Position numbers and translations under genes: made by a program
Notes under the pieces: model-generated
The model's database searches: none
What the model was told of the DNA's origin: nothing
What the model saw: only the letters and a program-made list of their open reading frames with translations
Virus record (IMG/VR): IMGVR_UViG_3300035210_000190
Length of the DNA stretch: 64,000 nucleotides
Source of the DNA: a virus
Lineage: Duplodnaviria; Heunggongvirae; Uroviricota; Caudoviricetes
Strand: one strand, 5' to 3'
Shown here: positions 1 through 64,000 of the stretch, one piece after another
Position numbering within the stretch: position 1 is the stretch's first letter
How the letters are laid out: each line of letters begins with the position of its first letter

Positions 1-135
1 TCACCAGAATTCATGGCGGCAGTGGCGGCTGGTGGTGAAGTTCAAGTCAATACTGAAACAGTTGTGGGTTGGATTACTGTTTCTGGTTCTGATCTGGAAT
101 TCCGTAATAGCCTCGAATACCGCATTAAACCCTAA
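1..135 (+). CDS. hypothetical protein, 3' part (runs in from window edge)
   Basis: Frame 1 open from base 1 (SPEFMAAVAAGGEVQV...RIKP) to TAA at 133-135. Confidence 0.65.
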   Translation, partial: SPEFMAAVAAGGEVQVNTETVVGWITVSGSDLEFRNSLEYRIKP

Positions 136-163
136 TCAACACACAACGGTTGAGGCAAAAAAA

Positions 164-373
164 ATGATCTCAGTAAATGACAAAGTGGCAATAGGCAAAA
201 ATTCATCTTGCCTTGTTATTGGTCAAATTTGCAAAATACTTCGTGTGACGGATATCCATAGTGGCTCTTTGCTTTATACCGTTGAAGGTATCTGTGTTGA
301 TGATGACAATCCACCACATTACGCCCGCACCTATGTATCTAGGAGCGAAATCACTAAAATAATTACTGACTAG
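164..373 (+). CDS. hypothetical protein (69 aa)
   Basis: ATG at 164 after GAGG; internal start of track ORF 32..373. Confidence 0.7.
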   Translation: MISVNDKVAIGKNSSCLVIGQICKILRVTDIHSGSLLYTVEGICVDDDNPPHYARTYVSRSEITKIITD

Positions 374-434
374 TCATTTAGTCAACAGTTTGTGATTGCA
401 TGGTTTCATTCATGCAATACAACCGTTCTAAAAA

Positions 435-454
435 ATCTGATCAAATCTGATCAT
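435..454. repeat. subterminal inverted repeat of tnpB element (right end)
   Basis: ATCTGATCAAATCTGATCAT; exact reverse complement at 1714-1733. Confidence 0.9.
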
Positions 455-497
455 CATTAATTTCTTGCTTCAATAAGTGGTATAAATAATCGCTTAT

Positions 498-1649
498 TTA
501 TACCATCTCTCTACAAGCTTTCACTGTTGAACTAACAGCATAATTATATAAATTCGTGGAAGCATTTTCATCTCTATCATGGTGAGTATTACAGCTTGGA
601 CATGTCCAAGATCTAACACTTAAACTTAGTGTTGCTAATTTATAATTACATTTTGAACAGAGTTTTGTCGATGGATAAAACTTATCGGCTTTAACTATGG
701 TTGATTCATATAAATTAGACTTATATTGTAATTGTCTTGAAAATTCATAAAATCCTGCATCAAGAATAGACTTTGAAAGAAGTCTATTCTTAGACATAGC
801 TTTTACGTCAAGTGTTTCAATACCAATAATAGAGTAGTTGTTCGTTAAAAAATGAGTGAGTTTATGTAAATAGTCTTTACGAATATTGGCAATACGTGAA
901 TGTAATTTAGCCAATTTAACTCTTGCTTTATAACGATTGTTAGAACCTTCTTCCTTTCTTGAAAGTTGTCTTGAAAGGACTTTAATTCTATTTTGCAATA
1001 TTCGATAAGGTTTAAGCGTTGGAGAATTCCAATGCTTAACACCATCAAAGTAAGTTGCAAATGCTTTAATACCAAGATCTATACCAATAGCGTGGTTTTT
1101 GCTATGAACAATGGATTCGTCATCAACTTCAATAGAAAGAGACACGAACCATTTACCTGCAGTTCTGGACAGAACAGCAGTTTTGATAGAACCATTAAAT
1201 CGTAATGATTCTTTCATTTTAATCGGTTTTAACTTAGGAATGATTAAATAACGACCATCCACTTTTAATTGATCATTGCCAATTTCAAAAGAATCGTGAT
1301 GATATTTATTTTTAAATTTAGGAAATTGAGCACGTTTGGCAAAGAAATTAACAAACGCAGCACCTAAATTTTTTATAGCTTGTTGTGGGGCGTATTTAGA
1401 AACGTTATACATCCAAGGAAAATCTTGTTTTTTAATGGAATTTAGACGCTTTCTCAACTCACCTTCATAACGAGTTGAAGCGGGTGAAATTGAACAAGAA
1501 AAAGGATGTTTTTGATAACATTCATAATCATTTTTCCATTGCGACAAAGCCCAATTATAAGCAAATCGAGCTGTACCAGCAGATTGGCTTAAATAAGTCA
1601 GTTGAGACTTATTTGGCTTCAGTTCAATTTTATGAGACTTAATCATCAA
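498..1649 (-). CDS. tnpB: RNA-guided endonuclease TnpB
   Basis: N-terminal HTH (KIELKPN..Q....ARFAYNWAL), RuvC-I GIDLG, RuvC-II IGIETL, CxxC..CxxC zinc ribbon, RuvC-III HDRDENA; D-E-D triad intact. Confidence 0.95.
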   Translation of the reverse strand: MMIKSHKIELKPNKSQLTYLSQSAGTARFAYNWALSQWKNDYECYQKHPFSCSISPASTRYEGELRKRLNSIKKQDFPWMYNVSKYAPQQAIKNLGAAFVNFFAKRAQFPKFKNKYHHDSFEIGNDQLKVDGRYLIIPKLKPIKMKESLRFNGSIKTAVLSRTAGKWFVSLSIEVDDESIVHSKNHAIGIDLGIKAFATYFDGVKHWNSPTLKPYRILQNRIKVLSRQLSRKEEGSNNRYKARVKLAKLHSRIANIRKDYLHKLTHFLTNNYSIIGIETLDVKAMSKNRLLSKSILDAGFYEFSRQLQYKSNLYESTIVKADKFYPSTKLCSKCNYKLATLSLSVRSWTCPSCNTHHDRDENASTNLYNYAVSSTVKACREMV

Positions 1650-1670
1650 TAACCCTATTTAATTCAGGTA

Positions 1671-1698
1671 ATTATAGAACTAAATAGAATAAAGTCAA
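1671..1698 (-). promoter_or_regulatory. sigma70-like promoter for tnpB
   Basis: TTGACT-16 nt-TATAAT on minus strand just upstream of start. Confidence 0.6.
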
Positions 1699-1713
1699 GA
1701 GCAAAAAAATTAA

Positions 1714-1733
1714 ATGATCAGATTTGATCAGAT
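1714..1733. repeat. subterminal inverted repeat of tnpB element (left end)
   Basis: ATGATCAGATTTGATCAGAT; exact reverse complement at 435-454. Confidence 0.9.
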
Positions 1734-1757
1734 AATAAAGGTGCATTTAGAAACCCC

Positions 1758-1782
1758 AAACCTGCAGCGATGCAGGTTTTTT
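1758..1782 (+). terminator. intrinsic terminator
   Basis: AAACCTGCA-GCGA-TGCAGGTTT stem plus T-tract. Confidence 0.8.
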
Positions 1783-1851
1783 ATTGTCAAAATATAGCTT
1801 TTCAATCACCGATGTGTTATAATCAACCTTCAAACCAAGCGAGATAATCTC

Positions 1852-2295
1852 ATGAATAAAATACCTGCGTCTGTTCTTTTGAATGTTCTCAATAATGCTG
1901 ATCCCTCTGTAATTCGTGAGGTTTTTCCGCTTATTCAGGAAATCACGAATGCAAAGGGAAATCTTGGTGTAAAACAGCTTTTCATCGAAATCAATACCGA
2001 TGAGGATTTTTTTGTCAATGGTGAGTATTCTTACAGCGGTGCTTTTCCTCTTGGTAATAATTTTGTTGGTCAAGTTTACCTTAACGCCATCAACAACCTT
2101 ACTTTCACTCCGTTGAAAGGTAAAGAATATAAGTTGGAGCGGTTTCTTGAATTTATCCGTCAACTTTCGGTTCTTTCAGACCTTGAGCAATCTGGCCGTG
2201 CTGAAACAGGTGGAAACCAAACACTTGAAGCCTATGTTCACACCCCAGCAAAAGTAATCCACTTTGGCTCTGTTGTGATTGATTTGCAATCATAA
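1852..2295 (+). CDS. hypothetical protein
   Basis: 147-aa ORF downstream of TG-TTATAAT promoter and GAG SD. Confidence 0.8.
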   Translation: MNKIPASVLLNVLNNADPSVIREVFPLIQEITNAKGNLGVKQLFIEINTDEDFFVNGEYSYSGAFPLGNNFVGQVYLNAINNLTFTPLKGKEYKLERFLEFIRQLSVLSDLEQSGRAETGGNQTLEAYVHTPAKVIHFGSVVIDLQS

Positions 2296-2319
2296 CGTCA
2301 ATAATCAATAGGTGAATAA

Positions 2320-2532
2320 ATGACCACTCAACTGTTTTCCTTCTTTGATGAATCAACAGGTGTTCTGACCACTCAGCGGGCACCTTACATTGAGGATGGC
2401 TGGTATATTGAAACGCACCCAGACGGACAGTTCAAAGTATTTGAAATTCCACAGTATGGCGGCGAAAGCTGTGAACAAGGTGAATTCACTTCTTTTAAAC
2501 TGGCGTATGAGTTTGCTTTGAATTTGACTTAA
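2320..2532 (+). CDS. hypothetical protein
   Basis: 70-aa ORF, AGGTGA SD. Confidence 0.8.
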   Translation: MTTQLFSFFDESTGVLTTQRAPYIEDGWYIETHPDGQFKVFEIPQYGGESCEQGEFTSFKLAYEFALNLT

Positions 2533-2546
2533 AATGAGAAAAGGTC

Positions 2547-2575
2547 TTGATTTTTTCAGGATCTTTTGTTATAGT
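2547..2575 (+). promoter_or_regulatory. sigma70-like promoter of putative sRNA
   Basis: TTGATT-17 nt-TATAGT with extended TG. Confidence 0.7.
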
Positions 2576-2581
2576 TATTAA

Positions 2582-2715
2582 GTCGGCCTTTGAGCCATGT
2601 TCCACGGTGTAGGCGTTCTCCTATGACTCAACATTGACGGGTGTTGTTTAGTATCCCTTTGAGGCAATCAAAAGACGGTTTTGATTACAGAAATAGATCT
2701 TCGGATCTCTTTTTT
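2582..2715 (+). ncRNA. putative multi-hairpin small RNA
   Basis: Own promoter and own AGATC-TTCG-GATCT terminator (2695-2715), no SD-supported ORF over 10 codons, four or five short hairpins. Confidence 0.55.
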
Positions 2716-2772
2716 GTTGCCTATTTTTAAGTTTTTTGGTATAATCATGTCCTATCTTAAAGGATTTTAGCC

Positions 2773-3165
2773 ATGTCCAGTCTTGCTAATTTTGTCAATT
2801 TCGGTTGTGATAACCTTAATGCACTGGCGTTGGATATCTTGACCAGTCTTGAAACCAAATATGGTCAACCGTCTTGTGGGCGTAACCGTGCAGCCTTCAC
2901 CAGCAAGCATTGTGTTATCAAATTTCCGCTTAACTTCGATGGCCTTCGGGATAATTCGATTGAATCTAAAGGTTATTCCGATGGCTATGCAGCCTATGCA
3001 AAAGGTCGTAAAGTCATTCTGGGTGATTTTAATTGTGTTGTTCAAGAAAAACTCACCATGCCAGAAAAACTGCAGGGTTTGCCGACTTGGGTAATGTCGA
3101 TTGATTGCTGTCAGGTAGGTTATGATAGTAAAGGCCGATTGAAAGCTTATGATTTTGGTGGTTGA
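2773..3165 (+). CDS. miniature protein-kinase-like protein
   Basis: Motif order GRNRAAF, VIKFP, N..E, IDCCQVG, YDFG resembles the kinase fold in only 130 aa. Confidence 0.55.
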   Translation: MSSLANFVNFGCDNLNALALDILTSLETKYGQPSCGRNRAAFTSKHCVIKFPLNFDGLRDNSIESKGYSDGYAAYAKGRKVILGDFNCVVQEKLTMPEKLQGLPTWVMSIDCCQVGYDSKGRLKAYDFGG

Positions 3166-3215
3166 TTAAGACCTTCTTTTTTGGTATAATAAGCCATTGA
3201 AAAGAGGATTTATTA

Positions 3216-3590
3216 ATGCCAATTGTTGATCTGAAGGTGCTTGAAGAAAGCCCTAGCCCTTATGCCAATCAGTATGTGGTTGAAATTACATTTCTTCATC
3301 CATATGATGAGATCACTGCAACGGAAACAGCCGTGTTCTCAGTTGGTCAAAAAGCTGATGTGATTGAATTTGTAAACTTCTTGAACGAAGCTGGTGACTA
3401 TGTTCGAAAAAATGGCCTAGCACCTGATGAAGTCAAAGGTTATGCAAAATGGTGTGAATACAGTGAACCCGGCTTGCAAGTATGGCCTTCGGATGCGAAC
3501 GGCAATTACTTTGCTAACTTGGAAGACGTTGATGTTTCCTACTTCGATGTTTTTGGTAAGGTCTTTGCGGTAGAGTTAGTCGAGGGTTGA
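3216..3590 (+). CDS. hypothetical protein
   Basis: 124-aa acidic ORF after TGGTATAAT promoter and GAGGA SD. Confidence 0.85.
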   Translation: MPIVDLKVLEESPSPYANQYVVEITFLHPYDEITATETAVFSVGQKADVIEFVNFLNEAGDYVRKNGLAPDEVKGYAKWCEYSEPGLQVWPSDANGNYFANLEDVDVSYFDVFGKVFAVELVEG

Positions 3591-3627
3591 TTTTAACCCT
3601 ATCTTAAATCTTGAAAGGATATTGATT

Positions 3628-4095
3628 ATGCGTATCAACAAAAACTTGAAATCAATCACTGCCGCTTCCGCAAAATTTGCGAAGCATCAATATCCTTTTG
3701 CTACGATTTATGATTTTAATAAAGCCATTGTAAAAATGGATCTTGAAAAGAATCTATTTTCCGTGACCTACCTAGAATCGGAAAGCTATGACAGTGATGA
3801 CGATAGTCTTTTCTATCAGGCTTCGGATACTGAATATTTTGGTCTTGATAAATCAACACTGCTGTCTATTGTTCGTTTCCATGTTGGGTTGGTATTGCCA
3901 AAGGAAAAGAGCTGTGTTGTTCGTCAGGTAGCCCGTGATGTAGTCAAATCCATGCGAAACAAGCACGCTTACACCCAAGTTGGTTGGTATGGTCACTCGA
4001 AAGACTATTCGCAGTATATTATGCCAATTGATGAGTTCGTTAATTTGGTGACGGCTGCGGTTATACCCGTCAATCAGGAAATGGAGATAACATGA
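3628..4095 (+). CDS. hypothetical protein
   Basis: Co-oriented ORF, AAGGA SD. Confidence 0.8.
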   Translation: MRINKNLKSITAASAKFAKHQYPFATIYDFNKAIVKMDLEKNLFSVTYLESESYDSDDDSLFYQASDTEYFGLDKSTLLSIVRFHVGLVLPKEKSCVVRQVARDVVKSMRNKHAYTQVGWYGHSKDYSQYIMPIDEFVNLVTAAVIPVNQEMEIT

Positions 4096-4364
4096 GTATT
4101 CTTGGATATATTGGCCTTGGTCTGTTTCTGTTGTTTTGTATTGGTATGATCTGGCAAATCCACTCTGATATGAAAGAAACCAGTCGGTGCATTTCTCGTG
4201 GTTATGCTTTTGCCAACATCACTCATTCTGCACAGGTTTTTGAAAAAACAGGTGTTGATCTGATGGGCGATATTGATTATTTGGCGGATGACCGGCCAGT
4301 TAGACAGAAAAAAAGCAAACTTCGCAAACCCCAAAAAAACAGTGGTTTCGAATTTGAAATGTAA
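4092..4364 (+). CDS. hypothetical membrane-anchored protein
   Basis: N-terminal hydrophobic helix; ATGA overlap with upstream stop. Confidence 0.8.
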   Translation: MSILGYIGLGLFLLFCIGMIWQIHSDMKETSRCISRGYAFANITHSAQVFEKTGVDLMGDIDYLADDRPVRQKKSKLRKPQKNSGFEFEM

Positions 4365-4531
4365 AAAAGCTTGTGTGAAAAATGTTTTTTGTGTATAATC
4401 TACTCATCTTAATCGCACATTGAAGTGAGCAAGATGAAACAATAAAATTGGTTTAAAATAAAAACAACACCTGCCTATTCAATACCTTAAAGCTCTAATG
4501 CCTTAATCTATTCTATGACAGGAGAATTAAC

Positions 4532-4687
4532 ATGTTCAAAATGAAAAGAATGTTACTGATTTACATTGCATTGATTTTTACTGGTGGTGGCGATCATCAT
4601 CAGCACCATGACAGAAGCCCTTCGCAATCCAAAGTGAGAAAGTTTAGCTTGCTGCATACAAAATGCTCTCGAAAAAGTCACCATTAA
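4532..4687 (+). CDS. small membrane protein, possibly frameshifted
   Basis: AGGAG SD; hydrophobic run continues in another frame across T5 tract at 4575-4579. Confidence 0.5.
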   Translation: MFKMKRMLLIYIALIFTGGGDHHQHHDRSPSQSKVRKFSLLHTKCSRKSHH

Positions 4688-4835
4688 CCCAATACAGAAA
4701 CAGAAAAAGGTCAGATAACTCTGGCCTTTTTTATTGTCAAAATAAAGGTTGCTCAAAAAACTTAAATTTGCTATAATCATCACATAGACAGGGAGTTTTT
4801 CAGAAAGGATTCACTCATTTCATAGAGGATCTAAC

Positions 4836-5132
4836 ATGAATACTGCAACGGCTTCCAGTGGTCATTTGTTGTTTGTTAATGGTTCTATTATGGATGGCAC
4901 TTTCGAGTGTGACCCCATTCAACTGCCTGTTCTTAACGAGGCAATCACTACCTATTCATCGTTGGTCAACAAGCACTCTCTCGAAAAGGATCAGAAACCT
5001 TTCACGGGTGAAGTCTCCTTGGTTGAGTTGTTGGCCTACATCCACGCTTATTATGACATCAGCAATCCTTTGCTTAAAGACATGGCTGAATGTTTGTTGG
5101 TTATTCATCGCAAGAGTATCACTATCCACTAA
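4836..5132 (+). CDS. hypothetical protein
   Basis: 98-aa ORF, GAGGA SD. Confidence 0.8.
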   Translation: MNTATASSGHLLFVNGSIMDGTFECDPIQLPVLNEAITTYSSLVNKHSLEKDQKPFTGEVSLVELLAYIHAYYDISNPLLKDMAECLLVIHRKSITIH

Positions 5133-5197
5133 TTGTTGTGGACACAAAAACTCATTTTTGATATAATCATTTTCTAAATTTAAAGTGGAGTGCAGTC

Positions 5198-5548
5198 ATG
5201 GTTGGGTACGAACGTAAATTTGAAATCAGTAAAAGCTCTATTATGCAGCCAGACCGCCAATGGCTCGTAATTACCTTTAAACCGAATGGTTACTGGTCGG
5301 ACGAAGCGATCAAGGTGCGGGCCGTTGTCATTAATAAACAAGGCATTGAAGTCTCTATCAGTAACTCAATGGGTGGTGAGGCTGAATATGACTCGATTGC
5401 TCGGGCTGAATCTTTTCATGCGGCCTATGGTCAAGCCATTCTGGATATGAAGCGTATTCATGAAGCGTTCGCTTCTGGTCAGCGAGATATTGATGACATC
5501 ATGAACCATGTCAATGACCAACATGCCATTGACCAAGCCAGCCGTTAA
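5198..5548 (+). CDS. hypothetical protein
   Basis: 116-aa ORF between TGATATAAT promoter and terminator 5565-5587. Confidence 0.8.
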   Translation: MVGYERKFEISKSSIMQPDRQWLVITFKPNGYWSDEAIKVRAVVINKQGIEVSISNSMGGEAEYDSIARAESFHAAYGQAILDMKRIHEAFASGQRDIDDIMNHVNDQHAIDQASR

Positions 5549-5564
5549 TCAGCACTGCTAAAAG

Positions 5565-5587
5565 ACCTTCTTCGGAAGGTTTTTTTT
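5565..5587 (+). terminator. intrinsic terminator
   Basis: ACCTTC-TTCG-GAAGGT plus T-tract. Confidence 0.85.
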
Positions 5588-5659
5588 ATTTTCAAAAAAA
5601 AGATTGTATGAAAACTGATTTTTGTGTATAATCAATCTACTTTCTTAGGAGATACACCC

Positions 5660-6403
5660 TTGAAAAACATGACCCCGATGGCAATGTTGAAACCAGAATT
5701 GGCTCAGTTTAAAGCACTGGCATTCATTTCTTATTTGGAGTTGAATGGTAAAGAAGAACGTCGCACTTATGCCAATGATCAGGTTTATATTGCCGCTTCT
5801 GTCACTTTCGACTTCATGGCTATTTTCAACATTCGTGGTGCTATTCATCACAATGAAAAAGGTCATCAACGTTTTGATCGCAGCTTCTCCTTTTGCTTTA
5901 ATTTCAAAAATGGCGATCCAACCATTCGTGCATCAATCAAGCCATCGAAAGACCTATCGGCTGAATATTCGCGTGAATTCTCGGTTGCTGAAATCAAACC
6001 GAAGATGAATGCTTTGCTGGCTTTGGGTATCACTGATAAAGAAGACTTCCTGAAAGCGTTTGTTCAAGAATTTGACATTGTTATCAGCTCAGCTCTGACA
6101 CTTTCCGCTCTGAACGCCATCAAGGCCGAACGTATCAAAGAAGTTGAAGATGTCATGGCTCGCTTCAAAGCCGCTAATCAGGCCGTTGACGCTGCTCGGG
6201 AACTCTTGTGGGCTACCGAAATTGCAAACCGTGGCGATTCTAAATTGCCAAAACAACGTGCTCAAATGAGCGAAGCAATGGCTCAGGCAAAAGCACTTTT
6301 GCAAGAACGGACTTTCTTGTTGAATGGTAATACTAAAAACATTCCAGCGTATGCCCGTGACCTGTTCTACAAAGAGTTGAAGCAAAAAAATATCATTTCT
6401 TGA
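5660..6403 (+). CDS. hypothetical protein with C-terminal coiled coil
   Basis: Long ORF after AGGAGATACACC leader; start TTG 5660 or ATG 5669. Confidence 0.8.
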   Translation: MKNMTPMAMLKPELAQFKALAFISYLELNGKEERRTYANDQVYIAASVTFDFMAIFNIRGAIHHNEKGHQRFDRSFSFCFNFKNGDPTIRASIKPSKDLSAEYSREFSVAEIKPKMNALLALGITDKEDFLKAFVQEFDIVISSALTLSALNAIKAERIKEVEDVMARFKAANQAVDAARELLWATEIANRGDSKLPKQRAQMSEAMAQAKALLQERTFLLNGNTKNIPAYARDLFYKELKQKNIIS

Positions 6404-6503
6404 TAGTCAATTATTAAGAACCACTAAAAGCCCTGAATAATCTTGTTTTTGTTCGGGGCTTTTGCTATAATAGCCTTACTCAAACATAAATGGATTAAAC
6501 GTC

Positions 6504-7259
6504 ATGAATCGAGTTACCATCAAGAACTCCCCAATTGAAGGTCAGTGGATGTTGGTTGACACTCCAGAAAATTTGATGACTTTCATGGAGCATACTTCCA
6601 GTCAAGTGGTTGCACAAGTTAGCCATTTGATCCGTGAGAAAGCCGAAATTGAAAGCTGGGGTGATGTTCCACGCACTACACCGGCTGCTGGCATCCTTGC
6701 AGCAACGGTTGCTCACTGCAAACTTCATGGTAAAAACCCAATTTACGAATTGGATGGTATTATCAACAAACGTTTCTCCAATATGCTGGCAGAAATTCTT
6801 GATGGTAAACGAGTCCTGATTAACTCAGCAGGTGGCTATTGCTTCATGCTTCCAGAATGGGAAATTGAAACAGAAGAACCTGTTGATATGGGATGGAAAT
6901 CTACTCACGTCATCAATGCAAACACCCAATACATCAACCTTGAAAATGACCCGTATCTGGAAGAGCACACACGTCAGTATTTGGGACAACGAGATCAGAA
7001 TTTTTCCTACATCTTGAATTTGGGCGGATACACAAAAGAAGCTCTGGTGTCTGCGTTTACCGAATTCAAAGCAAAAGGTGGCAAAATCGTTTATGTTTAC
7101 ACCACTGGTATGAACGTGCCACAGATGTATGAATATTTTGAGGCTGCACAGAATGCAGGTTTGAAGGACTTTGAATTCCATTTCAATGCCTTCATCACTG
7201 ATGGTATCCAAGGCTTTATTGAGCATATCAAAGCTCGGGCCAATGTAACTATCCTGTAA
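6504..7259 (+). CDS. hypothetical protein
   Basis: 251-aa ORF filling a promoter-terminator cassette. Confidence 0.85.
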   Translation: MNRVTIKNSPIEGQWMLVDTPENLMTFMEHTSSQVVAQVSHLIREKAEIESWGDVPRTTPAAGILAATVAHCKLHGKNPIYELDGIINKRFSNMLAEILDGKRVLINSAGGYCFMLPEWEIETEEPVDMGWKSTHVINANTQYINLENDPYLEEHTRQYLGQRDQNFSYILNLGGYTKEALVSAFTEFKAKGGKIVYVYTTGMNVPQMYEYFEAAQNAGLKDFEFHFNAFITDGIQGFIEHIKARANVTIL

Positions 7260-7358
7260 TAAGGGTATATCAAATAAAGGCACCTTCGGGTGTCTTTTTT
7301 ATTGTGATAATTAATCAATTTTGGTATAATCAACATTCCATAACAGCGGTGAAAAATC

Positions 7359-7472
7359 ATGAAAGAAATGGCTGAAGGGATGAACACTATCATTATTATC
7401 GGTTTTTTGGCTATTGGTATTTTTGCGGCTATTGAATTCTATTACCATCATCAATTCAAAAAACACCTTTAA
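7359..7472 (+). CDS. small single-pass membrane protein (37 aa, not in ORF track)
   Basis: MKEMAEGMNTIIIIGFLAIGIFAAIEFYYHHQFKKHL after TGGTATAAT promoter. Confidence 0.65.
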   Translation: MKEMAEGMNTIIIIGFLAIGIFAAIEFYYHHQFKKHL

Positions 7473-7487
7473 TCGATCAAAAAAACC

Positions 7488-7535
7488 TTTACATAAAATC
7501 TGATTTTAGCTATACTTGTCTCATCAAAACGAAAC
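7488..7535 (+). promoter_or_regulatory. strong sigma70-like promoter with CATCAAAACGAAAC leader
   Basis: TTTACA-17 nt-TATACT then CATCAAAACGAAAC; same layout before the copies at 12023 and 32429. Confidence 0.8.
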
Positions 7536-7561
7536 ACCATAAACCAGTCGGAGATACACAA

Positions 7562-7693
7562 ATGCAAGGTTCTTTCGGTGAAGCAACAGAACGTTTTCGT
7601 GGTAAGCAACAAGATTCTTCCAAGACCAAAGAAAACCGCAAAGAGCGTCAGTTCCGTGATGCTCGCCGCAACCGTCATCAAGACGCCGAATAA
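7562..7693 (+). CDS. 43-aa basic peptide, MQGS...RHQDAE family copy 1
   Basis: MQGSFGEATERFRGKQQDSSKTKENRKERQFRDARRNRHQDAE; GGAG SD; three paralogues in window. Confidence 0.9.
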   Translation: MQGSFGEATERFRGKQQDSSKTKENRKERQFRDARRNRHQDAE

Positions 7694-7704
7694 GGAAATC
7701 CATT

Positions 7705-8013
7705 ATGTATTTGATTGCCGTTAAAGACCTCGATCCAAACAATGCTCTGGGCTACATGTTCTGGTCTGGGTTCAAAGCTGACGCACAAGGCGATGGCTCA
7801 CTGCCTACCTTCAGTAAGCCAATGGTCAGTGCTGACACAGGTTTTCAAGAAAACGAAAAAAGCCTGCAGGCCACGCTGTTCACCACAAAACAGTATGCTG
7901 ATAAAGAAGTTCTTCGGCTCAAAGAACTTATCCACAAACACACAGGAAAATATTATGAAATGGAAACAATCAGTGCCGACTTGGCTGGAAGTATGTTGAA
8001 ACTCTGGAAGTAA
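7705..8013 (+). CDS. hypothetical protein, paralogue of 47177..47461
   Basis: Shared LG...WSGF and NEKS....F.T..YA..E..RL. Confidence 0.8.
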   Translation: MYLIAVKDLDPNNALGYMFWSGFKADAQGDGSLPTFSKPMVSADTGFQENEKSLQATLFTTKQYADKEVLRLKELIHKHTGKYYEMETISADLAGSMLKLWK

Positions 8014-8102
8014 CCAGACTTAACAAAGGGAGCTTCGGCTCCTTTTTTGTTGCCTGTTTTTCTGTTTTTTGATATCATAAGCATCTAAATCAAGGAGGCT
8101 TA

Positions 8103-8345
8103 ATGAAAACTCTTATTACAAAAAACGTTGCTGGTTCTGTTAGTGCAATGATCGATGTTGAAGATATGATTGCCGCATTGAAAGAACTGCCTGCCGGTTC
8201 AAAGCTATGTGTTCGACAAGAAGGTTTTTATGCTCTCGGTAAATTTGCTGACATCAACTTACCAGAAGCCATCACTGTAACGGATAAGGATACAAAAGAA
8301 CAAGTTGTCGTCTACTCCATCGGTGATAGTGATCAAAACTACTAA
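8103..8345 (+). CDS. hypothetical protein
   Basis: 80-aa ORF, AGGAGG SD. Confidence 0.85.
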   Translation: MKTLITKNVAGSVSAMIDVEDMIAALKELPAGSKLCVRQEGFYALGKFADINLPEAITVTDKDTKEQVVVYSIGDSDQNY

Positions 8346-8538
8346 TTCAAACATTATAAAAGAAGACAGCCAAGGCTGTCTTTTTTGTTTATATATTTAT
8401 TTTTATATAGTAATAGTAGCACTTTGATATACTAACTTATATAAAAAATAATTGACATCGTTGTACTCCGAGGTAAATTATTAATTAAGAGTTTGGTGTT
8501 AGACTAACTTGGAAGTTAATATTAATAACGGAGAATAC

Positions 8539-9021
8539 ATGTTTTCACTTATTATCTCGATCATTTCTATTGCTCTTATGGCTGCTTTATCGGTTGCAAC
8601 AATTGCTTATGGTTTTTATGCCTATAATAACAATTCTATTTATACAAAAACTGCTTACTTGTTAAACACTGCAAACACTATTGCTACAGCGGCTCTCTTT
8701 GCAAAAAATGAAGGTGTTTCCATGACTGGTATGAGTGTTGATAATGTGAGTAAACTTAAAGATGCCGCTTATTTAACACAAGTCCCTAACTATGAAAATG
8801 TTGACTTTGTAATTGATGCTGACGAATCGTTAGTTAAAATACAAGACTCCGCATTACTTTCACTGGATGTTTGCAAACAAATCATTGCTAATTATGATTC
8901 TCTTAAATTTGATACTGTTTCTACTATTCCTGATGATCCTGTTGATGGTCGTAAATATGGTTGCCATGTTGGTTCAAGTGGTTCTGGTTATTACACGTTT
9001 TATTATCGTATTGATAAATAA
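8539..9021 (+). CDS. pilin-like protein (leaderless MFSLII N-terminus)
   Basis: Hydrophobic N-terminal helix resembling a mature type IV pilin, amphipathic continuation, C-terminal Cys pair; GGAG SD. Confidence 0.6.
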   Translation: MFSLIISIISIALMAALSVATIAYGFYAYNNNSIYTKTAYLLNTANTIATAALFAKNEGVSMTGMSVDNVSKLKDAAYLTQVPNYENVDFVIDADESLVKIQDSALLSLDVCKQIIANYDSLKFDTVSTIPDDPVDGRKYGCHVGSSGSGYYTFYYRIDK

Positions 9022-9062
9022 TCAAGTCGAAAAAAAAGACTGTTTGAACAGTCTTCTTTTTT

Positions 9063-9473
9063 CTATTCGTCCATCTTGTCTTGGGCCATTGAAAGGCGTC
9101 TTCTAAATTCAAGTGGGTCAGCGATGTATTTTATCGGTGCATTACCATGACCAGTACCGGAAACAATAATTGTTCCAAAATTAAACATTCGGCCCATCAA
9201 GCCTTGATTCACTTGGATACTTTCAACTTTTTTCAAGTTTATTTCCACCGTATCTCTTTGGATAAATCCTTTTTTAGCAATCAATCGCTTGTTGGTGACA
9301 GCCAGTTCTGTACACTTTTTCTGAATGTAGACAATCACTAAAATCACAATTCCTACAAGAACAGGAATAAGGAGCACACCGAAAAAGATCTGCCAGAAGA
9401 AACCCCAGTTACTTAAACTTGCTTCATATTCAATTTTCTCACCATCCATCAAATTGTCGCTTACATAACTCAT
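9063..9473 (-). CDS. bacterial PH-domain membrane protein (bPH_2-like)
   Basis: MSYV..NL..GE, two TM segments, then ELAVTNKRLIAKKGFI.R.T.EI...KVESI.V.QG..GR.FNFGTI. Confidence 0.85.
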   Translation of the reverse strand: MSYVSDNLMDGEKIEYEASLSNWGFFWQIFFGVLLIPVLVGIVILVIVYIQKKCTELAVTNKRLIAKKGFIQRDTVEINLKKVESIQVNQGLMGRMFNFGTIIVSGTGHGNAPIKYIADPLEFRRRLSMAQDKMDE

Positions 9474-9625
9474 AGCATTCCTCCATTGTTCCACATAATA
9501 TATCAAATATTGATATTTTTTCAAGACATATTTTAGATTATTCTGTAAGTTTCCATTACAGATTAAAATGCTTGCTTAAAAATCTGTCTTTTGCTACTAT
9601 ACAACATCATTTAGAGGATAGTTAC

Positions 9626-9919
9626 ATGGAAAAGCACATGGCAAAAATTACTCGATTCAATTCTGGTTTAATTACTATTATTTTTATTTTGTTGACGCTA
9701 TGTTTATACCAAAGTAGCCGCTATACTGCTCATATGGCCTACCACATTTCACCTGACTACCTACCTTACTGGTTCCATGTCAGTATGATTTTGATGTTGT
9801 TTTCGATGCCCCTTGCGGTAGCCTCAGCAATGGTTTGTATTTGCTGGACGACACAGAAAGAGCCTTCAAGTAATCCAGAACCTGTTTCCGAAGAATTGAT
9901 TAATCGGTGGGAGCCATGA
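9626..9919 (+). CDS. hypothetical membrane protein (2 TM)
   Basis: Two hydrophobic segments; GAGGA SD. Confidence 0.7.
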   Translation: MEKHMAKITRFNSGLITIIFILLTLCLYQSSRYTAHMAYHISPDYLPYWFHVSMILMLFSMPLAVASAMVCICWTTQKEPSSNPEPVSEELINRWEP

Positions 9920-10122
9920 GAAGTCTTGTTGCTCAAATTATGGGGTGTTTACTGATGATGGGCATTTGTGCCTACAATTTCATCCGAGAACCTGTCCGAA
10001 GTGAATTTTCCGATCAGATGGTTTTTTGGAGCATAATCTCTTTTGTGTTAATTTTTTTCGCTTATGATGTATATAAGTCAAGTAAAGAATACGAAAAAGC
10101 AATTAACCAATTCATCAAATAA
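9916..10122 (+). CDS. hypothetical membrane protein (2 TM)
   Basis: ATGA overlap with upstream stop; two hydrophobic segments. Confidence 0.7.
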   Translation: MRSLVAQIMGCLLMMGICAYNFIREPVRSEFSDQMVFWSIISFVLIFFAYDVYKSSKEYEKAINQFIK

Positions 10123-10222
10123 AAATGTGTTTTTTGATGAGATAATGCTTGCCAGTAAATGTGCTTTTTGATATGATAGACACATCAAAACGAGATACCC
10201 AATCAAACATCGGAGATACACC

Positions 10223-10741
10223 ATGACCAAAGTTACCGCTCTCGAAACCGCAGTAATCGTGAACATCGTTGCTCTCGGCACTTCGTCGGTAAATGTTCAA
10301 ACCATTCCTACCGGCCCAGAAGCTGTAAAGCTCTCTCAGGTGAATGCAGTTCTCTTGAACCTGAAAGGCAAAGGACTGGTTTCCCGCGATGGCGACGTTG
10401 TTTCACTGACCCAAGCTGGTGTTGCTGTCCATGCTGAACTGTTCCCGGCTCAGAAAGACCTCGACACCCTGCGTCACGAAAGCAACTTGGAGCTGAACCG
10501 CCCAGCCAAGCCATCGTCGGCCCACGAGCTGAAACTCATCAATGAGCTGATTGAGCTTCGCACCAAGGCTCGCCGTCTGGCTGAGTCGGTGACTGAACTC
10601 GAAGCAGAAGTTATGCCGCGTAGCTTTTCTGACATGATTCGAGACATGTATCCAAGTGTTCACATTGTTGACATTAAATTGTCTGACATTGAGCCGATTG
10701 ACCTGCGTGGACTGCCAACCTCAGCCGTAGTGGTTGCGTAA
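10223..10741 (+). CDS. winged-helix DNA-binding-like protein with coiled coil
   Basis: VNAVLLNLKGKGLVSRDGDVVSLTQAG resembles wHTH recognition helix and wing; paralogue begins at 63966. Confidence 0.6.
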   Translation: MTKVTALETAVIVNIVALGTSSVNVQTIPTGPEAVKLSQVNAVLLNLKGKGLVSRDGDVVSLTQAGVAVHAELFPAQKDLDTLRHESNLELNRPAKPSSAHELKLINELIELRTKARRLAESVTELEAEVMPRSFSDMIRDMYPSVHIVDIKLSDIEPIDLRGLPTSAVVVA

Positions 10742-10759
10742 GCAAGACACTGCAAAATA

Positions 10760-10780
10760 AAGAGGCTTCGGCCTCTTTTT
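10760..10780 (+). terminator. repeated terminator AAGAGGCTTCGGCCTCTT, copy 1 of 5
   Basis: Identical 18-mer at 10760, 11121, 11890, 36463, 37273, each with T-tract. Confidence 0.9.
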
Positions 10781-10839
10781 GTATGTATCGTTAAATCTTT
10801 TCTGCTACTATTGGCAACTTATATTAATCAGGAGGCTTC

Positions 10840-11118
10840 ATGAAAAAGACATTTATTCTCGCACTTGCACTCGCTCTTTCTATGTCGGCAGGTTGTAATG
10901 CAGAAGAAACAAGTAACACTAACACACAAAGTAATAGTTCAGGCAAAAAGACTAGATCTGTTATTTGTTATTCAGGAACTTCAGTACCTTATCAACATGA
11001 TAATGTTATTTTGGTCGCTGGCATTACTGATACTGACATTTCAGCAAGAATTCAAGAAACTGATACTGGCATTAGTAGGCGGGTTCCTGTTTCGCAATGT
11101 TATTTTAAAGACAATTGA
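10840..11118 (+). CDS. putative lipoprotein
   Basis: MKK-hydrophobic-SAGC lipobox-like signal. Confidence 0.75.
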   Translation: MKKTFILALALALSMSAGCNAEETSNTNTQSNSSGKKTRSVICYSGTSVPYQHDNVILVAGITDTDISARIQETDTGISRRVPVSQCYFKDN

Positions 11119-11120
11119 GC

Positions 11121-11142
11121 AAGAGGCTTCGGCCTCTTTTTT
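11121..11142 (+). terminator. repeated terminator, copy 2 of 5
   Basis: AAGAGGCTTCGGCCTCTT plus T-tract. Confidence 0.9.
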
Positions 11143-11202
11143 GTTGTCATTAGAACCATTTTTTGATATAATTATTATCCACTCAATGAGACAGGTCACA
11201 TC

Positions 11203-11379
11203 ATGAGCCACTTTGAAGAAGAAGCCCATCCTGTCACTCGCTTTGCACTGTTCCCACGTCAGATTGCTGGTCAGTGGATTTGGTTGAAATCGTTTGTATC
11301 TGATCGTGTGCTTGTTCATGGGCGTATGGATGGCTGCAGCACTGACATTTATGAATATCAGAACCATCGGCTAGCCTAA
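11203..11379 (+). CDS. hypothetical protein (58 aa, not in ORF track)
   Basis: MSHFEEEAHPVTRFALFPRQIAGQWIWLKSF... after TGATATAAT promoter and AGGT SD. Confidence 0.7.
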   Translation: MSHFEEEAHPVTRFALFPRQIAGQWIWLKSFVSDRVLVHGRMDGCSTDIYEYQNHRLA

Positions 11380-11442
11380 AATAGTTGTGAAATGTCGTTT
11401 TTGATGATATAATCAACCCATCAAACATTCCGAGGATTTAAA

Positions 11443-11868
11443 ATGAAAGGTTTTGATTTTCACAAAAAAATGCAGTTTCTTGAACTCGTTGTTCGAGATC
11501 ATTGCAAGTCTATGCATATTTCTTTGGTTTGCTATGTCATGAACCCAAAGCGAGACAAAAAAAGCATGGTCGATTTTCATAATCTTTCGGCACTCAATGA
11601 TGGTTTTGAGCAAAGCCTGAAGTCAATCTTCCGTAAATATGGCCGCAACCTCGAAGGGAAGACTGGTGTTGATGTTGTTGTCACCAATGAAGAACTGAAT
11701 GCTTTTACAAAAGCATACTACCTTCAAAAAGATTTGCTCAAAAAAGAATTTGAAAATCTGCAACTTTTGGGCGTTTCTAACGAAGTTCTTGGACGCCTTG
11801 AAGTGGATATTGATGATTGGGCTAAATTCTATCGTGATTTCATCGAGGAAGCAAAATCGTTCAAGTAA
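11443..11868 (+). CDS. hypothetical protein
   Basis: 141-aa ORF, GAGGA SD. Confidence 0.85.
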   Translation: MKGFDFHKKMQFLELVVRDHCKSMHISLVCYVMNPKRDKKSMVDFHNLSALNDGFEQSLKSIFRKYGRNLEGKTGVDVVVTNEELNAFTKAYYLQKDLLKKEFENLQLLGVSNEVLGRLEVDIDDWAKFYRDFIEEAKSFK

Positions 11869-11889
11869 CAACAGTTTGACTTCACATAA

Positions 11890-11911
11890 AAGAGGCTTCG
11901 GCCTCTTTTTT
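11890..11911 (+). terminator. repeated terminator, copy 3 of 5
   Basis: AAGAGGCTTCGGCCTCTT plus T-tract. Confidence 0.9.
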
Positions 11912-12022
11912 ATTATCAATAAACTGTAAAATGATGAAAAACTGCTTTACATGATAGCTCGATTTCGATATACTTATCCCATCAAAACGAAACACCACAA
12001 TCAAACAGTTAGGAGATACACC

Positions 12023-12154
12023 ATGCAAGGTTCTTTCGGTGAAGCCACAGAGCGTTTTCGCGGTAAGCAACAAGACACTTCGAAGTCCAAAGAAAATCGC
12101 AAGGAACGTAACTTCCGTGATAAACGGCGGAACCGTCACCAAGACGCAGAGTAA
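12023..12154 (+). CDS. 43-aa basic peptide, MQGS family copy 2
   Basis: MQGSFGEATERFRGKQQDTSKSKENRKERNFRDKRRNRHQDAE; AGGAG SD; TTTACA-17-TATACT promoter. Confidence 0.9.
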   Translation: MQGSFGEATERFRGKQQDTSKSKENRKERNFRDKRRNRHQDAE

Positions 12155-12208
12155 TCGACAAAAGAAAAAGCCCTAGTGATAGGGCTTTTTTGTTTCTTCT
12201 TTTTAATC

Positions 12209-12820
12209 TTATAGTGCTGTGCGACAAACTTTACTTATTGTATATGAACCATAGTTTGCGGTTAAAACACCTTTGGTGTATTTGTAAGCTCCAACTACTT
12301 TTTGAGTAGATGCAAAATCGCCACCACTATAAACCAATACGCCATTTGATGTTATATTTAACAATGAATAAGCCGGTGAACCTGCTACCCAAGTTGAGTT
12401 TGGAATATCACATTCTTCTGGTGATTTAGTACCAACCGCAGATCTAGTTATTGTTTGATTACTCAATGTTCTGTTTTCATTTTTTACAGGGCCGACAGGT
12501 CTATATTCATGACTTACATTGTTTTGTTCTCTTTCCTGCACTGTTCTGGTTTGCACTTGTGTACACCCAGTAGCTGATTGCTCAAATGCCACTCCAATAT
12601 TTTTTGTACTTGGGTCAGGCGTCCATGCAGAACAACCTGTTGGCGACCCTACATTTGTCCATTCACTTACTAATGGATCAGAATTTAACCACTTACTTAC
12701 GAACTTGATGTTATCTCCATTAATTTGCTTATCACCGTATATAACTTGGTAACTTGCGTTTGCATTAGCCATTATGCCTAGCAAAGCAAATGGCAAGATC
12801 ATTAAACTTATTTTTTTCAT
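12209..12820 (-). CDS. exported protein with TSP1-like W/C module
   Basis: Signal peptide ending ANA; SEWTN....GCSAW.P...C.Q.Q.RT; tandem paralogue at 12868. Confidence 0.8.
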   Translation of the reverse strand: MKKISLMILPFALLGIMANANASYQVIYGDKQINGDNIKFVSKWLNSDPLVSEWTNVGSPTGCSAWTPDPSTKNIGVAFEQSATGCTQVQTRTVQEREQNNVSHEYRPVGPVKNENRTLSNQTITRSAVGTKSPEECDIPNSTWVAGSPAYSLLNITSNGVLVYSGGDFASTQKVVGAYKYTKGVLTANYGSYTISKVCRTAL

Positions 12821-12867
12821 ATCTTTACTCATTATTATTATTAATTTAAAACTTATTATACATTGTA

Positions 12868-13491
12868 TTATATTGGAACTCTACAAACGCTATGGAATGT
12901 GTAATAACCTAAGTTAGCAGTTTGAGCACCTTTGGTATATTTATATCCATTATAAGTATATTCTGTTAAGTAAATATTTCCAACATCAGGGAATACTTTT
13001 ACATTATCCCACATAACATACATAATACCGAATGAAGGTGTGCCATTAACCCAGCGTGTATTTTGATCTTTCGAACATTCGTCCATTACCTTTGTTCCAT
13101 TTGCAGATCGGGTCATTGTCTGGTTAGTGAGCGTTTGCGTTTCATTTATTGGACTTCCAATAGGTCGGAAGTCTAGTGTATAATCATTTTGCTCTCTGTT
13201 TTGAGTTGTTCTTGTTTGTTCTTGTGTACAGTTATTGGCGGTTTGGTTAAACGTAGTGCCAATAGCTACTGTGCTTGGATCTGGTGCCCAGTTTGAACAA
13301 CCCGTAGCAGAACCAACATTCGTCCAGTCTGATATTGCTGGAGATGCTTTTATCCATTTACCTTTTTTTACAAACGTAATGTTATCGCCATTGATTTGTT
13401 TCTCTCCATATATAGCAGTATATGAAGCATTTGCTGTTAATACAGTGCTGGCTAATAGAGCACTTGCTAACATGAGTATTGAATTTTTCAT
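12868..13491 (-). CDS. exported protein with TSP1-like W/C module
   Basis: Signal peptide ending ANA; SDWTN....GCSNW.P...C.QEQ.RT; C-terminal YKYTKG...VCR. Confidence 0.8.
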   Translation of the reverse strand: MKNSILMLASALLASTVLTANASYTAIYGEKQINGDNITFVKKGKWIKASPAISDWTNVGSATGCSNWAPDPSTVAIGTTFNQTANNCTQEQTRTTQNREQNDYTLDFRPIGSPINETQTLTNQTMTRSANGTKVMDECSKDQNTRWVNGTPSFGIMYVMWDNVKVFPDVGNIYLTEYTYNGYKYTKGAQTANLGYYTFHSVCRVPI

Positions 13492-13783
13492 ATTAATATT
13501 ATTATTATTGTCTTAGTATAAATTTAACATATTTTAAATAAAATCAAATCTAAAAACGTACAATTAAGACTTAATATATAAGGTTTTATATTAAAATTAC
13601 TTATTATTGTTTGATATTGTTTTTTATAAAGTTGTTTATTTAATGAATATTAAAAACACAACAAATTAAATATGAAAGTCTATAAAATTTTTTATAAAAT
13701 TTTGATATATTTTATAAAAAGCTTTCATTTTAGAGGTTTTCTTGCTATAATTTGGTTACTTTATTGAGGTTGGAGCTTTCATC

Positions 13784-13888
13784 ATGTGTGATAAATGCAA
13801 AGTCTGCAAAAAAGACAACAAAGATGACACCAAGCAGGTTGCTGAAAAACCTTCTGGTGAGGTGTCTGTTATCGTTAAATCGAAATAA
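13784..13888 (+). CDS. small Cys-containing peptide (34 aa, not in ORF track)
   Basis: MCDKCKVCKK... after GAGGTTGGAG SD. Confidence 0.6.
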   Translation: MCDKCKVCKKDNKDDTKQVAEKPSGEVSVIVKSK

Positions 13889-13899
13889 GTAATTATTCC

Positions 13900-14091
13900 A
13901 TGAACCAGTTAATGCCAGAAGAACCTTCGATTGATTATGCAATGGATCAAATGTCCATTGATGAAGCGATTTCTTACCTGCAGTCTTTGAAAGCCCGTTT
14001 TAATGAACAGCAGTGTGTACTCTCGTATGACTGTGTTGATGATATTACAGGTGCTTCCGCACTCAATCTTTATGCGGTTGACAAAAAGTAA
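13900..14091 (+). CDS. hypothetical protein
   Basis: 63-aa co-oriented ORF. Confidence 0.7.
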   Translation: MNQLMPEEPSIDYAMDQMSIDEAISYLQSLKARFNEQQCVLSYDCVDDITGASALNLYAVDKK

Positions 14092-14188
14092 TATTGTAAC
14101 AAAATAATTGAACTGCTTCGGCGGTTTTTTGTTGCATGACCGTTCAATATTGTTTATAATTGTTGTAATTAATCAGAGAGATATGTAA

Positions 14189-14392
14189 ATGATCGCGTGT
14201 AGTTGTCCAAAATGTAGCACCTATGGTAATGCTTCTTATTGTATCAATGACATCATTGATGATGGCCGTAAAAAAGCTGAAATTTATGACAAACAATCCA
14301 TGTTCTGGTTAAATTTTGCTATCTGGTCAGCCGGTATTGTTTTGGCACTGCCACTCATTATTGGCATTCTTCAAGTTGTCACTAAGGGCTGA
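14189..14392 (+). CDS. small membrane protein with N-terminal CxCxxC
   Basis: C-terminal hydrophobic helix; GAGAG SD. Confidence 0.75.
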   Translation: MIACSCPKCSTYGNASYCINDIIDDGRKKAEIYDKQSMFWLNFAIWSAGIVLALPLIIGILQVVTKG

Positions 14393-14432
14393 ACAGTATT
14401 TCAAACAAGAAAGGAACCATCGGGTTCCTTTT

Positions 14433-15134
14433 TTATTGTATGTTTATCATGGCAATCAGTAACTTATCTTCTTCTGTTAAATCTTCTAATGTCTTTATTT
14501 CATTTTCTTTAAGGTAGTTAAAATATTGATGCTTGTTGTATTTAATGCCACCCATACTTATATGATCGTTTTCTACTCTAATCCCATTTTTTTCAAGTGA
14601 TGTAAGTTCAAATTCATTATTATATGTATAGCTGTATTCAAAATATAAATCAGTACAACTGTCGAATAGATACAATGCTTTAAATTCATTATCGTTTATA
14701 TATGACTGCTTAATAATTGGCCTATATATTTTTCTGTAACTGTTAAGTTTAGAAACAAAGCCTAATCCAAAAATAAGGATAGCTGTTATATTTAAAACAT
14801 GCCCAACTATACTATGAGTCTCGTAGTTTGAGGCATAGAACATCATTGTGTAGATCAAACCAAGTATTATTAGATATTTAAACCCTTCTGGCATAAATAT
14901 GGTTCTTTTTTTATAGTTCCACTTCGAATAGTTTGTGTTGTAGTAACTTAGTATGCCTACCATCACAAACATAGCGATGATGTCCAATGTAATATAAGTT
15001 GCCAATACTTTTTCTAGTGGTGTATTAAAGTTGTAAATAGCCATAATAGACAACATCAGATAAAATGATGCGACTATTATTCTATTGCTATATATGCCTT
15101 CTTTTAATGTTTTAAAGTAATTTTTCATTTGCAT
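14433..15134 (-). CDS. AT-rich multi-pass membrane protein
   Basis: Four hydrophobic segments in N-terminal half; opposite strand to neighbours. Confidence 0.75.
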   Translation of the reverse strand: MQMKNYFKTLKEGIYSNRIIVASFYLMLSIMAIYNFNTPLEKVLATYITLDIIAMFVMVGILSYYNTNYSKWNYKKRTIFMPEGFKYLIILGLIYTMMFYASNYETHSIVGHVLNITAILIFGLGFVSKLNSYRKIYRPIIKQSYINDNEFKALYLFDSCTDLYFEYSYTYNNEFELTSLEKNGIRVENDHISMGGIKYNKHQYFNYLKENEIKTLEDLTEEDKLLIAMINIQ

Positions 15135-15251
15135 TCCTTTCTGTGCTCATATCATTACATTTATTTTTTATTTTTCAACTTTTTTGATTATAAATCTTAC
15201 ATTTTTTGTTTAATTATGATAGAATACACATAATTATTTCAGAGGTGGTTT

Positions 15252-15533
15252 ATGGAAAAGCTGAAGGCCGTTGGCACCTTTCTATTTGTGATATCCCTTA
15301 AAAAAATAATTAACTATTGGAGAGCTTTCATGGTGATGTTGAAGAAAATTTTTAGTTTTATTGGTTACGGACTGATTTGTTTGGTTTTCTTGGTAGTCGT
15401 TGTCGGCTTATTGATTGCTTCACAAGATCGAATGGACACCTGTTTGAAACAAGAATCAACGTCTTATTGTGTCATGACCCAGCAAAAGTTTGTATTCTGG
15501 GATATGGTCAATCCGTTGTCTGATAAAAAATAA
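15252..15533 (+). CDS. hypothetical membrane protein
   Basis: Central hydrophobic helix; GAGGTGG SD. Confidence 0.75.
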   Translation: MEKLKAVGTFLFVISLKKIINYWRAFMVMLKKIFSFIGYGLICLVFLVVVVGLLIASQDRMDTCLKQESTSYCVMTQQKFVFWDMVNPLSDKK

Positions 15534-15551
15534 TCTAGTCGAGAAAAACTT

Positions 15552-15920
15552 ATGAACATTGTCGTTAGTCAAAAAAATAAACCATGTCCATTGCCAGTTG
15601 AGACTGACCGTTCTAATCACAATGTTGTGGCTGAATATGGTGATATTTACAGCAAAGATGAGATAGCACTTGCCAAACAAAAACTTATTCAAGCACGAAA
15701 TGTAGTTGTTAATAGAAATCATTTCTTCTTGACGATGGCAATGCAAATTTTGTTTGCTGATGCATCAAGCTGGCTGAAAACCTATTCAATGGCGGGCACT
15801 CATTTCTATTTCAATACTGGGTATGTTTTCAATACCCATGCTGATGAACTGGCCGACTTTTTTGAAGAAGAACTTAAGTGTTATGCTCTTAATTTTCTTG
15901 CAATGAAAACTGTTTTTTGA
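15552..15920 (+). CDS. hypothetical protein
   Basis: 122-aa co-oriented ORF. Confidence 0.75.
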   Translation: MNIVVSQKNKPCPLPVETDRSNHNVVAEYGDIYSKDEIALAKQKLIQARNVVVNRNHFFLTMAMQILFADASSWLKTYSMAGTHFYFNTGYVFNTHADELADFFEEELKCYALNFLAMKTVF

Positions 15921-15962
15921 TAGAATAGCTCCATCAACTCAATGACACAAAGGAAATACATC

Positions 15963-16316
15963 ATGGCCCAAGCTAAGAACCTGCCTAACCTGCCAGTTAA
16001 AAAATTCGCTCTGGCTCTCTGCAGCAAGAATGTTTGGGGTGTCATCACCTCCGACCAGCCAAAAGAAATCACCTTTGGTGATGGTTCTACCAGCACTTGC
16101 CATACCGGTTTTGCTTGCCGTGGCACTGTCATCGCAGGTTGGGGTGAAAAGGAAGGCACTACTGTCATCAAGCAAGAAGGTGACTTGTGGGCCTCCCGTA
16201 ACCCACACGTTGTAGCCTACTTGGGCGACTTCGATGGAGCTGACCTGAACGACCCACTGGTTCTGGCTGAAATCTTGGCTTATGGCCGTCACAAACTGTC
16301 TTGCATGAACCTGTAA
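15963..16316 (+). CDS. hypothetical protein
   Basis: AAGGA SD; followed by CCACC-TTCG-GGTGG terminator near 16341-16364. Confidence 0.8.
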   Translation: MAQAKNLPNLPVKKFALALCSKNVWGVITSDQPKEITFGDGSTSTCHTGFACRGTVIAGWGEKEGTTVIKQEGDLWASRNPHVVAYLGDFDGADLNDPLVLAEILAYGRHKLSCMNL

Positions 16317-16420
16317 TAAGGCTCCCTCAGTAGACAAAAAAGGCCACCTTCGGGTGGCTTTTTCTTTACCTAACACTTTGATTGTGGTATAATCTATTAT
16401 CAATTAGAGAGGTTTTAACA

Positions 16421-17065
16421 ATGGCTCTTACTCCAGCAGAAATCAACATCAAAAATCACATCATCCAATTTCCTGACTTGTTTCAAAGTCGTTTTTCGGT
16501 GTTGAAATTTGTCTTGTTGAGCGATCCAGAATCGTGCTGGGCACAAGATGGCATTATTTACTCTCGGCATATTTCGACCCAAGATGTTACCAATCCTAAA
16601 CTGAACACCAGTCACCTACCGGATGTTCCAGTAGAGTTGTCGGCTCTTTGTGCTGCTCATCTTACGCCGATGCAAATTTATCGTGAGATTGAACTGGCTA
16701 AATATCTGGTTATTGAAAAGCATTTGGATACCATCGTTAAGGTTGAGATGCCTGACGAAAAGGCTATGTCTGCTGCTGATGTTCGTCAAATTAATGAATA
16801 CTCGTTGATCTTCCAAGTGCCTGACAATGTTGAAGACAGTTGGCGTGTAGCAGTTCGTGAAGTCTTGCAGGCAGCGATTATTGCCACCAAGCAGGAATAT
16901 TGCAATCATCGCTGTGATGGCTCTCAGGCTGACCACTGGGTCTACCCATTTGCTTTTACAACCTACCATAAGCTGTTGAGTGAACAGAAACGATTTATGC
17001 CTAAATTAAACATTTCACCAGAAACTGCAGAAAAACTGAAACAACTTCGAGGATTGTTAGGTTAA
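16421..17065 (+). CDS. hypothetical protein
   Basis: GAGG SD, TGGTATAAT promoter. Confidence 0.85.
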   Translation: MALTPAEINIKNHIIQFPDLFQSRFSVLKFVLLSDPESCWAQDGIIYSRHISTQDVTNPKLNTSHLPDVPVELSALCAAHLTPMQIYREIELAKYLVIEKHLDTIVKVEMPDEKAMSAADVRQINEYSLIFQVPDNVEDSWRVAVREVLQAAIIATKQEYCNHRCDGSQADHWVYPFAFTTYHKLLSEQKRFMPKLNISPETAEKLKQLRGLLG

Positions 17066-17149
17066 ATGTAGATAACTGCAATAAATAGCTTGTTCAAAAA
17101 GGCATGTTTATTATATAATGGCTACACACAAACCGATGAGGCAACAACC

Positions 17150-17437
17150 ATGATTACGCCTTCTTATCTTAAACGTCCAGTCGTGATAATGAAAGTTCGT
17201 GCAGCCGTTGTGGAAGCCACGAAAGCGGCTGTTGATACCGATGGTCATGGTCGAGCCTACATCACCGATTATGAAGACAATAACATCATGCGGTTGGATG
17301 TCTTTGTGCCGGGAAATAATGATTTATTCCCTGCTGGTGGTGTGATTGTCTATGGTGAAGGGTCTAAGCAAATTACCAGCATGGTCGAAGAGGCCACTGG
17401 CAAGCCATTCAGTGAGTTGTTGGACTTTTCAGTTTAA
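17150..17437 (+). CDS. hypothetical protein
   Basis: GAGG SD; ends before terminator near 17460. Confidence 0.8.
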   Translation: MITPSYLKRPVVIMKVRAAVVEATKAAVDTDGHGRAYITDYEDNNIMRLDVFVPGNNDLFPAGGVIVYGEGSKQITSMVEEATGKPFSELLDFSV

Positions 17438-17579
17438 TTAAATTCCAACTTATTAACTAAAAAGAGCCTTGATGGCTCTTTTTCTGTTTTTCATTATATT
17501 TATTGTAAATAATCCATAATATAGTTGATTTAATCACATTATCAGTTATAGTTATTCTGAGTATAATAGTGAGTGATTT

Positions 17580-18170
17580 ATGATTTTAAATAAGACTAAA
17601 CAAACAGGTTTCATTGGGCTTGATGTAATTATGGTAATCGGCATTATGTTGTTGATTATTGCTGTTGCATTGACACTTTATGGATCTGCCAGAGATAAAA
17701 GAAATGATCAAGAAGTTAATTATTTAGGTTTTATTTATCATTTAAGTATGTCTAGTGGGAAGGGATTAATTGTTTATAATGAAAAAGAAGTGTCAGAAAT
17801 TCAAAAAACTGTTATTAGATCATTAGATTGCACTAAAAATTATTGTGCTCCACTAAAAACTGATCTTTCAATTGGGGCTTTTATTTCAATTAATTATATT
17901 AATGATGTTGCACATGATATTAAAATTTATTCAACTAATGTAAGTTCTATTTTCTTCAAGAATAACAAAAGCTCTTATTTTTATAGTGATAACTTTCATC
18001 TTGGAAAAAACACACTTGATGAGCATCCTGATTATGCTTATGCATTAAGCATTCAGACAAAGGTAACTCATGAATATTACTTAGCTACTGATTTAAACAA
18101 TCCGGTAAGTGAAGACGTATGTGTTCCATTTGGTTTGGATTGTTATGACGTTTTACATTATAAGCTTTAA
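17580..18170 (+). CDS. prepilin-like protein (class III signal)
   Basis: Basic leader KTKQTG|FIGLD then about 20 hydrophobic residues; two Cys pairs; paralogue of 18890 and 20945. Confidence 0.7.
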   Translation: MILNKTKQTGFIGLDVIMVIGIMLLIIAVALTLYGSARDKRNDQEVNYLGFIYHLSMSSGKGLIVYNEKEVSEIQKTVIRSLDCTKNYCAPLKTDLSIGAFISINYINDVAHDIKIYSTNVSSIFFKNNKSSYFYSDNFHLGKNTLDEHPDYAYALSIQTKVTHEYYLATDLNNPVSEDVCVPFGLDCYDVLHYKL

Positions 18171-18250
18171 AAAAGTTGAAAATGTAGCTTTTTATTGCTA
18201 TAATCTTTAAGTTGTTTATCAAAAATGTTAAACCATTATGAGGATTGTTA

Positions 18251-18484
18251 ATGCGAATTATTCGTATGGGTTATTGCAAGAAAATGCGTTTTGCCTATAT
18301 TCAGGCAAATTTTTGGGAACGAGTTTTCATCGACCTGAAAATCAAAAAACGCAATTCTGGTGTATTTCGAACTCATTCTCTTGGAGCATGGGTCAATAAA
18401 GCACAATACCTGATTGTTCCACGATCAACCAAAGGGCATGGTCTTTTTTCCGATAAGGAAAAAGCTGAGTATTATCGTAATTAA
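18251..18484 (+). CDS. hypothetical basic protein
   Basis: GAGGA SD. Confidence 0.7.
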   Translation: MRIIRMGYCKKMRFAYIQANFWERVFIDLKIKKRNSGVFRTHSLGAWVNKAQYLIVPRSTKGHGLFSDKEKAEYYRN

Positions 18485-18544
18485 TAGTTGCTAAAAAAAC
18501 TCGTTTTTGTTATAATTCAATATCACTTCAAAGAGGTTTTTATC

Positions 18545-18754
18545 ATGAGTATTCACCCCATCGTTAAAGATTTTCTCGCACAGCCTCTGCCTGATTCTGC
18601 CTACAAAGCAGCTTCATTAGATGAACACAAGATGCCTTCTCGGGCTTCGTTTGAACGAGTCAATCGCCTTCTGGCTAGCTTGACGCCAGCTCAAATAGAA
18701 AATGCCCGCAATGCCGCTCACCAGTATCTGTTTGGTAAAACGACTAAACAGTGA
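18545..18754 (+). CDS. hypothetical protein
   Basis: GAGG SD, TGTTATAAT promoter. Confidence 0.75.
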   Translation: MSIHPIVKDFLAQPLPDSAYKAASLDEHKMPSRASFERVNRLLASLTPAQIENARNAAHQYLFGKTTKQ

Positions 18755-18889
18755 ATTGCTGAAAAGTCCATTTACAATTAAAGAGCCTTAATGGCTCTTT
18801 TTTTATTGCTTAAATTCAATACACTTCGTATTTGATTTATCAATGATATTCGTTATATTTTATTACGTCCGTAATATTTGGAGGGGCTT

Positions 18890-19504
18890 ATGAGCACTAA
18901 TAAAATTATTATTATAAAAAGCGAATTTATAATAATTACATCTCTTTTAGTTATGATTATTATCTTGTCTTTTTGTACTTTCTATGAGTATAAGCGAAAA
19001 ACAGTTGTGGAGAATGTAGATTATTTAGCGTTCATCTATCATTTAGGATTATCTACTAATACTGATGGTGTCTATATCATTAACTATGATCAAGCATTAA
19101 ACATTCAAAAGGATGTTATCAAAAATTTAAATTGTTCAAGAGATAAAGACTACTGTTTTACATTTGACGATAAATTGGTTTCAGGTGCTTTTATTGAAAT
19201 CAGTTACATTAATAATAAAGTTGATTATCTTAAAATATATTCTAAAAAGATTGGTTTTATTTTTAATAACAATGTCTCAATTGAACCTTATTCAAAAGGA
19301 TTGTTTCCGCCTGAGTCGATTACTCAAAGTGAAAGCTTTCGCGTTGGAAGACCTAACACTTTGGTTATTGCTGCTATGATGAACCATGTGAAGCATGAAT
19401 ATTACAATGAAAACAATTTGGGAAACCAGATTACAGAAGAAGCTTGTATGCTGGCTAAAAATCAGTGTTTTGATGTTCTTTTTTACGAAAAAAATCCTGC
19501 ATAA
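18890..19504 (+). CDS. pilin-like family protein with degenerate leader
   Basis: Shares YL.FIYHL..S, GAFI.I.YIN and HEYY...C......C.DVL.Y with 17580. Confidence 0.7.
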   Translation: MSTNKIIIIKSEFIIITSLLVMIIILSFCTFYEYKRKTVVENVDYLAFIYHLGLSTNTDGVYIINYDQALNIQKDVIKNLNCSRDKDYCFTFDDKLVSGAFIEISYINNKVDYLKIYSKKIGFIFNNNVSIEPYSKGLFPPESITQSESFRVGRPNTLVIAAMMNHVKHEYYNENNLGNQITEEACMLAKNQCFDVLFYEKNPA

Positions 19505-19577
19505 CACTCATGAAGACGTTGACGGAAAAAGTCTTTTTTGCTATAATACATTCACTAAAAACCAATAGAGATCCAAC

Positions 19578-19994
19578 ATGACTGCGATTATCGTTAGCGA
19601 CAAAATCAAAGTTCCAGAAGGGCAAGAAAACAATCCTTGCGTGGGTTGTGGTGCTTGCTGTGCCTACTTTCGTGCATCCTTTCACTGGATGGAATGCGAG
19701 TCGGCTGGCGGCACCGTCCCTGATGACACCGTTGTTCAAGTCAGTCCACACCATGTCGCCATGAAGGGAACTGACAGCTCCACAACCCCTTACTGCGTTA
19801 ATCTGACTGGCACTATTGGTGTTGATGCGTTTTGTGGTGGTTACGCGACTCGTTCTTCCACTTGCCGTGATGGCTTTCCAGCTTCATATGAAGATGGTGA
19901 AAAAAATGAGCGGTGTGATAAAGCTCGGGCAAAACACGGACTTCGTGAGTTGACACCAGAAGATTGGGCTTGGAAAAACGCAGTAACAGCTTAA
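19578..19994 (+). CDS. YkgJ-family cysteine-cluster protein
   Basis: NPCVGCGACCAYFRASFHW.E, MKGT, C..L.G.IG...C..Y..R.S.CR, CDKARAKHGL. Confidence 0.85.
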   Translation: MTAIIVSDKIKVPEGQENNPCVGCGACCAYFRASFHWMECESAGGTVPDDTVVQVSPHHVAMKGTDSSTTPYCVNLTGTIGVDAFCGGYATRSSTCRDGFPASYEDGEKNERCDKARAKHGLRELTPEDWAWKNAVTA

Positions 19995-20087
19995 TAATTT
20001 TAAATCAATCAGGGGCTTCGGCCCCTTTTTTGTTGTTTTTGATTGTTCAAAGTGGTATAATGAGTTATCAAAACGAGGATAAGCCCG

Positions 20088-20456
20088 ATGAAAACTTTGA
20101 ATGCCGAAACCGTCAAAATCCAGTTGAACGCTTGTGGTGTTAAGGTTAATGATATTTCGAGTGATTTGAAGAAAATCGTTGAGGCCACCGTTTCATCCAG
20201 CCAAGAATCAGCATTCATTGAAGCGAAGGTTAACGCCATTCGCCTCGATTTGGCAGCAAAAGATTCCGACTTTAACCCAAAAGACATTGTTTTTTCCTTC
20301 TCCCCATTGCCACGTTCGGTGATCGTTTACAAAAATCAGCCATTCATTGTTGATTGCTCTCATAAAAATGGGCTGTTCTTGATTTCGATGTGTGGCGAAG
20401 AGTATGAAAATGCTCCTGTTGCAGAATACCCAGTTATTGGCACAATTACTATCTAA
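20088..20456 (+). CDS. hypothetical protein
   Basis: GAGGA SD after ATCAAAACGA leader. Confidence 0.8.
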   Translation: MKTLNAETVKIQLNACGVKVNDISSDLKKIVEATVSSSQESAFIEAKVNAIRLDLAAKDSDFNPKDIVFSFSPLPRSVIVYKNQPFIVDCSHKNGLFLISMCGEEYENAPVAEYPVIGTITI

Positions 20457-20465
20457 GAGGTTGGT

Positions 20466-20828
20466 ATGACGATTAAAGAAATGGATGCGGAAAACAAACG
20501 TTTTTGTTTTTGGTTTTTCGGTGTCGCCATCGTAGTTATTTTGCTTTTTACCTATTTGTCTGTTGCATATAGCTACAATAAAACAGGCGTTCAATCTGAA
20601 GTTTTTCAAAAAGAAGTTCCTATTGCTGTTAATGAGAATGGGTTTTTCTTTCAAGTTGAACTTCTCGATAAGTCTTTTAATCAACGTCTTCGGTGTGAGC
20701 GTGAACCCACTAAAAAAACCGCTTTGATTTCTTATCGAATTGTTGAAGTCAGAACAATTACTGGTAAATATAAAATGGTCCCCGATGTTGATGTGACGGC
20801 AAGCTGTAAAAGCCTTCTTGCTGTTTAA
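20466..20828 (+). CDS. membrane-anchored protein
   Basis: N-terminal TM helix, Cys pair in soluble part; GAGG SD. Confidence 0.75.
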   Translation: MTIKEMDAENKRFCFWFFGVAIVVILLFTYLSVAYSYNKTGVQSEVFQKEVPIAVNENGFFFQVELLDKSFNQRLRCEREPTKKTALISYRIVEVRTITGKYKMVPDVDVTASCKSLLAV

Positions 20829-20944
20829 TCGTTAACTTTATTCATTAAACCTCCTTCGTGGAGGTTTTTTATTTGCTTTGTTTATATTATTTGTTATAGT
20901 TTTTAATGAAGTTAGAACTTCAACAATAACTATAAGGTATAGCG

Positions 20945-21619
20945 ATGAATATAAAAAAAATAAACAAGCTGGCTGGTGGTGTTTCTTTGCTTGAACCACT
21001 TATGGTGATTGCTCTCTTTGCAATGATGATTATTATGGCAATAATTTACTACAGTGCTTCAACTAAAAGGTTTAATCCAGATTTTATGGATATTATAAGT
21101 TTTGCTAATAATTTAAACTCGTTACAATCAGATAAAGAAGTCATTACTTTAAAGTATAATGAAATAACGCCTTTTCAAAAAGATTTGTTTAGTAAAATAG
21201 ATTGTGTTCATTCCATATGTAAGCCTATTGACTTACAAAAATATCCGCCTAATACTTATTTAAGAATTTATTATAAAGATTCCAAGTTTGATTCTTTTTA
21301 TCTGTACACAAAAAAGAACAGTTCTATTTTTAACTTTAATACAACAGTTTATAATGATTGGGTTTCAAACATCTCTTTTGATCGATTTAAAGAAGAAGAA
21401 ATTACTTTGATTAAACGAGAGAAAAAAAGATACCCAGATATGAATCCTTTTATTACTTATTTATCAAATACATTTGATAATGTCTCTATTTATAATATCT
21501 CTGATAATGATCAATCTCTTGTAAAAGATGATAATTGTCCAGAAGCAAACTGCACCAGTGTGTTAGCGTATAAAAACAATCCAATCGTACAACTTGCAGA
21601 CAACAAAAAAGCCCTTTGA
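20945..21619 (+). CDS. prepilin-like protein (class III signal, Glu+5)
   Basis: KKINKLAGG|VSLLE followed by hydrophobic helix; two Cys pairs placed as in 17580 and 18890. Confidence 0.75.
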   Translation: MNIKKINKLAGGVSLLEPLMVIALFAMMIIMAIIYYSASTKRFNPDFMDIISFANNLNSLQSDKEVITLKYNEITPFQKDLFSKIDCVHSICKPIDLQKYPPNTYLRIYYKDSKFDSFYLYTKKNSSIFNFNTTVYNDWVSNISFDRFKEEEITLIKREKKRYPDMNPFITYLSNTFDNVSIYNISDNDQSLVKDDNCPEANCTSVLAYKNNPIVQLADNKKAL

Positions 21620-21648
21620 GGGCTTTTATTCATTCATTTCGGAAGCGA

Positions 21649-22260
21649 TCAAAGCTTCCCGGTATATTTCAACAACAACGTGCTCCTAATCCCTAGAATA
21701 GCCTCATTACAAGCAATCTGCCCTATTTCAATCATGTGCATGGCTTCTTCACTGGTAAACACACCAACTTCGATATCTTCGTCATAAATCCCATAGGCTT
21801 TTGACTGGTCGATATCACTGGCACTGAACGCACACAGGAAGTGGTGGTGTTTTTCACTTGATGATCCAGCACTGGTATACCCGGAGCCTAGATCGATAAG
21901 ATTGCTTTCGTTGACAATCACACCCGCTTCTTCGTTGGCTTCTTTGGCTGCAGTTTGTCGAGGTGTTTCTCTGATACCATTATTGATGTCAATATGACCG
22001 GCTACCACACTCCACAGGTATGGGTTAGTATCATATTCGTTTATGGCAGCACCCGGCCTAAACTGACGGATTAGCAGAAAGGAATCTTTATCCTTGTCAT
22101 ACAGCGTTAGGCAGACGGCATCCGCCTTTTTGACAATCAGAAAATTCAACTCACCACGATCACCTTTGAACTTTTCAAATTCAAAATGGCGAAATCCCAC
22201 TTGCATGAAGGGATAATTGATTTCAATCTTTTCGTTTAGTAATTTATAGGGTCTGTTCAT
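21649..22260 (-). CDS. Nudix hydrolase, ADP-ribose pyrophosphatase (NudF)-like
   Basis: AV..TLYD.....LLIRQFRPG, Nudix box AG.ID...ETP..TA.KEA.EEAG, SAGSSSEK, E.EDIEV. Confidence 0.85.
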   Translation of the reverse strand: MNRPYKLLNEKIEINYPFMQVGFRHFEFEKFKGDRGELNFLIVKKADAVCLTLYDKDKDSFLLIRQFRPGAAINEYDTNPYLWSVVAGHIDINNGIRETPRQTAAKEANEEAGVIVNESNLIDLGSGYTSAGSSSEKHHHFLCAFSASDIDQSKAYGIYDEDIEVGVFTSEEAMHMIEIGQIACNEAILGIRSTLLLKYTGKL

Positions 22261-22421
22261 ATTAGTCTCCATTTCTTGCAATGTTAACACAAAATTAGTG
22301 AAAAATACATGAGTTTCAGTTGTTTTACAAAAAAAACTCTAAAATATTAATCACAAATTAATGTTGTCAAAAACATGTTTTTTTGATAAAATACCCACAC
22401 ATTCAAAGAACGAGGCACATC

Positions 22422-22682
22422 ATGTCATTTTCCAAAGAATACACCGAAGCTGAATTGAAATGGGCTGACCAGTACAAAGGTGCTGTCATCCAAAATATCA
22501 AATACAGTGCTCCTAAGCACGCCCCAACTAATTTTTACTACTATGCCGAAATTCGTGCGGCGAATGGCGAACTGATGTTGTCGGCAACCTTGGATATGTG
22601 TGTTGAACGTCTTCAAGTTGTGGCTGAATGCCTCGCTTACTGGAAACACTTTTCGGAAGTGATTGATATTATCACTCCATAA
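22422..22682 (+). CDS. hypothetical protein
   Basis: GAGG SD. Confidence 0.8.
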   Translation: MSFSKEYTEAELKWADQYKGAVIQNIKYSAPKHAPTNFYYYAEIRAANGELMLSATLDMCVERLQVVAECLAYWKHFSEVIDIITP

Positions 22683-22817
22683 ACTACCCAGTTAATCAAA
22701 CAAACTGATTAAGCAGCTTCGGCTGCTTTTTTTTGTTTTTTTTATTCTATAATCTTGTTTTTTATGGCAGTTTTTGGTAAAATACACCCATCATAAAGAC
22801 GAAGAAAGGTCATTATC

Positions 22818-23192
22818 ATGAGCATTATTTACAAGACGGCTGCAGGCAAAGCACAAATCATCGAATTTTGCCAGATTGCGAAAACGCATCGCTTGTGCAT
22901 TCCGGGTTGGAACCTTATTTGTGATTTGAACTCGGTTGTTAATGGCTATACCGACCCGATTGAGGTTGAAATCAGCCTTGCTTATGATGGTGATAAACCC
23001 ATTGCTATCGCCCTAAAACATCACAAAGTAGTTCAATGCTTTGTTCGGGCCGCTTACCGCCGTAAAGGTATTGGTTCCGAAGTCATTAAACCGCACATGG
23101 ACAAAGAGGTCAGAACACTTTCCGGCACTGTTCACAGCAAGTCTTTTTGGCGAAAAAATGGTGTTGGTGTCTCATATCAGCGTATGGTATAA
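22818..23192 (+). CDS. GNAT-family acetyltransferase
   Basis: Acetyl-CoA motif FVRAAYRRKGIGSEVI and FW.K.G. Confidence 0.8.
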   Translation: MSIIYKTAAGKAQIIEFCQIAKTHRLCIPGWNLICDLNSVVNGYTDPIEVEISLAYDGDKPIAIALKHHKVVQCFVRAAYRRKGIGSEVIKPHMDKEVRTLSGTVHSKSFWRKNGVGVSYQRMV

Positions 23193-23225
23193 TTACTCCC
23201 TACCCAAGAGACAGAGATTACCCTA

Positions 23226-23615
23226 ATGACTATTAAATGTTTGGAACTTGACGGTTGGATGGACCCAAAAAAACGTGGGTTTGCCGATACAGTTCGTATG
23301 GGTCCATACACTGAAATCGAACCAAAACTTAATGTTAATGGTTGGTTTCTTCAAGGTAATGAATGCTGGTTTGAAGTGGATGGCAAAGCCTATTCCTGCC
23401 CGCGTGAAATGTTTGATTACAATATGAACATCCTGAACGTCCGTGAACTCTCTATGTTGGAAGTGGATGCTCTCCGTCAGATTGTTGAAGCCAAGCTAGC
23501 GACACCCAAACAGAAAAAACTGTATGGTTTTCATCGTCTTCATGGTAATAAGTTCGATGAACACAAATCTCGCCGGAAAAAGCTTTTGAGAGACATGATG
23601 AGTAAAAAGAGCTAA
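23226..23615 (+). CDS. hypothetical protein
   Basis: 129-aa co-oriented ORF before GGGC-TTCG-GCCC terminator. Confidence 0.8.
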   Translation: MTIKCLELDGWMDPKKRGFADTVRMGPYTEIEPKLNVNGWFLQGNECWFEVDGKAYSCPREMFDYNMNILNVRELSMLEVDALRQIVEAKLATPKQKKLYGFHRLHGNKFDEHKSRRKKLLRDMMSKKS

Positions 23616-23708
23616 ACATTCTTATTAATCACTTAGATAAGGGCTTCGGCCCTTTCTTTTTGTTTCTTTTTTTGTTATAATAATGACCTATATTAAGAGG
23701 TTGTTCTC

Positions 23709-24197
23709 ATGAAGAAAACATTTTGGAAATCCTATTTCACTGAACTGAGTACCATGTTCAGGCAGAACGTTTTGTTCATGTCTCTACTGGTTATCTTCGT
23801 TGTAACTTCTCCCATTGGTTACTCTTTCTTGTCATGGTATAACACAGAAGTTCCGGCGACGTTGGTTGCTCATGACCCTGTGGCTTACCCTCACAAATAT
23901 AAGCAAAAGGTTGAATATCGCTACTACGCCACTTTTTATTTTCCAGATATAAAGGCAAATAAAACCATTGAAATTGCTGAGAGAACCCATTTCCATGCGA
24001 AAGCCGGGGACGTTTATCTGTTCAAGCGTAGCCATAAATTGCAAACGGGTGCTTACAACTTTTACTCCATAGTGGGATTGCTTCAATGTCTGGTCACTGC
24101 TTTTGCCTTTATTTTTTTGGTTGGTCATTTCTTGGCGTTTACGAATAAGCATTGGAGCGTCAAGAAAAAAGATACAAGCTATACCTATCCCGATTAA
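23709..24197 (+). CDS. two-TM membrane protein with beta-rich loop
   Basis: TM-soluble-TM layout like 58807; GAGG SD. Confidence 0.8.
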   Translation: MKKTFWKSYFTELSTMFRQNVLFMSLLVIFVVTSPIGYSFLSWYNTEVPATLVAHDPVAYPHKYKQKVEYRYYATFYFPDIKANKTIEIAERTHFHAKAGDVYLFKRSHKLQTGAYNFYSIVGLLQCLVTAFAFIFLVGHFLAFTNKHWSVKKKDTSYTYPD

Positions 24198-24260
24198 AAA
24201 GGCTTGCCTAAAATCCTGTTTTTTGGTATAATTATCCCATCAAAAGAAAAGGGGTTTATC

Positions 24261-24524
24261 ATGAACAAATTCATTATCGCCATTGTTCTTTGCTTGTTTA
24301 CTACCTTGGCTTCGGCTGCTAGTGACCCGGTTCGGATTAAATACAATGGCAGTCGTGGTTGGGATGTTTCTTCCCCTATGTATCGTTCGACCAGCAGTCA
24401 GGCAAAATCGAAAGTTCGTTACTACGAGAACCTGCCTAAAAAACAAGTTCGTCAGTCTTTCCGTGAGCTGGACAAGAAGTTGAATAACAATATCAATCGC
24501 AGCCTGAAAAAACTGTTTCGCTGA
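24261..24524 (+). CDS. exported basic protein
   Basis: Signal peptide MNKFIIAIVLCLFTTLASA. Confidence 0.8.
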   Translation: MNKFIIAIVLCLFTTLASAASDPVRIKYNGSRGWDVSSPMYRSTSSQAKSKVRYYENLPKKQVRQSFRELDKKLNNNINRSLKKLFR

Positions 24525-24591
24525 CAGGCGGTAATTGTATGTAAGTTGGTTGTTGTGTAAACTATGAATATAACCCAAGAGGATTCAAATC

Positions 24592-24711
24592 ATGAAAAAT
24601 GAACTTGTTTCACTGGTTGTTTCAGCAACTTGCCTTCCATTCATCTTTCCAGCTTACATCGGATACCACCTGTTCTTTGCTCGAAACGATAAAGCCCCAG
24701 TAAAACGTTAA
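24592..24711 (+). CDS. small membrane protein (39 aa, not in ORF track)
   Basis: GAGGA SD; MKNELVSLVVSATCLPFIFPAYIGYHLFF... Confidence 0.65.
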   Translation: MKNELVSLVVSATCLPFIFPAYIGYHLFFARNDKAPVKR

Positions 24712-24827
24712 GTCTCAGCGGTATAACAAACAAGCCTAAATTGCGAAATTTAGGTTTTTTTTATTTCAAAAACATAGTATTTGCATCTTTTTTGTTGTAT
24801 AATAGCCACTTAAACACAGAGGATTTG

Positions 24828-25313
24828 ATGATGGAAAAGCGTTGGGTTAACACTAACCAAATTGTTATCAATAAAGCTTTTATGGCTTTTGCCAAGCACA
24901 ATTTCTCAAAATACAAAGGCTGTGGCGGAGCTGAAACTTATTCTGAAATAGATAAGCAAGGTCGTTTGTCTTATGTTTATGAAGTTTCTAACCATTTTCA
25001 GTCCTCTTGGTCTAATTCCGATGTCTTGACCCATGACAATAAGTTTTATGCAGAAGAATTTGACAGAACAGTTCGCTTTTATGTTGGGCTTGTTGTCCCT
25101 CGTTTGAAAAAACGACATGTGGCAGCTATTGCTAATCTTGTTAAGCCGGCCATGTCTGAATGTCACCATTCTTATTCTTCTGATTGGTATACACGGATTG
25201 ATTTTAATGGGAGAGTTGTCACATTAAGTAAAGTTGTAGAAATTGCAACTCAATATTTGAAGGAAAATATGCTGTATCGTGAAAAAAATGAATTTTTCGC
25301 AGCTAACGATTAA
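24828..25313 (+). CDS. hypothetical protein
   Basis: GAGGA SD, TGTATAAT promoter. Confidence 0.8.
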   Translation: MMEKRWVNTNQIVINKAFMAFAKHNFSKYKGCGGAETYSEIDKQGRLSYVYEVSNHFQSSWSNSDVLTHDNKFYAEEFDRTVRFYVGLVVPRLKKRHVAAIANLVKPAMSECHHSYSSDWYTRIDFNGRVVTLSKVVEIATQYLKENMLYREKNEFFAAND

Positions 25314-25334
25314 TAGAAAAGCGGAGACATTCTT

Positions 25335-25559
25335 ATGACAGCAAAAGCCCCACAATCCATGCCAGAAATGTTTAAGAGACATGGCGATAACAATCACATT
25401 CCAGCGGCCCGTCCTGCTGCCTCTGCTGCCCCACCAGCACGAGCGAGTGCGAAGGCATTGCCTACATTTTTTACGTTGAAAAGTATCATTATGGACGACA
25501 AATCTCTTTCAGCAGAACAAAAAATTAGTCTGCTTGATAAAATCAGTAATTTGTATTAA
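25335..25559 (+). CDS. hypothetical protein, Pro/Ala-rich linker
   Basis: GGAG SD. Confidence 0.75.
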   Translation: MTAKAPQSMPEMFKRHGDNNHIPAARPAASAAPPARASAKALPTFFTLKSIIMDDKSLSAEQKISLLDKISNLY

Positions 25560-25651
25560 AAATTCAGCCATTATTAAGAAGCCTAAATTGAGAAATTTAG
25601 GCTTTTTTGTTTTATTTATGCTATAATGAATCATTGAAATTACTAGGTGTC

Positions 25652-26275
25652 ATGACCATGATTGATGAATGTGAGTCTAAACTTGTTTACACTTCTTACG
25701 TCAACTATTTGGAGGCGATCAAGGAAAATAAACTTGTCGATTTAACTATTGTTGACCATAGTTTAATGTGTGATGATTTCAGCTACTGCTTTCGCCAAAA
25801 TTCTTTATTTCATTATGAATGCCAAAAAGCTGGTATTTATTCCCTCATCACTAAAACACTGGTTGAAAATCTTGCAGAGCTTTTGCAAGGTAAACGATGC
25901 CTTGAAGTAATGGCTGGGCGTGGTCTTTTGGCACATCATTTGAATAAGGCGGGTGTATCTGTTTTGGCAACCGATGATAACTCTTGGTCTTTGAATGACC
26001 TTGAAGTAACACAAATGTCTGGCCTCGACGCTGTTCACCAGTATTATGACCAAATGGACGCTCTCATTCTCTGCTGGCCTCCTATGAATAATGCAGCTTT
26101 TGAGATCATCAAGGCTTGGGGGACTGAAAAGCCTATTCTGGTGGGTGGTGAAATAGGAGGATGTTGTGCAGATGAATTGTTTGATTCTCATTTTAAAGGT
26201 GACTTTCTTGATGTAGGCTACGTCTCATTTTCAGGAATTCACGATTCTTTCCAATGGGGGCACTTCAAACCATAA
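25652..26275 (+). CDS. SAM-dependent methyltransferase fold protein
   Basis: Motif I LEVMAGRGLL, ATD, LILCWPP, GE.GGC. Confidence 0.8.
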   Translation: MTMIDECESKLVYTSYVNYLEAIKENKLVDLTIVDHSLMCDDFSYCFRQNSLFHYECQKAGIYSLITKTLVENLAELLQGKRCLEVMAGRGLLAHHLNKAGVSVLATDDNSWSLNDLEVTQMSGLDAVHQYYDQMDALILCWPPMNNAAFEIIKAWGTEKPILVGGEIGGCCADELFDSHFKGDFLDVGYVSFSGIHDSFQWGHFKP

Positions 26276-26383
26276 CTTTGGCTATTAAAACCCTGTTTTA
26301 TATGGCGTTTAGTTCTTTATCTTGGGTTGACTTTCAAGATCGATAGCATTATAATATCGACACTTTGAAGGAGATAGTAAGTT

Positions 26384-26881
26384 ATGATGCTTTTGAAAAA
26401 CCTTACCATTCTACTGGCCCTTAGTGCCTCTACTGTTTTCGCTGCTGAAAAAGAGGCTGTTAGCCGTTGCGACTCGAATGATGAATGCTTGAAGTTGGCC
26501 GAGGTTCTTTACTTTGAAGCTCGGGGTGAAACCAAAGAAGGTATCATTGCTGTTGGTCAGGTGGTTCTTAACCGAACTGCTCGGGCTGGTGATACGATTG
26601 TCGCAGTTGTCGATAAAAAAGTGATTGTCAAAAACAAGATCATTTGTCAGTTTTCATATGTCTGTGAGCTTCTTAACGGAAAGCCAAAGCAAATCAAAAA
26701 TGACAAGTTGAAAGTTATCGCCCAAGGCTTGTTGGATAAAAAATATCCAGATTACGCCAAAGGTGCCGACCATTTCTTTAACACGTCTATCGAAGCCCCT
26801 AGTTGGTCTAAGAACATGACGCATGTAAACTCTATCGGAAGTCATATGTTCTACGATTCAACCCGTGAAACAGACTCCTAA
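26384..26881 (+). CDS. cell wall hydrolase, SleB/Hydrolase_2 family
   Basis: Signal peptide; LA..LYFEARGE, VGQVVLNR, CQFS, GADHF, IGSHMFY. Confidence 0.9.
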   Translation: MMLLKNLTILLALSASTVFAAEKEAVSRCDSNDECLKLAEVLYFEARGETKEGIIAVGQVVLNRTARAGDTIVAVVDKKVIVKNKIICQFSYVCELLNGKPKQIKNDKLKVIAQGLLDKKYPDYAKGADHFFNTSIEAPSWSKNMTHVNSIGSHMFYDSTRETDS

Positions 26882-27007
26882 GCCTGCTTAGCAACAATTA
26901 ATCGCCCCTTTTGATTTCGGTCATTAGGGGTTTTTTGTTGGTTTAATTTATTGAAATTCTCACTGTATTCAGGTATAATCAACATTCTTAACAAGGGTTC
27001 TTTTATT

Positions 27008-27226
27008 ATGACAAGCGAACGTAATTATGGTCGTAACATCATCGTTCATGGTTTGAGCAATGGCCGTTCAGGTGTCGGTATCTTTGTTTCTCGATTGGCA
27101 CCACTTGCTTTAGTTTCCAGTGATATGCTGGCTGAATTCAAGAATGATAAATGTGTTCAATATCAACGGAATGATAAACCATACGGTAAAAAATACCGCA
27201 ATTCATTTCTTGGTAAATCTAAATAA
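27008..27226 (+). CDS. hypothetical protein, tandem paralogue A
   Basis: Shares YG..II..G...GR.G.G and DKPYGK.YR.S with 27244. Confidence 0.75.
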   Translation: MTSERNYGRNIIVHGLSNGRSGVGIFVSRLAPLALVSSDMLAEFKNDKCVQYQRNDKPYGKKYRNSFLGKSK

Positions 27227-27243
27227 TCAGGGGATCTTATTTC

Positions 27244-27468
27244 ATGTATGGTAAAGACATTATTATTGTGGGCGGGGCTAGTGGCCGTGTAGGCTTTGGT
27301 CGGGTTATTCGTCTTTTGTCCAACATCCCTGTTGTAAATGGTGATTTTGTTGTCGATCATCTGGGGTTTGTGGATTACGTTGAACCTATTGTGATTAAGG
27401 CTGAAAACCGTCTTTATTATCAGCAGTTTGACAAGCCTTATGGGAAAAATTATCGCCGGTCAAAATGA
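27244..27468 (+). CDS. hypothetical protein, tandem paralogue B
   Basis: See 27008. Confidence 0.75.
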   Translation: MYGKDIIIVGGASGRVGFGRVIRLLSNIPVVNGDFVVDHLGFVDYVEPIVIKAENRLYYQQFDKPYGKNYRRSK

Positions 27469-27537
27469 AGTTTTTCTATACAGGCTAGTATAGGTCTGTT
27501 ATAATAATTTCAATATTTGATAATGGGAGTGATAATT

Positions 27538-27759
27538 ATGGGTATGGCTTTCGGTATTAGCGTTGATGACGTAGCTTCGGTTATGGCAAGTCATGGTGTA
27601 ACTCAGATTACTGAAGATGAGTTGACCAATCTCTTTGAATCACTCGATGGTGATATTATCGAGCACGCCGCTCTGGCGGGTAATGACATGGATGAGCAGA
27701 CTTCTTATGCTCACGCTGAAATTGCTTCACAGTTGAAAGATCGTGGGTTTATTTCTTAA
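27538..27759 (+). CDS. small acidic protein
   Basis: GGGAG SD. Confidence 0.75.
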   Translation: MGMAFGISVDDVASVMASHGVTQITEDELTNLFESLDGDIIEHAALAGNDMDEQTSYAHAEIASQLKDRGFIS

Positions 27760-27834
27760 ATCTATTCAATACACAAATAACGTTGACTTTATGTCATGAA
27801 AACTCTATAATTACCCAAATTATGGAGTTTTTTC

Positions 27835-28284
27835 ATGAAAGTTAAACTTAACGCTGATTGGTTGGCACCCGGCTTGAAATCAAAGCTTGTTTGGATTCAA
27901 GAAGTCCGCAATGGCTTTCATTTCACGCCTGCTCAAATTAAACCTTTGGCTGATTTTTTTTGGCATTTAACAGAAGGTTTAACCCTTTCAAAAGAACTTA
28001 TTGTTGATACTGATGATTTTGATGTTTTGAAATCTTTGGGTCATAAAACTCGTATTGATGATATTTGGATTAGTTATTCAAAAGCTATTCAACATCATCA
28101 TACCGAAGAAGATAATCACCTATTAAAAATTCAATCAAATCCGTATTTTTTGAAACAAGAACAATTAGAAAAAGAAATTAAAAATCTAATGAGCTTGATT
28201 CCAGAAGATAAAGTTCAACAGGTTGAAGAAGCATTAAAAAGAGTATTGGCTGTGCAGTCTTCCTTTTCTGGCCCTATTGGATAA
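27835..28284 (+). CDS. hypothetical protein
   Basis: TTGACT/TATAAT promoter, GGAG SD. Confidence 0.8.
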   Translation: MKVKLNADWLAPGLKSKLVWIQEVRNGFHFTPAQIKPLADFFWHLTEGLTLSKELIVDTDDFDVLKSLGHKTRIDDIWISYSKAIQHHHTEEDNHLLKIQSNPYFLKQEQLEKEIKNLMSLIPEDKVQQVEEALKRVLAVQSSFSGPIG

Positions 28285-28358
28285 TATGTCGTCTATTTAT
28301 CCTTGAAATAATCTTGATTTTGTTGTATAATGATTGTCTCAATAATGGGAGAGTGGAC

Positions 28359-28862
28359 ATGTCAGAATTCAGATACAATGTTGGCGATAAGGTTATTGAC
28401 CTTTCTGAACTGTCTTTGTGGGATAATTCTTTCCATTTCTCTCAATTTGAAAATAGTTTTCTAAAAACAGTCACCAGTGCGACTGCTGAACATTTTTCGG
28501 TCACTAAATATGATGTGACAAAACCCATGAATTATGACGCACACAATGATCGGTTTATCTTTAACCAAAAAGATGGAAGTTGCCGAAATTACACCTATAC
28601 CATTGACAATCACCTCTATCACTTTGTTCATGACCGTGATCGGGTTGTCTCCTTTGTCAAAAAGAAAATTGCCGAAGCTTTTGCAAAAGCCAAAGAAGAT
28701 GATGACAAAGAAATTGCTTCCTTGGAAGCTCAAATTCGCAGCCTTCAAGCCCGAATTGAAAAAATCAAAGCGGGTGGTCGTGAAGCTGTCTTTGGTAAAG
28801 TTCCACAACACGAATTCCTGCAGAACCGTGAAAAGTTCATTCTGACCAGTCTGGGTCTTTAA
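28359..28862 (+). CDS. hypothetical protein with coiled coil
   Basis: Co-oriented ORF after TGTATAAT promoter. Confidence 0.8.
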   Translation: MSEFRYNVGDKVIDLSELSLWDNSFHFSQFENSFLKTVTSATAEHFSVTKYDVTKPMNYDAHNDRFIFNQKDGSCRNYTYTIDNHLYHFVHDRDRVVSFVKKKIAEAFAKAKEDDDKEIASLEAQIRSLQARIEKIKAGGREAVFGKVPQHEFLQNREKFILTSLGL

Positions 28863-28885
28863 TCTTTTAACTGAGGTTTTAAAAT

Positions 28886-29146
28886 ATGTATCAGATAACC
28901 ATAGGTGATGTTGCGGGCCTTACAGGGTGTGTTTTGTTCGTTGTCCTTCTGATTGTTGTTCATAATCTTGGCGTGAAAGTTATGCAGCCAGAAGCAAAAG
29001 AGAATAAAGAAAATTATTTGGCTCAAGGCTTTATATGGGGGCTTCGTTTGTTTATTGTCGGCTTTTCCCTTGTCCCGTTTGGCTTTTTCGCCTTTGTTTA
29101 TCTGTCCAATCATCCACACGCTTTGGACTTTTTGATTTTTAAATAA
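28886..29146 (+). CDS. membrane protein (2 TM)
   Basis: Two hydrophobic segments; GAGG SD. Confidence 0.75.
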   Translation: MYQITIGDVAGLTGCVLFVVLLIVVHNLGVKVMQPEAKENKENYLAQGFIWGLRLFIVGFSLVPFGFFAFVYLSNHPHALDFLIFK

Positions 29147-29220
29147 AAAACCGTCGAAAAATGTTGTTTTCATTAGTAACCCTTGGTATAATTACCACAC
29201 TAACCCAGTGAGGCTCTACC

Positions 29221-29499
29221 ATGTCCCGTTATACTCGCAAAGACCTTTACGCTGAACTCAACGAAGTTAACAAAAAATTGGCTGGCTCCGGTTACTATTT
29301 GTCTGCTCAAAGTCGTAATGGCTACACAGGGCTTGATGAACACCGTGGCGATGCTAGCGAAGGACATGCAGGTAAATGCGTCCGCAACCTGCAATGTGGT
29401 ACGCCGCGTGAATGCATTCAGGCTGCTTATGACTACGAACCGCCTGAAGATGCTCGCAGCTTGAACGGCACTCAAAAAAGCCCTTTCGCTCCAATGTAA
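29221..29499 (+). CDS. hypothetical protein
   Basis: GAGG SD, TGGTATAAT promoter. Confidence 0.8.
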   Translation: MSRYTRKDLYAELNEVNKKLAGSGYYLSAQSRNGYTGLDEHRGDASEGHAGKCVRNLQCGTPRECIQAAYDYEPPEDARSLNGTQKSPFAPM

Positions 29500-29576
29500 G
29501 AACATCTTATAACCAACTAAAAGGCCGTCTCTACGGTCTTTTTTATTTAACATATCCACTAGTAGAGATTGTAATT

Positions 29577-29855
29577 ATGATAAGACACAGTAAGTATATC
29601 CTTTTATTGAATAATAATTTGTTTGTCTTTGGCAATGGACAAAACTTAGGTCATAAGGGTGTTTGGCGTGATGTATTGTGTTTGTGGAATGAAGGATTTG
29701 AATGCTTTTTCTTTGATCAACAAGGTGATGATATTGAGCATATAGACGATCTTATGCGTATGATGCTCAAAGGACCAATTGACCTCTATACGCAGGAGGC
29801 TGTGCGTAATGGTGGCGTTTCGATTCGGCTTGAGTTTAAAGAAATTGTCGAGTAA
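29577..29855 (+). CDS. hypothetical protein
   Basis: 92-aa co-oriented ORF. Confidence 0.7.
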   Translation: MIRHSKYILLLNNNLFVFGNGQNLGHKGVWRDVLCLWNEGFECFFFDQQGDDIEHIDDLMRMMLKGPIDLYTQEAVRNGGVSIRLEFKEIVE

Positions 29856-29937
29856 CATTCGTTAAAACGATGGTAGCAGAATTGTGTTTACCTTTTAATT
29901 CTGCTATAATCGCTTTATTAATTTTGAGGTCATTCTA

Positions 29938-30276
29938 ATGACAGCCACCACTGAAAAAGCTTTTGCTTCAATCGTTTCTAATATTGATAACGATGCTGTT
30001 TACAACATCACAGCCAAAGTGCTTGATACCAACATTATCAAGAAAATTCGCATTAAAAATGCAACTATTGATTCCGATGGTCCGATTGAAATCGTTTCCA
30101 TTTTCGGCACCCAGTGGCATGAATGCCCTGATAAAGACAGGTTGGCATTTGAGCAATTTGACCGGGCGATCAGTGCTTACTTGATTGAAGTGACTAAGCA
30201 TTGTCATCCGCTTGATCTTATGCGTCATCTGGTCGATAAAGGTTTCTCTTTCGAGTATTACCCAGACAGAAGTTGA
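29938..30276 (+). CDS. hypothetical protein
   Basis: GAGG SD, TGCTATAAT promoter. Confidence 0.8.
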   Translation: MTATTEKAFASIVSNIDNDAVYNITAKVLDTNIIKKIRIKNATIDSDGPIEIVSIFGTQWHECPDKDRLAFEQFDRAISAYLIEVTKHCHPLDLMRHLVDKGFSFEYYPDRS

Positions 30277-30350
30277 TTGTTTTTTTCTTTGTTTTTTGCT
30301 ATGATACTGGGATTGTATAATCTTCTACAACCATTTAATTTGAGGTGTGT

Positions 30351-30545
30351 ATGGCTGGTTACATTCACGATGATGTTAAAGAAATTATGGAAGATGCTGC
30401 TGAAAATAAGCGTCTGGATATTGTGAACGCTAGATTGCCGTCTACCGTGGGTTGGACTGATGATCAGTTGAAGTCTTTGGACGTTATGCTGCAATATGCA
30501 TGGAACCGTGGCTATAAGTCGGCTGCAAAAGATTTGATGGAATAA
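30351..30545 (+). CDS. hypothetical protein
   Basis: GAGGTG SD. Confidence 0.75.
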   Translation: MAGYIHDDVKEIMEDAAENKRLDIVNARLPSTVGWTDDQLKSLDVMLQYAWNRGYKSAAKDLME

Positions 30546-30572
30546 ATTTTATTGAAAATGTAGAAAAAAGCG

Positions 30573-30601
30573 TTGCAGTCTTGTCTAAACCTTGATACAC
30601 T
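30573..30601 (+). promoter_or_regulatory. promoter of tRNA-Leu(CAA) / tRNA-like RNA unit
   Basis: TTGCAG-17 nt-TACACT with extended TG. Confidence 0.65.
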
Positions 30602-30631
30602 GCAACGCATAAAGAGTAGAGAAACAGATAC

Positions 30632-30716
30632 GCCCATGTGGTGAAATTGGTAGACGCGGCGGATTCAAAATCCGCTTCCGAAAGGAGTGTCGGTTCGAGT
30701 CCGACCTTGGGCACCA
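30632..30716 (+). tRNA. tRNA-Leu (anticodon CAA)
   Basis: Cloverleaf: GCCCATG/CTTGGGC acceptor, GCGGA-TTCAAAA-TCCGC anticodon arm, long variable arm, GGTTCGAGTCC T-arm, encoded CCA. Confidence 0.97.
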
Positions 30717-30730
30717 AATTTAAGATTTCT

Positions 30731-30897
30731 GGCTGTTGCTAAACTGGATCGGTTGGCGGTGTTATACGTGCAAACATCAAAGACCGTGGATGTGGAGGCA
30801 GAGTGAAGATGAAATAGTAAGTCAGACGAGGCCGCACGTACTCTGAGACTTATGAAATAGTCCTAACTTGGTGGTTCGACCCCATCAACAGCTACCA
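30731..30897 (+). ncRNA. 167-nt tRNA-like / mini-tmRNA-like RNA
   Basis: Acceptor GGCTGTT/AACAGCT + A + CCA, T-arm GGTGG-TTCGACC-CCATC, D-loop-like AACTGGAT, no anticodon arm, about 110-nt structured insert. Confidence 0.8.
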
Positions 30898-30904
30898 AAC
30901 ACAA

Positions 30905-30927
30905 GACCACCTTCGGGTGGTTTTTTT
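30905..30927 (+). terminator. intrinsic terminator closing the tRNA / tRNA-like unit
   Basis: GACCACC-TTCG-GGTGGTT plus T-tract. Confidence 0.85.
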
Positions 30928-30993
30928 ATGCTTTTCATTTCCTATTTTACCTTTTTTGTAGTATAATGTGCTTATTCAAAAAGGGGTGCTTTT

Positions 30994-31602
30994 ATGAAAA
31001 TTGTCGAACATGAATCTACACAGTATAAGCCAAGAACTGTACACAATGCTCATACTGCAGATCTTACGGTCGCTTTCGCAGAAGACTTTAGCTCGGCAGG
31101 TGAAAAACTTACCAAGCGTGAAGCTGGTGATCGTTATGTTGCCATCCATTTGAGCACAGATCCCCTTGTTGCAGCTCGTATGCTATATGCTGCCTGCAAA
31201 AAACACAATGTATCCACCTTGAACGTAGCGGGGAATGGTATCTATTCCCTTTCGGGAGAATGGTCACATGGTCAACTGTCGGATAAACAAAAATTCGAAT
31301 ATTTGGATGAAGGTTCAATCATTAACGAGTTCCAAGTATCCTTGAACCAGTGGGTTTATATGGTTATTTCCAAAGTCCATGAGTTCTGGCCGCTGACTAA
31401 CCTTATCTCAGGTGGTCAAACAGGTGCTGACTGGGCGGGTGGTATTGCTGGTGAAGCTATCGGTTTGAATGTGACAATGACCTTCCCTAAGCATTGTTTG
31501 CAACGTGATGAACACCACAAAGATTTTACCCAGTCGATTGCGACAGTTCAAAAGAAAGTTGATACTTATTTGAACTATATTGATAGCACTCAAAAAATCT
31601 AG
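30994..31602 (+). CDS. SLOG-superfamily (putative Mo-carrier / cpYpsA-like) protein with permuted motif order
   Basis: Y..RT..N...AD.T..F and LNVAG at the N-terminal side; ISGGQTGAD at the C-terminal side. Confidence 0.7.
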   Translation: MKIVEHESTQYKPRTVHNAHTADLTVAFAEDFSSAGEKLTKREAGDRYVAIHLSTDPLVAARMLYAACKKHNVSTLNVAGNGIYSLSGEWSHGQLSDKQKFEYLDEGSIINEFQVSLNQWVYMVISKVHEFWPLTNLISGGQTGADWAGGIAGEAIGLNVTMTFPKHCLQRDEHHKDFTQSIATVQKKVDTYLNYIDSTQKI

Positions 31603-31676
31603 CTTCAAAAACTAGATTTTCTTTACATTATCCTCATTATTAATGTATAATTGCTGAAATCAAACGAGGATTCGAC

Positions 31677-32264
31677 ATGTCTGTCATTGAAGAACTAGCT
31701 CAAAAACTGAAAAATATCGAAGACGAACGTTCTAAGATCTTTGCTCAGATTAAGCCACTTCAAGAGAAAGCATCTGTTTTGTATGCTGAAATGACTCTGA
31801 TCAAAGAAGATATCACGAAAGCAACACTTCTGTTGGAACAGTCTGAACAGGAGCGTTTTGACTTCTTGATGGAAGAAAAAGGTCACGGCACCGATGAAAT
31901 TCGTTATCGAGCAGCCGAAAAGTTCATTCGCTCTCTTGGTTTGTATATGAGTGGGTATAACCCATTCAGCGAACAAAAGTCAAGTGATGTTTTCATCTTT
32001 AAGCATGACGCAGAAAGAAATGAGCAATCCATCGAATCACTCAAAAAACTGGTTGAACTTTATAAGCCTATGGACAGTCATGGTAACAAAAAGTTCCGTG
32101 TTTTCTGTCAGGATTATTACATTGTTTTTACTGCCAACAAAACCATTGATCTTACTGGCCGTTATATGACTTCTAAGGAGTTTCCAACCATCGAAGCGTT
32201 GTTTGAACATTACGTTGCTCATTGCGAATGCTATGACGCCGAAGAAACTGAAAGTGATGATTAA
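31677..32264 (+). CDS. hypothetical protein with N-terminal coiled coil
   Basis: GAGGA SD. Confidence 0.8.
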   Translation: MSVIEELAQKLKNIEDERSKIFAQIKPLQEKASVLYAEMTLIKEDITKATLLLEQSEQERFDFLMEEKGHGTDEIRYRAAEKFIRSLGLYMSGYNPFSEQKSSDVFIFKHDAERNEQSIESLKKLVELYKPMDSHGNKKFRVFCQDYYIVFTANKTIDLTGRYMTSKEFPTIEALFEHYVAHCECYDAEETESDD

Positions 32265-32428
32265 GAAAAGGGCCGAATGGCCCTTTTTTGTTTCTTGTTA
32301 AAAATCAATAAGATAAACACAAAAATTTAGGATTTTTTTTAAGAAAAAAACGAAAATAATGCTTTACAGCTACCCACTTTTTCCATATAATGAACCCATC
32401 AAAACGAAACAACACAAGGAAATACAAA

Positions 32429-32560
32429 ATGCAAGGTTCTCACCGCGACATGATGGAAAAGTTTGCAGGCAAGCAGAAAGATAACTCCAAACGTGGCGAT
32501 AACAAAGCCAGCCGTCAAATGCGTGACCAGCGTCGTCAGCGTCATCCAGACGCAGAATAA
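32429..32560 (+). CDS. 43-aa basic peptide, MQGS family copy 3 (divergent)
   Basis: MQGSHRDMMEKFAGKQKDNSKRGDNKASRQMRDQRRQRHPDAE; TTTACA-17-TATAAT promoter; stop lies 6 nt before tRNA-Leu(UAA). Confidence 0.85.
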   Translation: MQGSHRDMMEKFAGKQKDNSKRGDNKASRQMRDQRRQRHPDAE

Positions 32561-32566
32561 AACCAC

Positions 32567-32651
32567 GCCCGGTTGGTGAAATTGGTAGACACGAGGGACT
32601 TAAAATCCCTTTCCGAAAGGAGTGCCGGTTCGAGTCCGGCACCGGGCACCA
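32567..32651 (+). tRNA. tRNA-Leu (anticodon TAA)
   Basis: Cloverleaf: GCCCGGT/ACCGGGC acceptor, AGGGA-CTTAAAA-TCCCT anticodon arm, long variable arm, T-arm, encoded CCA. Confidence 0.97.
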
Positions 32652-32689
32652 GATTAAAAATAACATTAACCACTTTTTACTTAATGAGT

Positions 32690-32721
32690 GTGCCAGAGGT
32701 GAGCCAATAATGCAGCATTAA
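32690..32721 (+). other. minigene unit 1 (SD GAGGTGA, 7 nt, ATG CAG CAT TAA)
   Basis: GTGCCAGAGGTGA-N7-ATGCAG-NNN-TAA; matched copy at 32799-32830. Confidence 0.7.
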
Positions 32722-32798
32722 CACTTAATTTAATCTATAATTGAATCTAGTATAATGATTGTTGAATGCCGACTAACCCTTAGTTCCTATTAAAGTAA

Positions 32799-32830
32799 GT
32801 GCCAGAGGTGAACTACCGATGCAGTTCTAA
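32799..32830 (+). other. minigene unit 2 (SD GAGGTGA, 7 nt, ATG CAG TTC TAA)
   Basis: Same 13-nt upstream block, spacing and stop position as unit 1. Confidence 0.7.
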
Positions 32831-32877
32831 ATTCAAATAAAATTGAGAATTTAAACTTAATATTAGTATAAAGAAAA

Positions 32878-32900
32878 GCCCCGTTAATTCGGGGTTTTTT
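32878..32900 (+). terminator. intrinsic terminator closing the peptide-tRNA-minigene unit
   Basis: GCCCCG-TTAATT-CGGGGT plus T-tract. Confidence 0.8.
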
Positions 32901-32979
32901 ATTTCTTTTGATTCAAAAATGAGTTTATTTCTTGTCTTTTCTTTGGTATAATAACGCTATTCCATACAGGGTCATTGCC

Positions 32980-33690
32980 ATGAAAAACACCACCCCCATG
33001 CAAGTCTTGAAACCTTTGTTGACTCTGTTTAAGAATCTTCAAGGTTTTACGCTTATTGAATTAAATGGCAAAAAAGGTGGCACTACTTTTGTAGGCTCGA
33101 CAATGTATAAATCAAAACCTGTCACGTTTGATTATATTGCTATCTTGGGCACTGGTGGCATCTACCATGACTTGGGAAGCCATAAACGCTTTGTTAACAC
33201 TATCTCACTGGCGTTCAGCTACACTGACCGTAAGACGCCTGTTGTGCGGGCTGGTGTGGGCTTTCAACACAGGGTTGACTACTCAGCCGAGATTGATGTT
33301 TCTACCGCTAAAACACTGCTCACCGAGTTTTTGGAAAACCCAACGATTGATCATTTTGTTAAGACTTTCAATATCCTTCAAAGTTCTAAACTTAACGATT
33401 CTGATATTCTTGAATTTAAGGCACCGTATCTTGAAAAAGTAGATGCCCTGAAGTTGCAACTGGACAAGTTGAATGAATCATTGAGAATTAAACGCAATCA
33501 ATACTATGCGTTGAAAGGTAAAGGCAAGTCAGCCGAAGTTCAAAAAGAAGTCGAACGCCTTCATGACCAAGTGAAAGCACTTCAACAAGCTCTTCGTTCC
33601 ATTTTCAAAGACGACACCAAAAATATGCCCTATGTTGTAAGGCATTCGTTCAACAAAGAGACAGAACAAGTTCAATTTCGTTATACCTAA
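32980..33690 (+). CDS. hypothetical protein with C-terminal coiled coil
   Basis: Long ORF after TGGTATAAT promoter. Confidence 0.8.
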   Translation: MKNTTPMQVLKPLLTLFKNLQGFTLIELNGKKGGTTFVGSTMYKSKPVTFDYIAILGTGGIYHDLGSHKRFVNTISLAFSYTDRKTPVVRAGVGFQHRVDYSAEIDVSTAKTLLTEFLENPTIDHFVKTFNILQSSKLNDSDILEFKAPYLEKVDALKLQLDKLNESLRIKRNQYYALKGKGKSAEVQKEVERLHDQVKALQQALRSIFKDDTKNMPYVVRHSFNKETEQVQFRYT

Positions 33691-33756
33691 CGAAAAAGAT
33701 GGCTTTAAAAACTCAATTTTGGTATAATAGGCTATCAACTCAGAAAGGATATTTCC

Positions 33757-33993
33757 ATGCGTCGTAATTATGAAGAAATCAATAAAAAATGCGAACTGCT
33801 GACCAAGCTTGGCTTTGAAGTTGAACACCAAGATTCTCGGGTTAGCTTTAATGGTCATATTTTTGATTTTTCGGCCATTGCCTGCGATGAAGCATCTATC
33901 TTGAAAACAGCCTTGACCGTTATGTTTGAGCATGGCCGAGAACAAGGTAAAGAAGAAATTCGGGATGGCATGAAAAAACTGTTGCACATCTGA
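33757..33993 (+). CDS. hypothetical protein
   Basis: AAGGA SD. Confidence 0.8.
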   Translation: MRRNYEEINKKCELLTKLGFEVEHQDSRVSFNGHIFDFSAIACDEASILKTALTVMFEHGREQGKEEIRDGMKKLLHI

Positions 33994-34039
33994 TTTATTC
34001 TTGTAAAATAAAGTCTTTTATAAAAACATAGGTGACTAC

Positions 34040-34234
34040 ATGACTGAATATGGCATTGCACGAAACACGCGAAACCTTGCAGACCCATCTGGCATTATCT
34101 GTGATGGTTTGACCAAAGTAGAAGCAGAAGACTGGATGGGATACCATCTGGCTAACCGGGGCAGTCAGACCGAATTCTGTATCGTCAGTCGTGAAGTCAG
34201 TGATTGGGACTTGGCCGAAGATATGGCAATTTAA
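34040..34234 (+). CDS. hypothetical protein
   Basis: AGGTGA SD. Confidence 0.75.
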   Translation: MTEYGIARNTRNLADPSGIICDGLTKVEAEDWMGYHLANRGSQTEFCIVSREVSDWDLAEDMAI

Positions 34235-34364
34235 AGTTTCCATCAACATTGAATAAAACGTGCCCTTCCGGGCATTTTTTATGACTTAAAATTGATATTT
34301 ATCAAAAAAATGTTGTGTATTTAGGTTGTTTTTGATAAAATAATCACATTGAAAATATTCGTTA

Positions 34365-34631
34365 ATGGTGACAATGATGAACTATCCACATCTTCTTGAT
34401 AAAGTTCAGGTGATTGATGAAAATAGCATTCATCATCTGGAAACAGGTCGTGTCAGTAATTCTGTGATGAATTATTACCGCATTGTTGCTCTTGATTGTG
34501 GTTGTGTGGCAAAATTCTTTCTGTGTGATATTGCCTGTAAAGGGTATGGTGACAAAGAAGGTCGTTATCCTTATACAACTGGCTTGCCATTTACGACTTG
34601 TGACAAACACCAAAAACCAGCTAATTTATAA
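34365..34631 (+). CDS. Cys-rich hypothetical protein
   Basis: LDCGC, FLC..AC, CDKH: possible metal binding. Confidence 0.7.
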   Translation: MVTMMNYPHLLDKVQVIDENSIHHLETGRVSNSVMNYYRIVALDCGCVAKFFLCDIACKGYGDKEGRYPYTTGLPFTTCDKHQKPANL

Positions 34632-34644
34632 GGAAACTTTTGAC

Positions 34645-34857
34645 ATGAGCAATGAAGTTCCATACATCAAAACCCCAGCTTACATCAAGTCGCTTGAAGA
34701 TGACCGTGTTCGTCTTCAATCGGTCGAAGCTGACAATGCTCGCTGGTTGGCTGAAATCAAACGATTGCGGGAAACGATTGCAGAGAAAAACGAAGAAATT
34801 CGTGAACTGTCAAAATTTCAGCTCTACTGCTACAAGAACACTGACTACAAAGGTTAG
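34645..34857 (+). CDS. small coiled-coil protein
   Basis: AAGGA SD, ATG at 34645. Confidence 0.7.
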   Translation: MSNEVPYIKTPAYIKSLEDDRVRLQSVEADNARWLAEIKRLRETIAEKNEEIRELSKFQLYCYKNTDYKG

Positions 34858-34957
34858 AAAAACCTTATTTTTACTCAATACTTCCTAAAAATATCTTCTT
34901 TTTTCGTTCTCATCATGGTATAATCATTCCATCGAAACGAATTAGGAAGATTTTGTC

Positions 34958-35566
34958 ATGGCTAAACTTTATTTCCGACACGCCGTTATGAACTCCGGCA
35001 AGAGCCTTGCTCTGTTGCAAGTGAATCACAACTACGTTTCCGAAGGCCGTGATACCGTCCTATTCTCTCATAAAATCGACAACCGCTTTGGCGAAGACGT
35101 TATTGCTTCTCGCATTGCAGGGGCCAGCATTCAAGCTCCAAGCATTTCGATTAACGAAGACGTTAACGTGTTCGACATTGTTTCGGAAAAAGTTGAAGCA
35201 GGCAAAGACGTTGCATGTGTCCTTTGTGATGAATCCCAATTCTATACGGCTGCACAAATCGACCAACTCTCAGATGTTGTTGATGTGCTCAATATTCCCG
35301 TTATTTGCTACGGCCTTAAAAACAGCTTTAAAGGCGAACTGTTTCCAGCCTCGAAACGCTTGATGGAATTGGCCGACATTATCGAAAGTCTTGACCAAGT
35401 GTGCTGGTGTGGTTGCAAAGCTCGTATGACCTTGAAATTCAACTCAGAAACCGGCGAAGTTATTCGTGATGGCGGTGACGTTGAAGTGGGTGCTGAAAGC
35501 AAATACCGCTCCGTTTGCCGTAAACACTGGAAACTTGGTTTGATGTTTAAGCCATCAGTTGCATAA
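34958..35566 (+). CDS. tdk: thymidine kinase
   Basis: MAKLYF....MNSGKS, I.SR, VLCDESQF, PVICYGL..SF.GELF.AS..L.ELAD, C.CG.KA, V.VG....Y.SVCRKHW. Confidence 0.95.
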   Translation: MAKLYFRHAVMNSGKSLALLQVNHNYVSEGRDTVLFSHKIDNRFGEDVIASRIAGASIQAPSISINEDVNVFDIVSEKVEAGKDVACVLCDESQFYTAAQIDQLSDVVDVLNIPVICYGLKNSFKGELFPASKRLMELADIIESLDQVCWCGCKARMTLKFNSETGEVIRDGGDVEVGAESKYRSVCRKHWKLGLMFKPSVA

Positions 35567-35594
35567 ATCATTAAATTAAACAGGAGTAAAAAAC

Positions 35595-35861
35595 ATGCTC
35601 TCTATTTTCGGAATCGGTCACAAAAAAACCGAACCAAAACCTTTCAAATCTCATTTGTTTCATGGACCTTATCAGCCTTGTGAAGTTTATCAGTCGCAAA
35701 TAGGTGGTACTCATCATCTTGTGGCTCGAACTGTCCATACGAGCAAAGACATTCAATTTCCGCCCCGGTTTCTTTCGGTTGATGTCGAAGATTGGATGTT
35801 TGCTAACGGTTATTCCAAGGCACAAATCTCTATTGATTCTTCAATTAAGATTATTTGGTAA
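35595..35861 (+). CDS. hypothetical protein
   Basis: AGGAG SD. Confidence 0.8.
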   Translation: MLSIFGIGHKKTEPKPFKSHLFHGPYQPCEVYQSQIGGTHHLVARTVHTSKDIQFPPRFLSVDVEDWMFANGYSKAQISIDSSIKIIW

Positions 35862-35913
35862 TTCATTTTTTTTTGTGTTATAATGCCTCATCATTTGCGA
35901 CATGGGAGGCTTT

Positions 35914-36441
35914 ATGACCGTACTTCAAACTGTTCGTTATAACCTAGCCGACTTGGCTCGTAGGGGAAAAGAACAACGCATTAAACAGCAACTGGTCAGT
36001 CATATTATTGATGGGTTGAATACGCCTTATCAACCAGCTATCAGTTATCCAAAAGTTCCCCAATATCGGGAAACCATCTTCAACTTTTATACCAGACGGC
36101 ATTACATTAGTCTCAACTTAATGCGGATTATTAACGCTGTCAAAAAAGAGAAGAATGATAAGTTGGCTCATGAAATTGATGTTGTTGTGGGTGATTTTTC
36201 CTATATCCCTGATGTCAATTCTTACTGCCAGCCTATGATCAGGTTGCAGATCCAATCACAATCAGTTCTTCGACCAGCGAATGAGTTTGCTTCAGATTCG
36301 GCGGATATCGAAATAAACAACCATCGCATGGAACTAAAAATTGTTCGTTGCTGCGAACTCATCAAAAAATATCAAGTGAGTGATTCATTGCTTGATTTGA
36401 TGGCAACTGTTCATCATAAGCCAGACATTGTTTGCAGTTGA
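35914..36441 (+). CDS. hypothetical protein
   Basis: GGAGG SD. Confidence 0.8.
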   Translation: MTVLQTVRYNLADLARRGKEQRIKQQLVSHIIDGLNTPYQPAISYPKVPQYRETIFNFYTRRHYISLNLMRIINAVKKEKNDKLAHEIDVVVGDFSYIPDVNSYCQPMIRLQIQSQSVLRPANEFASDSADIEINNHRMELKIVRCCELIKKYQVSDSLLDLMATVHHKPDIVCS

Positions 36442-36462
36442 TGACGAATTATTCATTATATA

Positions 36463-36484
36463 AAGAGGCTTCGGCCTCTTTTTT
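36463..36484 (+). terminator. repeated terminator, copy 4 of 5
   Basis: AAGAGGCTTCGGCCTCTT plus T-tract. Confidence 0.9.
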
Positions 36485-36545
36485 ATTGATCATTTTTCAG
36501 ATTTTTGATATAATATAGCTTCAAACCAGCCATTTAGGTGATTTC

Positions 36546-36845
36546 ATGAAGCAAGTTGCCGCTCTCTTATCAGCCCTGTTCAACCCAATTCCAGTTGCTG
36601 TCATGGACGTTGAGCAAAAGAAATTGCGTGATTTCTCACTGCAGGAAGCCCTTGCTGGTAAAGAATTCAAGTTACGTTGTGGGTTACCTTTTAAAACGAT
36701 TTCGTTGTGCTACAAAGTTGAAGATGATCCACGTCCACGGGTTTTGATCCAAGTTGAAGGTATGCCTATGCCATTTTGTTATTATGATGATGGTATTTGG
36801 AACGAATTGGACTATTCAGATTATGATCTTGTCATGGTGGATTAA
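36546..36845 (+). CDS. hypothetical protein
   Basis: AGGTGA SD. Confidence 0.8.
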   Translation: MKQVAALLSALFNPIPVAVMDVEQKKLRDFSLQEALAGKEFKLRCGLPFKTISLCYKVEDDPRPRVLIQVEGMPMPFCYYDDGIWNELDYSDYDLVMVD

Positions 36846-36912
36846 TTAACAACTTATATTTACAAGTTTGTTTTTATTTGTTATAATAACTCTCCAACAA
36901 AGAGGAATGATA

Positions 36913-37254
36913 ATGGCTCCTATTACTCCACCGAAAGAACCTGTTCAACCACTCACTAAACAGCAAGTTAAAAAAAACCTAGCGGATCGAGTCTTTCCTG
37001 ACTTTGTTATTCAGGCATTTAACGAATGTATCACTGAATCCAATACCAAGGGTTCTACCACTGTGATGCAAGAAGATGTTATTACTCGAATTCTGGAACT
37101 GGGTTCTGTTGAACTTGGTGTTCTTGAACGACACACTATTTTTGAAAATAACTGGCTTGATATTGAACTTCATTATAAAAAAGCCGGTTGGAAAGTTAAA
37201 TACGATAAACCCGGTTTTAACGAGAGCTATAAAGCTTACTTTGTTTTCTCGTAA
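36913..37254 (+). CDS. hypothetical protein
   Basis: GAGGA SD; WLDIE..Y..AGW.V.YDKP. Confidence 0.8.
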   Translation: MAPITPPKEPVQPLTKQQVKKNLADRVFPDFVIQAFNECITESNTKGSTTVMQEDVITRILELGSVELGVLERHTIFENNWLDIELHYKKAGWKVKYDKPGFNESYKAYFVFS

Positions 37255-37272
37255 ATACCATTCATTCTTTTA

Positions 37273-37295
37273 AAGAGGCTTCGGCCTCTTTTTTT
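37273..37295 (+). terminator. repeated terminator, copy 5 of 5
   Basis: AAGAGGCTTCGGCCTCTT plus T-tract. Confidence 0.9.
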
Positions 37296-37381
37296 ATTCA
37301 AAAAACTTTATTTTCGTACAGATCTTTGGTATAATATTTTTTCATGTTAGAACCATATTCCATCCAGTTGAGGAAAACATT

Positions 37382-37681
37382 TTGAAAAAAATTATAGCGG
37401 CTCTCTTTGTGATTGCTCTTTCGGCTCAAGTCCAAGCCGGTGAAATCTGTAAAGTTCAAGTGTGCAACAAAATTGAGCGTTTCTCTCTTAATCCTATGTC
37501 GCATATTCGTGACAGCATCGGTGAATCTTGTGCTGATGTCATTGTTCCGAAAGAAGAAGCTATTGTAGGTCGCCAAATTTCTGCAGAATCTCGCTGGTAC
37601 CAAGGTTCTTTTAACCCGACGAAAGAATCAGTGACCCGTGTAAAACAAGTTTATCAGTGTAAGGAAGTTAAATTCGATTAA
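37382..37681 (+). CDS. exported Cys-containing protein
   Basis: TTG start after GAGGA SD; signal peptide ending VQA; four Cys. Confidence 0.8.
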   Translation: MKKIIAALFVIALSAQVQAGEICKVQVCNKIERFSLNPMSHIRDSIGESCADVIVPKEEAIVGRQISAESRWYQGSFNPTKESVTRVKQVYQCKEVKFD

Positions 37682-37743
37682 GAAATAATCGTTGTGGTAG
37701 AGCTGATTCTTCTGTATAATCAACACATCAACCATCATATGAG

Positions 37744-38340
37744 ATGATCGAAATGAATGATCTGAACCTGTCCAACATCCGCATTATCCTCGATTCTTAC
37801 AGTCGTCTTGATAATTCATCGCGTTTGTTTAATCTTCCAATTGGACTTGCCCGCAGCCTTGATACTGGCTATTCAGCCTGCTATTCAATCACAGAAGACC
37901 GTTACAAAATCAACGAAAACTACAAAATTGGTTTTGTTGGAAATTATTATTTTGGAATCCCCAATGAAAATTTCTACCAATCCGACCTTCGTAGTCTTAT
38001 GGCGAAATCTAAAAATCAACATGCTGGTTTTTATGAGATTGTTCATACCAATTCTTTCGTGATTGGTGACATCACTTCTGTTGATGTATGCAAGAATTCT
38101 GAGAAATTGTTTGATATTCCTTTTTTGATTGTTGGTGAAAGCTCTACTCACTTTTATATCAAGCCGATCATTGAAACCTTTGAAAAGCCTAAAAAGAAAA
38201 GTTTGATGGATATTATCACTCGCAATCAATACTGGGATTGTGGGCGTGTCGAAAAAGAAGAACTGACACAGAAATATATCAAACTTGACATCAATACTGT
38301 CATGCCAGATCGCCACATGGACGTAGTTGAAACTGCTTAA
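37744..38340 (+). CDS. hypothetical protein
   Basis: 198-aa ORF in cassette. Confidence 0.8.
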   Translation: MIEMNDLNLSNIRIILDSYSRLDNSSRLFNLPIGLARSLDTGYSACYSITEDRYKINENYKIGFVGNYYFGIPNENFYQSDLRSLMAKSKNQHAGFYEIVHTNSFVIGDITSVDVCKNSEKLFDIPFLIVGESSTHFYIKPIIETFEKPKKKSLMDIITRNQYWDCGRVEKEELTQKYIKLDINTVMPDRHMDVVETA

Positions 38341-38435
38341 TTTGATGAACACAAAAGGCCCACTTCGGTGGGCTTTTTACATTGTGTAAAATTATTAATT
38401 ATGATAAGATAGTGCCAACTTATAGGAGTGGCATT

Positions 38436-38792
38436 ATGCACAGTTCATTTAAACAACCTAGTTTTTCGTTCTATCAAAAAATGTTCGACTTCATTGTCAA
38501 AGAATTACGTTCTCGCTTCTTTACAGGTAAGATGACCGCAGAAGAATTCACGAATGGCATGTTGACACTTACTGACATTTCCGTAAAGTTCTACAACCTC
38601 GAAACTCAGAATGTCATTATTCTCAGTCGGGCTGAATTTGATATTCTGGAAAATGCTTACAAGGCAATGAAAGAGGATATCGAATCACTCAAACCTGAAT
38701 CAGAGGTGGATCATCTGCTGTTGCAATCAACGGTTAGTGCCTATGATCAATCCTTTGAAATCTGGAAAAATCACATTCACATCGCAGATTGA
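38436..38792 (+). CDS. hypothetical protein
   Basis: AGGAG SD. Confidence 0.75.
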   Translation: MHSSFKQPSFSFYQKMFDFIVKELRSRFFTGKMTAEEFTNGMLTLTDISVKFYNLETQNVIILSRAEFDILENAYKAMKEDIESLKPESEVDHLLLQSTVSAYDQSFEIWKNHIHIAD

Positions 38793-38879
38793 CCTATGAA
38801 ATAGCAACTTTCGAGTTGCTATCAACTTGTTTACTTGATATACTATATCCCTTAACTAAAGGTATATTAGGAATTTATC

Positions 38880-39284
38880 ATGACAGAAAAGAAAAAGATT
38901 TTCTTGTTCTTGGATGATGACGCTTTTCATCCCGACAAGATTCGCCATCCACGTTATTACTACCCGTTGATCGGTGCTGATGAGATCGAGAAGATCGCTT
39001 ATTCACCAGATACTGAAATTATCAAGTTTGCAACGGTAGAAGGTGCTCAGGACTACATTGAACGTAATGGGTGCCCTGACTTCATTTCCTTCGATAATGA
39101 CCTTATGCGTGAGCTTGAAGGCGTTGATCTGGCAAAGTGGTTGGTTGAAAAAGATATGGATGACCCATCCTTTCTGCCTAAAGACTTCAATTTTTTCGTT
39201 CACTCTCAAAACCCAATTGCGAAAGAACGAATTTACAGCTACTTGGGTCAATACCTGTCGATTAAAAACACATCAACCACCTAA
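38880..39284 (+). CDS. cyclic-phosphate-processing receiver-domain protein
   Basis: LFLDD, ISFDNDL, G..LAKWL.E, VHSQNP motifs. Confidence 0.75.
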   Translation: MTEKKKIFLFLDDDAFHPDKIRHPRYYYPLIGADEIEKIAYSPDTEIIKFATVEGAQDYIERNGCPDFISFDNDLMRELEGVDLAKWLVEKDMDDPSFLPKDFNFFVHSQNPIAKERIYSYLGQYLSIKNTSTT

Positions 39285-39342
39285 CAGTGCCCTCCGGGGC
39301 ATTTGTTGCTTACAAAATTGTCTAAAATAGGAGCTAAAAACC

Positions 39343-39669
39343 ATGTCTAACAATGAAATTTTTGTTACTGTTGTGGGGGTTTTTATTTTGGCTCTGTTCG
39401 CTTTCATGACGTGGGTTATGCTGCGTGGCCCGGTTGAGCGTATGCAAGCCGATGGAACACCTTACCCCAAAGAACCTGATTGGAGGGAAAGGGAAGACTT
39501 CGTAGGCCCATTAGAGCCTTGCTTCTTCTATAACTCAGAAAGTCCTGCAGGTTCCTATACCATTGCGTCCTCAAAAATCAGAAATGCAGAAATCAAATGG
39601 TTTGGTGCTGAGTTCAATACAGTAGAAATGAAGGCGTGGTTGAACAAGTTTGGGTATTATCATGCGTAA
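39343..39669 (+). CDS. membrane-anchored protein, paralogue of 40399
   Basis: N-terminal TM; FVGPLEPC.F motif. Confidence 0.75.
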   Translation: MSNNEIFVTVVGVFILALFAFMTWVMLRGPVERMQADGTPYPKEPDWREREDFVGPLEPCFFYNSESPAGSYTIASSKIRNAEIKWFGAEFNTVEMKAWLNKFGYYHA

Positions 39670-39913
39670 GCTGATTAACGCTCTTGTTTGCATGATTAGA
39701 GGGCATTTTTATCGGCCTTCTTATGAATCTCGGTCTATTTTGTCTGGTAAGTATTCGCGTTATCGAAAGACTTACTTTTGTTTTACGTGTGACAGGTGCA
39801 ATAAAAAAACAAAATGGATACCATCCCGGCAGCTTGACGCTTTCAATGCCAAGCATTGTCCAACGTGGGGCAAACCGGGTTCAGACTCACAAGGATATCG
39901 AAAGAAAGATTGA
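39662..39913 (+). CDS. small basic Cys/His protein
   Basis: C..RGH.Y, C.TCDRC; overlaps upstream stop. Confidence 0.7.
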   Translation: MRKLINALVCMIRGHFYRPSYESRSILSGKYSRYRKTYFCFTCDRCNKKTKWIPSRQLDAFNAKHCPTWGKPGSDSQGYRKKD

Positions 39914-39967
39914 TCGCTCAATCCATTCATGGTAAAATGCTTCATCAACTCAACGAGAGTAATCATC

Positions 39968-40297
39968 ATGCCAGAAGTTAACAAGCCTAATCTGAAACCC
40001 GTTCCTTATGTTGTGGGTAATTTTTACCGCACTCAGGGTGGTAACATGGTTCGTTTCGTTCAAGTTCACAACGAAGGAACATCGCATGAAACGATGTCAG
40101 ACGAATCCGGTGTTCATCGTTATACTCAGCGTGATTATGGCCGTGTAACAGGTAGTTGCCATGAATACAGTGACCCTCGCAATGTACTGCCAACTTACTC
40201 CATCGAATTCGTTGATACACTTATTGATGAAATTCAAGATTTGAAAGCACAGCTTTCTGCACTTCGAGTGAATGAAGAAGATCATATGCCCGCATAA
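39968..40297 (+). CDS. hypothetical protein
   Basis: VG.FYRT.GG; co-oriented. Confidence 0.75.
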   Translation: MPEVNKPNLKPVPYVVGNFYRTQGGNMVRFVQVHNEGTSHETMSDESGVHRYTQRDYGRVTGSCHEYSDPRNVLPTYSIEFVDTLIDEIQDLKAQLSALRVNEEDHMPA

Positions 40298-40398
40298 CGT
40301 GTTCGTGTTTGTTTTTTAAAAAAGCCCCGCTAGGGGCTTTTTTGTTGATTAAATATCACATTTTATGTTATAATCCTCAAAATATTTGGAGATACATC

Positions 40399-40704
40399 AT
40401 GATCGCTCAATGGGTAGCATATGCCTTTATGTTTTTCGTTTTTGGCGGCTCGATCTTATTGGTTCTGTATGTGCCTATTCATTTTTCAAGAATAGATTAT
40501 GAGTTAATCAAGGCTCCGTATAAGACTAAATGGCCGCACACTATCCATTTTGTTGGCCCGCTGGAACCTTGCAGGTTTGAACCATACCACCATTACATGA
40601 CGGCACAATCGACCATCAGAAAACAACAGATTGGGTTTTTCAGCAAAGCTACTGATAACGAATTAAAGACACGTCTTTATCAACTGGGTGGTTTCATTCT
40701 CTAA
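40399..40704 (+). CDS. membrane-anchored protein, paralogue of 39343
   Basis: N-terminal TM; FVGPLEPC.F; GGAG SD. Confidence 0.75.
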   Translation: MIAQWVAYAFMFFVFGGSILLVLYVPIHFSRIDYELIKAPYKTKWPHTIHFVGPLEPCRFEPYHHYMTAQSTIRKQQIGFFSKATDNELKTRLYQLGGFIL

Positions 40705-40777
40705 TTTTCAAAAAAATGGTTTTTGTTTGGCGATATTCATGTTATAATGCCTCATCAAAACGAATAGGTAAGTCATC

Positions 40778-41215
40778 ATGTCAGAAGTCAACGAAAGTCA
40801 AGTAGTTGAACAAATCCAAGAAAAACAAGTTTGGACGAACGATGAAGTATTGGACTTGATGGACGAGCTTGATAGTGCTCTTGGTATGATGTCGCCTTAT
40901 TACTCTCAGTGCAATGGTGGGCAGTCTGGTTATGATTTGCTGCAACGTCTTCGTGCTAAACAAGACTTGATTGGCCCATACTTTGAAAATGTCCTTCACG
41001 CAACATCTTGCCAAATCTGCCAGAAAGATTTTGGTCGCTCCAACAAAGGTCGCCGGATGGATGAACACCAGCAACACAGTATGGCGATGGCTCATATCAA
41101 AGACGTGCATGGGATTGAAGACTACAAAGAACGCCGCAAACTTGTTGTCAAACCATACTATATGCTGGTAGAGTTTGAACACCGCAAAGCTTATCTTGAT
41201 AGCATTGCTTCTTAA
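40778..41215 (+). CDS. protein with C2H2-like zinc finger
   Basis: CQIC...HQQH...H...H. Confidence 0.7.
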   Translation: MSEVNESQVVEQIQEKQVWTNDEVLDLMDELDSALGMMSPYYSQCNGGQSGYDLLQRLRAKQDLIGPYFENVLHATSCQICQKDFGRSNKGRRMDEHQQHSMAMAHIKDVHGIEDYKERRKLVVKPYYMLVEFEHRKAYLDSIAS

Positions 41216-41314
41216 TATCAGTTGATGGATTCAAAAGGTCACTTAGGTGGCCTTTTTTCTTGCTATAAAACTGTATTTGGTGTATAATAATACCACTAGA
41301 TCGGGAGTTAAACC

Positions 41315-41698
41315 ATGAAAAATCTTATTGTTGTCGGGAATGAATGTAATGATGTAGCTATGACCTATCAAACGATCAAAAGAGTTTCAATGGAACATGA
41401 TGTGACTTCAATTTGCGTTGGGTCTGAAAAGGATATTTTGACTTCTGTCGAGCGTCAAGCTCATCTTTTTGCTAACCATCAAGATCTTGTTGTTTTCGAC
41501 GCCAGTATTAATGTACCTAAAAGAAAATTTTTCTCTTTCCCCATTTCTCCGATGAGCCTGATTTTTGAGAGAGCAAAACGCTGGGCCTGTAATAACGTTC
41601 TTCTGGTGCTGCATACTGGTAATTATTCCCGTTATGATCGCATTATTAAGAAAGCTTTGGCTCAAAAAATGGACGTTGTGATTGTTCAAGTCCCATAA
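41315..41698 (+). CDS. hypothetical protein
   Basis: GGGAG SD. Confidence 0.75.
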   Translation: MKNLIVVGNECNDVAMTYQTIKRVSMEHDVTSICVGSEKDILTSVERQAHLFANHQDLVVFDASINVPKRKFFSFPISPMSLIFERAKRWACNNVLLVLHTGNYSRYDRIIKKALAQKMDVVIVQVP

Positions 41699-41796
41699 CA
41701 TTCTCAGTAGTGCAAAAAAGGTCACTTGGGTGGCCTTTTTGTTGTTTAACATTTAAAGTTGTAGTATAATGCTGTATCAAACATATAGGTGATGTT

Positions 41797-42198
41797 ATGA
41801 AAAAATTAGCCGAAGTGACCTCCGTTAGCTACCGAGTAGAACTCACTCATAAACAGTTCATTGCCCTTGAAAAACGCGATGAACAAGAGCAAGATGCGAA
41901 CAATCATTTTGACCTTCAGTCGATTCTATCGGGTGTCACTCACGCCGAAGAGCTGGAGTTCAATGGTCACTTTGGGGCGGCTGTTTATTTCAGCTTGCGA
42001 GCCGATTGCCTTGATGATGCGGAAGTTGTTGCAAAAATGATTAAAATGTATGCCACCAAGAAAAGTGTGGATGACATTTTTGATGAATCCTTGAAATCGA
42101 GCTACAATCATCGAAAAAACACCAAAGGTTCCATTTCAGGTTTCGAATCTCGCCTTGGTCGTTACAAAGACTTTGATGATCAAGTGAAATCGCTTTAA
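41797..42198 (+). CDS. hypothetical protein
   Basis: AGGTGA SD. Confidence 0.8.
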   Translation: MKKLAEVTSVSYRVELTHKQFIALEKRDEQEQDANNHFDLQSILSGVTHAEELEFNGHFGAAVYFSLRADCLDDAEVVAKMIKMYATKKSVDDIFDESLKSSYNHRKNTKGSISGFESRLGRYKDFDDQVKSL

Positions 42199-42322
42199 AT
42201 TTGTAAGCCTATAAGCATACAGAAATCTATTTTTTGTTAGCCTATAGGCTTACAAGTTGTTGTTATTTTTAGCCCACATTGCTATAATCAGCCTATTGAA
42301 ATAACCATTACACGGGTGAGCT

Positions 42323-42385
42323 ATGTTTAAAAAGCTTCTGGTTTGGATTAGCCTCTTTCTGTTCTCTATCATCACTTTGGCATAA
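42323..42385 (+). CDS. 20-aa hydrophobic peptide (not in ORF track)
   Basis: MFKKLLVWISLFLFSIITLA after TGCTATAAT promoter and GGTGAG SD. Confidence 0.5.
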   Translation: MFKKLLVWISLFLFSIITLA

Positions 42386-42487
42386 CCTTTGAGTTTTGTT
42401 ATTAAGTGATTGACCCGGTTATTCAATTCGATTAAAATTTGATGTATCAAACTAACTCATCAGAAAAATAGACATAAGGGTATATCA

Positions 42488-42718
42488 ATGGCTACTTACA
42501 TTTTCCGCAATCGTCATGATAAAGCTATCTGTGGTAGTGTGGCCGCGAGTTCACCCACCATTCTGTTTAACCATATTGATGACAAAGCCGATCCGTTTGC
42601 TTTTGAATACTGTAAGTCCAACAGTGACGCTCTTTGGTTAAATGAAGAACAGGAATGGTTTATTTTCAAGCCGATGGAAAACTTCCATGTCATCCCGGCA
42701 CTTATTCCCACCGAATAA
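42488..42718 (+). CDS. hypothetical protein
   Basis: AAGGG SD. Confidence 0.75.
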   Translation: MATYIFRNRHDKAICGSVAASSPTILFNHIDDKADPFAFEYCKSNSDALWLNEEQEWFIFKPMENFHVIPALIPTE

Positions 42719-42825
42719 AATAACATTTCATGAACGAGCCTGATTAATTTCAGGCTTTTTTGTTTCTTTTATAGATCATTTTATAGATTTATGTTATTCT
42801 TCATTCTTCTTAGTTGAGGTGTTCT

Positions 42826-43302
42826 ATGATTATTTATCAAGCCATCAAAAACTTCATTCTGGCATGGGTTGTTTGCCGTAAGTATGGTTTAACTTATAAG
42901 CCCTTTTGTTCATTCGATAGTGCTGAATATAACTATATTTTCAGATATATCATGCTCAACCCCTTTCACCCAGAATTCAATAGTATTCTTTTTCATGAAG
43001 TTGGTCATCATGTTCATGATAAGTTAGTGAACTATAATACTTTCTTTGATCTGACACCCAATTCAATGAAAGTTGTTACTTACAATGAAGAACAAGATTT
43101 TCATAAATTGATTGAAGCTGAATCATTCGCCAGCCGATTTGCTATGAAAACAGGTAAAGCCAATAAATCATTTCTGATGTGGGCTTTTAATACTTATACT
43201 CGGATGCCCTTTCGTCCAGATTTTGAACTTTCCACTAAATCTCATTTTACAAGTTATGTTGACTGTGTATCGAAATACACACTCAGAATAACAAATATTT
43301 AA
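42826..43302 (+). CDS. putative zinc metallopeptidase (HExxH)
   Basis: ILFHEVGHH and downstream E..A..FA. Confidence 0.65.
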   Translation: MIIYQAIKNFILAWVVCRKYGLTYKPFCSFDSAEYNYIFRYIMLNPFHPEFNSILFHEVGHHVHDKLVNYNTFFDLTPNSMKVVTYNEEQDFHKLIEAESFASRFAMKTGKANKSFLMWAFNTYTRMPFRPDFELSTKSHFTSYVDCVSKYTLRITNI

Positions 43303-43368
43303 ACTGTTGTTTAAACCTGTTTTTTATTGTATAATGAGCTATCAAAACATAATGGGATAGACGCCGCC

Positions 43369-43662
43369 ATGATGAAAGAAATTGATGGTTTCATTGATGC
43401 TGTGACCAAAGCCAGCCGGTTGCTTGACCTGAAGGCAAAACGTTCCCATGCTATTCAACGTGCTAAGCCTCGTTGTGGCAACTGTAACAACTGGATGAAA
43501 TCGAGCAAGTGCCCGAAAGAAGTTAATGTCAATGGTCGAAGCCAAGGCCCGTCTTGCGAAGGCTTTGCGTGCCCTTCTTTTCTTGAAGATAGCCTGCATA
43601 CAGATATTTTTAAGAAACAAATTGCTGATTATGAGGCTGAAATCCAGCTTATCAACATTTGA
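43369..43662 (+). CDS. Cys-rich (zinc-binding) protein
   Basis: CGNC..W....C......GP...G..C..F. Confidence 0.7.
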   Translation: MMKEIDGFIDAVTKASRLLDLKAKRSHAIQRAKPRCGNCNNWMKSSKCPKEVNVNGRSQGPSCEGFACPSFLEDSLHTDIFKKQIADYEAEIQLINI

Positions 43663-43750
43663 TAATCACCTATAAAAGTGAACAAAAAACTATATTTTGT
43701 TCACTTTGTTTGTTATAATACGCCATCTAAACGTATTTGAGTAAATCATT

Positions 43751-44044
43751 ATGTCCAATACACCAACCATTTCAGCAGCTCTTGAAGACGCATTGCTTCA
43801 ATATGCGAAAAGTCGGATGGTTGCTAAATCCATCAAGGGTGTTGACCTTGAAAGTGATGCTGTTGTTAAAATCGTCAATCCAAATGCACAACCTGATGAC
43901 ATTCGCTATCAGGTGTCATGGTTTACTGCTGACAACGAACGTTTTTCGGTTGATTGTATTTTGAAACATCCTCATTGCATGTCGTTCATGGACATGGGTA
44001 TTTATGTTTCTGGTGGCCGTTTCGGTCTTAAAAAGATTGGTTAA
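43751..44044 (+). CDS. hypothetical protein
   Basis: Co-oriented ORF after TGTTATAAT promoter. Confidence 0.75.
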   Translation: MSNTPTISAALEDALLQYAKSRMVAKSIKGVDLESDAVVKIVNPNAQPDDIRYQVSWFTADNERFSVDCILKHPHCMSFMDMGIYVSGGRFGLKKIG

Positions 44045-44129
44045 ACAACATCAATAGCTGTTGCAATATTAGTTGACAATCTTTATTTTGTGGAGTATAG
44101 TATTGCCACAAAAAATAGGAGTTACAAAA

Positions 44130-44300
44130 ATGAAAATGTATAAAGTAGTTATTGGTCTTGGTCTTTCCGTTTCGATGCTTTCTTCTTTGGCTATGGCTCA
44201 AGAACCTGTAAAAACTGCAACTGTTGAAGCTGCAAAATCCACGCTCTCTGGCACGTCTACTAAGCCGAAGAATCTTGAATGGGATTTGCGTAATCGTTAA
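44130..44300 (+). CDS. small exported peptide (56 aa)
   Basis: AGGAG SD; signal peptide ending AMA leaves a mature peptide of about 33 aa. Confidence 0.7.
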   Translation: MKMYKVVIGLGLSVSMLSSLAMAQEPVKTATVEAAKSTLSGTSTKPKNLEWDLRNR

Positions 44301-44407
44301 TGCCATTGTTGTCTAAAAAGCCCCATTTATGGGGTTTTTTGTTGTTCTTTTTTTAGGATTTCTGATATTAATATCTAAAATAGCAGCCTATGCTGCTTTT
44401 TTTGTTA

Positions 44408-44770
44408 TTAGTTTACAGCTACACGACAGACTTTATATTGTTTATATTCTGGTGCTGTTACAACGACTTCACCTTTTGTATAATGATAACCATCGGCTGT
44501 GTATTCATTCATTTCATAGTCTCCACCCGTAGTAATAATTTCATTGTTCCATCGGATTGTGTGCGTTCGAAAAGCGATAGATCCAGAAGTCCATAAGGAT
44601 CTTACTGTATCATCATCACAGGTTGGGTTTGATGGCTCTACTGGGGTGGTTCCACCACCTGTTTTAAATACGATGGCATTCTTTTCTAAGTTGTTGTAAA
44701 TCACTGTGTAATCGGCCTGTGATACTCCTATGAAGCAAAGAGCTGTTAAGCACATTAAATATCTTTTCAT
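44408..44770 (-). CDS. exported protein, short relative of 12209/12868
   Basis: Signal ending SQA, then DYTVIY; C-terminal C.....W..G...Y.YTKG...VCR; lacks the TSP1-like module. Confidence 0.75.
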   Translation of the reverse strand: MKRYLMCLTALCFIGVSQADYTVIYNNLEKNAIVFKTGGGTTPVEPSNPTCDDDTVRSLWTSGSIAFRTHTIRWNNEIITTGGDYEMNEYTADGYHYTKGEVVVTAPEYKQYKVCRVAVN

Positions 44771-44935
44771 GTTATTATTCTTATAATTGTGTTTATTCAT
44801 TCTAGCACAATAATATAAAAGTCAAAAAAAATTCAATTTATTCATAGATGAATGATGTGTTTAAAAGAAAGATTCATTGACATAAAAACTCGTTTTTGAT
44901 ATAATTATCCCATCGAAACCAATGAGATTAATGAC

Positions 44936-45571
44936 ATGAATTCTGTAATCGACATCATTGCCACCTACGAAATGTCTGTTAACCAACTGCGTGAACAGCA
45001 ACAAGCTGCTCTTCCAACTCTGTTGTTGTGTGGTGATGATTCTCAATTCATGGATACTCCTTACATCATCGAAGCGATCACTGAACTCAAAGACAAATTG
45101 CCTGAAGATTTCAGTGTTATTGCCGCTCGGGTTGTGGCTGACCTTGCTCAACTGCATGAAATGATTTCTGATAGCAACTCGCTCATCAAAGAAAACAACG
45201 ATATTCTTGATGAGCAAGTGGGTGACCTTCGTGAAGCGTTGGAAACTCAGTTGGCGAATGTTCCAGAAACACGTTTCACCCGTGCAATTCTCATTGGCAC
45301 TGGTCATATGAGCTACGATGAGGTTCAGATCCTCAACAAAGTTTATGACAAGTTGAACGTTACCCATGTCAACCATGATCACCACAAAGATTCTGTTTAC
45401 TGCACTGATGAAGAATGTTCCACTCTTCGTGAAGCCATCATCACAGAATTTTCGATTATTCTCGCTGAGCAACAACTTGCTAGCACTCTGAAATTCAGTA
45501 ATTATGTGCATAGTGAGGCCATCATGGGCTATACCAGTGAGCTGGTGAAGGTTATCAAATCCAAACGCTGA
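44936..45571 (+). CDS. hypothetical protein with coiled coil
   Basis: 211-aa ORF after TGATATAAT and CATCGAAAC leader. Confidence 0.8.
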   Translation: MNSVIDIIATYEMSVNQLREQQQAALPTLLLCGDDSQFMDTPYIIEAITELKDKLPEDFSVIAARVVADLAQLHEMISDSNSLIKENNDILDEQVGDLREALETQLANVPETRFTRAILIGTGHMSYDEVQILNKVYDKLNVTHVNHDHHKDSVYCTDEECSTLREAIITEFSIILAEQQLASTLKFSNYVHSEAIMGYTSELVKVIKSKR

Positions 45572-45669
45572 TGTTTTGTGTTTACCAATAAAGGGGCTTC
45601 GGCTCCTTTTTTTATTGATTTATTCCATTTAAGTGATATAATAGTGGTATGAATTCCGAGGTGAACAAT

Positions 45670-45954
45670 ATGAAACGTTCTAAACTTAAAGATACTTTTT
45701 TCTTGATGAAAGAAGAAAAATCACCTTGCCCTAAATGCCATAAAAAAGCAATGCAATTCACGCCCAATGGTTCTTCTGGCTTTGATTTGGCTTGCATTTT
45801 CACTTGCACTAAGTGTGGTGAGGAAAAACAAGAAATGGACTGTTGCACCTTTTATGCCGAAACAATCCGAAATAGACGTAAACTGTTGGTTAAATACGGA
45901 ATTTTCCAACTTATAAATCGTCGGAACCCTGACCTTTATCTTCTTCGACTTTAA
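45670..45954 (+). CDS. zinc-ribbon protein
   Basis: CPKC...CTKC; GAGGTGA SD. Confidence 0.75.
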   Translation: MKRSKLKDTFFLMKEEKSPCPKCHKKAMQFTPNGSSGFDLACIFTCTKCGEEKQEMDCCTFYAETIRNRRKLLVKYGIFQLINRRNPDLYLLRL

Positions 45955-46067
45955 TTATCAGTGATTAAAGACCTGCCTTAGCGGGTTTTTTTGTTTTTAT
46001 TGATCGACAAAAAACTAGTTTAATGTTAAAATACATTCATTAAACAACCACCGTCAGGTATATCGAC

Positions 46068-46529
46068 ATGGCTAAGCCAATCTCACCCGTTGACCTTGAG
46101 TTTCTTGTTGAAGACTCAAAAATTCAGAAAGCTCTGGTGCCTGCCAGTGCGGTCAAACTTAACCCAATGGAAGCTGATGTGTTTGCGGGCTGGCTTGATA
46201 GACTGGTAGGTTATATTCAAATCCCTGATGAATCTCATGGCCGTCTGTTCAAACACTGTGAACTCTCATCTATCGGTTTTGTTGCCAAAGATGGTTTGAG
46301 CTATGTTCCTGTGTGTGTCTTTACGTCTGATACAGCAGTTTTCGACTCGGAAATATTCTGTGGAAAATCCTTCGATGGATTGCCTTGGGTGGTTCTCTAT
46401 CATGGTCGAGACAACTGCAGCTATGGCCGTCGCTTTGCTTCTGAGTTTGACGCCAATCGTTTTGTGAAGAACGGTTTCGTTAATGGCTTCTTCAATGTTC
46501 ATGGAAAACTTGAATTCTACAATTCTTGA
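46068..46529 (+). CDS. hypothetical protein
   Basis: 153-aa ORF, AGGT SD. Confidence 0.8.
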   Translation: MAKPISPVDLEFLVEDSKIQKALVPASAVKLNPMEADVFAGWLDRLVGYIQIPDESHGRLFKHCELSSIGFVAKDGLSYVPVCVFTSDTAVFDSEIFCGKSFDGLPWVVLYHGRDNCSYGRRFASEFDANRFVKNGFVNGFFNVHGKLEFYNS

Positions 46530-46604
46530 TTTCACCATAAAAAAATAGACACCTATTTGGGTTTATGTTAATATAGGCCCATTAAATCAAAGGATAATCA
46601 TCAT

Positions 46605-47099
46605 ATGCTTGCTATTCGTCAACCCGTGTATTCTAAGCGTTACACTATTTTCAACAAACATGTTGGTGGTCGTAACCGCATGCCACAAGGTTTTCACGCA
46701 CTGAACCGTCTCTGGGCAACCAAAGACCAAATGTCCGAAACGGCTCAAAGGCTGCTGACTCAATGGGGCACTGAGTCCGAAGTCGAAATCGTGCTTGAAG
46801 GTGGAACAGACCCTGAGCTTGAATCTCTCTATCTGGCATTGAGTAATATCACTGATATTCCATCAGCTAAGTTCAATGAACCTGATATGCGTGGTTCCTG
46901 CATGGTCGTGACCTTCGTAGCAACTGACCGTATTGTTGCTGGTGGATCTGAGCTTCGTGGTCGCCGTATTTCACCCTTCGAGGCCGATACTTTCTTGAAA
47001 GCTAACACTGTCGGCATGCCAGATGGTTCCCGCGTTCAGTTGTCGGATGATGAAATCTTCGTGGTTGTGAACAGTGCGTTCCTTCGTTTGGCCGATTAA
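46605..47099 (+). CDS. hypothetical protein
   Basis: AAGGA SD. Confidence 0.8.
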   Translation: MLAIRQPVYSKRYTIFNKHVGGRNRMPQGFHALNRLWATKDQMSETAQRLLTQWGTESEVEIVLEGGTDPELESLYLALSNITDIPSAKFNEPDMRGSCMVVTFVATDRIVAGGSELRGRRISPFEADTFLKANTVGMPDGSRVQLSDDEIFVVVNSAFLRLAD

Positions 47100-47176
47100 T
47101 TCAGTCTAAAAAGCTTGTTTTTAGCCCGTTATAGGGATATAATGGGCTTTCACACATTTAGAGAAAAGGATTTATA

Positions 47177-47461
47177 ATGTATATTCTCATCCATGAAGAT
47201 GCTACCAAAGTATTGGGGTTTACTGTCTGGTCAGGTTTTGGCAAATCCCACTCGATCAGTGATAGTTTTAATGACGTGGCTGTGGTGAGCTTTGAACAGA
47301 ACGAAAAATCTGTATCTATTCGGATGTTCAGCACAGCAGAGTATGCCAATTCAGAAGCTATTCGCCTTTCTAAAATCATCAAAGAACTTCATGGGAAGGA
47401 TATTAAATTAGAGGTTATGCCTCTTCATGTATATATTCGCCAAATTGAAAATTGGGGCTGA
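47177..47461 (+). CDS. hypothetical protein, paralogue of 7705..8013
   Basis: See 7705; AAGGA SD. Confidence 0.8.
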   Translation: MYILIHEDATKVLGFTVWSGFGKSHSISDSFNDVAVVSFEQNEKSVSIRMFSTAEYANSEAIRLSKIIKELHGKDIKLEVMPLHVYIRQIENWG

Positions 47462-47530
47462 AAAAACTTGTTTTTGGTCTGTTATAGCGGTATAATAGAC
47501 CCATCAAACAAACACACCAAGGATTACAAA

Positions 47531-47770
47531 ATGCACACTCAAAACACCCTGCACTTGACTGACAAACAATACAAGCTCGCTGTTGTTTTGCTGACCACCG
47601 CTGAACCTGCTATCAGCAATGCTACTTTGGTGGATGTGATGGTGAGTGAAGGCATCCGCCAATACCCGGCTGAAAAGATGGTTGAACAACGTGCCCGCTT
47701 CTACTCCGAAACTCAGATGATTGACGAAGACCATCCGCTTCACGACATGGTTTCGACTCTGGCCGCTTAA
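47531..47770 (+). CDS. hypothetical protein
   Basis: AAGGA SD after CATCAAAC leader. Confidence 0.8.
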   Translation: MHTQNTLHLTDKQYKLAVVLLTTAEPAISNATLVDVMVSEGIRQYPAEKMVEQRARFYSETQMIDEDHPLHDMVSTLAA

Positions 47771-47811
47771 TTGCGGCTTTTACCTTTTTATTCGTTTTTG
47801 GAGTTTTTCCC

Positions 47812-48144
47812 ATGTGGCTTGATAAAGAACTAACAGTGAAACAATTGCTCACCATTGCTATTGGCTTCATGGCTTTGACGCAAATTTCAGGGTGTGAAAA
47901 TTCAGCCAATTCTAAAGGTGATGCACATGAGGCACATTATGTCTCAAATTCTGGTGATGACGTGACTGCGTTTATGTATACCGACACCTACATTCCAACC
48001 CGTTGCATGAATGGTGTCTGGTATTATGCTGGCGAGTTCAGCCACAACACCTACTTCGCCCCTGTTTTTACTAAAAAAGGTACCGTGGCATTGTGTGACG
48101 GCAACCAAAAACAATATGTTCCAGAACCTGAAATCGGAATTTAA
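47812..48144 (+). CDS. putative lipoprotein
   Basis: Hydrophobic stretch ending ISGC; GGAG SD. Confidence 0.7.
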   Translation: MWLDKELTVKQLLTIAIGFMALTQISGCENSANSKGDAHEAHYVSNSGDDVTAFMYTDTYIPTRCMNGVWYYAGEFSHNTYFAPVFTKKGTVALCDGNQKQYVPEPEIGI

Positions 48145-48157
48145 AGGAGTTCTTGCT

Positions 48158-48382
48158 ATGAGTAATGTATCCGCAAAAGATGTTCTGAATGGGGTTAAAT
48201 TTAATCTCCATCAAAAAATCGAAGTCACCCCAAACAAAAGTTTCACCGTTATTGATGCTGCCATTTCGGTGAACCCTGTCAGTGGTGACGTTAACGTTTC
48301 GCTTACCATTGATTACGTCAATGGCGATCACACTGGAACGGATGTTATCAATGCTTCGCAGTTGAAAGAACTCTTGAAGTAA
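48158..48382 (+). CDS. hypothetical protein
   Basis: AAGGAG SD, ATG at 48158. Confidence 0.75.
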   Translation: MSNVSAKDVLNGVKFNLHQKIEVTPNKSFTVIDAAISVNPVSGDVNVSLTIDYVNGDHTGTDVINASQLKELLK

Positions 48383-48478
48383 TACAACCACCCTACAATA
48401 ACCCAGCCTAGTGTTGGGTTTTTTATTGTCATTTATTTAATGAAGTGTTATAATAGCTCATCAAAAAGGGGATTTACG

Positions 48479-48814
48479 ATGAACAAAGAAACAGTGGCAG
48501 CCTTTTTCAAAACCATCTTTCCTAAAAAGAAGGTGACTGCTGTTGTCGAAGATTCTAAAATTCACCAAGAGTTAAAACAGGCTCAGGAAAGTTTTGTTGA
48601 CATGCGAGTTTCTGTTAGTGATATTAGTGACTCGATTACTTACATCAAAAATGCTAAACTCGATATGTTGAAAACGTTTCGTGAAAGTATCGATCACATC
48701 AACGGAATTATGGCCTTGCCTGAATATCCTGAGATGGCCCGTCAGAATCCAGAATTTGCTCAAAAACTTCGTGACGAACTCACTTATATCATTGCACAAG
48801 TCAATAAAATTTAA
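48479..48814 (+). CDS. hypothetical helical protein
   Basis: GGGGA SD. Confidence 0.75.
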   Translation: MNKETVAAFFKTIFPKKKVTAVVEDSKIHQELKQAQESFVDMRVSVSDISDSITYIKNAKLDMLKTFRESIDHINGIMALPEYPEMARQNPEFAQKLRDELTYIIAQVNKI

Positions 48815-48845
48815 ACTACACTATTTTCTACTGAGGATTTAACTG

Positions 48846-49205
48846 ATGAGTTTTCTAGCCTTTGGTGGTTTCGTTGCTCGCTTGTTGGGTGCTTATAATG
48901 GTTCGGCACGTCCACAAGATTATCCTCAGCAAGATCGCTATGCTCCTATTTCAAATCAGTTTGACAGCATGAACCTCACCGCTGATCGAATCGTTGATAA
49001 AGTGAAAAGGATAGAGTTTCATACAAAAAACCAACAAAAAATTGAGCGAATCTTTGATAGAATTGGCCGCATTCAGCTTCATATGCAAACCAATGACTTC
49101 AAAGACATGAACCGTGAGTTTCCCGGCACAGAAGAAAAGATGTTGGAACAAATCGAAAGCTTGCGTCAAGAAGCTCGCAGACTGTTGAGCTACCGTCACC
49201 TGTAA
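48846..49205 (+). CDS. hypothetical protein
   Basis: GAGGA SD. Confidence 0.75.
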   Translation: MSFLAFGGFVARLLGAYNGSARPQDYPQQDRYAPISNQFDSMNLTADRIVDKVKRIEFHTKNQQKIERIFDRIGRIQLHMQTNDFKDMNREFPGTEEKMLEQIESLRQEARRLLSYRHL

Positions 49206-49320
49206 AATTGATACCTATTGAAAAGCCCAGCCTAGTGTTGGGTTTTTTATTATCAAAAAACACATTGTTTAATTTTTTCGTGTGTGTTATTATTCACGAA
49301 TTAGAAAAGAGGATTTAAAA

Positions 49321-49878
49321 ATGTTGACCAAAGCAGTAACCCAAAAAAGCAAATTCGTCTCCTACATTTTGCGACATGGTGCAGTAGAGGCTGGCGTGCC
49401 TATTGATAAAGAAGGCTGGGTTTTGGTGTCTGATCTGCTGGCAGCGTCTGTAAAATCTAAACAGGCTATCACCGCCGAAGAACTCGCGTTCATTGTCGAG
49501 AACAACAACAAAAAACGTTTTGCCTACTCGGAAGATGGCCTTTCTATCCGTGCCAGCCAAGGCCATTCCAGTGAAAGCGTAGATATTACGTTCGAACCAA
49601 AAGAACCGCCAAAATCGCTGTTCCACGGCACCACAGTGGCCTTTGTTGATGTCATCATGGCCGAAGGTCTGAAAAAGATGAATCGTCACCATGTCCATCT
49701 GTCTCTCAGCATTGAAACCGCTATCAATGTCGGTAGTCGTCACGGCAAGGTCGCTATGCTTCAAGTGAACGCCGCTCAAATGCACAAAGACGGCTTCTTG
49801 TTCTACTGCTCAGAAAACGATGTCTGGTTGACTGATAACGTCCCTGCTCGCTACATTGAGCGAGTCGAATTGAAGTAA
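49321..49878 (+). CDS. kptA: RNA 2'-phosphotransferase (Tpt1/KptA)
   Basis: SKF.SYILRH, K.RF, IRASQGHS, LFHGT, M.RHHVHLS, NDVWLT..VP. Confidence 0.95.
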   Translation: MLTKAVTQKSKFVSYILRHGAVEAGVPIDKEGWVLVSDLLAASVKSKQAITAEELAFIVENNNKKRFAYSEDGLSIRASQGHSSESVDITFEPKEPPKSLFHGTTVAFVDVIMAEGLKKMNRHHVHLSLSIETAINVGSRHGKVAMLQVNAAQMHKDGFLFYCSENDVWLTDNVPARYIERVELK

Positions 49879-50006
49879 CCAAGCAACACAGTTCAGACAA
49901 ATAGCCTCTTCGGAGGCTTTTTTCATTTCTTTTAAAATAACACTTGCTCATAAATCTGTTTTTCATTATAATTACCCCATCGAAACGAAATACAGGAAGC
50001 GACACC

Positions 50007-50321
50007 ATGAGCCAGACCAATACTCAAACCGCTCTGTTCACCCGTCAGGATTACATGGCTGACAAATGCACCCATGAACAATACTACGCCCAGTTCATCA
50101 ATGCGGCTGGTATCGAGATGGTTAAAAAGAGCCAAGCTTACAAAACCTTGATCAAAAAAGGCTCTAAAGATGTCTCGCTGGTCGAAGTTGGTGTATGGGA
50201 TCTCATCGGTACCGCTGGTGAAGCCGTAAACCTGATGAAAACTCTGGGTGATAATTGGTCTTTGGCTGGTGCTGTCTGCATCAATAAAGCTATCGCTCGC
50301 CAATTGCTTGAAGCTGCATAA
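50007..50321 (+). CDS. hypothetical protein, paralogue of 55334
   Basis: FTR..Y...KC....YYAQFI and LGD.WSLA..V.INK.IA. Confidence 0.8.
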   Translation: MSQTNTQTALFTRQDYMADKCTHEQYYAQFINAAGIEMVKKSQAYKTLIKKGSKDVSLVEVGVWDLIGTAGEAVNLMKTLGDNWSLAGAVCINKAIARQLLEAA

Positions 50322-50422
50322 CAAGCATATACACACAAATACTAAGGGCTTCGGCCCTTTTTTGTTGCCTTAAATATCGTAGTGCGTTATAATGGGTCAT
50401 CAAAAACGAAATGGTGAACATC

Positions 50423-50584
50423 ATGAGTTTTGTCATCACAGAGTTCAGCAAAGCCCCTAAACACTATTCCATCTCTCAAAAAATCGAAAACGCTGCAGGG
50501 TTGACTTGGAAAGAAGTCGCCACTGTAAAGCAACGTTCGACCGCTTTCTTTTTCATCTCACTCATTGAAAAATTATCTCGATAG
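50423..50584 (+). CDS. hypothetical protein (53 aa, not in ORF track)
   Basis: GGTGA SD after CATCAAAAACGAA leader. Confidence 0.65.
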   Translation: MSFVITEFSKAPKHYSISQKIENAAGLTWKEVATVKQRSTAFFFISLIEKLSR

Positions 50585-50664
50585 ATCAAAAAGACCAACA
50601 ATGTATTCTTTTTCTTTGATGTCCATGCTATAATAGGCCATCTTTAATCAGTGAGCAATTTAAA

Positions 50665-50850
50665 ATGACAACTCAACATTCAGAAACATCCGCAGTTCCA
50701 ACCGGCCCACTGGATGATTTGCTGGCTGACCTTGATGCTGAACAACTGAAATCGTTGGTTCTTCATTTATTTTCGACTACTAAAAACCCAGCTTTTCGAG
50801 CTAATGTTAAAGCTTGGCGTAAAAGTCAGAAGCTTCCAAAAACCGTTTAA
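50665..50850 (+). CDS. hypothetical protein
   Basis: 61-aa ORF before GGGC-TTCG-GCCC terminator. Confidence 0.7.
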   Translation: MTTQHSETSAVPTGPLDDLLADLDAEQLKSLVLHLFSTTKNPAFRANVKAWRKSQKLPKTV

Positions 50851-50994
50851 TTCTGAAATCGATCATATAACCAAGGGCTTCGGCCCTTTTTTTTGTACTT
50901 TTTTTATGATTCTTGATAATTTTAAATTAATATTTATTGTTGTTGATATTTTTACTTGTTTGTTATATAATCCCGAAATCTTCGAGGGCTATTT

Positions 50995-52080
50995 ATGACT
51001 ATTAATAAACAACAAGAATTTGATACATTTGTTAAAAAATTTGTATCTGATAACTGGGATACCCTTTCTACTGGTAAAAAATATCGCAATCTTTTTTCTA
51101 ATGATCGTGACGGCGGTTTAAACTATATGCCAGATCGCAATGAATCGCCAGAACCCACTTATATTGGTAATTCAAATCAATTTGAACAGTTATTGCATGA
51201 CTTTTTCGATAAGTTCATTCTAATTGATGGTCTTGTTTTTGATCTCGATGGTCATTTCTCTGCTATTAATGGTCGAACATTGGTTGATGTGATGGACAAT
51301 GCCACAGATGCTCAGAAATATTCAGCACGCTATTTTCAACGTGAAAACCTTCTTAGGCACTTTTCTAAAATGCTGTTGTCAGACATTTTTACTGCCTTCA
51401 TTCAGGTGCGTGACCAACTGGAAAGTCCAGTCTATTACCGTATGTTTGCTTATGACGACAACCTAATTGAAATAAAATCAGGAACCTCTTGCCCCATGTG
51501 TGATGAGTATGTCGCCATCATGATCAATTATGAAACGAATACTATTGTGCCTCACCTTGAAGCTAAACCCTGCAAATTACCTAAATCAGCTACCCGCGTT
51601 TCAGTCACATTAAAAAGCCCTTCTGGTAAGTTGGTCTTTCTTAATGACCCGAGAGCATTCTTTAAAGAAGAAAGATCCGACCAATATGAAACATCTATTA
51701 ATTCTACATTAGGATGTATCGAAGAAACTAAATTTCATGCAAAACATAATATTGGTTATTTCTTTATTGGCAATACCGTTGCTGACATCATTCAAAAGAA
51801 AGGTGAAATACTGACGCTTTGTTATAATGATGAAGATGATAAACAAGTGGCTAAATATAAAGACTATAAAAATAAAGGAGATATCTGCACAGGACTTTGG
51901 TGGTATACAGTTCTTGATTATGACCTCTATCTTAAACTGTGTGAAGCACAAGAAGTTAATCCCGACTCTATTAAACATACTGTTGTGACCATTAAGGCAT
52001 CGAAGTATAAAGTTAGCCATAGTTTAGCCGCTCATTTAAAAGGGCATCATACTGGTGTTTATTCAAAGATTACTTACTGA
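50995..52080 (+). CDS. 361-aa hypothetical protein, paralogue of 53275
   Basis: SCP.C.EY, LKSPSGKLVFLNDPR, SINSTLGC, GYFFIGN, CT.LWWY shared. Confidence 0.85.
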   Translation: MTINKQQEFDTFVKKFVSDNWDTLSTGKKYRNLFSNDRDGGLNYMPDRNESPEPTYIGNSNQFEQLLHDFFDKFILIDGLVFDLDGHFSAINGRTLVDVMDNATDAQKYSARYFQRENLLRHFSKMLLSDIFTAFIQVRDQLESPVYYRMFAYDDNLIEIKSGTSCPMCDEYVAIMINYETNTIVPHLEAKPCKLPKSATRVSVTLKSPSGKLVFLNDPRAFFKEERSDQYETSINSTLGCIEETKFHAKHNIGYFFIGNTVADIIQKKGEILTLCYNDEDDKQVAKYKDYKNKGDICTGLWWYTVLDYDLYLKLCEAQEVNPDSIKHTVVTIKASKYKVSHSLAAHLKGHHTGVYSKITY

Positions 52081-52231
52081 TACGCTAGTTGTTTTATATA
52101 ACTAAGAGCTTCGGCTCTTTTTTATTGCCTATTATTTTATTATTTCTAAAATTGTTGTAATCAGTGTGTTAGTTTTTAAATTAGAGACGAAAAAAAGGCC
52201 ACTAATTAAGCAGCCTTTTTTGGTAATAACG

Positions 52232-53113
52232 TTATTTGTTTAGAATTCGGCCTAACTTCGAGAATTCACTATCGTAATCTTTCTTCTTGATGTCAGCTTC
52301 AATTTTAGCATAGTTGTTAAAGACATCTTTACTGGTAATTACCATCACAGCATTTTCATACTGATAATTATAAATAATTCGCTCGGCCATACTCGATTTA
52401 TAAACGTTGATAGCGATGACAGTTTCATCTTTCGCATACAATGGGCTTTCTTGGAAGTAACCGAAAAGGCTCTCATACGAATACCCTTTATTTTTCAAGG
52501 CTGTTTTATATTCATTGACAACATAGTCGATTTTACCAGAATCACCATCAGACTTGGTGGATGTTACCAGTTCGGCTTTCATGACATAGCCATGACCGTA
52601 GGTATAACGAACATCGTATTTAGAGTCAAAATCACCTATTGAAAATTCAGTGAACGGACTGTCTTTTACATTGATTTTGACCAAAATACCATTTTTGTAA
52701 AAGGTCATCTTGTTGATCGTGGCTGGATTAGCAAAGCCCCTTTTCATAGCGGCAGGATCTTCTTTCAATTTTCCATCATTTCCAAGCCCATTATAATATT
52801 TTGTACGATATTCCCGTGCATCTTTATGATCAACGATGAAGTAACTGATATACCGCAGACTCATTTTTGGGACGAAGATTTCAAGTTCATCTTTTTTACC
52901 TACCTGTGTTGTCAGCACATCAAGCGATGGTGGCACATTTTTGTCGTAGTCGTATTCTGTCAAAGGATCTACGTCATTCACCTCTTGAAATAGATCGAAG
53001 GTTCCCACAGTCACTTCAGAAACTAATTTCATCGTTTCTTTTGGGTCAGATGCCAGTGCCATCGAGGACATCAATACCGCACCCATCAACAAGCCCAGTT
53101 TAATTCGTTTCAT
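52232..53113 (-). CDS. exported protein (293 aa)
   Basis: Signal peptide MKRIKLGLLMGAVLMSSMALA; opposite strand. Confidence 0.8.
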   Translation of the reverse strand: MKRIKLGLLMGAVLMSSMALASDPKETMKLVSEVTVGTFDLFQEVNDVDPLTEYDYDKNVPPSLDVLTTQVGKKDELEIFVPKMSLRYISYFIVDHKDAREYRTKYYNGLGNDGKLKEDPAAMKRGFANPATINKMTFYKNGILVKINVKDSPFTEFSIGDFDSKYDVRYTYGHGYVMKAELVTSTKSDGDSGKIDYVVNEYKTALKNKGYSYESLFGYFQESPLYAKDETVIAINVYKSSMAERIIYNYQYENAVMVITSKDVFNNYAKIEADIKKKDYDSEFSKLGRILNK

Positions 53114-53274
53114 GCAGATTTTTCTCCACCGCTCTATTAATGATGGCCTATTTTATCATTAAAAATAGCGTATGACCACCATTTATTAAGGATTTCATTT
53201 TTTAAATATTATTATAATTATGTTGATATTTTTTCTATTTTCCTTTATAATTCCGAAATCTTAGAGGACTCATT

Positions 53275-54333
53275 ATGTCAATAACAATGGTGGAAAAATA
53301 TGATGCTTTATTGAAGCAGTTTGTGAAGAACAACATGGATACTTTACTGGCGAGTAGACGCTATGAAGACCCGAAAGATAATGAATCAGAATACGCCCTT
53401 CATTATTTGCCTGCACACAATCAGACACCCGACCCCGGCTTTATTGGTGATACACCTCAGTTTAATGAACTTCTTGAAACTTTTATTGACACTTTTATTA
53501 ATCTTGAAACTATTACCTTTCAACTTCAAGGCCACTTTCCCGATTTTCATGGTCAATCTATTGCTTATGTTATCGAGAATGTTCGTTCTTGTAAACGAGA
53601 TATTATTCGTTTTGATGTTGAATATAAACTATTGATTGATATCTTTAATGCTTTTTTAAGTATTCGTGACAATAATAAAGTTAATCATTATTTCATGTTT
53701 AGTTATGGAGATAATCAAATTGAGTTCCAAAGTAGTCGAAGCTGTCCATCTTGTAATGAATACTTATCCATGATGATTGATTATGATAAAATGGCGGTTG
53801 TGTCATTTCTTAAAAAAGCTGATTGCCCGATGGCTGTTGTTCCCAAGAATGTGGTGGTTGAACTTAAGTCCCCTTCTGGTAAGTTGGTTTTTCTTAATGA
53901 CCCTCGACAATTCTTGAAAATTGAACGTGATAATAGATATAAAGTCTCTATTAATTCAACGCTGGGTTGTCTTCAAGAAACTGAAGCTTATGCCGAACAG
54001 AATGTGGGCTATTTCTTTATTGGTAACTGTATGCCTTATATATTCCAGAAAGGTAATGAAATCCTATTCAGCTCTTTCAATGAAGAAAGCGATGAGGATA
54101 TCGAACAATTTAAAGATCACGAAGAACTGGGTTACGTGTGTACCGACCTCTGGTGGTATTCAATCCTTGATCATCAATTGTTCTTAGATCTGTGTGCCAG
54201 TAAGGGTGTTAACCCGGACTCTATTGAACATACTGTGGCGATCACCAATAAAGAAACCTTCACCGTTGATCATGACATGACCGCACACAAAGAAGGTCAC
54301 TTCTCTGGTACGTATTCAACAATAACCTACTGA
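53275..54333 (+). CDS. 352-aa hypothetical protein, paralogue of 50995
   Basis: See 50995; GAGGA SD. Confidence 0.85.
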   Translation: MSITMVEKYDALLKQFVKNNMDTLLASRRYEDPKDNESEYALHYLPAHNQTPDPGFIGDTPQFNELLETFIDTFINLETITFQLQGHFPDFHGQSIAYVIENVRSCKRDIIRFDVEYKLLIDIFNAFLSIRDNNKVNHYFMFSYGDNQIEFQSSRSCPSCNEYLSMMIDYDKMAVVSFLKKADCPMAVVPKNVVVELKSPSGKLVFLNDPRQFLKIERDNRYKVSINSTLGCLQETEAYAEQNVGYFFIGNCMPYIFQKGNEILFSSFNEESDEDIEQFKDHEELGYVCTDLWWYSILDHQLFLDLCASKGVNPDSIEHTVAITNKETFTVDHDMTAHKEGHFSGTYSTITY

Positions 54334-54506
54334 TCAGTAAATCTTTGATAGATGGGGCTTCGGCTCCATTTTTTTGCCTATAAAATGACCCCCGTTCTCA
54401 TAAATCTTACAATTACCCACTTTCCCCCTCATTTGGGTAAAATCTCCTTGTATGGGTGATGGCATTTTGTTATACTTGTTCCACACAAACAGACAGAGAT
54501 AGAATA

Positions 54507-55205
54507 ATGTTCAAGAAAGCCATTATCGTTGCATTTGCCAGCTTGGTTGTAGGTTGCTCGGCAAACGGTATTAAAACAAACCCAGTTGATGTGAAAGCTG
54601 CTGTCAACGGCCTGCAAAACTACAACGTGGTAGAAGACAAAAGCCTCAAAGTAGATGGTAAAGAACTGCAGTTCATCACCTTTCACAAGAAAACTGAAAG
54701 CGTTGTTGTCGAAAATGGTAAGAAATTCAAAGATACCGTGGACGATTTCGGTAGCGGTGCTCAATGGAACGCTGATTATGTGGTGACGGCTAAGCATGTG
54801 AATTTTGTAGAAAACTTGGCTTACCTTTGCGAAATAGGTTGCGACCTTCAATTTGTCAAGCGTAAATCCGCTGGGGCTGTCCCTGTTTGGCGTGATGTTG
54901 TTGCACTGGAAAAAATCACGTTTGTTGGTATTGACAAAACTAACACCCTTCAAAATAAATCTGGCATTGACCTTAATCGTATCACCAGCACCGATTCTAA
55001 CAGTGCAATTAATATTCGACTGGTCAGCACTCAAACACTCGGCGGTATGTCAGGTGGCCCAGCTTATGGACAAGACGGCTCGGTTGTAGGTATCTTGACC
55101 GGCAGTGTTTCGATGGATGGTGCTACTGATCAGGCTGTCTTGGTTCCTTATGAAGTCATCAAGGCAGAATGGGACAGATTCCAAGCCACTAAAAACTGGC
55201 ATTGA
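54507..55205 (+). CDS. lipoprotein trypsin-like serine protease
   Basis: Lipobox LVVGC; triad candidates TAKHV (His), CDLQF (Asp), GGMSGGP (Ser). Confidence 0.8.
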   Translation: MFKKAIIVAFASLVVGCSANGIKTNPVDVKAAVNGLQNYNVVEDKSLKVDGKELQFITFHKKTESVVVENGKKFKDTVDDFGSGAQWNADYVVTAKHVNFVENLAYLCEIGCDLQFVKRKSAGAVPVWRDVVALEKITFVGIDKTNTLQNKSGIDLNRITSTDSNSAINIRLVSTQTLGGMSGGPAYGQDGSVVGILTGSVSMDGATDQAVLVPYEVIKAEWDRFQATKNWH

Positions 55206-55333
55206 AATAAAACAGTCAGTATCACTAGACCGCCTTCGGGCGGTTTTTTATTGTCAAAATTCTTATTTTTGTTGCTCTCTATTGTGTTTTTTGCTATACT
55301 TGAACCATCAAAACGAAAGCAGGGAATTATGTC

Positions 55334-55651
55334 ATGACTACCCATCAGGCTCAAGTTTCTCAGTTTACTCGTGACCAATACCTCAATGGCAAATGCTCGC
55401 CTTCCGAATACTATGCACAGTTCATCACTCCAACGGGTGTCGCGTTGGTTGAACGTAGCCCCATCTTTCAAACGCTGAAAAACTCCGAAGTCAAAAAAAT
55501 CACCGATCTCCCTTTGCTGGGTTGGAATGGCATCGGTTCCGCTTCGGACGCTTGCCGGTTGCTGAATGAACTTGGCGATCACTGGTCGTTGGCGACATCG
55601 GTAGTCATTAATAAAACAATTGCCGCTCATCTGCTGGGGATTCGGTCGTAG
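55334..55651 (+). CDS. hypothetical protein, paralogue of 50007
   Basis: See 50007. Confidence 0.8.
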   Translation: MTTHQAQVSQFTRDQYLNGKCSPSEYYAQFITPTGVALVERSPIFQTLKNSEVKKITDLPLLGWNGIGSASDACRLLNELGDHWSLATSVVINKTIAAHLLGIRS

Positions 55652-55718
55652 TTTTCTTTTTCTTGCCTTATCATGCGTTTAGCAGTATAATACGTTATCA
55701 CTTAAAGGAGCTTCCACT

Positions 55719-55949
55719 ATGTATCTTGCTAACATGACTATCTTGAATGGTGTTGCATCGGAAGCTGGCCGTGCTCCTGATGTTGAGTTGAACATCTATA
55801 AAAATGACAAAGACGAACTCGAAGTTATTGAGTTCATCACCCGCGATGGTAGCGGCCTTGGTAACAATCCACAAATCCTGATCCCGATTGCAGAGATCGA
55901 TAACGTGATTGCCATGTTGCAACAAGTAAAAGCCCAACAATCCGCATAA
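55719..55949 (+). CDS. hypothetical protein
   Basis: AAGGAG SD. Confidence 0.8.
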   Translation: MYLANMTILNGVASEAGRAPDVELNIYKNDKDELEVIEFITRDGSGLGNNPQILIPIAEIDNVIAMLQQVKAQQSA

Positions 55950-55959
55950 GGAATACATC

Positions 55960-56109
55960 GTGTATAACCTTGCTAATTTTCACGCCTACAACAATGAAAC
56001 CTTGAAGCCTGCCACTCAGGTTCTGTTGTGGTCACGGGCAACTGGCTACTTCTTTACGACTGCCAGCGAAGTCTCTGGTCAACTGGTGGTTATCGCTGTT
56101 GGTGCATAA
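55960..56109 (+). CDS. hypothetical protein (49 aa, GTG start, not in ORF track)
   Basis: AAGGA SD overlapping upstream stop. Confidence 0.55.
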   Translation: MYNLANFHAYNNETLKPATQVLLWSRATGYFFTTASEVSGQLVVIAVGA

Positions 56110-56183
56110 CCTCTTATCGGTTGGAGCTTGATTATTTTCGATGTTTTTGATATAATCATGCTCTAACTCACAGAGGTATTCAC

Positions 56184-56459
56184 ATGTCCACAGCAGAAAA
56201 TCAACCCCATATTGACATTGACCAAGTTATTCTTGATTTTCATGCGAGTCATGTTGACTGCACGTTTCTGCAAGTCATTCCAGAAGCCAAAATGTCTCAA
56301 AAAACTCAGGCTCTCTTGGATAAAGTCTTGGCCGATCCCAAGTTTGGCAACTTCTTGCACTCGGGCGAAAAATCCATCGGTTTCAATGCTTTTAAAGAAG
56401 CTTCTACCATTTTCAAACAAGCTTTTGAACGCACCCAAAATAGTCGAGGGAACCACTAA
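56184..56459 (+). CDS. hypothetical protein
   Basis: GAGGT SD. Confidence 0.75.
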   Translation: MSTAENQPHIDIDQVILDFHASHVDCTFLQVIPEAKMSQKTQALLDKVLADPKFGNFLHSGEKSIGFNAFKEASTIFKQAFERTQNSRGNH

Positions 56460-56614
56460 TGTTCGGATTTCAATTTTTCCATTTTGACATCTATAAATTC
56501 AATGGAGATCTTCATTTCAACCAGAAATGGCGACCAACAATTGACCCGAAAGAAACTGAAAAGAAACAACGCCTTTCGTATCAACGCCTGACCGGCACCT
56601 ACAAACCTTACTAA
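56459..56614 (+). CDS. hypothetical protein (51 aa, not in ORF track)
   Basis: TAATG overlap with upstream stop; GAGGG SD. Confidence 0.6.
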   Translation: MFGFQFFHFDIYKFNGDLHFNQKWRPTIDPKETEKKQRLSYQRLTGTYKPY

Positions 56615-56692
56615 ATTTTACATTTTTCGATTGCCAGTCTAATAGGAAACTGTTACACTGGCTTTCTGTTTTATAGTCTAGGTGTTTTTGTT

Positions 56693-57724
56693 ATGATACT
56701 CATTCCTGAAAACTTGAATTCAAAAGGTTTGACCCGACTGACATCCAATGTCCGTTCATTGATTGGACGTGTTAAACGCTATTACCCAAACCTCACGTTT
56801 GATATTCTTGAAAAGGAAGTCATTGCACGTCTTAAAACCAATCAGATTAATGAACATTCCTACTGTGAATTGACCGGATTGAAATTTAACGATATGGGAA
56901 CTGTGTTTCTCATTCCCGTTAACCCTTATACCGCCGATATTGTTTCTATTAATCAAGTGCTAATTGTTCATCAACAAACCGTTAACTTTTGGTTTGAACT
57001 TCATAAAATCATGAAAGAATCACCCGATTTTATAGCGGTAGGCGATACAAAGGCTCAACTCAGGTTGATTCACGACACCCTTCGTGCTAAATCCAAGACC
57101 ACCAGCCTGTCACCAGAAGTCGTTGATCTGTCTTTGCTGATTGAACGTTCTTCGCAGACGCCTGAGCGTATCATTAATCTTAAAAATCGGTTGGCTGACC
57201 CTTTGCAACCCCGTCCGGTACTTCCAGTTTTTAAAGCGTCGGATTTTGTTCGTAAAGCATCGTTCTATTCAGACCGGGCCATTCTTCGCAAAATTGAAAT
57301 GTGCAAAGAGCGTTCCAAAAGCAAGGGTTTTACCAGCGATCTCACTTTTGAGAACTCTAAGCACCTGTTTAACGTCACTCACTGTCAATTGACTGGTTTG
57401 CCGTTAGTTAAAGCCACTAAAACACAGGAAGACAATCCATTTGGTTTCTCGATTGACCGGATCAATCGTTTCGAAGGTTATAATGTATCCAATCTGTTGA
57501 TTGTGGCTCATGAAGTCAATAAGATAAAATCCAAACTGGAATGGTCGAATTACACAGAAAGTGTTGAGAACCTTCGTGAGATCTTGACGCAAGCCAAAGA
57601 AATGATGTTGAAGCGTCACGCCCACGACAATCTGCATAATCGCAAGCAGCCTTTGCCGATTGACACCATTATCGAAAACTATCTTGCAAAAGATGAGAAC
57701 CATAAAAAGTTCATTTTCGGCTAA
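56693..57724 (+). CDS. protein with HNH-like (His-Me finger) nuclease domain and a degenerate N-terminal repeat
   Basis: C.LTGLP...SIDRI....GY..SNL.IV...VN..K near C-terminus; YCELTGL near N-terminus. Confidence 0.65.
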   Translation: MILIPENLNSKGLTRLTSNVRSLIGRVKRYYPNLTFDILEKEVIARLKTNQINEHSYCELTGLKFNDMGTVFLIPVNPYTADIVSINQVLIVHQQTVNFWFELHKIMKESPDFIAVGDTKAQLRLIHDTLRAKSKTTSLSPEVVDLSLLIERSSQTPERIINLKNRLADPLQPRPVLPVFKASDFVRKASFYSDRAILRKIEMCKERSKSKGFTSDLTFENSKHLFNVTHCQLTGLPLVKATKTQEDNPFGFSIDRINRFEGYNVSNLLIVAHEVNKIKSKLEWSNYTESVENLREILTQAKEMMLKRHAHDNLHNRKQPLPIDTIIENYLAKDENHKKFIFG

Positions 57725-57789
57725 AACTTATTTTTGGTGAACAGTGATTGCTAGTAGAATAGGAAACTGTTATACTAGCCTTCTAATTT

Positions 57790-58266
57790 ATGGAGAACAC
57801 ATCAATGGGTAATTTCTCTTTTATTTCCAAAAATGAAAAACAAGCTGTCCTGAACCCTTGGAAAGCTCGCACCTTGTGTGAACTGCAGCTCATCTCTGGT
57901 GGTGCAGTCGTTGAAGTCATGCGTGGCGTTTACAGTGGTTATGGGGCTGTTGACGTGAATGATGACTTTCAACATGTCGTGCTGGTAGACGGTGTTTGGA
58001 AGGATATCACGGCAGAAACAAAAGTGAAATCGACATCTTGTGATGGTGATCTGTGGGTCACAAAATCGTGGGATGAAATCAATGATACCTTCTACGATAG
58101 TTCTGTTAATGGTATCGCCGCTTGGCACCTGCCATCGCTGACAGATCGCGTCCCCTTCGCTACTGAAAAAAGCGACATGGATAAATATCAAGGGGATGAT
58201 GGTCATGATGACGATGGTAATGATTGGGATGAACATGATGATGATGAGAGCGGCAACTGGCGTTAA
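57790..58266 (+). CDS. hypothetical protein with acidic tail
   Basis: VMRGVYSGYG; D/E-rich C-terminus; true start may be 57805. Confidence 0.8.
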   Translation: MENTSMGNFSFISKNEKQAVLNPWKARTLCELQLISGGAVVEVMRGVYSGYGAVDVNDDFQHVVLVDGVWKDITAETKVKSTSCDGDLWVTKSWDEINDTFYDSSVNGIAAWHLPSLTDRVPFATEKSDMDKYQGDDGHDDDGNDWDEHDDDESGNWR

Positions 58267-58339
58267 TCATTTTTAAGTTTTAATCTTGTGGAAGCTTTCC
58301 TTTTGTGATAGAATGACCTCACAAATTTGGAGAGTTTCC

Positions 58340-58696
58340 ATGAACAATAAAACCACTCCTTTTCAGCTTGTGTCCATGATTAAAAGCTTTGGCGGTTCCA
58401 ATTCCAAGTTTACTGCAGCTCTTGACTCATCGTCAGAAAAACATTGCAGACAAATCAAAAAGAAAAACATCCAAATCATTGACGATTGTGTCAAAGAAGA
58501 AGCAGTCTTTAATCTTCTTCTTGATCGCATGACATCCACACCTACTGGCTTTTCGCTGGTCATCGGTCGTAATGAGAAAAATATACTCGACCGTGCGTTC
58601 AAACAATTTCGTGAATCCATGTTGAATAAGCCAGACTGCGATATTGCAGTTTATGACAACGCTTATCAGCAATTGTTGATGACCATTAGCGAATAA
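58340..58696 (+). CDS. hypothetical protein
   Basis: GGAG SD. Confidence 0.75.
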   Translation: MNNKTTPFQLVSMIKSFGGSNSKFTAALDSSSEKHCRQIKKKNIQIIDDCVKEEAVFNLLLDRMTSTPTGFSLVIGRNEKNILDRAFKQFRESMLNKPDCDIAVYDNAYQQLLMTISE

Positions 58697-58806
58697 TCTT
58701 TCTTTTATAATTAAGACCTCATTATTGAGGTTTTTGTTGCTGCAGTTTTAAAACCTTGATATAATCAGCCCATCAAACCATTCATTTGTGATAGGTGGTA
58801 CCTTTT

Positions 58807-59277
58807 ATGCATTACATCAGAAAGAACCTACTTTTCATTTTTCTTTTTTTTGTGGGCAGCGTCATTATTTCGTATGGCGTTAAGCTGTATAATTTTGGGG
58901 TTGATTATGAGGAAAAATCAACTCGAAACATCACGCTTGTGGATACCAGTAGCACAACCTACAAGCAGAAACAAAATACTTTTTACAATACAACTGGGTT
59001 CTTTCTAGATGATTTAACCGGCAAGCGTTTTCGACTTGCTATTCAAGACAAGGTTTATCGTGAATTTGAAGCTGGTGGTAATAAACCTATTCCGATGCAA
59101 AAGGAACTCAGCCAAGAAAACCTTGATAACAATGTTCATGGGGCTATCTGGAAATTGCTGGGTGTTTTGATGTTTATTGTGGGTAGCCTGTTTGTTATTT
59201 GGGTGTTGATTAGTAAATTTTTTGAATATAAAGAAAAGTGGCTTAATTTTGTTAAGTTCGGTAATCAAAACGAATAA
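58807..59277 (+). CDS. two-TM membrane protein with beta-rich loop
   Basis: TM-soluble-TM layout like 23709. Confidence 0.75.
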   Translation: MHYIRKNLLFIFLFFVGSVIISYGVKLYNFGVDYEEKSTRNITLVDTSSTTYKQKQNTFYNTTGFFLDDLTGKRFRLAIQDKVYREFEAGGNKPIPMQKELSQENLDNNVHGAIWKLLGVLMFIVGSLFVIWVLISKFFEYKEKWLNFVKFGNQNE

Positions 59278-59317
59278 CGCTTGCAGATCTATCTGTTTGT
59301 TGATAAAATACTGTCTT

Positions 59318-59368
59318 CGAAGCGGCAAAGGGCGAGCATCCAAATAAGCCTTTCCTTTTGTTTCTGCT
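59318..59368 (+). ncRNA. structured 5' leader motif, copy 1
   Basis: Starts just after TTGCAG-17-TAAAAT promoter; AGCGG/CTGCT and CAAAGGG/CCTTTTG stems; second copy at 61002. Confidence 0.65.
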
Positions 59369-59387
59369 CATTTCTTGGACAACTATC

Positions 59388-60110
59388 ATGAACGAAGAAT
59401 CCTATGCCGAAGAAAGAAAAAAACACCCTTCCTTTGGTCTTGAAGATTATTTCGTTGAAAAATTCACTAACGATCAATTCGAGTACGGCTCCAATCAGTT
59501 TGGCGTTTGTCGCTACCCGTTAGATTCTAATGGTCAACGGATTGTTGCTGTTCGGGAAGAATGCCCGCACACATTGGGATTAGATCGTGCTTCATTTCAT
59601 GAATCTGAAACCATTCTGTTGATCACTGCTCATAAAGCTGATACACCCAACTCACTTTATTTTAGATTTAATCATGAGATTGTCGATATCTATTCAAATC
59701 ATTTCGATGATTTGGATTGTGACAATATCAAGGCTTTTGTTAGTCGTATTAATCAGCATAGGGAATTAACCAACCAAGTTTTTTCTTTTAATAAATTTGA
59801 TAAACATGCTGATTTCAATGTGTTGTTTAGTTTTAAATATGATCATAATGTCAAGCGTATTTCTCAGGTTGCAACGGGGTCTTTTAAACCTGCAGCAAAC
59901 CAGAATAAGGTTTCATTTACTGCCACCAATAACACATTGACGACTATGGCTAGCTTGCGAAAACTGGATATGGAATTTTTCAATCGCTACTATAAACACA
60001 AAATACAGGAAGCTATGCCAAACCTGAGTTTCGATGAACTTCATTCGTTGATTGACCTGTCAAAATGGAGCGACAATTTAAAATCGCTTGTAAAGATGGC
60101 ATTCTATTGA
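59388..60110 (+). CDS. hypothetical protein
   Basis: 240-aa ORF downstream of leader motif copy 1. Confidence 0.8.
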   Translation: MNEESYAEERKKHPSFGLEDYFVEKFTNDQFEYGSNQFGVCRYPLDSNGQRIVAVREECPHTLGLDRASFHESETILLITAHKADTPNSLYFRFNHEIVDIYSNHFDDLDCDNIKAFVSRINQHRELTNQVFSFNKFDKHADFNVLFSFKYDHNVKRISQVATGSFKPAANQNKVSFTATNNTLTTMASLRKLDMEFFNRYYKHKIQEAMPNLSFDELHSLIDLSKWSDNLKSLVKMAFY

Positions 60111-60148
60111 TACAATAACCTCAACAACAAACACCCGAGGAAAAATAA

Positions 60149-60547
60149 ATGAATCACATTCAAAAATTTAACCGTGCTCTGTTGAAAGCCATTGCTGCCA
60201 AAAAAATCGTTGTTGCTGACCGTAACAGTGGTGCTATACGTGAAGCTGTTGTCAAGTTCAGCTTTTCCCATGATGGTGTGACCCACTTCTATGCCATGTC
60301 GTCTGAGCGGACGGCTCCCGGTCTGGAACTGTTGGGCTATGATGCACCTCACAAGCTTTCTCTGGTCGCTTACAATGCATCCTTCACCAGTGGTGCTCAT
60401 ACTGACTTGCCAGAAGGTGTTGATGCTTCGGCTATCAAATACATCGAAGCTTGCTCGGTTGTCTCCGAAGAAGACGCTGCCAAGGCCCGTGAAATCTTGG
60501 TGGAAGCGGTCAACCGCTTCAACGTTGAAATGTGCTTGCCACACTAA
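60149..60547 (+). CDS. hypothetical protein
   Basis: GAGGA SD. Confidence 0.8.
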   Translation: MNHIQKFNRALLKAIAAKKIVVADRNSGAIREAVVKFSFSHDGVTHFYAMSSERTAPGLELLGYDAPHKLSLVAYNASFTSGAHTDLPEGVDASAIKYIEACSVVSEEDAAKAREILVEAVNRFNVEMCLPH

Positions 60548-60678
60548 AACATCCACCTTTAACACTGGGGCTTCGGCCCCTTTTTTTTGTTTTTAAAATA
60601 AGTGCTTGATCATAAAACTCGTTTTTGTTATAATTGCCCCATCAAACAAACTGCAGTTCTCAATCTTTGAGGTTTTTC

Positions 60679-60954
60679 ATGAAAGTTATTATTGCTGGCA
60701 ATGTGTCTCATGAAATCAAAGTAACTCGTATCAAGCCAAAGCTGTGGGGTGTGCGTTGCTTTACTAATGGCACACTCAATCAAGAAATCCAAGTTCAATG
60801 CAAACAGGATATCGGGGTTGCAGCGGCTGATATGCTTCGCATGGAAGATAAGTGCGGTAATCACTCTGAGCAAGCCACCGCCAGCCGTGACCGTTTTAAC
60901 AAAGGTCCAAAATGGCGAGCATACAAACGCCCGTCTAAAAAAATCGTGGTCTAA
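60679..60954 (+). CDS. small basic protein
   Basis: GAGG SD. Confidence 0.75.
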   Translation: MKVIIAGNVSHEIKVTRIKPKLWGVRCFTNGTLNQEIQVQCKQDIGVAAADMLRMEDKCGNHSEQATASRDRFNKGPKWRAYKRPSKKIVV

Positions 60955-61001
60955 TTCAAAAAAGCTTGTTTTGGGTTGAGTATTTTAGTATAATCACCCA
61001 T

Positions 61002-61049
61002 CGAAGCAGCAAGGGCGAGCATTCCAGTAAGCCTTTCCCTTGCATCTGC
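61002..61049 (+). ncRNA. structured 5' leader motif, copy 2
   Basis: Starts just after TATAAT at 60989; GCAG/CTGC and CAAGGG/CCCTTG stems, same loop sequence. Confidence 0.65.
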
Positions 61050-61073
61050 AAAACTCAGCGAATGGAATGATTT

Positions 61074-61622
61074 ATGAACAATCAAAAGAAAGAATCTCCC
61101 AATCAGTTCCGTAAGCGTTTCAAAAACTATCAAGGTCACTATGTCCGTGTTGTGGATATTGATCTGGAACAGGTTGAAAAACTCGTCACCAATCATTATG
61201 TCGCTTCTGGCATTAGCTGGAATGAAGTGGATATTGCTGTTGATTTTTTCAATAAACAGCTCAAATCATTCATTTATAAAAACATGAATGAACCCAAGCA
61301 TCAGAAAGCGTCTATCAAATCCTTGGATTTTTGGATCTACTATGTTCCAAACGGCAATGGTCAAGCAGTAGTCACCGTTCAAACTGAAACCATTAAAGAT
61401 TTCTTGAAACCTGATTTATATTATGTTGGCATGGCTTATCCTGAATATGGGGATGAACGAGAAGCTGTTTTGAAACTGGCTACTGACAGCTTTGACCGCA
61501 GCTATGCAGATGCCGCTAAGTTCGTTGACGCTGATCGGCTTCATGAGGAAAACGAAGCATTGAAACGCCGGGTTGCTTGGCTTGAAAAGCAGCTTGTCGG
61601 CATTGATTTTAAAAATATTTGA
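61074..61622 (+). CDS. hypothetical protein with C-terminal coiled coil
   Basis: 182-aa ORF downstream of leader motif copy 2. Confidence 0.8.
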   Translation: MNNQKKESPNQFRKRFKNYQGHYVRVVDIDLEQVEKLVTNHYVASGISWNEVDIAVDFFNKQLKSFIYKNMNEPKHQKASIKSLDFWIYYVPNGNGQAVVTVQTETIKDFLKPDLYYVGMAYPEYGDEREAVLKLATDSFDRSYADAAKFVDADRLHEENEALKRRVAWLEKQLVGIDFKNI

Positions 61623-61696
61623 AATAGTGGTTGCCTATAAATCTGTTTTTTGGTAAAATTATCCCATCAAAACAGAAACCCAAAAGGGAAAACGTC

Positions 61697-62149
61697 ATGG
61701 AAAGCATCCTCAAACTCGAAGTCGGCAAAACCTACGCTACCCCTTCGATTTGCGATTCTTCTTACATGGTTACTGCTACCATCGTTAGTCGCACCGCCAA
61801 GCGTGTGACCTTCCGTATGAAAGGTGAAAGCAAGACTGTCACCAAGGGGATTTTCATTTACGATGGTAAAGAGTGTTTTTACCCTCGCGGTCAATACAGC
61901 ATGTGCCCAACCCTTCGTGCTGATGACGGCGTTGAAGAAAAGGTTGCGACCACTGACCCGATTGAATCCAAGGTGCTGTTTGAAAATGGTGAAACTCTAG
62001 CCGACCTGTTCCGTGAAGGTGCTGAGCTTTTCTCCCAAGAACAAATGGACGCCATCAAAATGGGCTTGGCTGAAGTCCTGATGGACGAAGCTTTCAAACC
62101 TGCCAAACCAATGGCAAAAATCTACAACATGGCCGATTACCGCCGTTAA
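61697..62149 (+). CDS. hypothetical protein
   Basis: AAGGGA SD after CATCAAAAC leader. Confidence 0.8.
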   Translation: MESILKLEVGKTYATPSICDSSYMVTATIVSRTAKRVTFRMKGESKTVTKGIFIYDGKECFYPRGQYSMCPTLRADDGVEEKVATTDPIESKVLFENGETLADLFREGAELFSQEQMDAIKMGLAEVLMDEAFKPAKPMAKIYNMADYRR

Positions 62150-62232
62150 TTCGGTGTTTTTACCGAAAAATCTTGTTTTTGTTTGGGTGGTTTGTTATAA
62201 TCACCCTACTCACTTCTTCCAAGGCGAACATC

Positions 62233-62703
62233 ATGAACAACGAACATAACTTTGAAACTGACACCAAACTTTTTCAGATTCGTTTTCACAATGTCTATAT
62301 GGGTGAGGTCTGGGCTGCAGATTCTTCTTCTGCACTTACGAAAGCACAGAGTCTTTATCCAGAAGCTCCTAAACATCTTTTTGAAATGAAGTTTGTTGCA
62401 AACCTCTACCCTGTTCAAAAACTGACCATCAACGATATTCGTGCGGCTCTGGATGCCCGTCAAGTGCCTTATCAAGATCCCGGTAGTGATGAACACCAGT
62501 TAATCTTGCGTGGCACTGCTGACATCATCGAAGGTGGCTATGGTCACGGTGAAGACCGCTGGGAACTCTATATTCGGGCTACCGAAGGAAAAGAAAGCCA
62601 ATCGTTCATGTTTAAAGATGTCGCAGAGTTGTCGGCTCATCTGGACGCTGCTTATGTTCAGCAGCCTTATGATGAATGGAGTGCTCAACCGCTTTCCGCT
62701 TAA
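62233..62703 (+). CDS. hypothetical protein
   Basis: AAGG SD, TGTTATAAT promoter. Confidence 0.8.
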   Translation: MNNEHNFETDTKLFQIRFHNVYMGEVWAADSSSALTKAQSLYPEAPKHLFEMKFVANLYPVQKLTINDIRAALDARQVPYQDPGSDEHQLILRGTADIIEGGYGHGEDRWELYIRATEGKESQSFMFKDVAELSAHLDAAYVQQPYDEWSAQPLSA

Positions 62704-62813
62704 ATCAATCCATTTCCCAACTTACCCGCCTAGTGCGGGTTTTTTTATTAACAAAATATTGTATTTATGACTTGCATCCTGTATAATTTGGCTGAATTAT
62801 GAGGTGAATTATT

Positions 62814-63200
62814 ATGTCCGAAATCAATACCAAAAACATTGTTGAACTGGAAGAAGCTTTTTATCGTGTGATGTCAAAATGGAACTTAGGTGTCTTAAAT
62901 GGCATTGTAGGTTCACGTTTGAAGCTTGAAGACAGTTTGCCTTGGTTTGAAGTCTATGGTCAATTGCCGAAGGCTAAAGCAAAGGATATCGTTCAGGATT
63001 TGGCAACTGAAATGAACATTAAAGTCTTGCTCAACCGTTCAGAATCGCGTTCTGGTGAGTTGACTGTTTATGGTGTCTTCGATGTGAACCCAGAATTTCT
63101 GGATGAGTTTGGGAATGACGTTCCTTTGCCTGCTTATTCTGATAATCCTGATACGGCTGAATTTATGGCCGACTATGGTAAGGTTTTTAATCCAAAATAA
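62814..63200 (+). CDS. hypothetical protein
   Basis: GAGGTGA SD. Confidence 0.8.
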   Translation: MSEINTKNIVELEEAFYRVMSKWNLGVLNGIVGSRLKLEDSLPWFEVYGQLPKAKAKDIVQDLATEMNIKVLLNRSESRSGELTVYGVFDVNPEFLDEFGNDVPLPAYSDNPDTAEFMADYGKVFNPK

Positions 63201-63290
63201 ATGAAATAAAATGTTGTTTTTGTTGGTGTGGCTTGGTATACTTATCCCATCAAAACGAAACAACATAAACCCAAGGTTAGGAGATACAAC

Positions 63291-63425
63291 ATGCAAGGTT
63301 CTTTCGGTGACGCACAAGAACGTTTTCGCGGCGGCAAGAAAAAAGACAATGAACAAGCGAAGTTCAATAAAAAAGACAACGAGTTTCGCAATCGTCGTCG
63401 CAACCGTCACCAAGACGCAGATTAA
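63291..63425 (+). CDS. 44-aa basic peptide, MQGS family copy 4
   Basis: MQGSFGDAQERFRGGKKKDNEQAKFNKKDNEFRNRRRNRHQDAD; AGGAG SD; TATACT and CATCAAAACGAAAC leader. Confidence 0.9.
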   Translation: MQGSFGDAQERFRGGKKKDNEQAKFNKKDNEFRNRRRNRHQDAD

Positions 63426-63559
63426 TCTCTGTTAAAAAAGAAGGCATCCGAAAGGGTGCCTTTTTTGTTGCATTTGAATTTATCCTACAATATTTATTGA
63501 CCAAAAAACTTTTTTTTGTTATAATTACTCCAACAAAACAAACCTCACAGGGCATCGCC

Positions 63560-63808
63560 ATGACAGCAAACATTACCAACTTCATTTTTAAAGGTGCCGA
63601 CTATTTCATTGCCATGCTGGATCATGGTGGTGTTCGCATTGGTCTGGTGTCTGTCTACGCAACTGATTTTCCTGCAGATCATGAAATGTTCGAAAAAGTC
63701 GTTGCTTGTGGTGAAGCAGGCAATGAAGAAGCCATTGAATCCCTCTCTGATGAGATTTACTCCATTCACTTGCAGGGCGGCGACTGCCGAGTTTTGGTTG
63801 CGGCCTAA
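63560..63808 (+). CDS. hypothetical protein
   Basis: Co-oriented ORF after TGTTATAAT promoter. Confidence 0.75.
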   Translation: MTANITNFIFKGADYFIAMLDHGGVRIGLVSVYATDFPADHEMFEKVVACGEAGNEEAIESLSDEIYSIHLQGGDCRVLVAA

Positions 63809-63965
63809 AAAGACACTTGCGTAAAATCGTATTTTTTGAATGGACTTCGGTCCATTTTTTTTTAAATAAATTTTAGCATTGTAAAAATACTTCTTGACCA
63901 TAAATGTGTTTTTTGATATTATAGACACATCAAAACGAAGCAACCAACCTTCTCGGAGATACACC

Positions 63966-64000
63966 ATGACTCAAGTTACCGCTCTCGAACGTGCTGTTAT
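63966..64000 (+). CDS. 5' end of a paralogue of 10223 (cut by window edge)
   Basis: MTQVTALERAV versus MTKVTALETAV; near-identical promoter and leader. Confidence 0.8.
   Translation, partial: MTQVTALERAV

Follow-up and report, generated by a model that had tools for sequence, protein, structure and literature searches.

Dispersed copies of a conserved Arg/Lys-rich microprotein gene, often lying just upstream of tRNA genes, in large uncultured phage-like elements

Four copies of a small basic gene in one viral genome

The stretch of DNA analysed here, 64,000 nucleotides of a caudoviricete virus (IMG/VR record IMGVR_UViG_3300035210_000190), is referred to below as the window. A preliminary description, made from the sequence without database searches, had reported in it four dispersed paralogues of a short Arg/Lys-rich peptide. 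Translation bears this out: the reading frames start at 7562, 12023, 32429 and 63291 and encode 43, 43, 43 and 44 amino acids (aa), all four products begin with MQGS and finish with R-x-R-H-x-D-A-(E/D), and 17 of 43 columns are invariant in an alignment of the four. The length and ends had been called fixed, which is true of the window copies, but in the wider family described below the length ranges from 40 to 46 aa and the last two to five residues vary. The four units and the sites associated with them are listed here in order of copy, each with the evidence behind it in brackets; the E-R-F and E-K-F types are defined further on.

7488..7516, + strand: promoter of copy 1, TTTACA-17-TATACT (promoter pattern, sequence)
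7522..7561, + strand: A/C-rich leader of copy 1, beginning CATCAAAACGAAAC, with SD block GGAGATACA at 7550-7558 (motif counts)
7562..7693, + strand: copy 1 CDS, 43 aa, P0001, stand-alone, E-R-F type (translation, strain orthologues)
7705-8013, + strand: 102-aa ORF, 11 nt after copy 1 (ORF list)
11946..11974, + strand: promoter of copy 2, TTTACA-17-TATACT (promoter pattern)
11980..12022, + strand: leader of copy 2, SD block GGAGATACA at 12012-12020 (motif counts; unpaired in the predicted minimum-free-energy fold)
12023..12154, + strand: copy 2 CDS, 43 aa, P0002, monocistronic (translation; dN/dS against copy 1)
12165..12192, + strand: intrinsic terminator of copy 2, GCCCTA...TAGGGC plus a T run (sequence, predicted fold)
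32363..32391, + strand: promoter of the copy 3/tRNA-Leu operon, TTTACA-17-TATAAT (promoter pattern)
32397..32428, + strand: leader of copy 3, CATCAAAACGAAAC...AAGGAAATACAAA (nearly identical to the leaders of relatives' tRNA-linked copies)
32429..32560, + strand: copy 3 CDS, 43 aa, P0003, tRNA-leader, E-K-F type (translation, dN/dS)
32567..32651, + strand: tRNA-Leu(UAA), with no promoter between it and copy 3 (tRNA annotation, Rfam)
32711..32830, + strand: two SD-led three-codon minigenes in the tail of the copy 3 transcript (sequence)
32711-32722, + strand: first minigene, ATG CAG CAT TAA (SD-led)
32819-32830, + strand: second minigene, ATG CAG TTC TAA (SD-led)
32873..32900, + strand: terminator closing the copy 3 - tRNA-Leu - minigene unit (terminator pattern)
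63234..63242, + strand: extended -10 promoter of copy 4, TGGTATACT, with no -35 match (sequence)
63248..63290, + strand: leader of copy 4, SD block GGAGATACA at 63280-63288 (motif counts)
63291..63425, + strand: copy 4 CDS, 44 aa, P0004, monocistronic (translation)
63440..63467, + strand: intrinsic terminator of copy 4 (sequence, predicted fold)
55306..55319, + strand: leader with one mismatch behind an extended -10, before an unrelated 105-aa gene at 55334-55651 (motif count)
63928..63941, + strand: leader with one mismatch before an unrelated gene with its ATG at 63967, which runs off the window (motif count)

Each window copy is preceded by a separate sigma70-type promoter, an A/C-rich leader and a strong SD, and transcription is predicted to start at the A of ATCAAAAC. 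The near-consensus promoters of the preliminary description are present at copies 1-3, whereas copy 4 has the extended -10 form and lacks a -35 element. Copies 2 and 3 are each preceded by a terminator and then a promoter, and the units of copies 2 and 4 each end in a terminator. The shared leader was also correctly described, in that the 14-nt CATCAAAACGAAAC is exact in all four units, but it does not mark the peptide as such. When one mismatch is allowed it occurs at six sites in the window against 0.08 expected, and because the two additional sites precede unrelated genes, the leader belongs to a class of promoter rather than to the peptide. The SD block GGAGATACA is similarly enriched (seven sites in the window against 0.28 expected), with three of those sites at copies 1, 2 and 4.

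Proteins of fewer than 50 aa are routinely missed by gene callers, and the window is a case in point: as had been noticed, its ORF list, with a cut-off of 60 aa, holds only two of the four copies, both with falsely extended starts. Copy 2 is listed as 67 aa from 11951 and copy 4 as 65 aa from a GTG at 63228, so that the extensions enter the promoter or leader. Copy 3 is indeed the first gene of a tRNA-Leu(UAA) unit, its stop codon lying 6 nt before the tRNA. Minigenes that look like those in the tail of this unit are also seen after family members at loci L045 and L029.

An uncatalogued family under purifying selection

The preliminary description did not recognise the family, and no catalogued relative was found in Pfam, PHROGs, NCBIfam or the PDB. 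None of 36 members matched a Pfam family at E<=5, the KGG-repeat model of general-stress proteins included, and the PHROGs and NCBIfam scans were likewise empty. The sole match of a profile search against the PDB was the basic tail of eukaryotic eS24, at a non-significant E = 0.71, and a feature search of the ESM Atlas returned no usable match. The literature on peptide-tRNA operons and Arg-rich phage microproteins yielded nothing on the family. Among cultured phages, DNA searches found no copy (megablast of 6 kb gave none, and in blastn the copy 2 unit drew only short, spurious matches), and tblastn with P0001 and P0017 at E<=10 gave no match, a weakly informative result since the low-complexity filter probably masks both queries.

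A profile search of 1.84 billion cluster representatives, by contrast with the catalogues, returned 34 clusters at E<=1e-3. One proved to be a spurious 423-aa repeat protein; the other 33 (at 50% identity) are all 40-46 aa long in the alignment when falsely called N-terminal extensions are removed. In the resulting 36-sequence alignment the conserved features of the N-terminal half are MQGS, an aromatic residue at 5, D/E7, E10, K/R11, F12, K15, K/R17 and D/N18, and those of the C-terminal half a hydrophobic residue at 24, K/R26, D/E28, R/K29, F/W31, R32, K/R34, R35, R/Q/K36, N37, R38 and H39. The C-terminal block thus reads (F/W)R-x-(K/R)R-x-NRH, followed by two to five mostly acidic residues, and about 13 positions are kept down to 35% identity. 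Further loci were found with a degenerate DNA pattern, whose matches at L024, L025, L027, L028, L033, L035 and L039 were discarded as unrelated longer ORFs or chance.

On the evidence of profile and alignment, the four ORFs belong to an uncatalogued 40-46-aa family of large uncultured phage-like elements. Members come from IMG/VR contigs of 64-290 kb, from one contig binned in a Flavobacteriaceae MAG, and from many short and several very long metagenome contigs. Besides the four copies in the window there are six in a related 290-kb element (G001) and several within 110-150-kb spans of related contigs. IMG/VR labels both G001 and G002 'provirus'. The Pfam models of the T4 major capsid protein Gp23 and of the T4 portal have no match in these two, and none in the control genomes either; Terminase_6C, the model of the terminase C-terminal domain, also has no match in the two, and is positive in 5 of 14 control genomes.

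Judged by their pattern of substitution, the four ORFs are genuine protein genes under purifying selection. In the unsaturated pairs dN/dS is 0.08-0.19 by the Nei-Gojobori method. Copies 1 and 2, with 13.5 synonymous and 6.5 non-synonymous differences, give 0.08, and three further unsaturated pairs give 0.15, 0.14 and 0.19; for copy 3 against the nearest copy in G001 (L018:1498-1620), which also heads a tRNA cluster, the value is 0.19. The remaining pairs are mostly saturated synonymously, with dN of 0.2-0.6. Strain orthologues of copy 1 from other metagenomes carry three substitutions, all three at third codon positions, and their flanks differ by 14-21 per 300 nt. Even the codons of the MQGS start vary synonymously (GGT/GGC, TCT/TCA), which argues that this start is selected as protein.

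These data bear directly on the proposal that the units encode a small non-coding RNA, or that the ORFs are chance frames in a repeated regulatory cassette. The units do measure about 200 nt from promoter to terminator, a size typical of small RNAs, and the transcripts of copies 2 and 4 fold better than shuffled sequences (z = -2.1 and -3.3). Most of the gain in folding energy, however, is due to the terminator hairpin, the two predicted folds differ, and an Rfam scan of the window identified two tRNAs and no family for the peptide units. Moreover, dS reaches 0.8 or saturation against a low dN, and frame, start and length are kept in 33 clusters. We regard a non-coding origin as barely credible and have rejected it on dN/dS, Rfam and the comparison of folds.

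Gene architecture and linkage to tRNA genes

The surroundings of the gene were surveyed with an HMM built from the 36-sequence alignment, which was used to scan the fetched loci; after de-duplication and with tRNAs called by ARAGORN, 46 informative units remained. The counts that follow include paralogues and non-independent relatives, and so overstate the number of independent events.

17 of 46 units: a tRNA or tRNA-like gene no more than 35 nt after the stop codon
3 of 46 units: a tRNA at 36-100 nt, behind a hairpin
19 of 46 units: an immediate terminator after the stop codon (14 by script and 5 by eye)
5 of 46 units: another ORF after the stop codon
2 of 46 units: an SD-led minigene, then tRNAs

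A tRNA or tRNA-like gene thus lies within 100 nt of the stop codon in 20 of the 46 units. In 10 of these 20 the first such gene is Arg-UCU, in 7 it is Leu-UAA and in 1 Leu-CAA; the other 2 have a tRNA-like gene whose anticodon loop is abnormal. The junction is short and uniform, with a gap of 6-12 nt in 14 of the 17 units of the closest class and a tRNA-Arg(UCU) beginning exactly 9 nt past the stop codon in 9 of 10 cases. Four of the six copies in G001 lie no more than 35 nt upstream of a tRNA. Given the 37 tRNA matches in that element, such a placement would arise by chance with a probability of about 1e-8 to 1e-10, although a recent duplication accounts for two of the four. Members that share no more than 35-45% identity with copy 1 (L040, L043 and L052) keep the linkage, which indicates that the fusion to tRNA genes is old and maintained.

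Residue 11 divides the family into two types. Members reading E-K-F are linked to tRNAs in 16 of 21 units, as against 4 of 23 for those reading E-R-F; copy 3 is of the former type and copies 1, 2 and 4 are of the latter. As far as sequence and architecture can tell, these are two old subtypes differing in gene architecture. Both coexist in the window genome and in G001. The earlier suggestion that diverged copies could cover different hosts finds no support.

A short Arg-rich ORF directly upstream of a tRNA-Arg gene might be expected to act as a leader-peptide attenuator, responding to how much of the downstream tRNA (Arg-UCU or Leu-UAA) is available, and it resembles trpL, hisL and leuL in being a short ORF directly upstream on one transcript. 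In contrast to those leaders, the ORF steers clear of the codons decoded by the tRNAs behind it: in 22 tRNA-linked CDSs, AGA and AGG make up 2 of 139 Arg codons and UUA none of 6 Leu codons, while the long ORFs of the window encode Arg by AGR in 13% of cases and Leu by UUA in 8%. The gap of 6-12 nt between stop codon and tRNA leaves no space for alternative hairpins, and the peptide itself is conserved, with dN/dS of 0.08-0.19. Attenuation is contradicted by the codon avoidance and has, in our estimate, almost no chance of being correct; the same avoidance fits efficient synthesis of the peptide on host tRNAs alone.

The constant position of the ORF invites another explanation, in which the sequence acts in cis as a translated leader. 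Translation of the first ~130 nt would protect the transcript from Rho or RNases, or aid tRNA processing, with the peptide itself secondary and the cassette spreading by recombination between promoters and terminators. This would account for the ORF always being the first cistron, directly behind the promoter, for the conservation of a C-rich, G-poor leader, and for the 9-nt spacing to the 5' end of the tRNA, at which cleavage by RNase P would trim the mRNA just past the stop codon. The unit architecture is also like that of the promoter-early stem-loop (PeSL) cassettes (PMC2839356). Against it stand the strong selection at the amino-acid level, with some 13 positions retained at 35% identity, and the fact that in half of the units no downstream gene is there to be protected. 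We therefore give a purely cis-acting role only a small chance.

The likeness to PeSL cassettes, described in T4-type phages (Arbiol et al. 2010, PMC2839356; Comeau et al. 2014, PMC4122927), may nevertheless explain how the copies came to be scattered. In both cases small genes, dispersed in plastic regions, are flanked by a terminator stem-loop and by a strong promoter of sigma70-like type, although PeSLs are regulatory modules carrying varied ORFans and not one conserved peptide. By analogy, the copies plausibly were dispersed by recombination between PeSL-like terminator-promoter modules.

Predicted shape and possible role of the peptide

An AlphaFold2 model from 36 sequences (mean pLDDT 79) predicts a short helix at residues 5-11 and, after a loop, a long one at 19-36. 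Averaged over blocks of ten residues, pLDDT is highest over the long helix (94 for 21-30, 90 for 31-40); in the N-terminal third it is 65-71. The peptide is 31% K+R and 16% D+E, and the conserved Arg and Lys residues of the predicted long helix are at positions 26, 29, 32, 34-36 and 38. A homodimer prediction with two copies of the peptide scored 0.00, which speaks neither for nor against a dimer, and Foldseek returned nothing from the PDB at E<=10 for the monomer model. The preliminary description had proposed that both termini dock on a partner, but this is not needed to explain their conservation. The conserved aromatic and hydrophobic residues 5, 8, 12, 24 and 31 fit a small helix-loop-helix and could make up a minimal core where the two helices meet; if the N-terminal helix packs on the long helix in this way, both ends would be conserved.

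Several well-known proteins make a short Arg-rich helix a candidate RNA-binding element. The N proteins of lambda and P22, Nun of HK022 and HIV-1 Rev bind RNA through helices with Arg-rich motifs, and the lambdoid N proteins, about 107 aa long, have further regions that bind NusA and RNA polymerase. The family resembles these proteins in its predicted Arg-rich alpha-helical core and its phage or virus setting, and its (A/K)RRNRH is like ARRNRR of Rev. It differs from them in that homology is undetectable, the motif is C-terminal in a stand-alone 43-aa product, and the N-terminus, MQGS-aromatic-x-D-x-x-E-(K/R)-F, is its own, with no known cognate hairpin.

The peptide could, on this precedent, be a factor like lambda N, placing its Arg-rich helix on a hairpin of nascent RNA and its N-terminus on the transcription complex so that terminators are read through. 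Such a role would suit an element packed with terminator-promoter cassettes, and in L006 (at 3459), in L052/L053 and probably in L069 a hairpin with a T run, followed by no new promoter, does lie between the peptide gene and tRNA-Leu. But Pfam gives no match to N or Nun, and 43 aa, compared with 107 aa for N, leave no room for parts that bind NusA or polymerase. Inspection of the terminators and leaders by eye identified no repeated boxB-like hairpin; nearly all cassettes, furthermore, have promoters of their own, and read-through is not obviously needed. We consider antitermination improbable.

A different line of comparison leads to the translation machinery. Phage bS21 and the abundant early ribosome-binding protein of phiKZ are phage products that act there. 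PMC8545117 gives background on Grad-seq. The analogy lies in a proposed abundant, early, basic, RNA-binding product that would act on host translation, although the family has no sequence or fold match to ribosomal proteins in Pfam, NCBIfam or the PDB, including no Pfam or NCBIfam match to bL34, bL36, bS21 or bS22/Sra. The C-terminal block may recall the N-terminal extension of bL32, KRNRSH of bL34 and the RNR motif of the RNase P protein, likenesses that the searches did not return.

In Escherichia coli, tpr lies downstream of its tRNAs. Its product is a small protamine-like protein encoded on the tyrT tRNA transcript (PMC3141248). Compared by description, Tpr and the present family are alike as very small basic peptides on tRNA transcripts (copy 3 and 19 other units here) to which no function has been assigned, but the family ORF is upstream of the tRNA, highly conserved and multi-copy, and has stand-alone copies.

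The preliminary description had offered the ribosome, a structured RNA or a host defence enzyme as the partner. The first two fit best, given the predicted Arg-lined helix and the fusion to tRNA operons. The reading we favour, tentatively and at something short of an even chance, is of an abundant RNA-binding microprotein that acts on tRNA or the ribosome. Its abundance, its binding to RNA and the identity of its target are all inferred, and early timing is suggested by the sigma70-type promoters.

According to this RNA-binding model, each copy would be a self-contained high-output unit, in which a sigma70-type promoter is followed by a short A/C-rich leader without structure and by a strong SD. 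Codons biased to CGT/CGC, AAA and CAA would add to the output, and many copies per genome would multiply the dose; together these features suggest a product needed in stoichiometric amounts. That product would be a small helix-loop-helix whose long C-terminal helix presents a run of Arg and Lys with N37 and H39, followed by a short acidic tail. It would bind a structured RNA stoichiometrically, either the element's Arg-UCU and Leu-UAA tRNAs, the tRNA-like RNAs or the ribosome, and the binding would serve the element's takeover of translation. It is the combination of an Arg-lined helix with fusion to tRNAs, tRNA-like RNAs and ribosome-engaging minigenes that points to the translation machinery as target. 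On the other side, some 40% of units stand alone with a terminator, the link to tRNAs may reflect no more than a sharing of the strongest promoters, and helices rich in Arg and Lys bind DNA and acidic proteins too.

Those same reservations lend weight to a host-takeover or anti-defence microprotein that acts on DNA or a host protein (the nucleoid, RNA polymerase, a nuclease or another defence enzyme), its position next to tRNAs being incidental. The gene is small, strongly promoted and multi-copy, with a variable middle region, like many phage early inhibitors; 19 of 46 units stand alone with their own terminator; and DNA, or an acidic surface on a protein, could be the ligand of a basic helix. 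An incidental position is harder to reconcile with a junction of 6-12 nt, mostly exactly 9, that persists in members 35-45% identical to copy 1. Nor would it explain why the junction is made only with Arg-UCU, Leu-UAA/CAA and tRNA-like genes, although G001 scatters 37 tRNA matches, and there is no conserved defence-related or partner gene beside the family. We judge this alternative to be rather unlikely, but a serious one.

A more specific form of the RNA-binding model can also be put forward, as a speculation that is probably wrong. In this "tRNA escort", the peptide, produced from the transcripts that also yield tRNA-Arg(UCU), tRNA-Leu(UAA) and non-decoding tRNA mimics, would bind these RNAs, or the ribosome with them, shielding them from host anticodon nucleases or biasing decoding toward the element's genes, and together with the SD-led minigenes it would make up a previously undescribed module for the takeover of translation. 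For the question of what tRNAs, tRNA mimics and minigenes do for large phages, a tRNA-linked peptide offers a testable handle. Should binding to tRNA or the ribosome prove true, the peptide would rank with the smallest known viral factors that target translation; otherwise it would be a clean example of a high-dose phage microprotein in need of a target.

Possible traces of transcription were sought by comparing positions 11300-12900, around copy 2, with contigs of three wastewater libraries labelled RNA-Seq and of one unlabelled run; no RNA datasets are listed for the copy 2 unit itself. Short contigs, 85-95% alike and with a word depth of 100-620, span the copy 2 leader and the 5' portion of its CDS, the type of library being a guess. 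These contigs are compatible with abundant short transcripts of the family in wastewater, but the gaps at the flanks carry no weight, and we do not count any of this as evidence of expression. Among these contigs, which can show neither the ends nor the levels of an RNA, one of 198 nt begins at 11981, the predicted +1, and extends through the copy 2 stop codon.

Minigenes and tRNA genes accompanying the peptide family

In the window, the third copy of the Arg/Lys-rich peptide gene is followed by tRNA-Leu(UAA), and behind this tRNA lie three-codon minigenes whose Shine-Dalgarno (SD) context, GCCAGAGGTGA..., recurs at minigenes of one or zero codons (ATG CAG TAA; ATG TAA) located immediately 3' of family members in distant relatives. 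Peptide gene, tRNA and minigene thus form a co-travelling set.

Minigenes and tRNA-like genes
Window 32711-32722 and 32819-32830: three-codon minigenes behind tRNA-Leu
L045 (related locus), about 1040-1065: minigene in a distant relative
L029 (related locus), about 6900-6925, minus strand: minigene in a distant relative
L018 (related locus), 1411-1487, minus strand: tRNA-like gene, 'tRNA-???' (ARAGORN)
L070 (related locus), 15 nt 3' of the family copy: tRNA-like gene, 'tRNA-???' (ARAGORN)

Both tRNA-like genes stand immediately 3' of family copies and have abnormal anticodon loops, with anticodons given by ARAGORN as 'ga' and 'aa'. Over its full 290 kb, the related element G001 (IMGVR_UViG_3300024308_000302) contains 37 dispersed tRNA matches; Leu(UAA) and Arg(UCU) are each present in at least five copies in the two ARAGORN-covered regions. 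Such amplification of a pair of tRNA species is unusual.

Long contigs bearing the family

Related family-bearing metagenome contigs
Ga0308158_10000001, 1,859,102 bp: loci L056, L070, L073 and L089
Ga0308423_1259934, 1,851,360 bp: locus L007
Ga0247725_1000001, 1,539,155 bp: loci L061, L066, L068, L075 and L088
Ga0308157_10000028, 677,834 bp: loci L055, L083 and L085-L087

On these contigs of 0.7-1.9 Mb, family copies fall inside spans of 110-150 kb. G001 is a 'provirus' of 290 kb according to IMG/VR, from sample 3300024308, and we infer that its parent contig is Ga0247725_1000001, since each of the two has six pattern matches, spread across spans of comparable size (about 150 kb). Pfam models for the T4 major capsid protein, the T4 portal and the terminase C-terminal domain had no match in G001 or in a second IMG/VR record, G002; the first two were also silent in control genomes, and the terminase model was positive in 5 of 14. 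The replicon bearing the family may be a prophage in a small genome, a giant element or an assembly chimaera.

Promoters and leader exchange

The same discriminator and start motif (TATCCCATC / TACTCCAAC) recur behind several other sigma70-type promoters of the window, including those at 44877-44905 and 63497-63525, so the start region is common to the promoters of this element. At 11994-12000, inside the leader of copy 2, sequences related to the window (DNA or RNA, from wastewater runs plus one unlabelled run) pass from the same leader into another gene, whose product starts MAKL..., which shows that the leader is exchanged between genes.

Other genes in the window

Predicted genes
498-1649, minus strand: 383-aa TnpB-like ORF with a full IS605 OrfB / TnpB domain set (HTH, OrfB_IS605, Cas12f1-like TNB)
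54456-55205, plus strand: 249-aa ORF with a weak match to the trypsin-like peptidase domain Trypsin_2 (E = 6.5e-6, slightly below the Pfam cut-off)
56693-57724, plus strand: 343-aa ORF with a PHROGs match to HNH endonuclease (E = 4e-17)

Weaker PHROGs matches of the 343-aa ORF are to 'decoy of host sigma70' and Srd anti-sigma factor. Another TnpB-like gene is found close to a family member, in the related locus L042.

What the first reader, a model, noticed from the sequence alone, without database searches (positions are those of the whole stretch)
17580..21619. Three paralogous prepilin-like genes interleaved with unrelated cassettes
Seen: 17580 (KQTG|FIGLD), 20945 (LAGG|VSLLE) and 18890 (degenerate leader) have one N-terminal hydrophobic helix and two Cys pairs at matching positions. 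17580 and 18890 also share YL.FIYHL..S and HEYY, and follow near-identical terminators. No pilus ATPase, platform protein or secretin gene is present in the window. Known: G|(F/V)xxxE is the prepilin-peptidase signature of type IV pilins and T2SS pseudopilins, and several phages block type IV pili for superinfection exclusion. Inference: a decoy (pseudo)pilin set that poisons or re-tips host pili/T2SS, which would be a different route from small ATPase inhibitors.
Basis: partly seen in the sequence, partly recalled or inferred. Interest (0 to 1): 0.7.

Follow-up and report, generated by a model that had tools for sequence, protein, structure and literature searches.

The report
Divergent pilin-like trio in giant phage
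Three fast-evolving, AT-rich sister genes of a giant uncultured phage-like element encode membrane-anchored proteins whose front end and predicted fold weakly but consistently resemble bacterial type IV pilus subunits, so they probably slip into the host's pilus or secretion machinery, a trick already shown for other phages.

Summary
17580-18170 (A), 18890-19504 (B) and 20945-21619 (C) are real paralogs (BLASTP E 4e-27 to 1e-8). Each has one N-terminal hydrophobic helix and four invariant Cys.

They belong to a tiny family: 14 clusters among 1.84 billion proteins. It has no Pfam, PHROG, IMG/VR or GenBank-phage match.

Evidence that they are pilin-like is weak but convergent:
- A family profile hits only three PDB sequences, all type IV pilins (E 0.013-0.09). 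The alignment runs through leader, Gly-1, acidic +5 and the helix.
- Two separate AlphaFold models both put the pilin domain of type IVb minor pilins TcpB/CofB first (Z 4.9-5.6).
- Curated prepilin models are not matched.
- A has Asp at +5, C probably Glu at +6, and B lacks the Gly.

New here:
- The family has two deep clades, and every related locus keeps at least one of each.
- The three genes share a promoter type and have 28% GC, against 38.5% for the window.
- They evolve much faster than their conserved neighbours.

Most likely they are phage-made pilin mimics that use host machinery, as shown for P-FimU (Cell Rep 2026), so the idea is not new. Function is untested, and the rest of the genome could not be searched. 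This scan already reported the same family on other DNA (e1-5386940).

The parts
17459..17483 (+). Intrinsic terminator ahead of gene A; near-identical twin of the one at 18780
17525..17552 (+). Promoter-like site TTGATT-16-TATAGT, of the type shared by all three genes
   Evidence: consensus match only
17580..18170 (+). Paralog A, 196 aa, clade I. Leader ends in a conserved Gly10, then FIGLD (Asp at +5), a hydrophobic helix and 4 Cys. GC 28.4%
18245..18754 (+). Two small interleaved genes (79 and 88 aa) with a strong promoter of their own at 18176-18204. Absent together with A in relative L015
18780..18800 (+). Intrinsic terminator ahead of gene B, twin of 17459-17483
18832..18859 (+). Promoter-like site TTGATT-16-TATATT
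18890..19504 (+). Paralog B, 204 aa, clade I. Leader lacks the Gly (not cleavable by a prepilin peptidase) but keeps the aligned Glu and the 4 Cys. GC 28.1%
19578..19994 (+). Interleaved conserved gene, CxxCxxCC domain (PF03692), 85-96% identical in relatives. Syntenic context; no functional link shown
20088..20828 (+). Interleaved genes of 122 aa (conserved) and 120 aa (single transmembrane helix, hypervariable, replaced in a relative). Syntenic context
20847..20867 (+). Intrinsic terminator ahead of gene C
20873..20900 (+). Promoter-like site TTGCTT-16-TATAGT, read from the sequence
20945..21619 (+). Paralog C, 224 aa, clade II. Conserved Gly11, then G-VSLLEP (Glu at +6 if cut after Gly11), a hydrophobic helix and 4 Cys. 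GC 27.7%
21607..21627 (.). Hairpin with T-runs at the convergent ends of gene C and the NUDIX gene (21649-22290, minus strand)

Best explanation
The three genes encode a phage-specific family of type IV pilin-like proteins. Each is made as an inner-membrane protein with a short basic cytoplasmic leader, one hydrophobic helix and a disulfide-bonded periplasmic head of about 160-190 residues. That head resembles the pilin domain of type IVb minor pilins (TcpB/CofB). A and C carry the conserved Gly that a host prepilin peptidase needs. They are inferred to be cut by it and to enter the host's type IV filament machinery (pilus or T2SS pseudopilus), which they alter or jam. B has lost the Gly and would stay anchored in the membrane. 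The most likely benefit is to exclude rival phages that use the filament, as shown for P-FimU. Shown here: paralogy, membrane-anchor topology features, conserved Gly and acidic residue, conserved Cys, a two-clade structure, conserved synteny, fast evolution, low GC and a shared promoter type. Inferred: processing, incorporation into a host filament, and the exclusion phenotype.
For: Paralogs with four invariant Cys. A family profile against 177,635 PDB sequences hits only three, all type IV pilins (E 0.013, 0.03, 0.09), aligned from Met1 through Gly-1, the acidic residue, the helix and a Tyr. Gly11 is at least 90% conserved among 34 members that share only 20-35% identity, and an acidic residue follows at +5 or +6 in nearly all of them. 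The weak NCBIfam hits of single members are mostly pilin types: ComGD, prepilin-type proteins, XpsH, GspH. Model of A: pLDDT 68.6, helix 14-56 plus a sheet. Model of C: pLDDT 80.3. In an all-against-48,161-chain structure search, A is closest to TcpB (Z 5.1, 120 aa). C is closest to CofB (Z 5.0, 150 aa) and TcpB (Z 4.9, 132 aa), and the next rows are single helices at 3.8. On a second look TcpB scores Z 5.6 over 148 aa and the next row 3.5. Only A and C in the whole window fit a class III signal pattern. Each gene has its own promoter-like site of one shared type. GC is 27.7-28.4% against 38.5% for the window. Against relative L015, C is 79% and B 87% identical while the flanking CxxC, 122-aa and NUDIX genes are 96-98%; against L007 the figures are 22-49% versus 77-92%. 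Copy number varies from 2 to 3 per locus, but every locus keeps one clade I and one clade II member. Precedent: P-FimU and phage PilA-like genes (PMC12952977) and archaeal virus SNJ2 pilins that hijack host machinery (PMC12426801).
Against: No curated prepilin model (Pfam N_methyl, NCBIfam prepilin models) reaches threshold. Foldseek gives no match at E<=0.001, and GNAT-type folds score alongside TcpB. Z of 5-5.6 is below the best Z that unrelated models typically reach in this tool (notes). The profile of clade II alone hits PilA only at E about 1. The canonical Glu+5 is replaced by Asp in A and is probably shifted to +6 in C. B has no Gly-1. The host is unknown, so whether a host filament system is present is not shown. 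No experiment and no expression data exist.
Confidence: 0.45

Rival explanations
1. They are single-pass inner-membrane proteins with a periplasmic domain of a new fold, unrelated to pili. They act on the envelope in another way, for example by blocking DNA injection like T4 Imm/Sp or by timing lysis like T4 holin T and antiholin RI. The pilin-like look of the N-terminus would be convergence of a signal anchor.
For: All pilin signals are below curated thresholds. Structural Z values are modest. B lacks the Gly yet is conserved (87% in L015), so cleavage is not essential for at least one paralog. The size and topology (about 200 aa, N-in, one helix, periplasmic Cys) match T4 holin T from my own knowledge.
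Against: This reading does not explain a Gly that is at least 90% conserved at a fixed distance before a conserved acidic residue at the start of the helix, across 20-35% identical proteins. It does not explain why the only PDB sequence hits are pilins, or why two separately built models both rank TcpB/CofB first. There is no Pfam hit to holin T or any other family.
Confidence: 0.3
2. They are subunits of a type IV filament system (type IVb pilus, Tad or T2SS-like) that the giant element itself encodes elsewhere in its genome of at least 0.68-0.83 Mb.
For: Relatives lie on contigs of 319 kb, 678 kb and 835 kb, and even 1.85-1.92 Mb, which leaves room for such an operon. Type IVb systems are typically carried on mobile elements (own knowledge). 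The best fold matches are type IVb minor pilins.
Against: No assembly gene lies in this 64 kb window or in the 20 kb loci of relatives. The genes are scattered monocistronic cassettes and not part of a pilus operon. The notes on the three scanned windows of this genome mention no such machinery. The rest of the genome could not be searched.
Confidence: 0.1
3. The N-terminus is an ordinary Sec signal peptide cut by signal peptidase I, which releases soluble periplasmic proteins.
For: A has GSA and C has SAS just after the helix, and these could pass as small-x-small cleavage sites.
Against: The hydrophobic stretch is about 21-25 residues, long for a Sec signal. The small residues are not conserved in orthologs, where Ile, Leu or Val occupy the would-be -1 position. 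B has no such site.
Confidence: 0.07

Closest known systems
P-FimU, prophage-encoded FimU-like minor pilins of F10-like Pseudomonas aeruginosa phages (Sztanko et al., Cell Rep 2026, PMC12952977)
   Same: A phage-encoded pilin-type protein on its own promoter, with no assembly genes beside it. The family is highly diverse, as expected under phage-versus-phage competition. The proposed use of host peptidase and machinery is the same.
   Different: P-FimU is recognisably similar to host FimU, whereas this family matches no pilin family by sequence. Here there are 2-3 paralogs from two deep clades per genome. The element looks like a giant, probably virulent phage and not a temperate one. The acidic residue is non-canonical and one paralog is uncleavable. 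Function here is untested.
Domain 1 (pilin domain) of type IVb minor pilins TcpB (V. cholerae, 7w63) and CofB (ETEC, 4qs4)
   Same: These are the best structural matches of both models (Z 4.9-5.6 over 120-150 residues). They share a long N-terminal helix packed on a sheet, and a leader of intermediate length.
   Different: TcpB and CofB are 390-500 residues with extra beta-repeat and lectin-like domains, and they are encoded inside pilus operons. The phage proteins are 196-224 residues, pilin domain only. Sequence identity is 6-13%.
PilA-like and truncated PilA proteins of non-temperate phages (noted in PMC12952977, section read)
   Same: Pilin-type genes in virulent phages, presumed to be made early in infection so that infected cells resist further adsorption.
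   Different: Those proteins are detectable by BLAST with host PilA. This family is not detectable that way, and it carries a full-size, disulfide-bonded head.
SNJ2 provirus pilins PilA1/PilA2 of Natrinema (PMC12426801)
   Same: Virus-encoded type IV pilins, present as paralogs, that use the host secretion machinery (abstract).
   Different: That is an archaeal system in which the viral pilins form the dominant filaments and serve as the receptor for another virus. Here the promoters, terminators and ribosome-binding sites are bacterial, and the role is unknown.
Small phage inhibitors of pilus assembly, such as Zip, which acts through PilZ (bioRxiv 10.1101/2024.03.05.583538, abstract), and Tip and Aqs1, which act on PilB (own knowledge)
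   Same: The same presumed goal: change pilus function to keep rival phages out.
   Different: Those are cytoplasmic binders of assembly factors. The proteins here are exported, pilin-shaped subunits.

Membership tests
Type IV pilin / class III signal peptide proteins | Short basic leader ending in Gly at -1 | tested here: met
   A has KQTG and C has KLAG. The Gly is at least 90% conserved in 34 family members. It is not met by paralog B, which has no Gly.
Type IV pilin / class III signal peptide proteins | Glu at +5 of the mature protein | tested here: inconclusive
   Clade I has Asp at +5. Clade II has Glu at +6 if cut after the conserved Gly, or +5 only if cut after a variable G/D/S. B keeps an aligned Glu.
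Type IV pilin / class III signal peptide proteins | About 20 hydrophobic residues right after the cleavage site, forming the first half of a long helix | tested here: met
   Sequence. Model helices run 14-56 in A, and 16-40 plus 45-57 in C.
Type IV pilin / class III signal peptide proteins | Match to a curated prepilin N-terminal model (Pfam PF07963, NCBIfam prepilin models) at threshold | tested here: not met
   No Pfam hit at E<=1. NCBIfam pilin-type hits only at E 0.03-0.15, each in a single member. A family profile does hit PDB pilins at E 0.013-0.09.
Type IV pilin / class III signal peptide proteins | Pilin fold: the helix packed on an antiparallel sheet, with a disulfide-bonded C-terminal region | tested here: inconclusive
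   TcpB/CofB are the top matches for both models, but at Z 4.9-5.6. Foldseek is not significant. A conserved Cys pair lies near the C-terminus.
Type IV pilin / class III signal peptide proteins | Cleavage and N-methylation by a prepilin peptidase, and assembly by a type IV filament machine | not testable with these tools
   Needs expression in a strain with and without the peptidase. The host is unknown.
Type IVb minor pilins (TcpB/CofB type) | Pilin domain followed by additional C-terminal domains, encoded in a pilus operon | tested here: not met
   The proteins are 196-224 aa, pilin-domain size only. No member of the family exceeds 226 aa in a search without length limits. There are no pilus genes nearby.
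P-FimU / GspH-FimU-like phage minor pilins | Sequence similarity to FimU/GspH | tested here: not met
   GspH and XpsH models are hit only at E 0.11-0.15, by one member each. No Pfam family is matched.
P-FimU / GspH-FimU-like phage minor pilins | Incorporation into the host pilus and a block of tip-binding phages | not testable with these tools
   Experimental criterion (PMC12952977).

The most novel reading that the evidence does not exclude
The conserved pairing of one clade I and one clade II member reflects a two-part, phage-made cap or priming complex that replaces the tip of a host type IV filament. The Gly-less paralog B would be an uncleavable membrane-resident form that traps the prepilin peptidase or the assembly platform. 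This would be a multi-subunit takeover of a host filament by a giant phage, going beyond the single-subunit swap known for P-FimU.
Probability: 0.1. Interest if true: 0.7.

Novelty: new variant of a known kind. Interest (0 to 1): 0.45.

Why it matters
Phage-made pilus subunits have only just been shown to work as a defence against rival phages, and only for prophage proteins that clearly resemble a host minor pilin. This family would extend the idea in three ways: to giant, probably virulent phages of peat and wastewater bacteria; to a type IVb-like pilin shape that sequence searches cannot see; and to sets of two or three diverged subunits kept together. It also gives a concrete, cheap test (cleavage by a prepilin peptidase, presence in sheared pili) for a protein family that is otherwise pure 'hypothetical'. 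If the test fails, the family is still a conserved, fast-evolving envelope module of giant phages.

Tried and rejected
- **Cultured and catalogued phages.** Megablast of 17000-22000 and tblastn of A against GenBank phages found no match. IMG/VR scans with C and with the A alignment found no relative. The family alignment was too diverse for that tool.
- **PHROGs.** No hit for the three proteins.
- **Whole-genome search for pilus machinery.** Not possible. No genome is held for the window, and the large metagenome records are not held either.
- **Host inference from the IS605-type TnpB at 498-1649.** No relative in 185,579 species genomes.
- **Nearest cultured phages, via the NUDIX and CxxCxxCC proteins.** Only distant hits at 27-41% identity.
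- **Foldseek against the PDB.** Nothing at E<=0.001 for either model.
- **ESM Atlas.** Shape search gave TM of at most 0.34, with one weak row where 36% of members carry N_methyl. Feature search gave archaeal hypotheticals at 0.85, a lead only.
- **Clade II profile alone against the PDB.** PilA at E about 1, not significant.
- **Complex prediction of the soluble parts of A and C.** No verdict, score 0.00, controls not run.
- **Expression.** No holder on record as RNA was listed. Two wastewater runs that may be RNA hold only the conserved neighbour genes at 80% likeness.
- **The hydrophobic-start protein at 8539-9021.** Unrelated to this family (hhalign probability 0.6%), with no PDB or Pfam hit.
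Full report
**What is there.** The window is a run of small, mostly plus-strand genes, each with its own promoter-like site and terminator. It has two tRNA-Leu genes, an IS605-type TnpB gene, and almost no Pfam matches. A few PHROG hits are present. Earlier notes on the same genome call it a very large uncultured phage-like element. The DNA occurs in peat metagenomes, with relatives in wastewater and other samples. No whole genome is held.

**The three genes.**
- A is 17580-18170 (196 aa), B is 18890-19504 (204 aa) and C is 20945-21619 (224 aa). B starts at the ATG behind a GGAGG site.
- They are true paralogs: A-B E=4e-27, A-C 3e-10, B-C 1e-8.
- Near-identical terminators precede A and B.
- All three have the same promoter-like arrangement, TTG(A/C)TT-16-TATA(G/T)T. 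The interleaved cassettes instead have near-consensus extended -10 promoters.
- The three genes have 27.7-28.4% GC, against 38.5% for the window and 36-50% for their neighbours.

**The family.**
- A profile search of 1.84 billion cluster representatives, with no length limit, finds only 14 clusters. All are 81-226 aa.
- Word-based searches add orthologs at 51-86% identity from metagenomes only.
- There is nothing in GenBank phages or IMG/VR and no Pfam or PHROG family.
- A tree of 36 distinct members shows two deep clades (support 97/91). Clade I holds A and B types, clade II holds C types.
- Every related locus with enough context keeps at least one of each: the window has I, I, II; L015 has I, II; L010 and L011 have I, II; L013 has I, II, II; L007 has I, II, II.
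- The order of the genes around them is conserved: a small gene, a CxxCxxCC protein (PF03692), a 122-aa protein, a roughly 120-aa transmembrane protein, and in the closer relatives (L007, L015) a convergent NUDIX gene.
- In L015 the A cassette and its two small followers are missing between the sites of the twin terminators. One contig of a wastewater run shows a similar joint.

**Is it pilin-like? Evidence for.**
1. A and C have short Lys-rich leaders that end in Gly. This is followed by a hydrophobic residue, an acidic residue four or five places on, and about 21-25 hydrophobic residues. Across 34 members that share only 20-35% identity, the Gly is at least 90% conserved and the acidic residue is nearly always present.
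2. A relaxed pattern for this signal, run on all ORFs of 70 aa or more on both strands of the window, picks out only A and C.
3. A family profile searched against all 177,635 distinct PDB sequences hits three, all type IV pilins (two geopilins and a PilA; E 0.013, 0.03, 0.09). The alignment runs from Met1 through the Gly, the acidic residue, the helix and a Tyr.
4. The weak NCBIfam hits of single members are mostly pilin types.
5. Two models built from different paralogs and alignments give a long N-terminal helix followed by a mixed helix and sheet head. The model of A has pLDDT 68.6 and the model of C 80.3.
6. An exhaustive structural comparison with 48,161 PDB representatives puts TcpB first for A (Z 5.1, 120 aa). 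For C it puts CofB and TcpB first (Z 5.0 over 150 aa and 4.9 over 132 aa), and the next rows are bare helices at 3.8. A second look gives TcpB Z 5.6 over 148 aa against 3.5 for the next row.

**Is it pilin-like? Evidence against.**
- No curated prepilin model is reached.
- Foldseek is not significant, and GNAT-like folds score beside TcpB.
- Z values near 5 are within what unrelated models can reach.
- The clade II profile alone is not significant against the PDB.
- Clade I has Asp, not Glu, at +5.
- In clade II the residue before VSLLE is G, D or S, so the conserved Gly one place earlier is the likely -1. The Glu then falls at +6.
- B and its orthologs have no Gly at all.

My reading is that the N-terminus is a diverged class III signal and the head a diverged type IVb-like pilin domain, at about 60% confidence.

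**How it probably works.**
- The Lys-rich leader, the single helix and the conserved Cys pairs point to an N-in membrane protein with a disulfide-bonded periplasmic head. This is inferred from the sequence.
- Each gene has its own modest promoter, the set has no assembly genes nearby, and the genes are AT-rich.
- They evolve far faster than the cytoplasmic genes they alternate with. Against L015, C is 79% and B 87% identical, versus 96-98% for the CxxC, 122-aa and NUDIX genes. Against L007 the figures are 22-49% versus 77-92%.
- Copy number changes between relatives.
- These are the traits of accessory genes in an arms race at the cell surface.
- The published precedent is P-FimU. These prophage minor pilins enter the Pseudomonas pilus tip, keep it working and block tip-binding phages. 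The same paper notes PilA-like genes in virulent phages (PMC12952977).
- An archaeal provirus also supplies pilins to host machinery (PMC12426801).
- The best explanation is therefore that A and C are cut by the host prepilin peptidase and enter or jam a host type IV filament, while B stays in the membrane. Processing, incorporation and phenotype are all inferred.

**Rivals.**
- Envelope proteins unrelated to pili, acting in superinfection exclusion or lysis timing (0.3).
- Subunits of a filament system encoded elsewhere in the giant genome (0.1). This could not be tested because the large records are not searchable.
- Ordinary Sec signals (0.07). This is disfavoured by the length of the helix and by the non-conserved would-be cleavage sites.

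**Novelty.** What is new is the family itself, which is invisible to sequence searches. Also new are its type IVb-like shape, the two-clade set kept together, the uncleavable member, and its home in giant phage-like elements. This scan has already reported the same family on other DNA and reached the same closest match (e1-5386940). My analysis reached it independently and adds the clade structure, the rate comparison, the GC contrast, the shared promoter and the +6 correction.

Noticed in passing
window 20466-20828: The 120-aa single-helix membrane protein between the pilin-like genes is hypervariable. It is 39% identical in L015, where its neighbours are 96-98% identical. In a close relative (run X9) it is replaced by 411 other bases between 20457 and 20850.
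   Followed up: partly
window 14433-15134 (minus strand): A 233-aa multi-helix membrane protein with the same very low GC (28.2%) as the pilin-like genes. It has no Pfam hit and is conserved at 50-84% identity in relatives.
   Followed up: partly
window 12209-12832 and 12868-13491 (minus strand): Two adjacent paralogous 207-aa proteins with Sec-type signal peptides (ending ANA|SY) and several Cys. No Pfam family. They could be exported partners or cargo.
   Followed up: no
window 10840-11118: A 92-aa protein with a lipoprotein-type signal (lipobox ...SAGC). Only a weak DUF4148 hit.
   Followed up: no
window 8539-9021: A 160-aa protein that starts directly with a hydrophobic helix, flagged elsewhere as a leaderless pilin-like protein. 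It is unrelated to this family (hhalign probability 0.6%) and has no PDB-sequence or Pfam hit.
   Followed up: partly
relatives: L015 (JGI contig of 1,851,360 bp), cluster member P0053 (contig of 1,917,244 bp), L013 (677,834 bp): The family sits on contigs far longer than any described phage genome. I did not examine whether these are concatemer or chimeric assemblies, or a truly larger replicon.
   Followed up: no
protein P0012 (223 aa, on a 1,746-bp contig): A clade I, A-type protein that carries a second copy of the C-terminal Cys-loop module, of the B type, appended to its end. This suggests recombination between paralogs.
   Followed up: no
window 19578-19994: The CxxCxxCC (PF03692) protein is the most conserved gene of the module (85-96% identity). 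From my own knowledge, this Pfam family includes the flagellin lysine methylase FliB. No link to the pilin-like genes is shown.
   Followed up: no
window 56693-57724: A 343-aa protein with PHROG hits to HNH endonuclease families and, more weakly, to Srd-like anti-sigma and sigma70-decoy families.
   Followed up: no

Follow-up and report, generated by a model that had tools for sequence, protein, structure and literature searches.

Tandem start-stop minigenes in tRNA trailers and stand-alone arrays of huge phages form a conserved family that probably acts through ribosome occupancy

The 64,000-nt stretch of IMG/VR record IMGVR_UViG_3300035210_000190 (Caudoviricetes) analyzed here, hereafter called the window, raises the question of why a phage should maintain two strong ribosome-binding sites that lead only to three-codon reading frames. 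The window is phage-like, with dozens of small codirectional ORFs, an IS-type transposase, and an HNH endonuclease, and its G+C content is 38%. The sequence GTGCCAGAGGTGA lies on the plus strand at positions 32690 to 32702 and 32799 to 32811, spaced 109 nt apart, and these are its only exact copies in the window. The first-pass annotation described two matched units 109 nt apart with an identical 13-mer, 7-nt spacing, first two codons, and stop position, and this description agrees with the sequence letter for letter.

The two units belong to one predicted transcription unit, which starts at a sigma-70-type early promoter (TTTACA-17-TATAAT, 32363 to 32391, plus strand) that matches the consensus at 11 of 12 positions. 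The first cistron is an open frame for a 43-aa Arg/Lys-rich peptide (32429 to 32560, plus strand), which had no match in a Pfam search and a homolog of which precedes the tRNA in one of the two modules of contig L049. It is followed by tRNA-Leu(UAA) (32567 to 32651, plus strand), which has an encoded CCA and was detected by ARAGORN and by the Rfam tRNA model (59.4 bits). Minigene unit 1 (32688 to 32721, plus strand) comprises a GTGCC box, the Shine-Dalgarno (SD) sequence GAGGTGA (32696 to 32702), the 7-nt spacer GCCAATA, and ATG CAG CAT TAA (32710 to 32721), encoding MQH. An AT-rich spacer (32722 to 32796, plus strand), with two TATAAT words (32736 to 32741 and 32751 to 32756) and a conserved TGCCGA..TAACC box, separates it from unit 2 (32797 to 32830, plus strand), which has a GTGCC box, the SD GAGGTGA (32805 to 32811), the spacer ACTACCG, and ATG CAG TTC TAA (32819 to 32830), encoding MQF. 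The region had been annotated as closed by a terminator, and an intrinsic terminator is found at positions 32873 to 32900 (plus strand), 47 nt 3' of the unit 2 stop. The neighbors of the units in the window are the peptide gene, the tRNA, and small phage ORFs, and the gap contains just one other listed ORF, which starts at TTG, has 45 aa, and passes through the tRNA. The two units thus make up the 3' trailer of a predicted early transcript that contains the tRNA. The TATAAT reported between the units is present and is conserved in the related tRNA-trailer modules, but it does not score as a sigma-70 promoter, having no −35 box. A promoter belonging to each unit, made of the upstream words TTAGATAA and TTAATGA together with the inter-unit TATAAT, was rejected on the same ground of a missing −35 box. 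Another tRNA gene of the window, Leu(CAA) at 30632 to 30716, is followed by a different, GC-richer noncoding stretch (30717 to 30930) with a terminator at its end. This stretch corresponds to the 167-nt tRNA-like RNA with ATGAAATAG repeats of the first-pass annotation, and it contains neither a unit of the minigene family nor an Rfam match at the gathering threshold.

Pattern scans of viral contigs, of four whole IMG/VR huge-phage records (G001 to G004, including the 290-kb G001 and the 437-kb G004), and of metagenome contigs recovered about 35 nonidentical units from related huge-phage contigs (150 to 440 kb) and from larger metagenome contigs. G001 has 10 units, G002 and G003 have 3 each, and G004 has 2; more are present in contigs L049, L057, L099, L112, L138, and L148. 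Every unit lies on the locally transcribed strand, as do 8 of 8 units in G001 judged by the strand of its tRNAs, and a reversed control pattern gave 1 match. The recurrence of the core exceeds chance, because it is found about 35 times in related contigs and always in the transcribed orientation. The same pattern gave a single chance hit in GTDB genomes, in a Mycobacterium. No cultured relatives were found, and the phage sequence database matched the tRNA only. Close relatives occur in public runs from peat, which probably is where the window comes from, and from freshwater, groundwater, wastewater, and some organism-labeled samples; these matches are contigs of uncertain RNA or DNA origin and inform on presence and variants, not on transcription. 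Family members are also carried by the contigs Ga0308158_10000001 (L049, 1.86 Mb) and Ga0308157_10000028 (L112, 678 kb), which to our knowledge exceed any known phage genome, the 1.86-Mb contig by far, and G001 to G003 bear the IMG/VR label provirus. The elements that carry the family may not all be free phages, or some contigs may be chimeric. Kinship with T4 was considered and set aside, with no gp23 capsid match (in a search run without a positive control) and no Terminase_6N match.

The family core reads AAGTGCC-N-GAGGTGA, followed by a 7-nt spacer, an ATG, and a stop after zero to two further codons (four in one exception). Both window units have every one of the defining features, namely, the core, the 7-nt spacer, the ATG, an in-frame stop within five codons, a position on the transcribed strand, and AT-rich noncoding surroundings. 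The sequence logo of the core consists of aatTAa, three free bases, AAGTGCC, A or C, GAGGTGA, R-C-Y-A, three free bases, and ATG, and conservation is confined to this core, with AT-rich flanks that are poorly conserved. GAGGTGA is the exact complement of the 16S rRNA tail UCACCUC. It is invariant in the family, and variants with a one-base insertion read GGAGGTGA, which extends the pairing with the 16S tail. The C two bases past GTGA could add a pair with G1530 of 16S rRNA (Escherichia coli numbering). The spacer is constant in length and free in sequence (GCCAATA, RCTACCG, ACTAGGA, GCTAAAA, and others), and the ATG is present exactly 7 nt past GAGGTGA in 36 of 36 units. A 7-nt SD is found at only 1 of the 67 window ORFs of at least 120 aa. 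A second, looser box, AACATTAACC (32660 to 32672 in the window), is located about 25 to 30 nt upstream of GTGCC in about half of the units, both behind tRNAs and inside arrays.

Repeated start sites of this kind could be leftover expression cassettes, i.e., duplicated promoter and ribosome-binding modules that once headed genes, or recombination joints, which are now empty and neutral. The units are indeed repeated and mobile within genomes, and the gene downstream of the window module (32980 to 33690) has a 65%-identical ortholog in G001 that stands in another context, without the module; the module itself is found elsewhere in G001 as a tRNA-Leu(UAA) followed by the same two units. However, none of the approximately 36 units heads a long frame, and the core is much better conserved than the flanks, across distant contigs as well as among strains. 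Moreover, the true genes that use GAGGTGA in these phages have different flanks and spacers of 3 to 6 nt. We regard an origin as empty cassettes as scarcely credible.

The reading frames are short throughout the family. An in-frame stop is reached within five codons in 36 of 36 units and within three codons in 35 of them, by TAA, TAG, and TGA alike, at 3, 6, 9, or 15 nt from the ATG. The encoded peptides are M, MQ, MP, ME, MK, MQH, MQF, MQN, MQS, MQI, MQL, MPY, MPH, MKR, and, once, MQHKL. AUG, one codon, and a stop make up 13 of the 36 units listed, and exact start-stops, in which the stop follows the ATG directly, occur in three to four relatives (L002:7055, L013:3821, and L099:3481); the window units have two sense codons each, and an immediate stop after AUG is absent from both. 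Frame 0 reaches its stop after 2.6 codons on average, compared with medians of 7.5 codons in frame +1 and 8 in frame +2. In 29 of 32 units, the first stop triplet met in any of the three frames belongs to frame 0; two of the three exceptions are the trivial TGA within ATGAAG. When the units are grouped by single linkage on their flanks (70% identity), the in-frame first stop is kept in 11 of 12 clusters (binomial P = 4.7e-5 against one third), the counts being not fully independent since the units are related. As a control, the frames opened by 17 unrelated chance matches to the pattern run for 9 to 446 codons. A longer peptide starting at the GTG of GTGCC was rejected, because 1-nt indels ahead of the SD interrupt its frame, which in most units is also short.

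Strain variation is consistent with these patterns. In a strain variant contig, 15 of 127 positions differ from the window, and the unit 1 core changes only from CAG to CCG and from CAT to CAC, while the only variation in the core of unit 2 is A to G at the first spacer base. The flanks change and the SD, spacing, ATG, and stop do not, which fits purifying selection. In two runs, a contig leads from the tRNA trailer straight into unit 2, unit 1 being replaced by 14 other letters (window 32674 to 32798); these joints point to single-unit paralogs or to alleles of the module in related strains. The enrichment of in-frame stops, the invariant ATG, the chance-match control, and the strain variants indicate that selection acts on the start, the frame, and the stop and not on the peptide. 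Judged from these sequence comparisons, selection for predicted ribosome loading and immediate termination is well supported. The first-pass annotation had proposed a selected nonprotein use of translation, and in this general form the proposal is supported by the family, all 36 units of which combine a kept ATG and in-frame stop with differing peptides.

The same frame evidence bears on the possibility that the units are not translated and that the 26-nt core is a binding or processing site for a protein or an RNA, for example, for a nuclease that trims the tRNA trailer, its likeness to a start site being incidental. AAGTGCC and the RCYA past GTGA are conserved beyond what an SD needs, which favors such a site. 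Textbook initiation assigns no role to the AAGTGCC box 5' of the SD, and no model considered here accounts for it. A binding site predicts, however, neither a spacer of fixed length and free sequence, nor an invariant ATG, nor three kinds of stop in frame at 3, 6, and 9 nt. In addition, it would have to operate without a conserved secondary structure and without an Rfam family. Relatives that keep the 13-mer and lose the ATG or the stop, which had been suggested as the mark of a binding or RNA motif, were not seen among the 36 units, all of which retain the ATG and a stop within five codons. A nontranslational motif is quite improbable on account of the frame evidence.

Only tRNA passes the Rfam gathering threshold in the window, and an E-value threshold adds only subthreshold matches driven by the terminator; in seven related loci, Rfam found only tRNAs and one signal recognition particle (SRP) RNA. 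The trailer folds no better than its shuffles (z = −1.06), and no helix conserved across the subtypes was found. The stretch from SD to AUG is slightly more open than with shuffled flanks (0.50 versus 0.46 unpaired; Wilcoxon P = 3e-4). Several candidate structures were rejected. A small hairpin of GGUGARCUACC is lost in units with other spacers, and a closing helix of UUAAUG and CAUUAA is found in only part of the MQH subtype and is too weak, with six A-U or G-U pairs closing a 30-nt loop. A degenerate tRNA was suggested by the likeness of the core to the 5' end of tRNA-Leu (GCCCGG..GGTGAA), but neither a T arm nor any other tRNA part follows. A sponge for CsrA was also discarded, as the units have no GGA-in-loop motifs.

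The second codon is unusually restricted, with CAG in 22 units, CCG in 6, AAG in 2 to 3, GAG in 1, and a stop in 3 to 4. Each sense codon has G as its last base, and the form C(A/C)G accounts for 28 of about 32. In the window genes, these are minor G-ending synonyms (synonym shares of 31% for CAG, 27% for AAG, 18% for GAG, and 14% for CCG), unlike the AAA, AAT, ACC, or AAC that true ORFs here favor as the second codon, and the position is therefore not selected for high expression. It may have been chosen for slow decoding (a wobble-read NAG, proline, or termination) or, more speculatively, may reflect a feature of the A site, such as the G preference of RelE-type nucleases. RelE was first reported to be specific for CAG, UCG, and UAG, and it prefers codons ending in G, cutting after C and before G (PMC5224514). 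Taken further, this would make each unit a decoy or a target for a RelE-type endonuclease, which cleaves mRNA in the A site of the ribosome. After initiation, that site would contain CAG, CCG, another NNG, or a stop, the codons that these enzymes cleave most readily, in line with the G-ending rule and the predominance of C(A/C)G. The agreement is pure correlation, however, and no RelE/ParE-family gene is found in G001 to G004. A decoy would also have to outnumber the enzyme greatly, and ribosomes would be left stalled after cleavage. We consider the bait explanation very improbable.

Known minigenes can trap ribosomes, or can deplete the tRNA of their last codon through drop-off of peptidyl-tRNA. 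The barI and barII sites of phage lambda, attributed to Hernandez-Sanchez et al. (1998; cited in PMC2490762), reportedly consist of an SD, an AUG, one sense codon, and a stop, have no peptide function, and act via the translating ribosome. They are said to be single sites with the rare codon AUA, toxic only when Pth is limiting, and of no known role for lambda. The units described here resemble bar in being phage borne, in combining an SD with a minimal frame, and in having no peptide function; they differ from it in forming a conserved multicopy family, with a considerably stronger SD, a spacer fixed at 7 nt, the AAGTGCC box, and a G-ending second codon, and in being placed in tRNA trailers or dedicated arrays. 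The scarce-tRNA last codon of the bar type (AUA in bar) is not a feature of this family. A second comparison is provided by the CreT RNAs, which are small, combine an SD and a mini-ORF only a few codons long with a stabilizing hairpin, and depend for their activity on efficient translation of the mini-ORF and not on the peptide (PMC8501985; bioRxiv 10.64898/2026.06.02.729485). CreT has two consecutive rare (AGA and AUA) or proline codons, is repressed by the CreA guide, and belongs to the CRISPR-Cas loci of cellular genomes (PMC8501985; bioRxiv 10.64898/2026.06.02.729485). As in CreT, an SD, a mini-ORF, and a downstream hairpin occur on one small RNA here, the terminator following the unit 2 stop at 47 nt. 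Unlike CreT, the phage units have no pair of rare or proline codons and no known CreA partner, stand in tandem, and are cotranscribed with tRNAs.

A strict tRNA-sequestering toxin of the bar or CreT type would starve the host of one tRNA through peptidyl-tRNA drop-off or stalling, and tRNA-Gln(CAG) would be the candidate because it is the second codon that is conserved. The order of SD, mini-ORF, and hairpin, the predominance of CAG at the second position, and the possession by these phages of tRNAs of their own would suit such a toxin. The last sense codon, however, is not conserved, specifying any of 12 amino acids (His, Phe, Asn, Ser, Ile, Leu, Tyr, Arg, Gln, Pro, Lys, and Glu) or none. Consecutive rare codons or proline codons occur in none of the units, and CAG, at 10.6 per 1,000 codons in this phage, is minor but not rare. 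Furthermore, no gene for tRNA-Gln, tRNA-His, or tRNA-Phe was seen across the phage loci scanned, and no gene for Pth or an RF-1-domain protein is present in G001 to G004. With neither a codon pair nor a rare last codon conserved, strict tRNA starvation is decidedly improbable. The specific suggestion that host tRNA-His and tRNA-Phe are depleted finds no support either, because the third codon is variable or absent: when the third codons of the relatives were listed, this proved to be the least conserved position, missing in a third of the units, and CAT/CAC and TTC/TTT are ordinary codons in this phage. The G001 ortholog of unit 2 reads ATG CAG TTT TAA.

The units occur in two main settings. 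In the first, which substantiates the link to a tRNA proposed for the window, a tRNA-Leu(UAA) or tRNA-Met(CAU) is followed 37 to 40 nt past its CCA by unit 1 of the MQH subtype and then by a conserved AT-rich spacer with TATAAT, unit 2, and a terminator. This layout occurs once each in the window, G001, and L138 and twice each in L049 and L112, and near-identical copies of unit 1 stand 37 to 40 nt 3' of the tRNA in G001, L049 (twice), L112, and L138. Other units are located roughly 100 to 150 nt 5' of tRNAs (tRNA-Arg in L005 and tRNA-Met in L057). The second setting is a stand-alone array, which is headed by a −35/−10 promoter with 17-nt spacing, of the same type as that of the window (32363 to 32391), and continues with an A/C-rich leader, three to five units 98 to 113 nt apart, a conserved 3' domain, and a terminator. 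The array transcripts contain no gene. The terminal units of the relatives are followed by a terminator 35 to 49 nt after the stop. In the 3' domain, an SD-like GGTGCGG stands opposite CCTCCACC, before the terminator. Across three arrays (L008:3815-3865, L013 at about 3530 to 3480 on the minus strand, and L014 at about 1180 to 1230), the SD-like part reads GGTG(C/T)GG and the anti-SD-like part CC(T/C)(C/T)CCACC, the two being about 25 nt apart with an intervening sequence that starts with AAGTG(G/A)CA. The 3' domain is partly duplicated in L036.

These settings bring in the main rival explanation, in which the units are ribosome roadblocks in cis. A parked ribosome would shield the untranslated AU-rich RNA of tRNA clusters and arrays from 5'-end-dependent RNase E, RNase J, or Rho, so that the transcript, including downstream tRNAs or the array 3' domain, would be stabilized or completed. 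SD elements that stabilize RNA without making protein (STAB-SD) are known, which favors this explanation. The units do lie inside tRNA clusters, behind the tRNAs in the window, G001, L049, L112, and L138 and before them in L005 and L057. In the arrays, the conserved 3' domain might serve as the cargo, and an early stop would keep ribosomes off a downstream structure. In the window and six other tRNA-trailer modules, however, only a terminator comes after unit 2, so that there is no cargo to protect, and the constraint on the second codon is left unexplained. A roadblock in cis is possible and has a real, though minor, share of the probability.

The neighborhoods of the units are rich in translation functions, with many tRNAs, a tryptophanyl-tRNA synthetase (TrpRS), ribosomal protein S21, and an SRP RNA. 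G001 encodes a small bacterial-type SRP (4.5S) RNA (L005:1923-2018, minus strand, equal to G001:183334-183429; Rfam RF00169, 58.7 bits, above the gathering score), directly after tRNA-Arg(UCU) and two minigene units; no SRP RNA was found in G002 to G004. A phage-borne class I tRNA synthetase gene (L008:2388-3383, plus strand, and L036:10135-11130; Pfam tRNA-synt_1b, E = 1e-51) stops about 30 nt short of the promoter that heads the stand-alone G002 array of three units. An S21 homolog is present in G004 (L162, G004:61515-61673; PF01165, 47.6 bits). The best database match of the synthetase is annotated as trpS (68.6% identity) and lies on a contig labeled Acinetobacter phage MD-2021a. This record (L163, CAKLQH020000002.1:245548-252531) contains sucC, sucD, lpdG, trpS, and a Na+/H+ exchanger; it is probably a piece of bacterial chromosome, with a wrong phage label. 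The match of TrpRS to an Acinetobacter-labeled bacterial contig, together with the G+C content of 38%, gives a weak hint that the host may be a member of the Moraxellaceae.

Selection on the units, their orientation on the RNA strand, and the two layouts are read from the contigs directly, and from them we infer ribosome loading and its effect. The explanation that we prefer, and hold to be probable, is that each unit is a genuine, selected start-and-stop site whose product would be ribosome occupancy and not a peptide, with the RNAs favored as acting in trans. The parts of a unit would be an AU-rich upstream tract, an SD of 7 to 8 nt, the fixed 7-nt spacer, an AUG, a single slow codon that may be missing, no more than two further codons, and a stop. 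Once the tRNA is cut out, a trailer with two start-stop sites, ending in a terminator hairpin, would be left. The sites would capture 30S subunits and initiator tRNA, after which a 70S ribosome would form, dwell, and terminate at once. The trailers and the arrays of three to five units would then be early-made RNAs that act in trans and tie up host ribosomes or initiation or termination factors, much as CreT RNA toxins and bar minigenes exert their effects, and they would belong to the translation-directed gene set of huge phages, alongside tRNAs, TrpRS, S21, and SRP RNA. A role in trans is favored because the arrays have nothing to regulate in cis, because the tRNA trailers have nothing downstream to protect, and because CreT RNAs, likewise made of an SD, a mini-ORF, and a hairpin, act on the cell via their own translation. 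Several points count against this explanation. The AAGTGCC box is not accounted for by it, the statistics come from related sequences, and a sink in trans would tax the phage's own translation too. The pairs of rare or proline codons on which CreT toxicity depends are absent from the units, and minigene toxicity in E. coli requires limiting Pth.

Elements with some of these properties have been described before in cells. The 3' external transcribed spacer of glyW-cysT-leuZ in E. coli is a sponge RNA from the trailer of a tRNA-Leu transcript that base-pairs with small RNAs; the phage modules share the origin in a tRNA-Leu trailer, but that spacer has neither a ribosome-binding site nor a minigene. 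In the E. coli Start-Stop sites, the AUG is directly followed by a stop, an SD-like sequence lies upstream, and ribosome binding was detected by toeprinting (Meydan et al., bioRxiv 10.1101/520783). The three to four exact start-stops of the present family (ATG TAA) are of this kind, the window pair having two sense codons instead. The Start-Stop sites are located inside genes and out of frame, do not form a sequence family, and have weak effects (bioRxiv 10.1101/520783). A natural minigene in the axe-txe toxin-antitoxin operon is regulatory and not coding, and as a single site it affects the translation of a neighboring gene in cis (PMC8708949), unlike the phage units, which have no downstream gene in their own transcript. 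A minigene-type element is known from bar, CreT, and Start-Stop, and what is new is the sequence family and its setting, which is viral, tandem, and linked to tRNAs.

For annotators, the family provides a signature for a noncoding element that gene callers ignore, and for specialists in initiation, it presents two unexplained features, the AAGTGCC box and the rule of a G-ending second codon. Minigenes have until now seemed either accidental, as in lambda bar, or akin to cellular addiction toxins, as in CreT. Here, a minigene family under what appears to be purifying selection is found in several huge-phage lineages, where it is wired into tRNA transcripts and stands beside translation genes. 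The most far-reaching version of our explanation, which we think rather doubtful, is that huge phages, probably of Moraxellaceae, make early RNAs whose sole product is ribosome occupancy and which hold host 70S ribosomes, initiator tRNA, or release factors, so that translation is reallocated at takeover. These RNAs, the tRNA trailers and the arrays of three to five units, would combine exceptionally strong start sites with a second codon that is deliberately slow or is itself a stop. If true, the phages would possess a viral equivalent of the CreT-type RNA toxins that acts in trans, has evolved as a repeat family, and is tied to the phage tRNA supply. The finding thus raises the testable question of whether viruses may use translation without a product as a tool.
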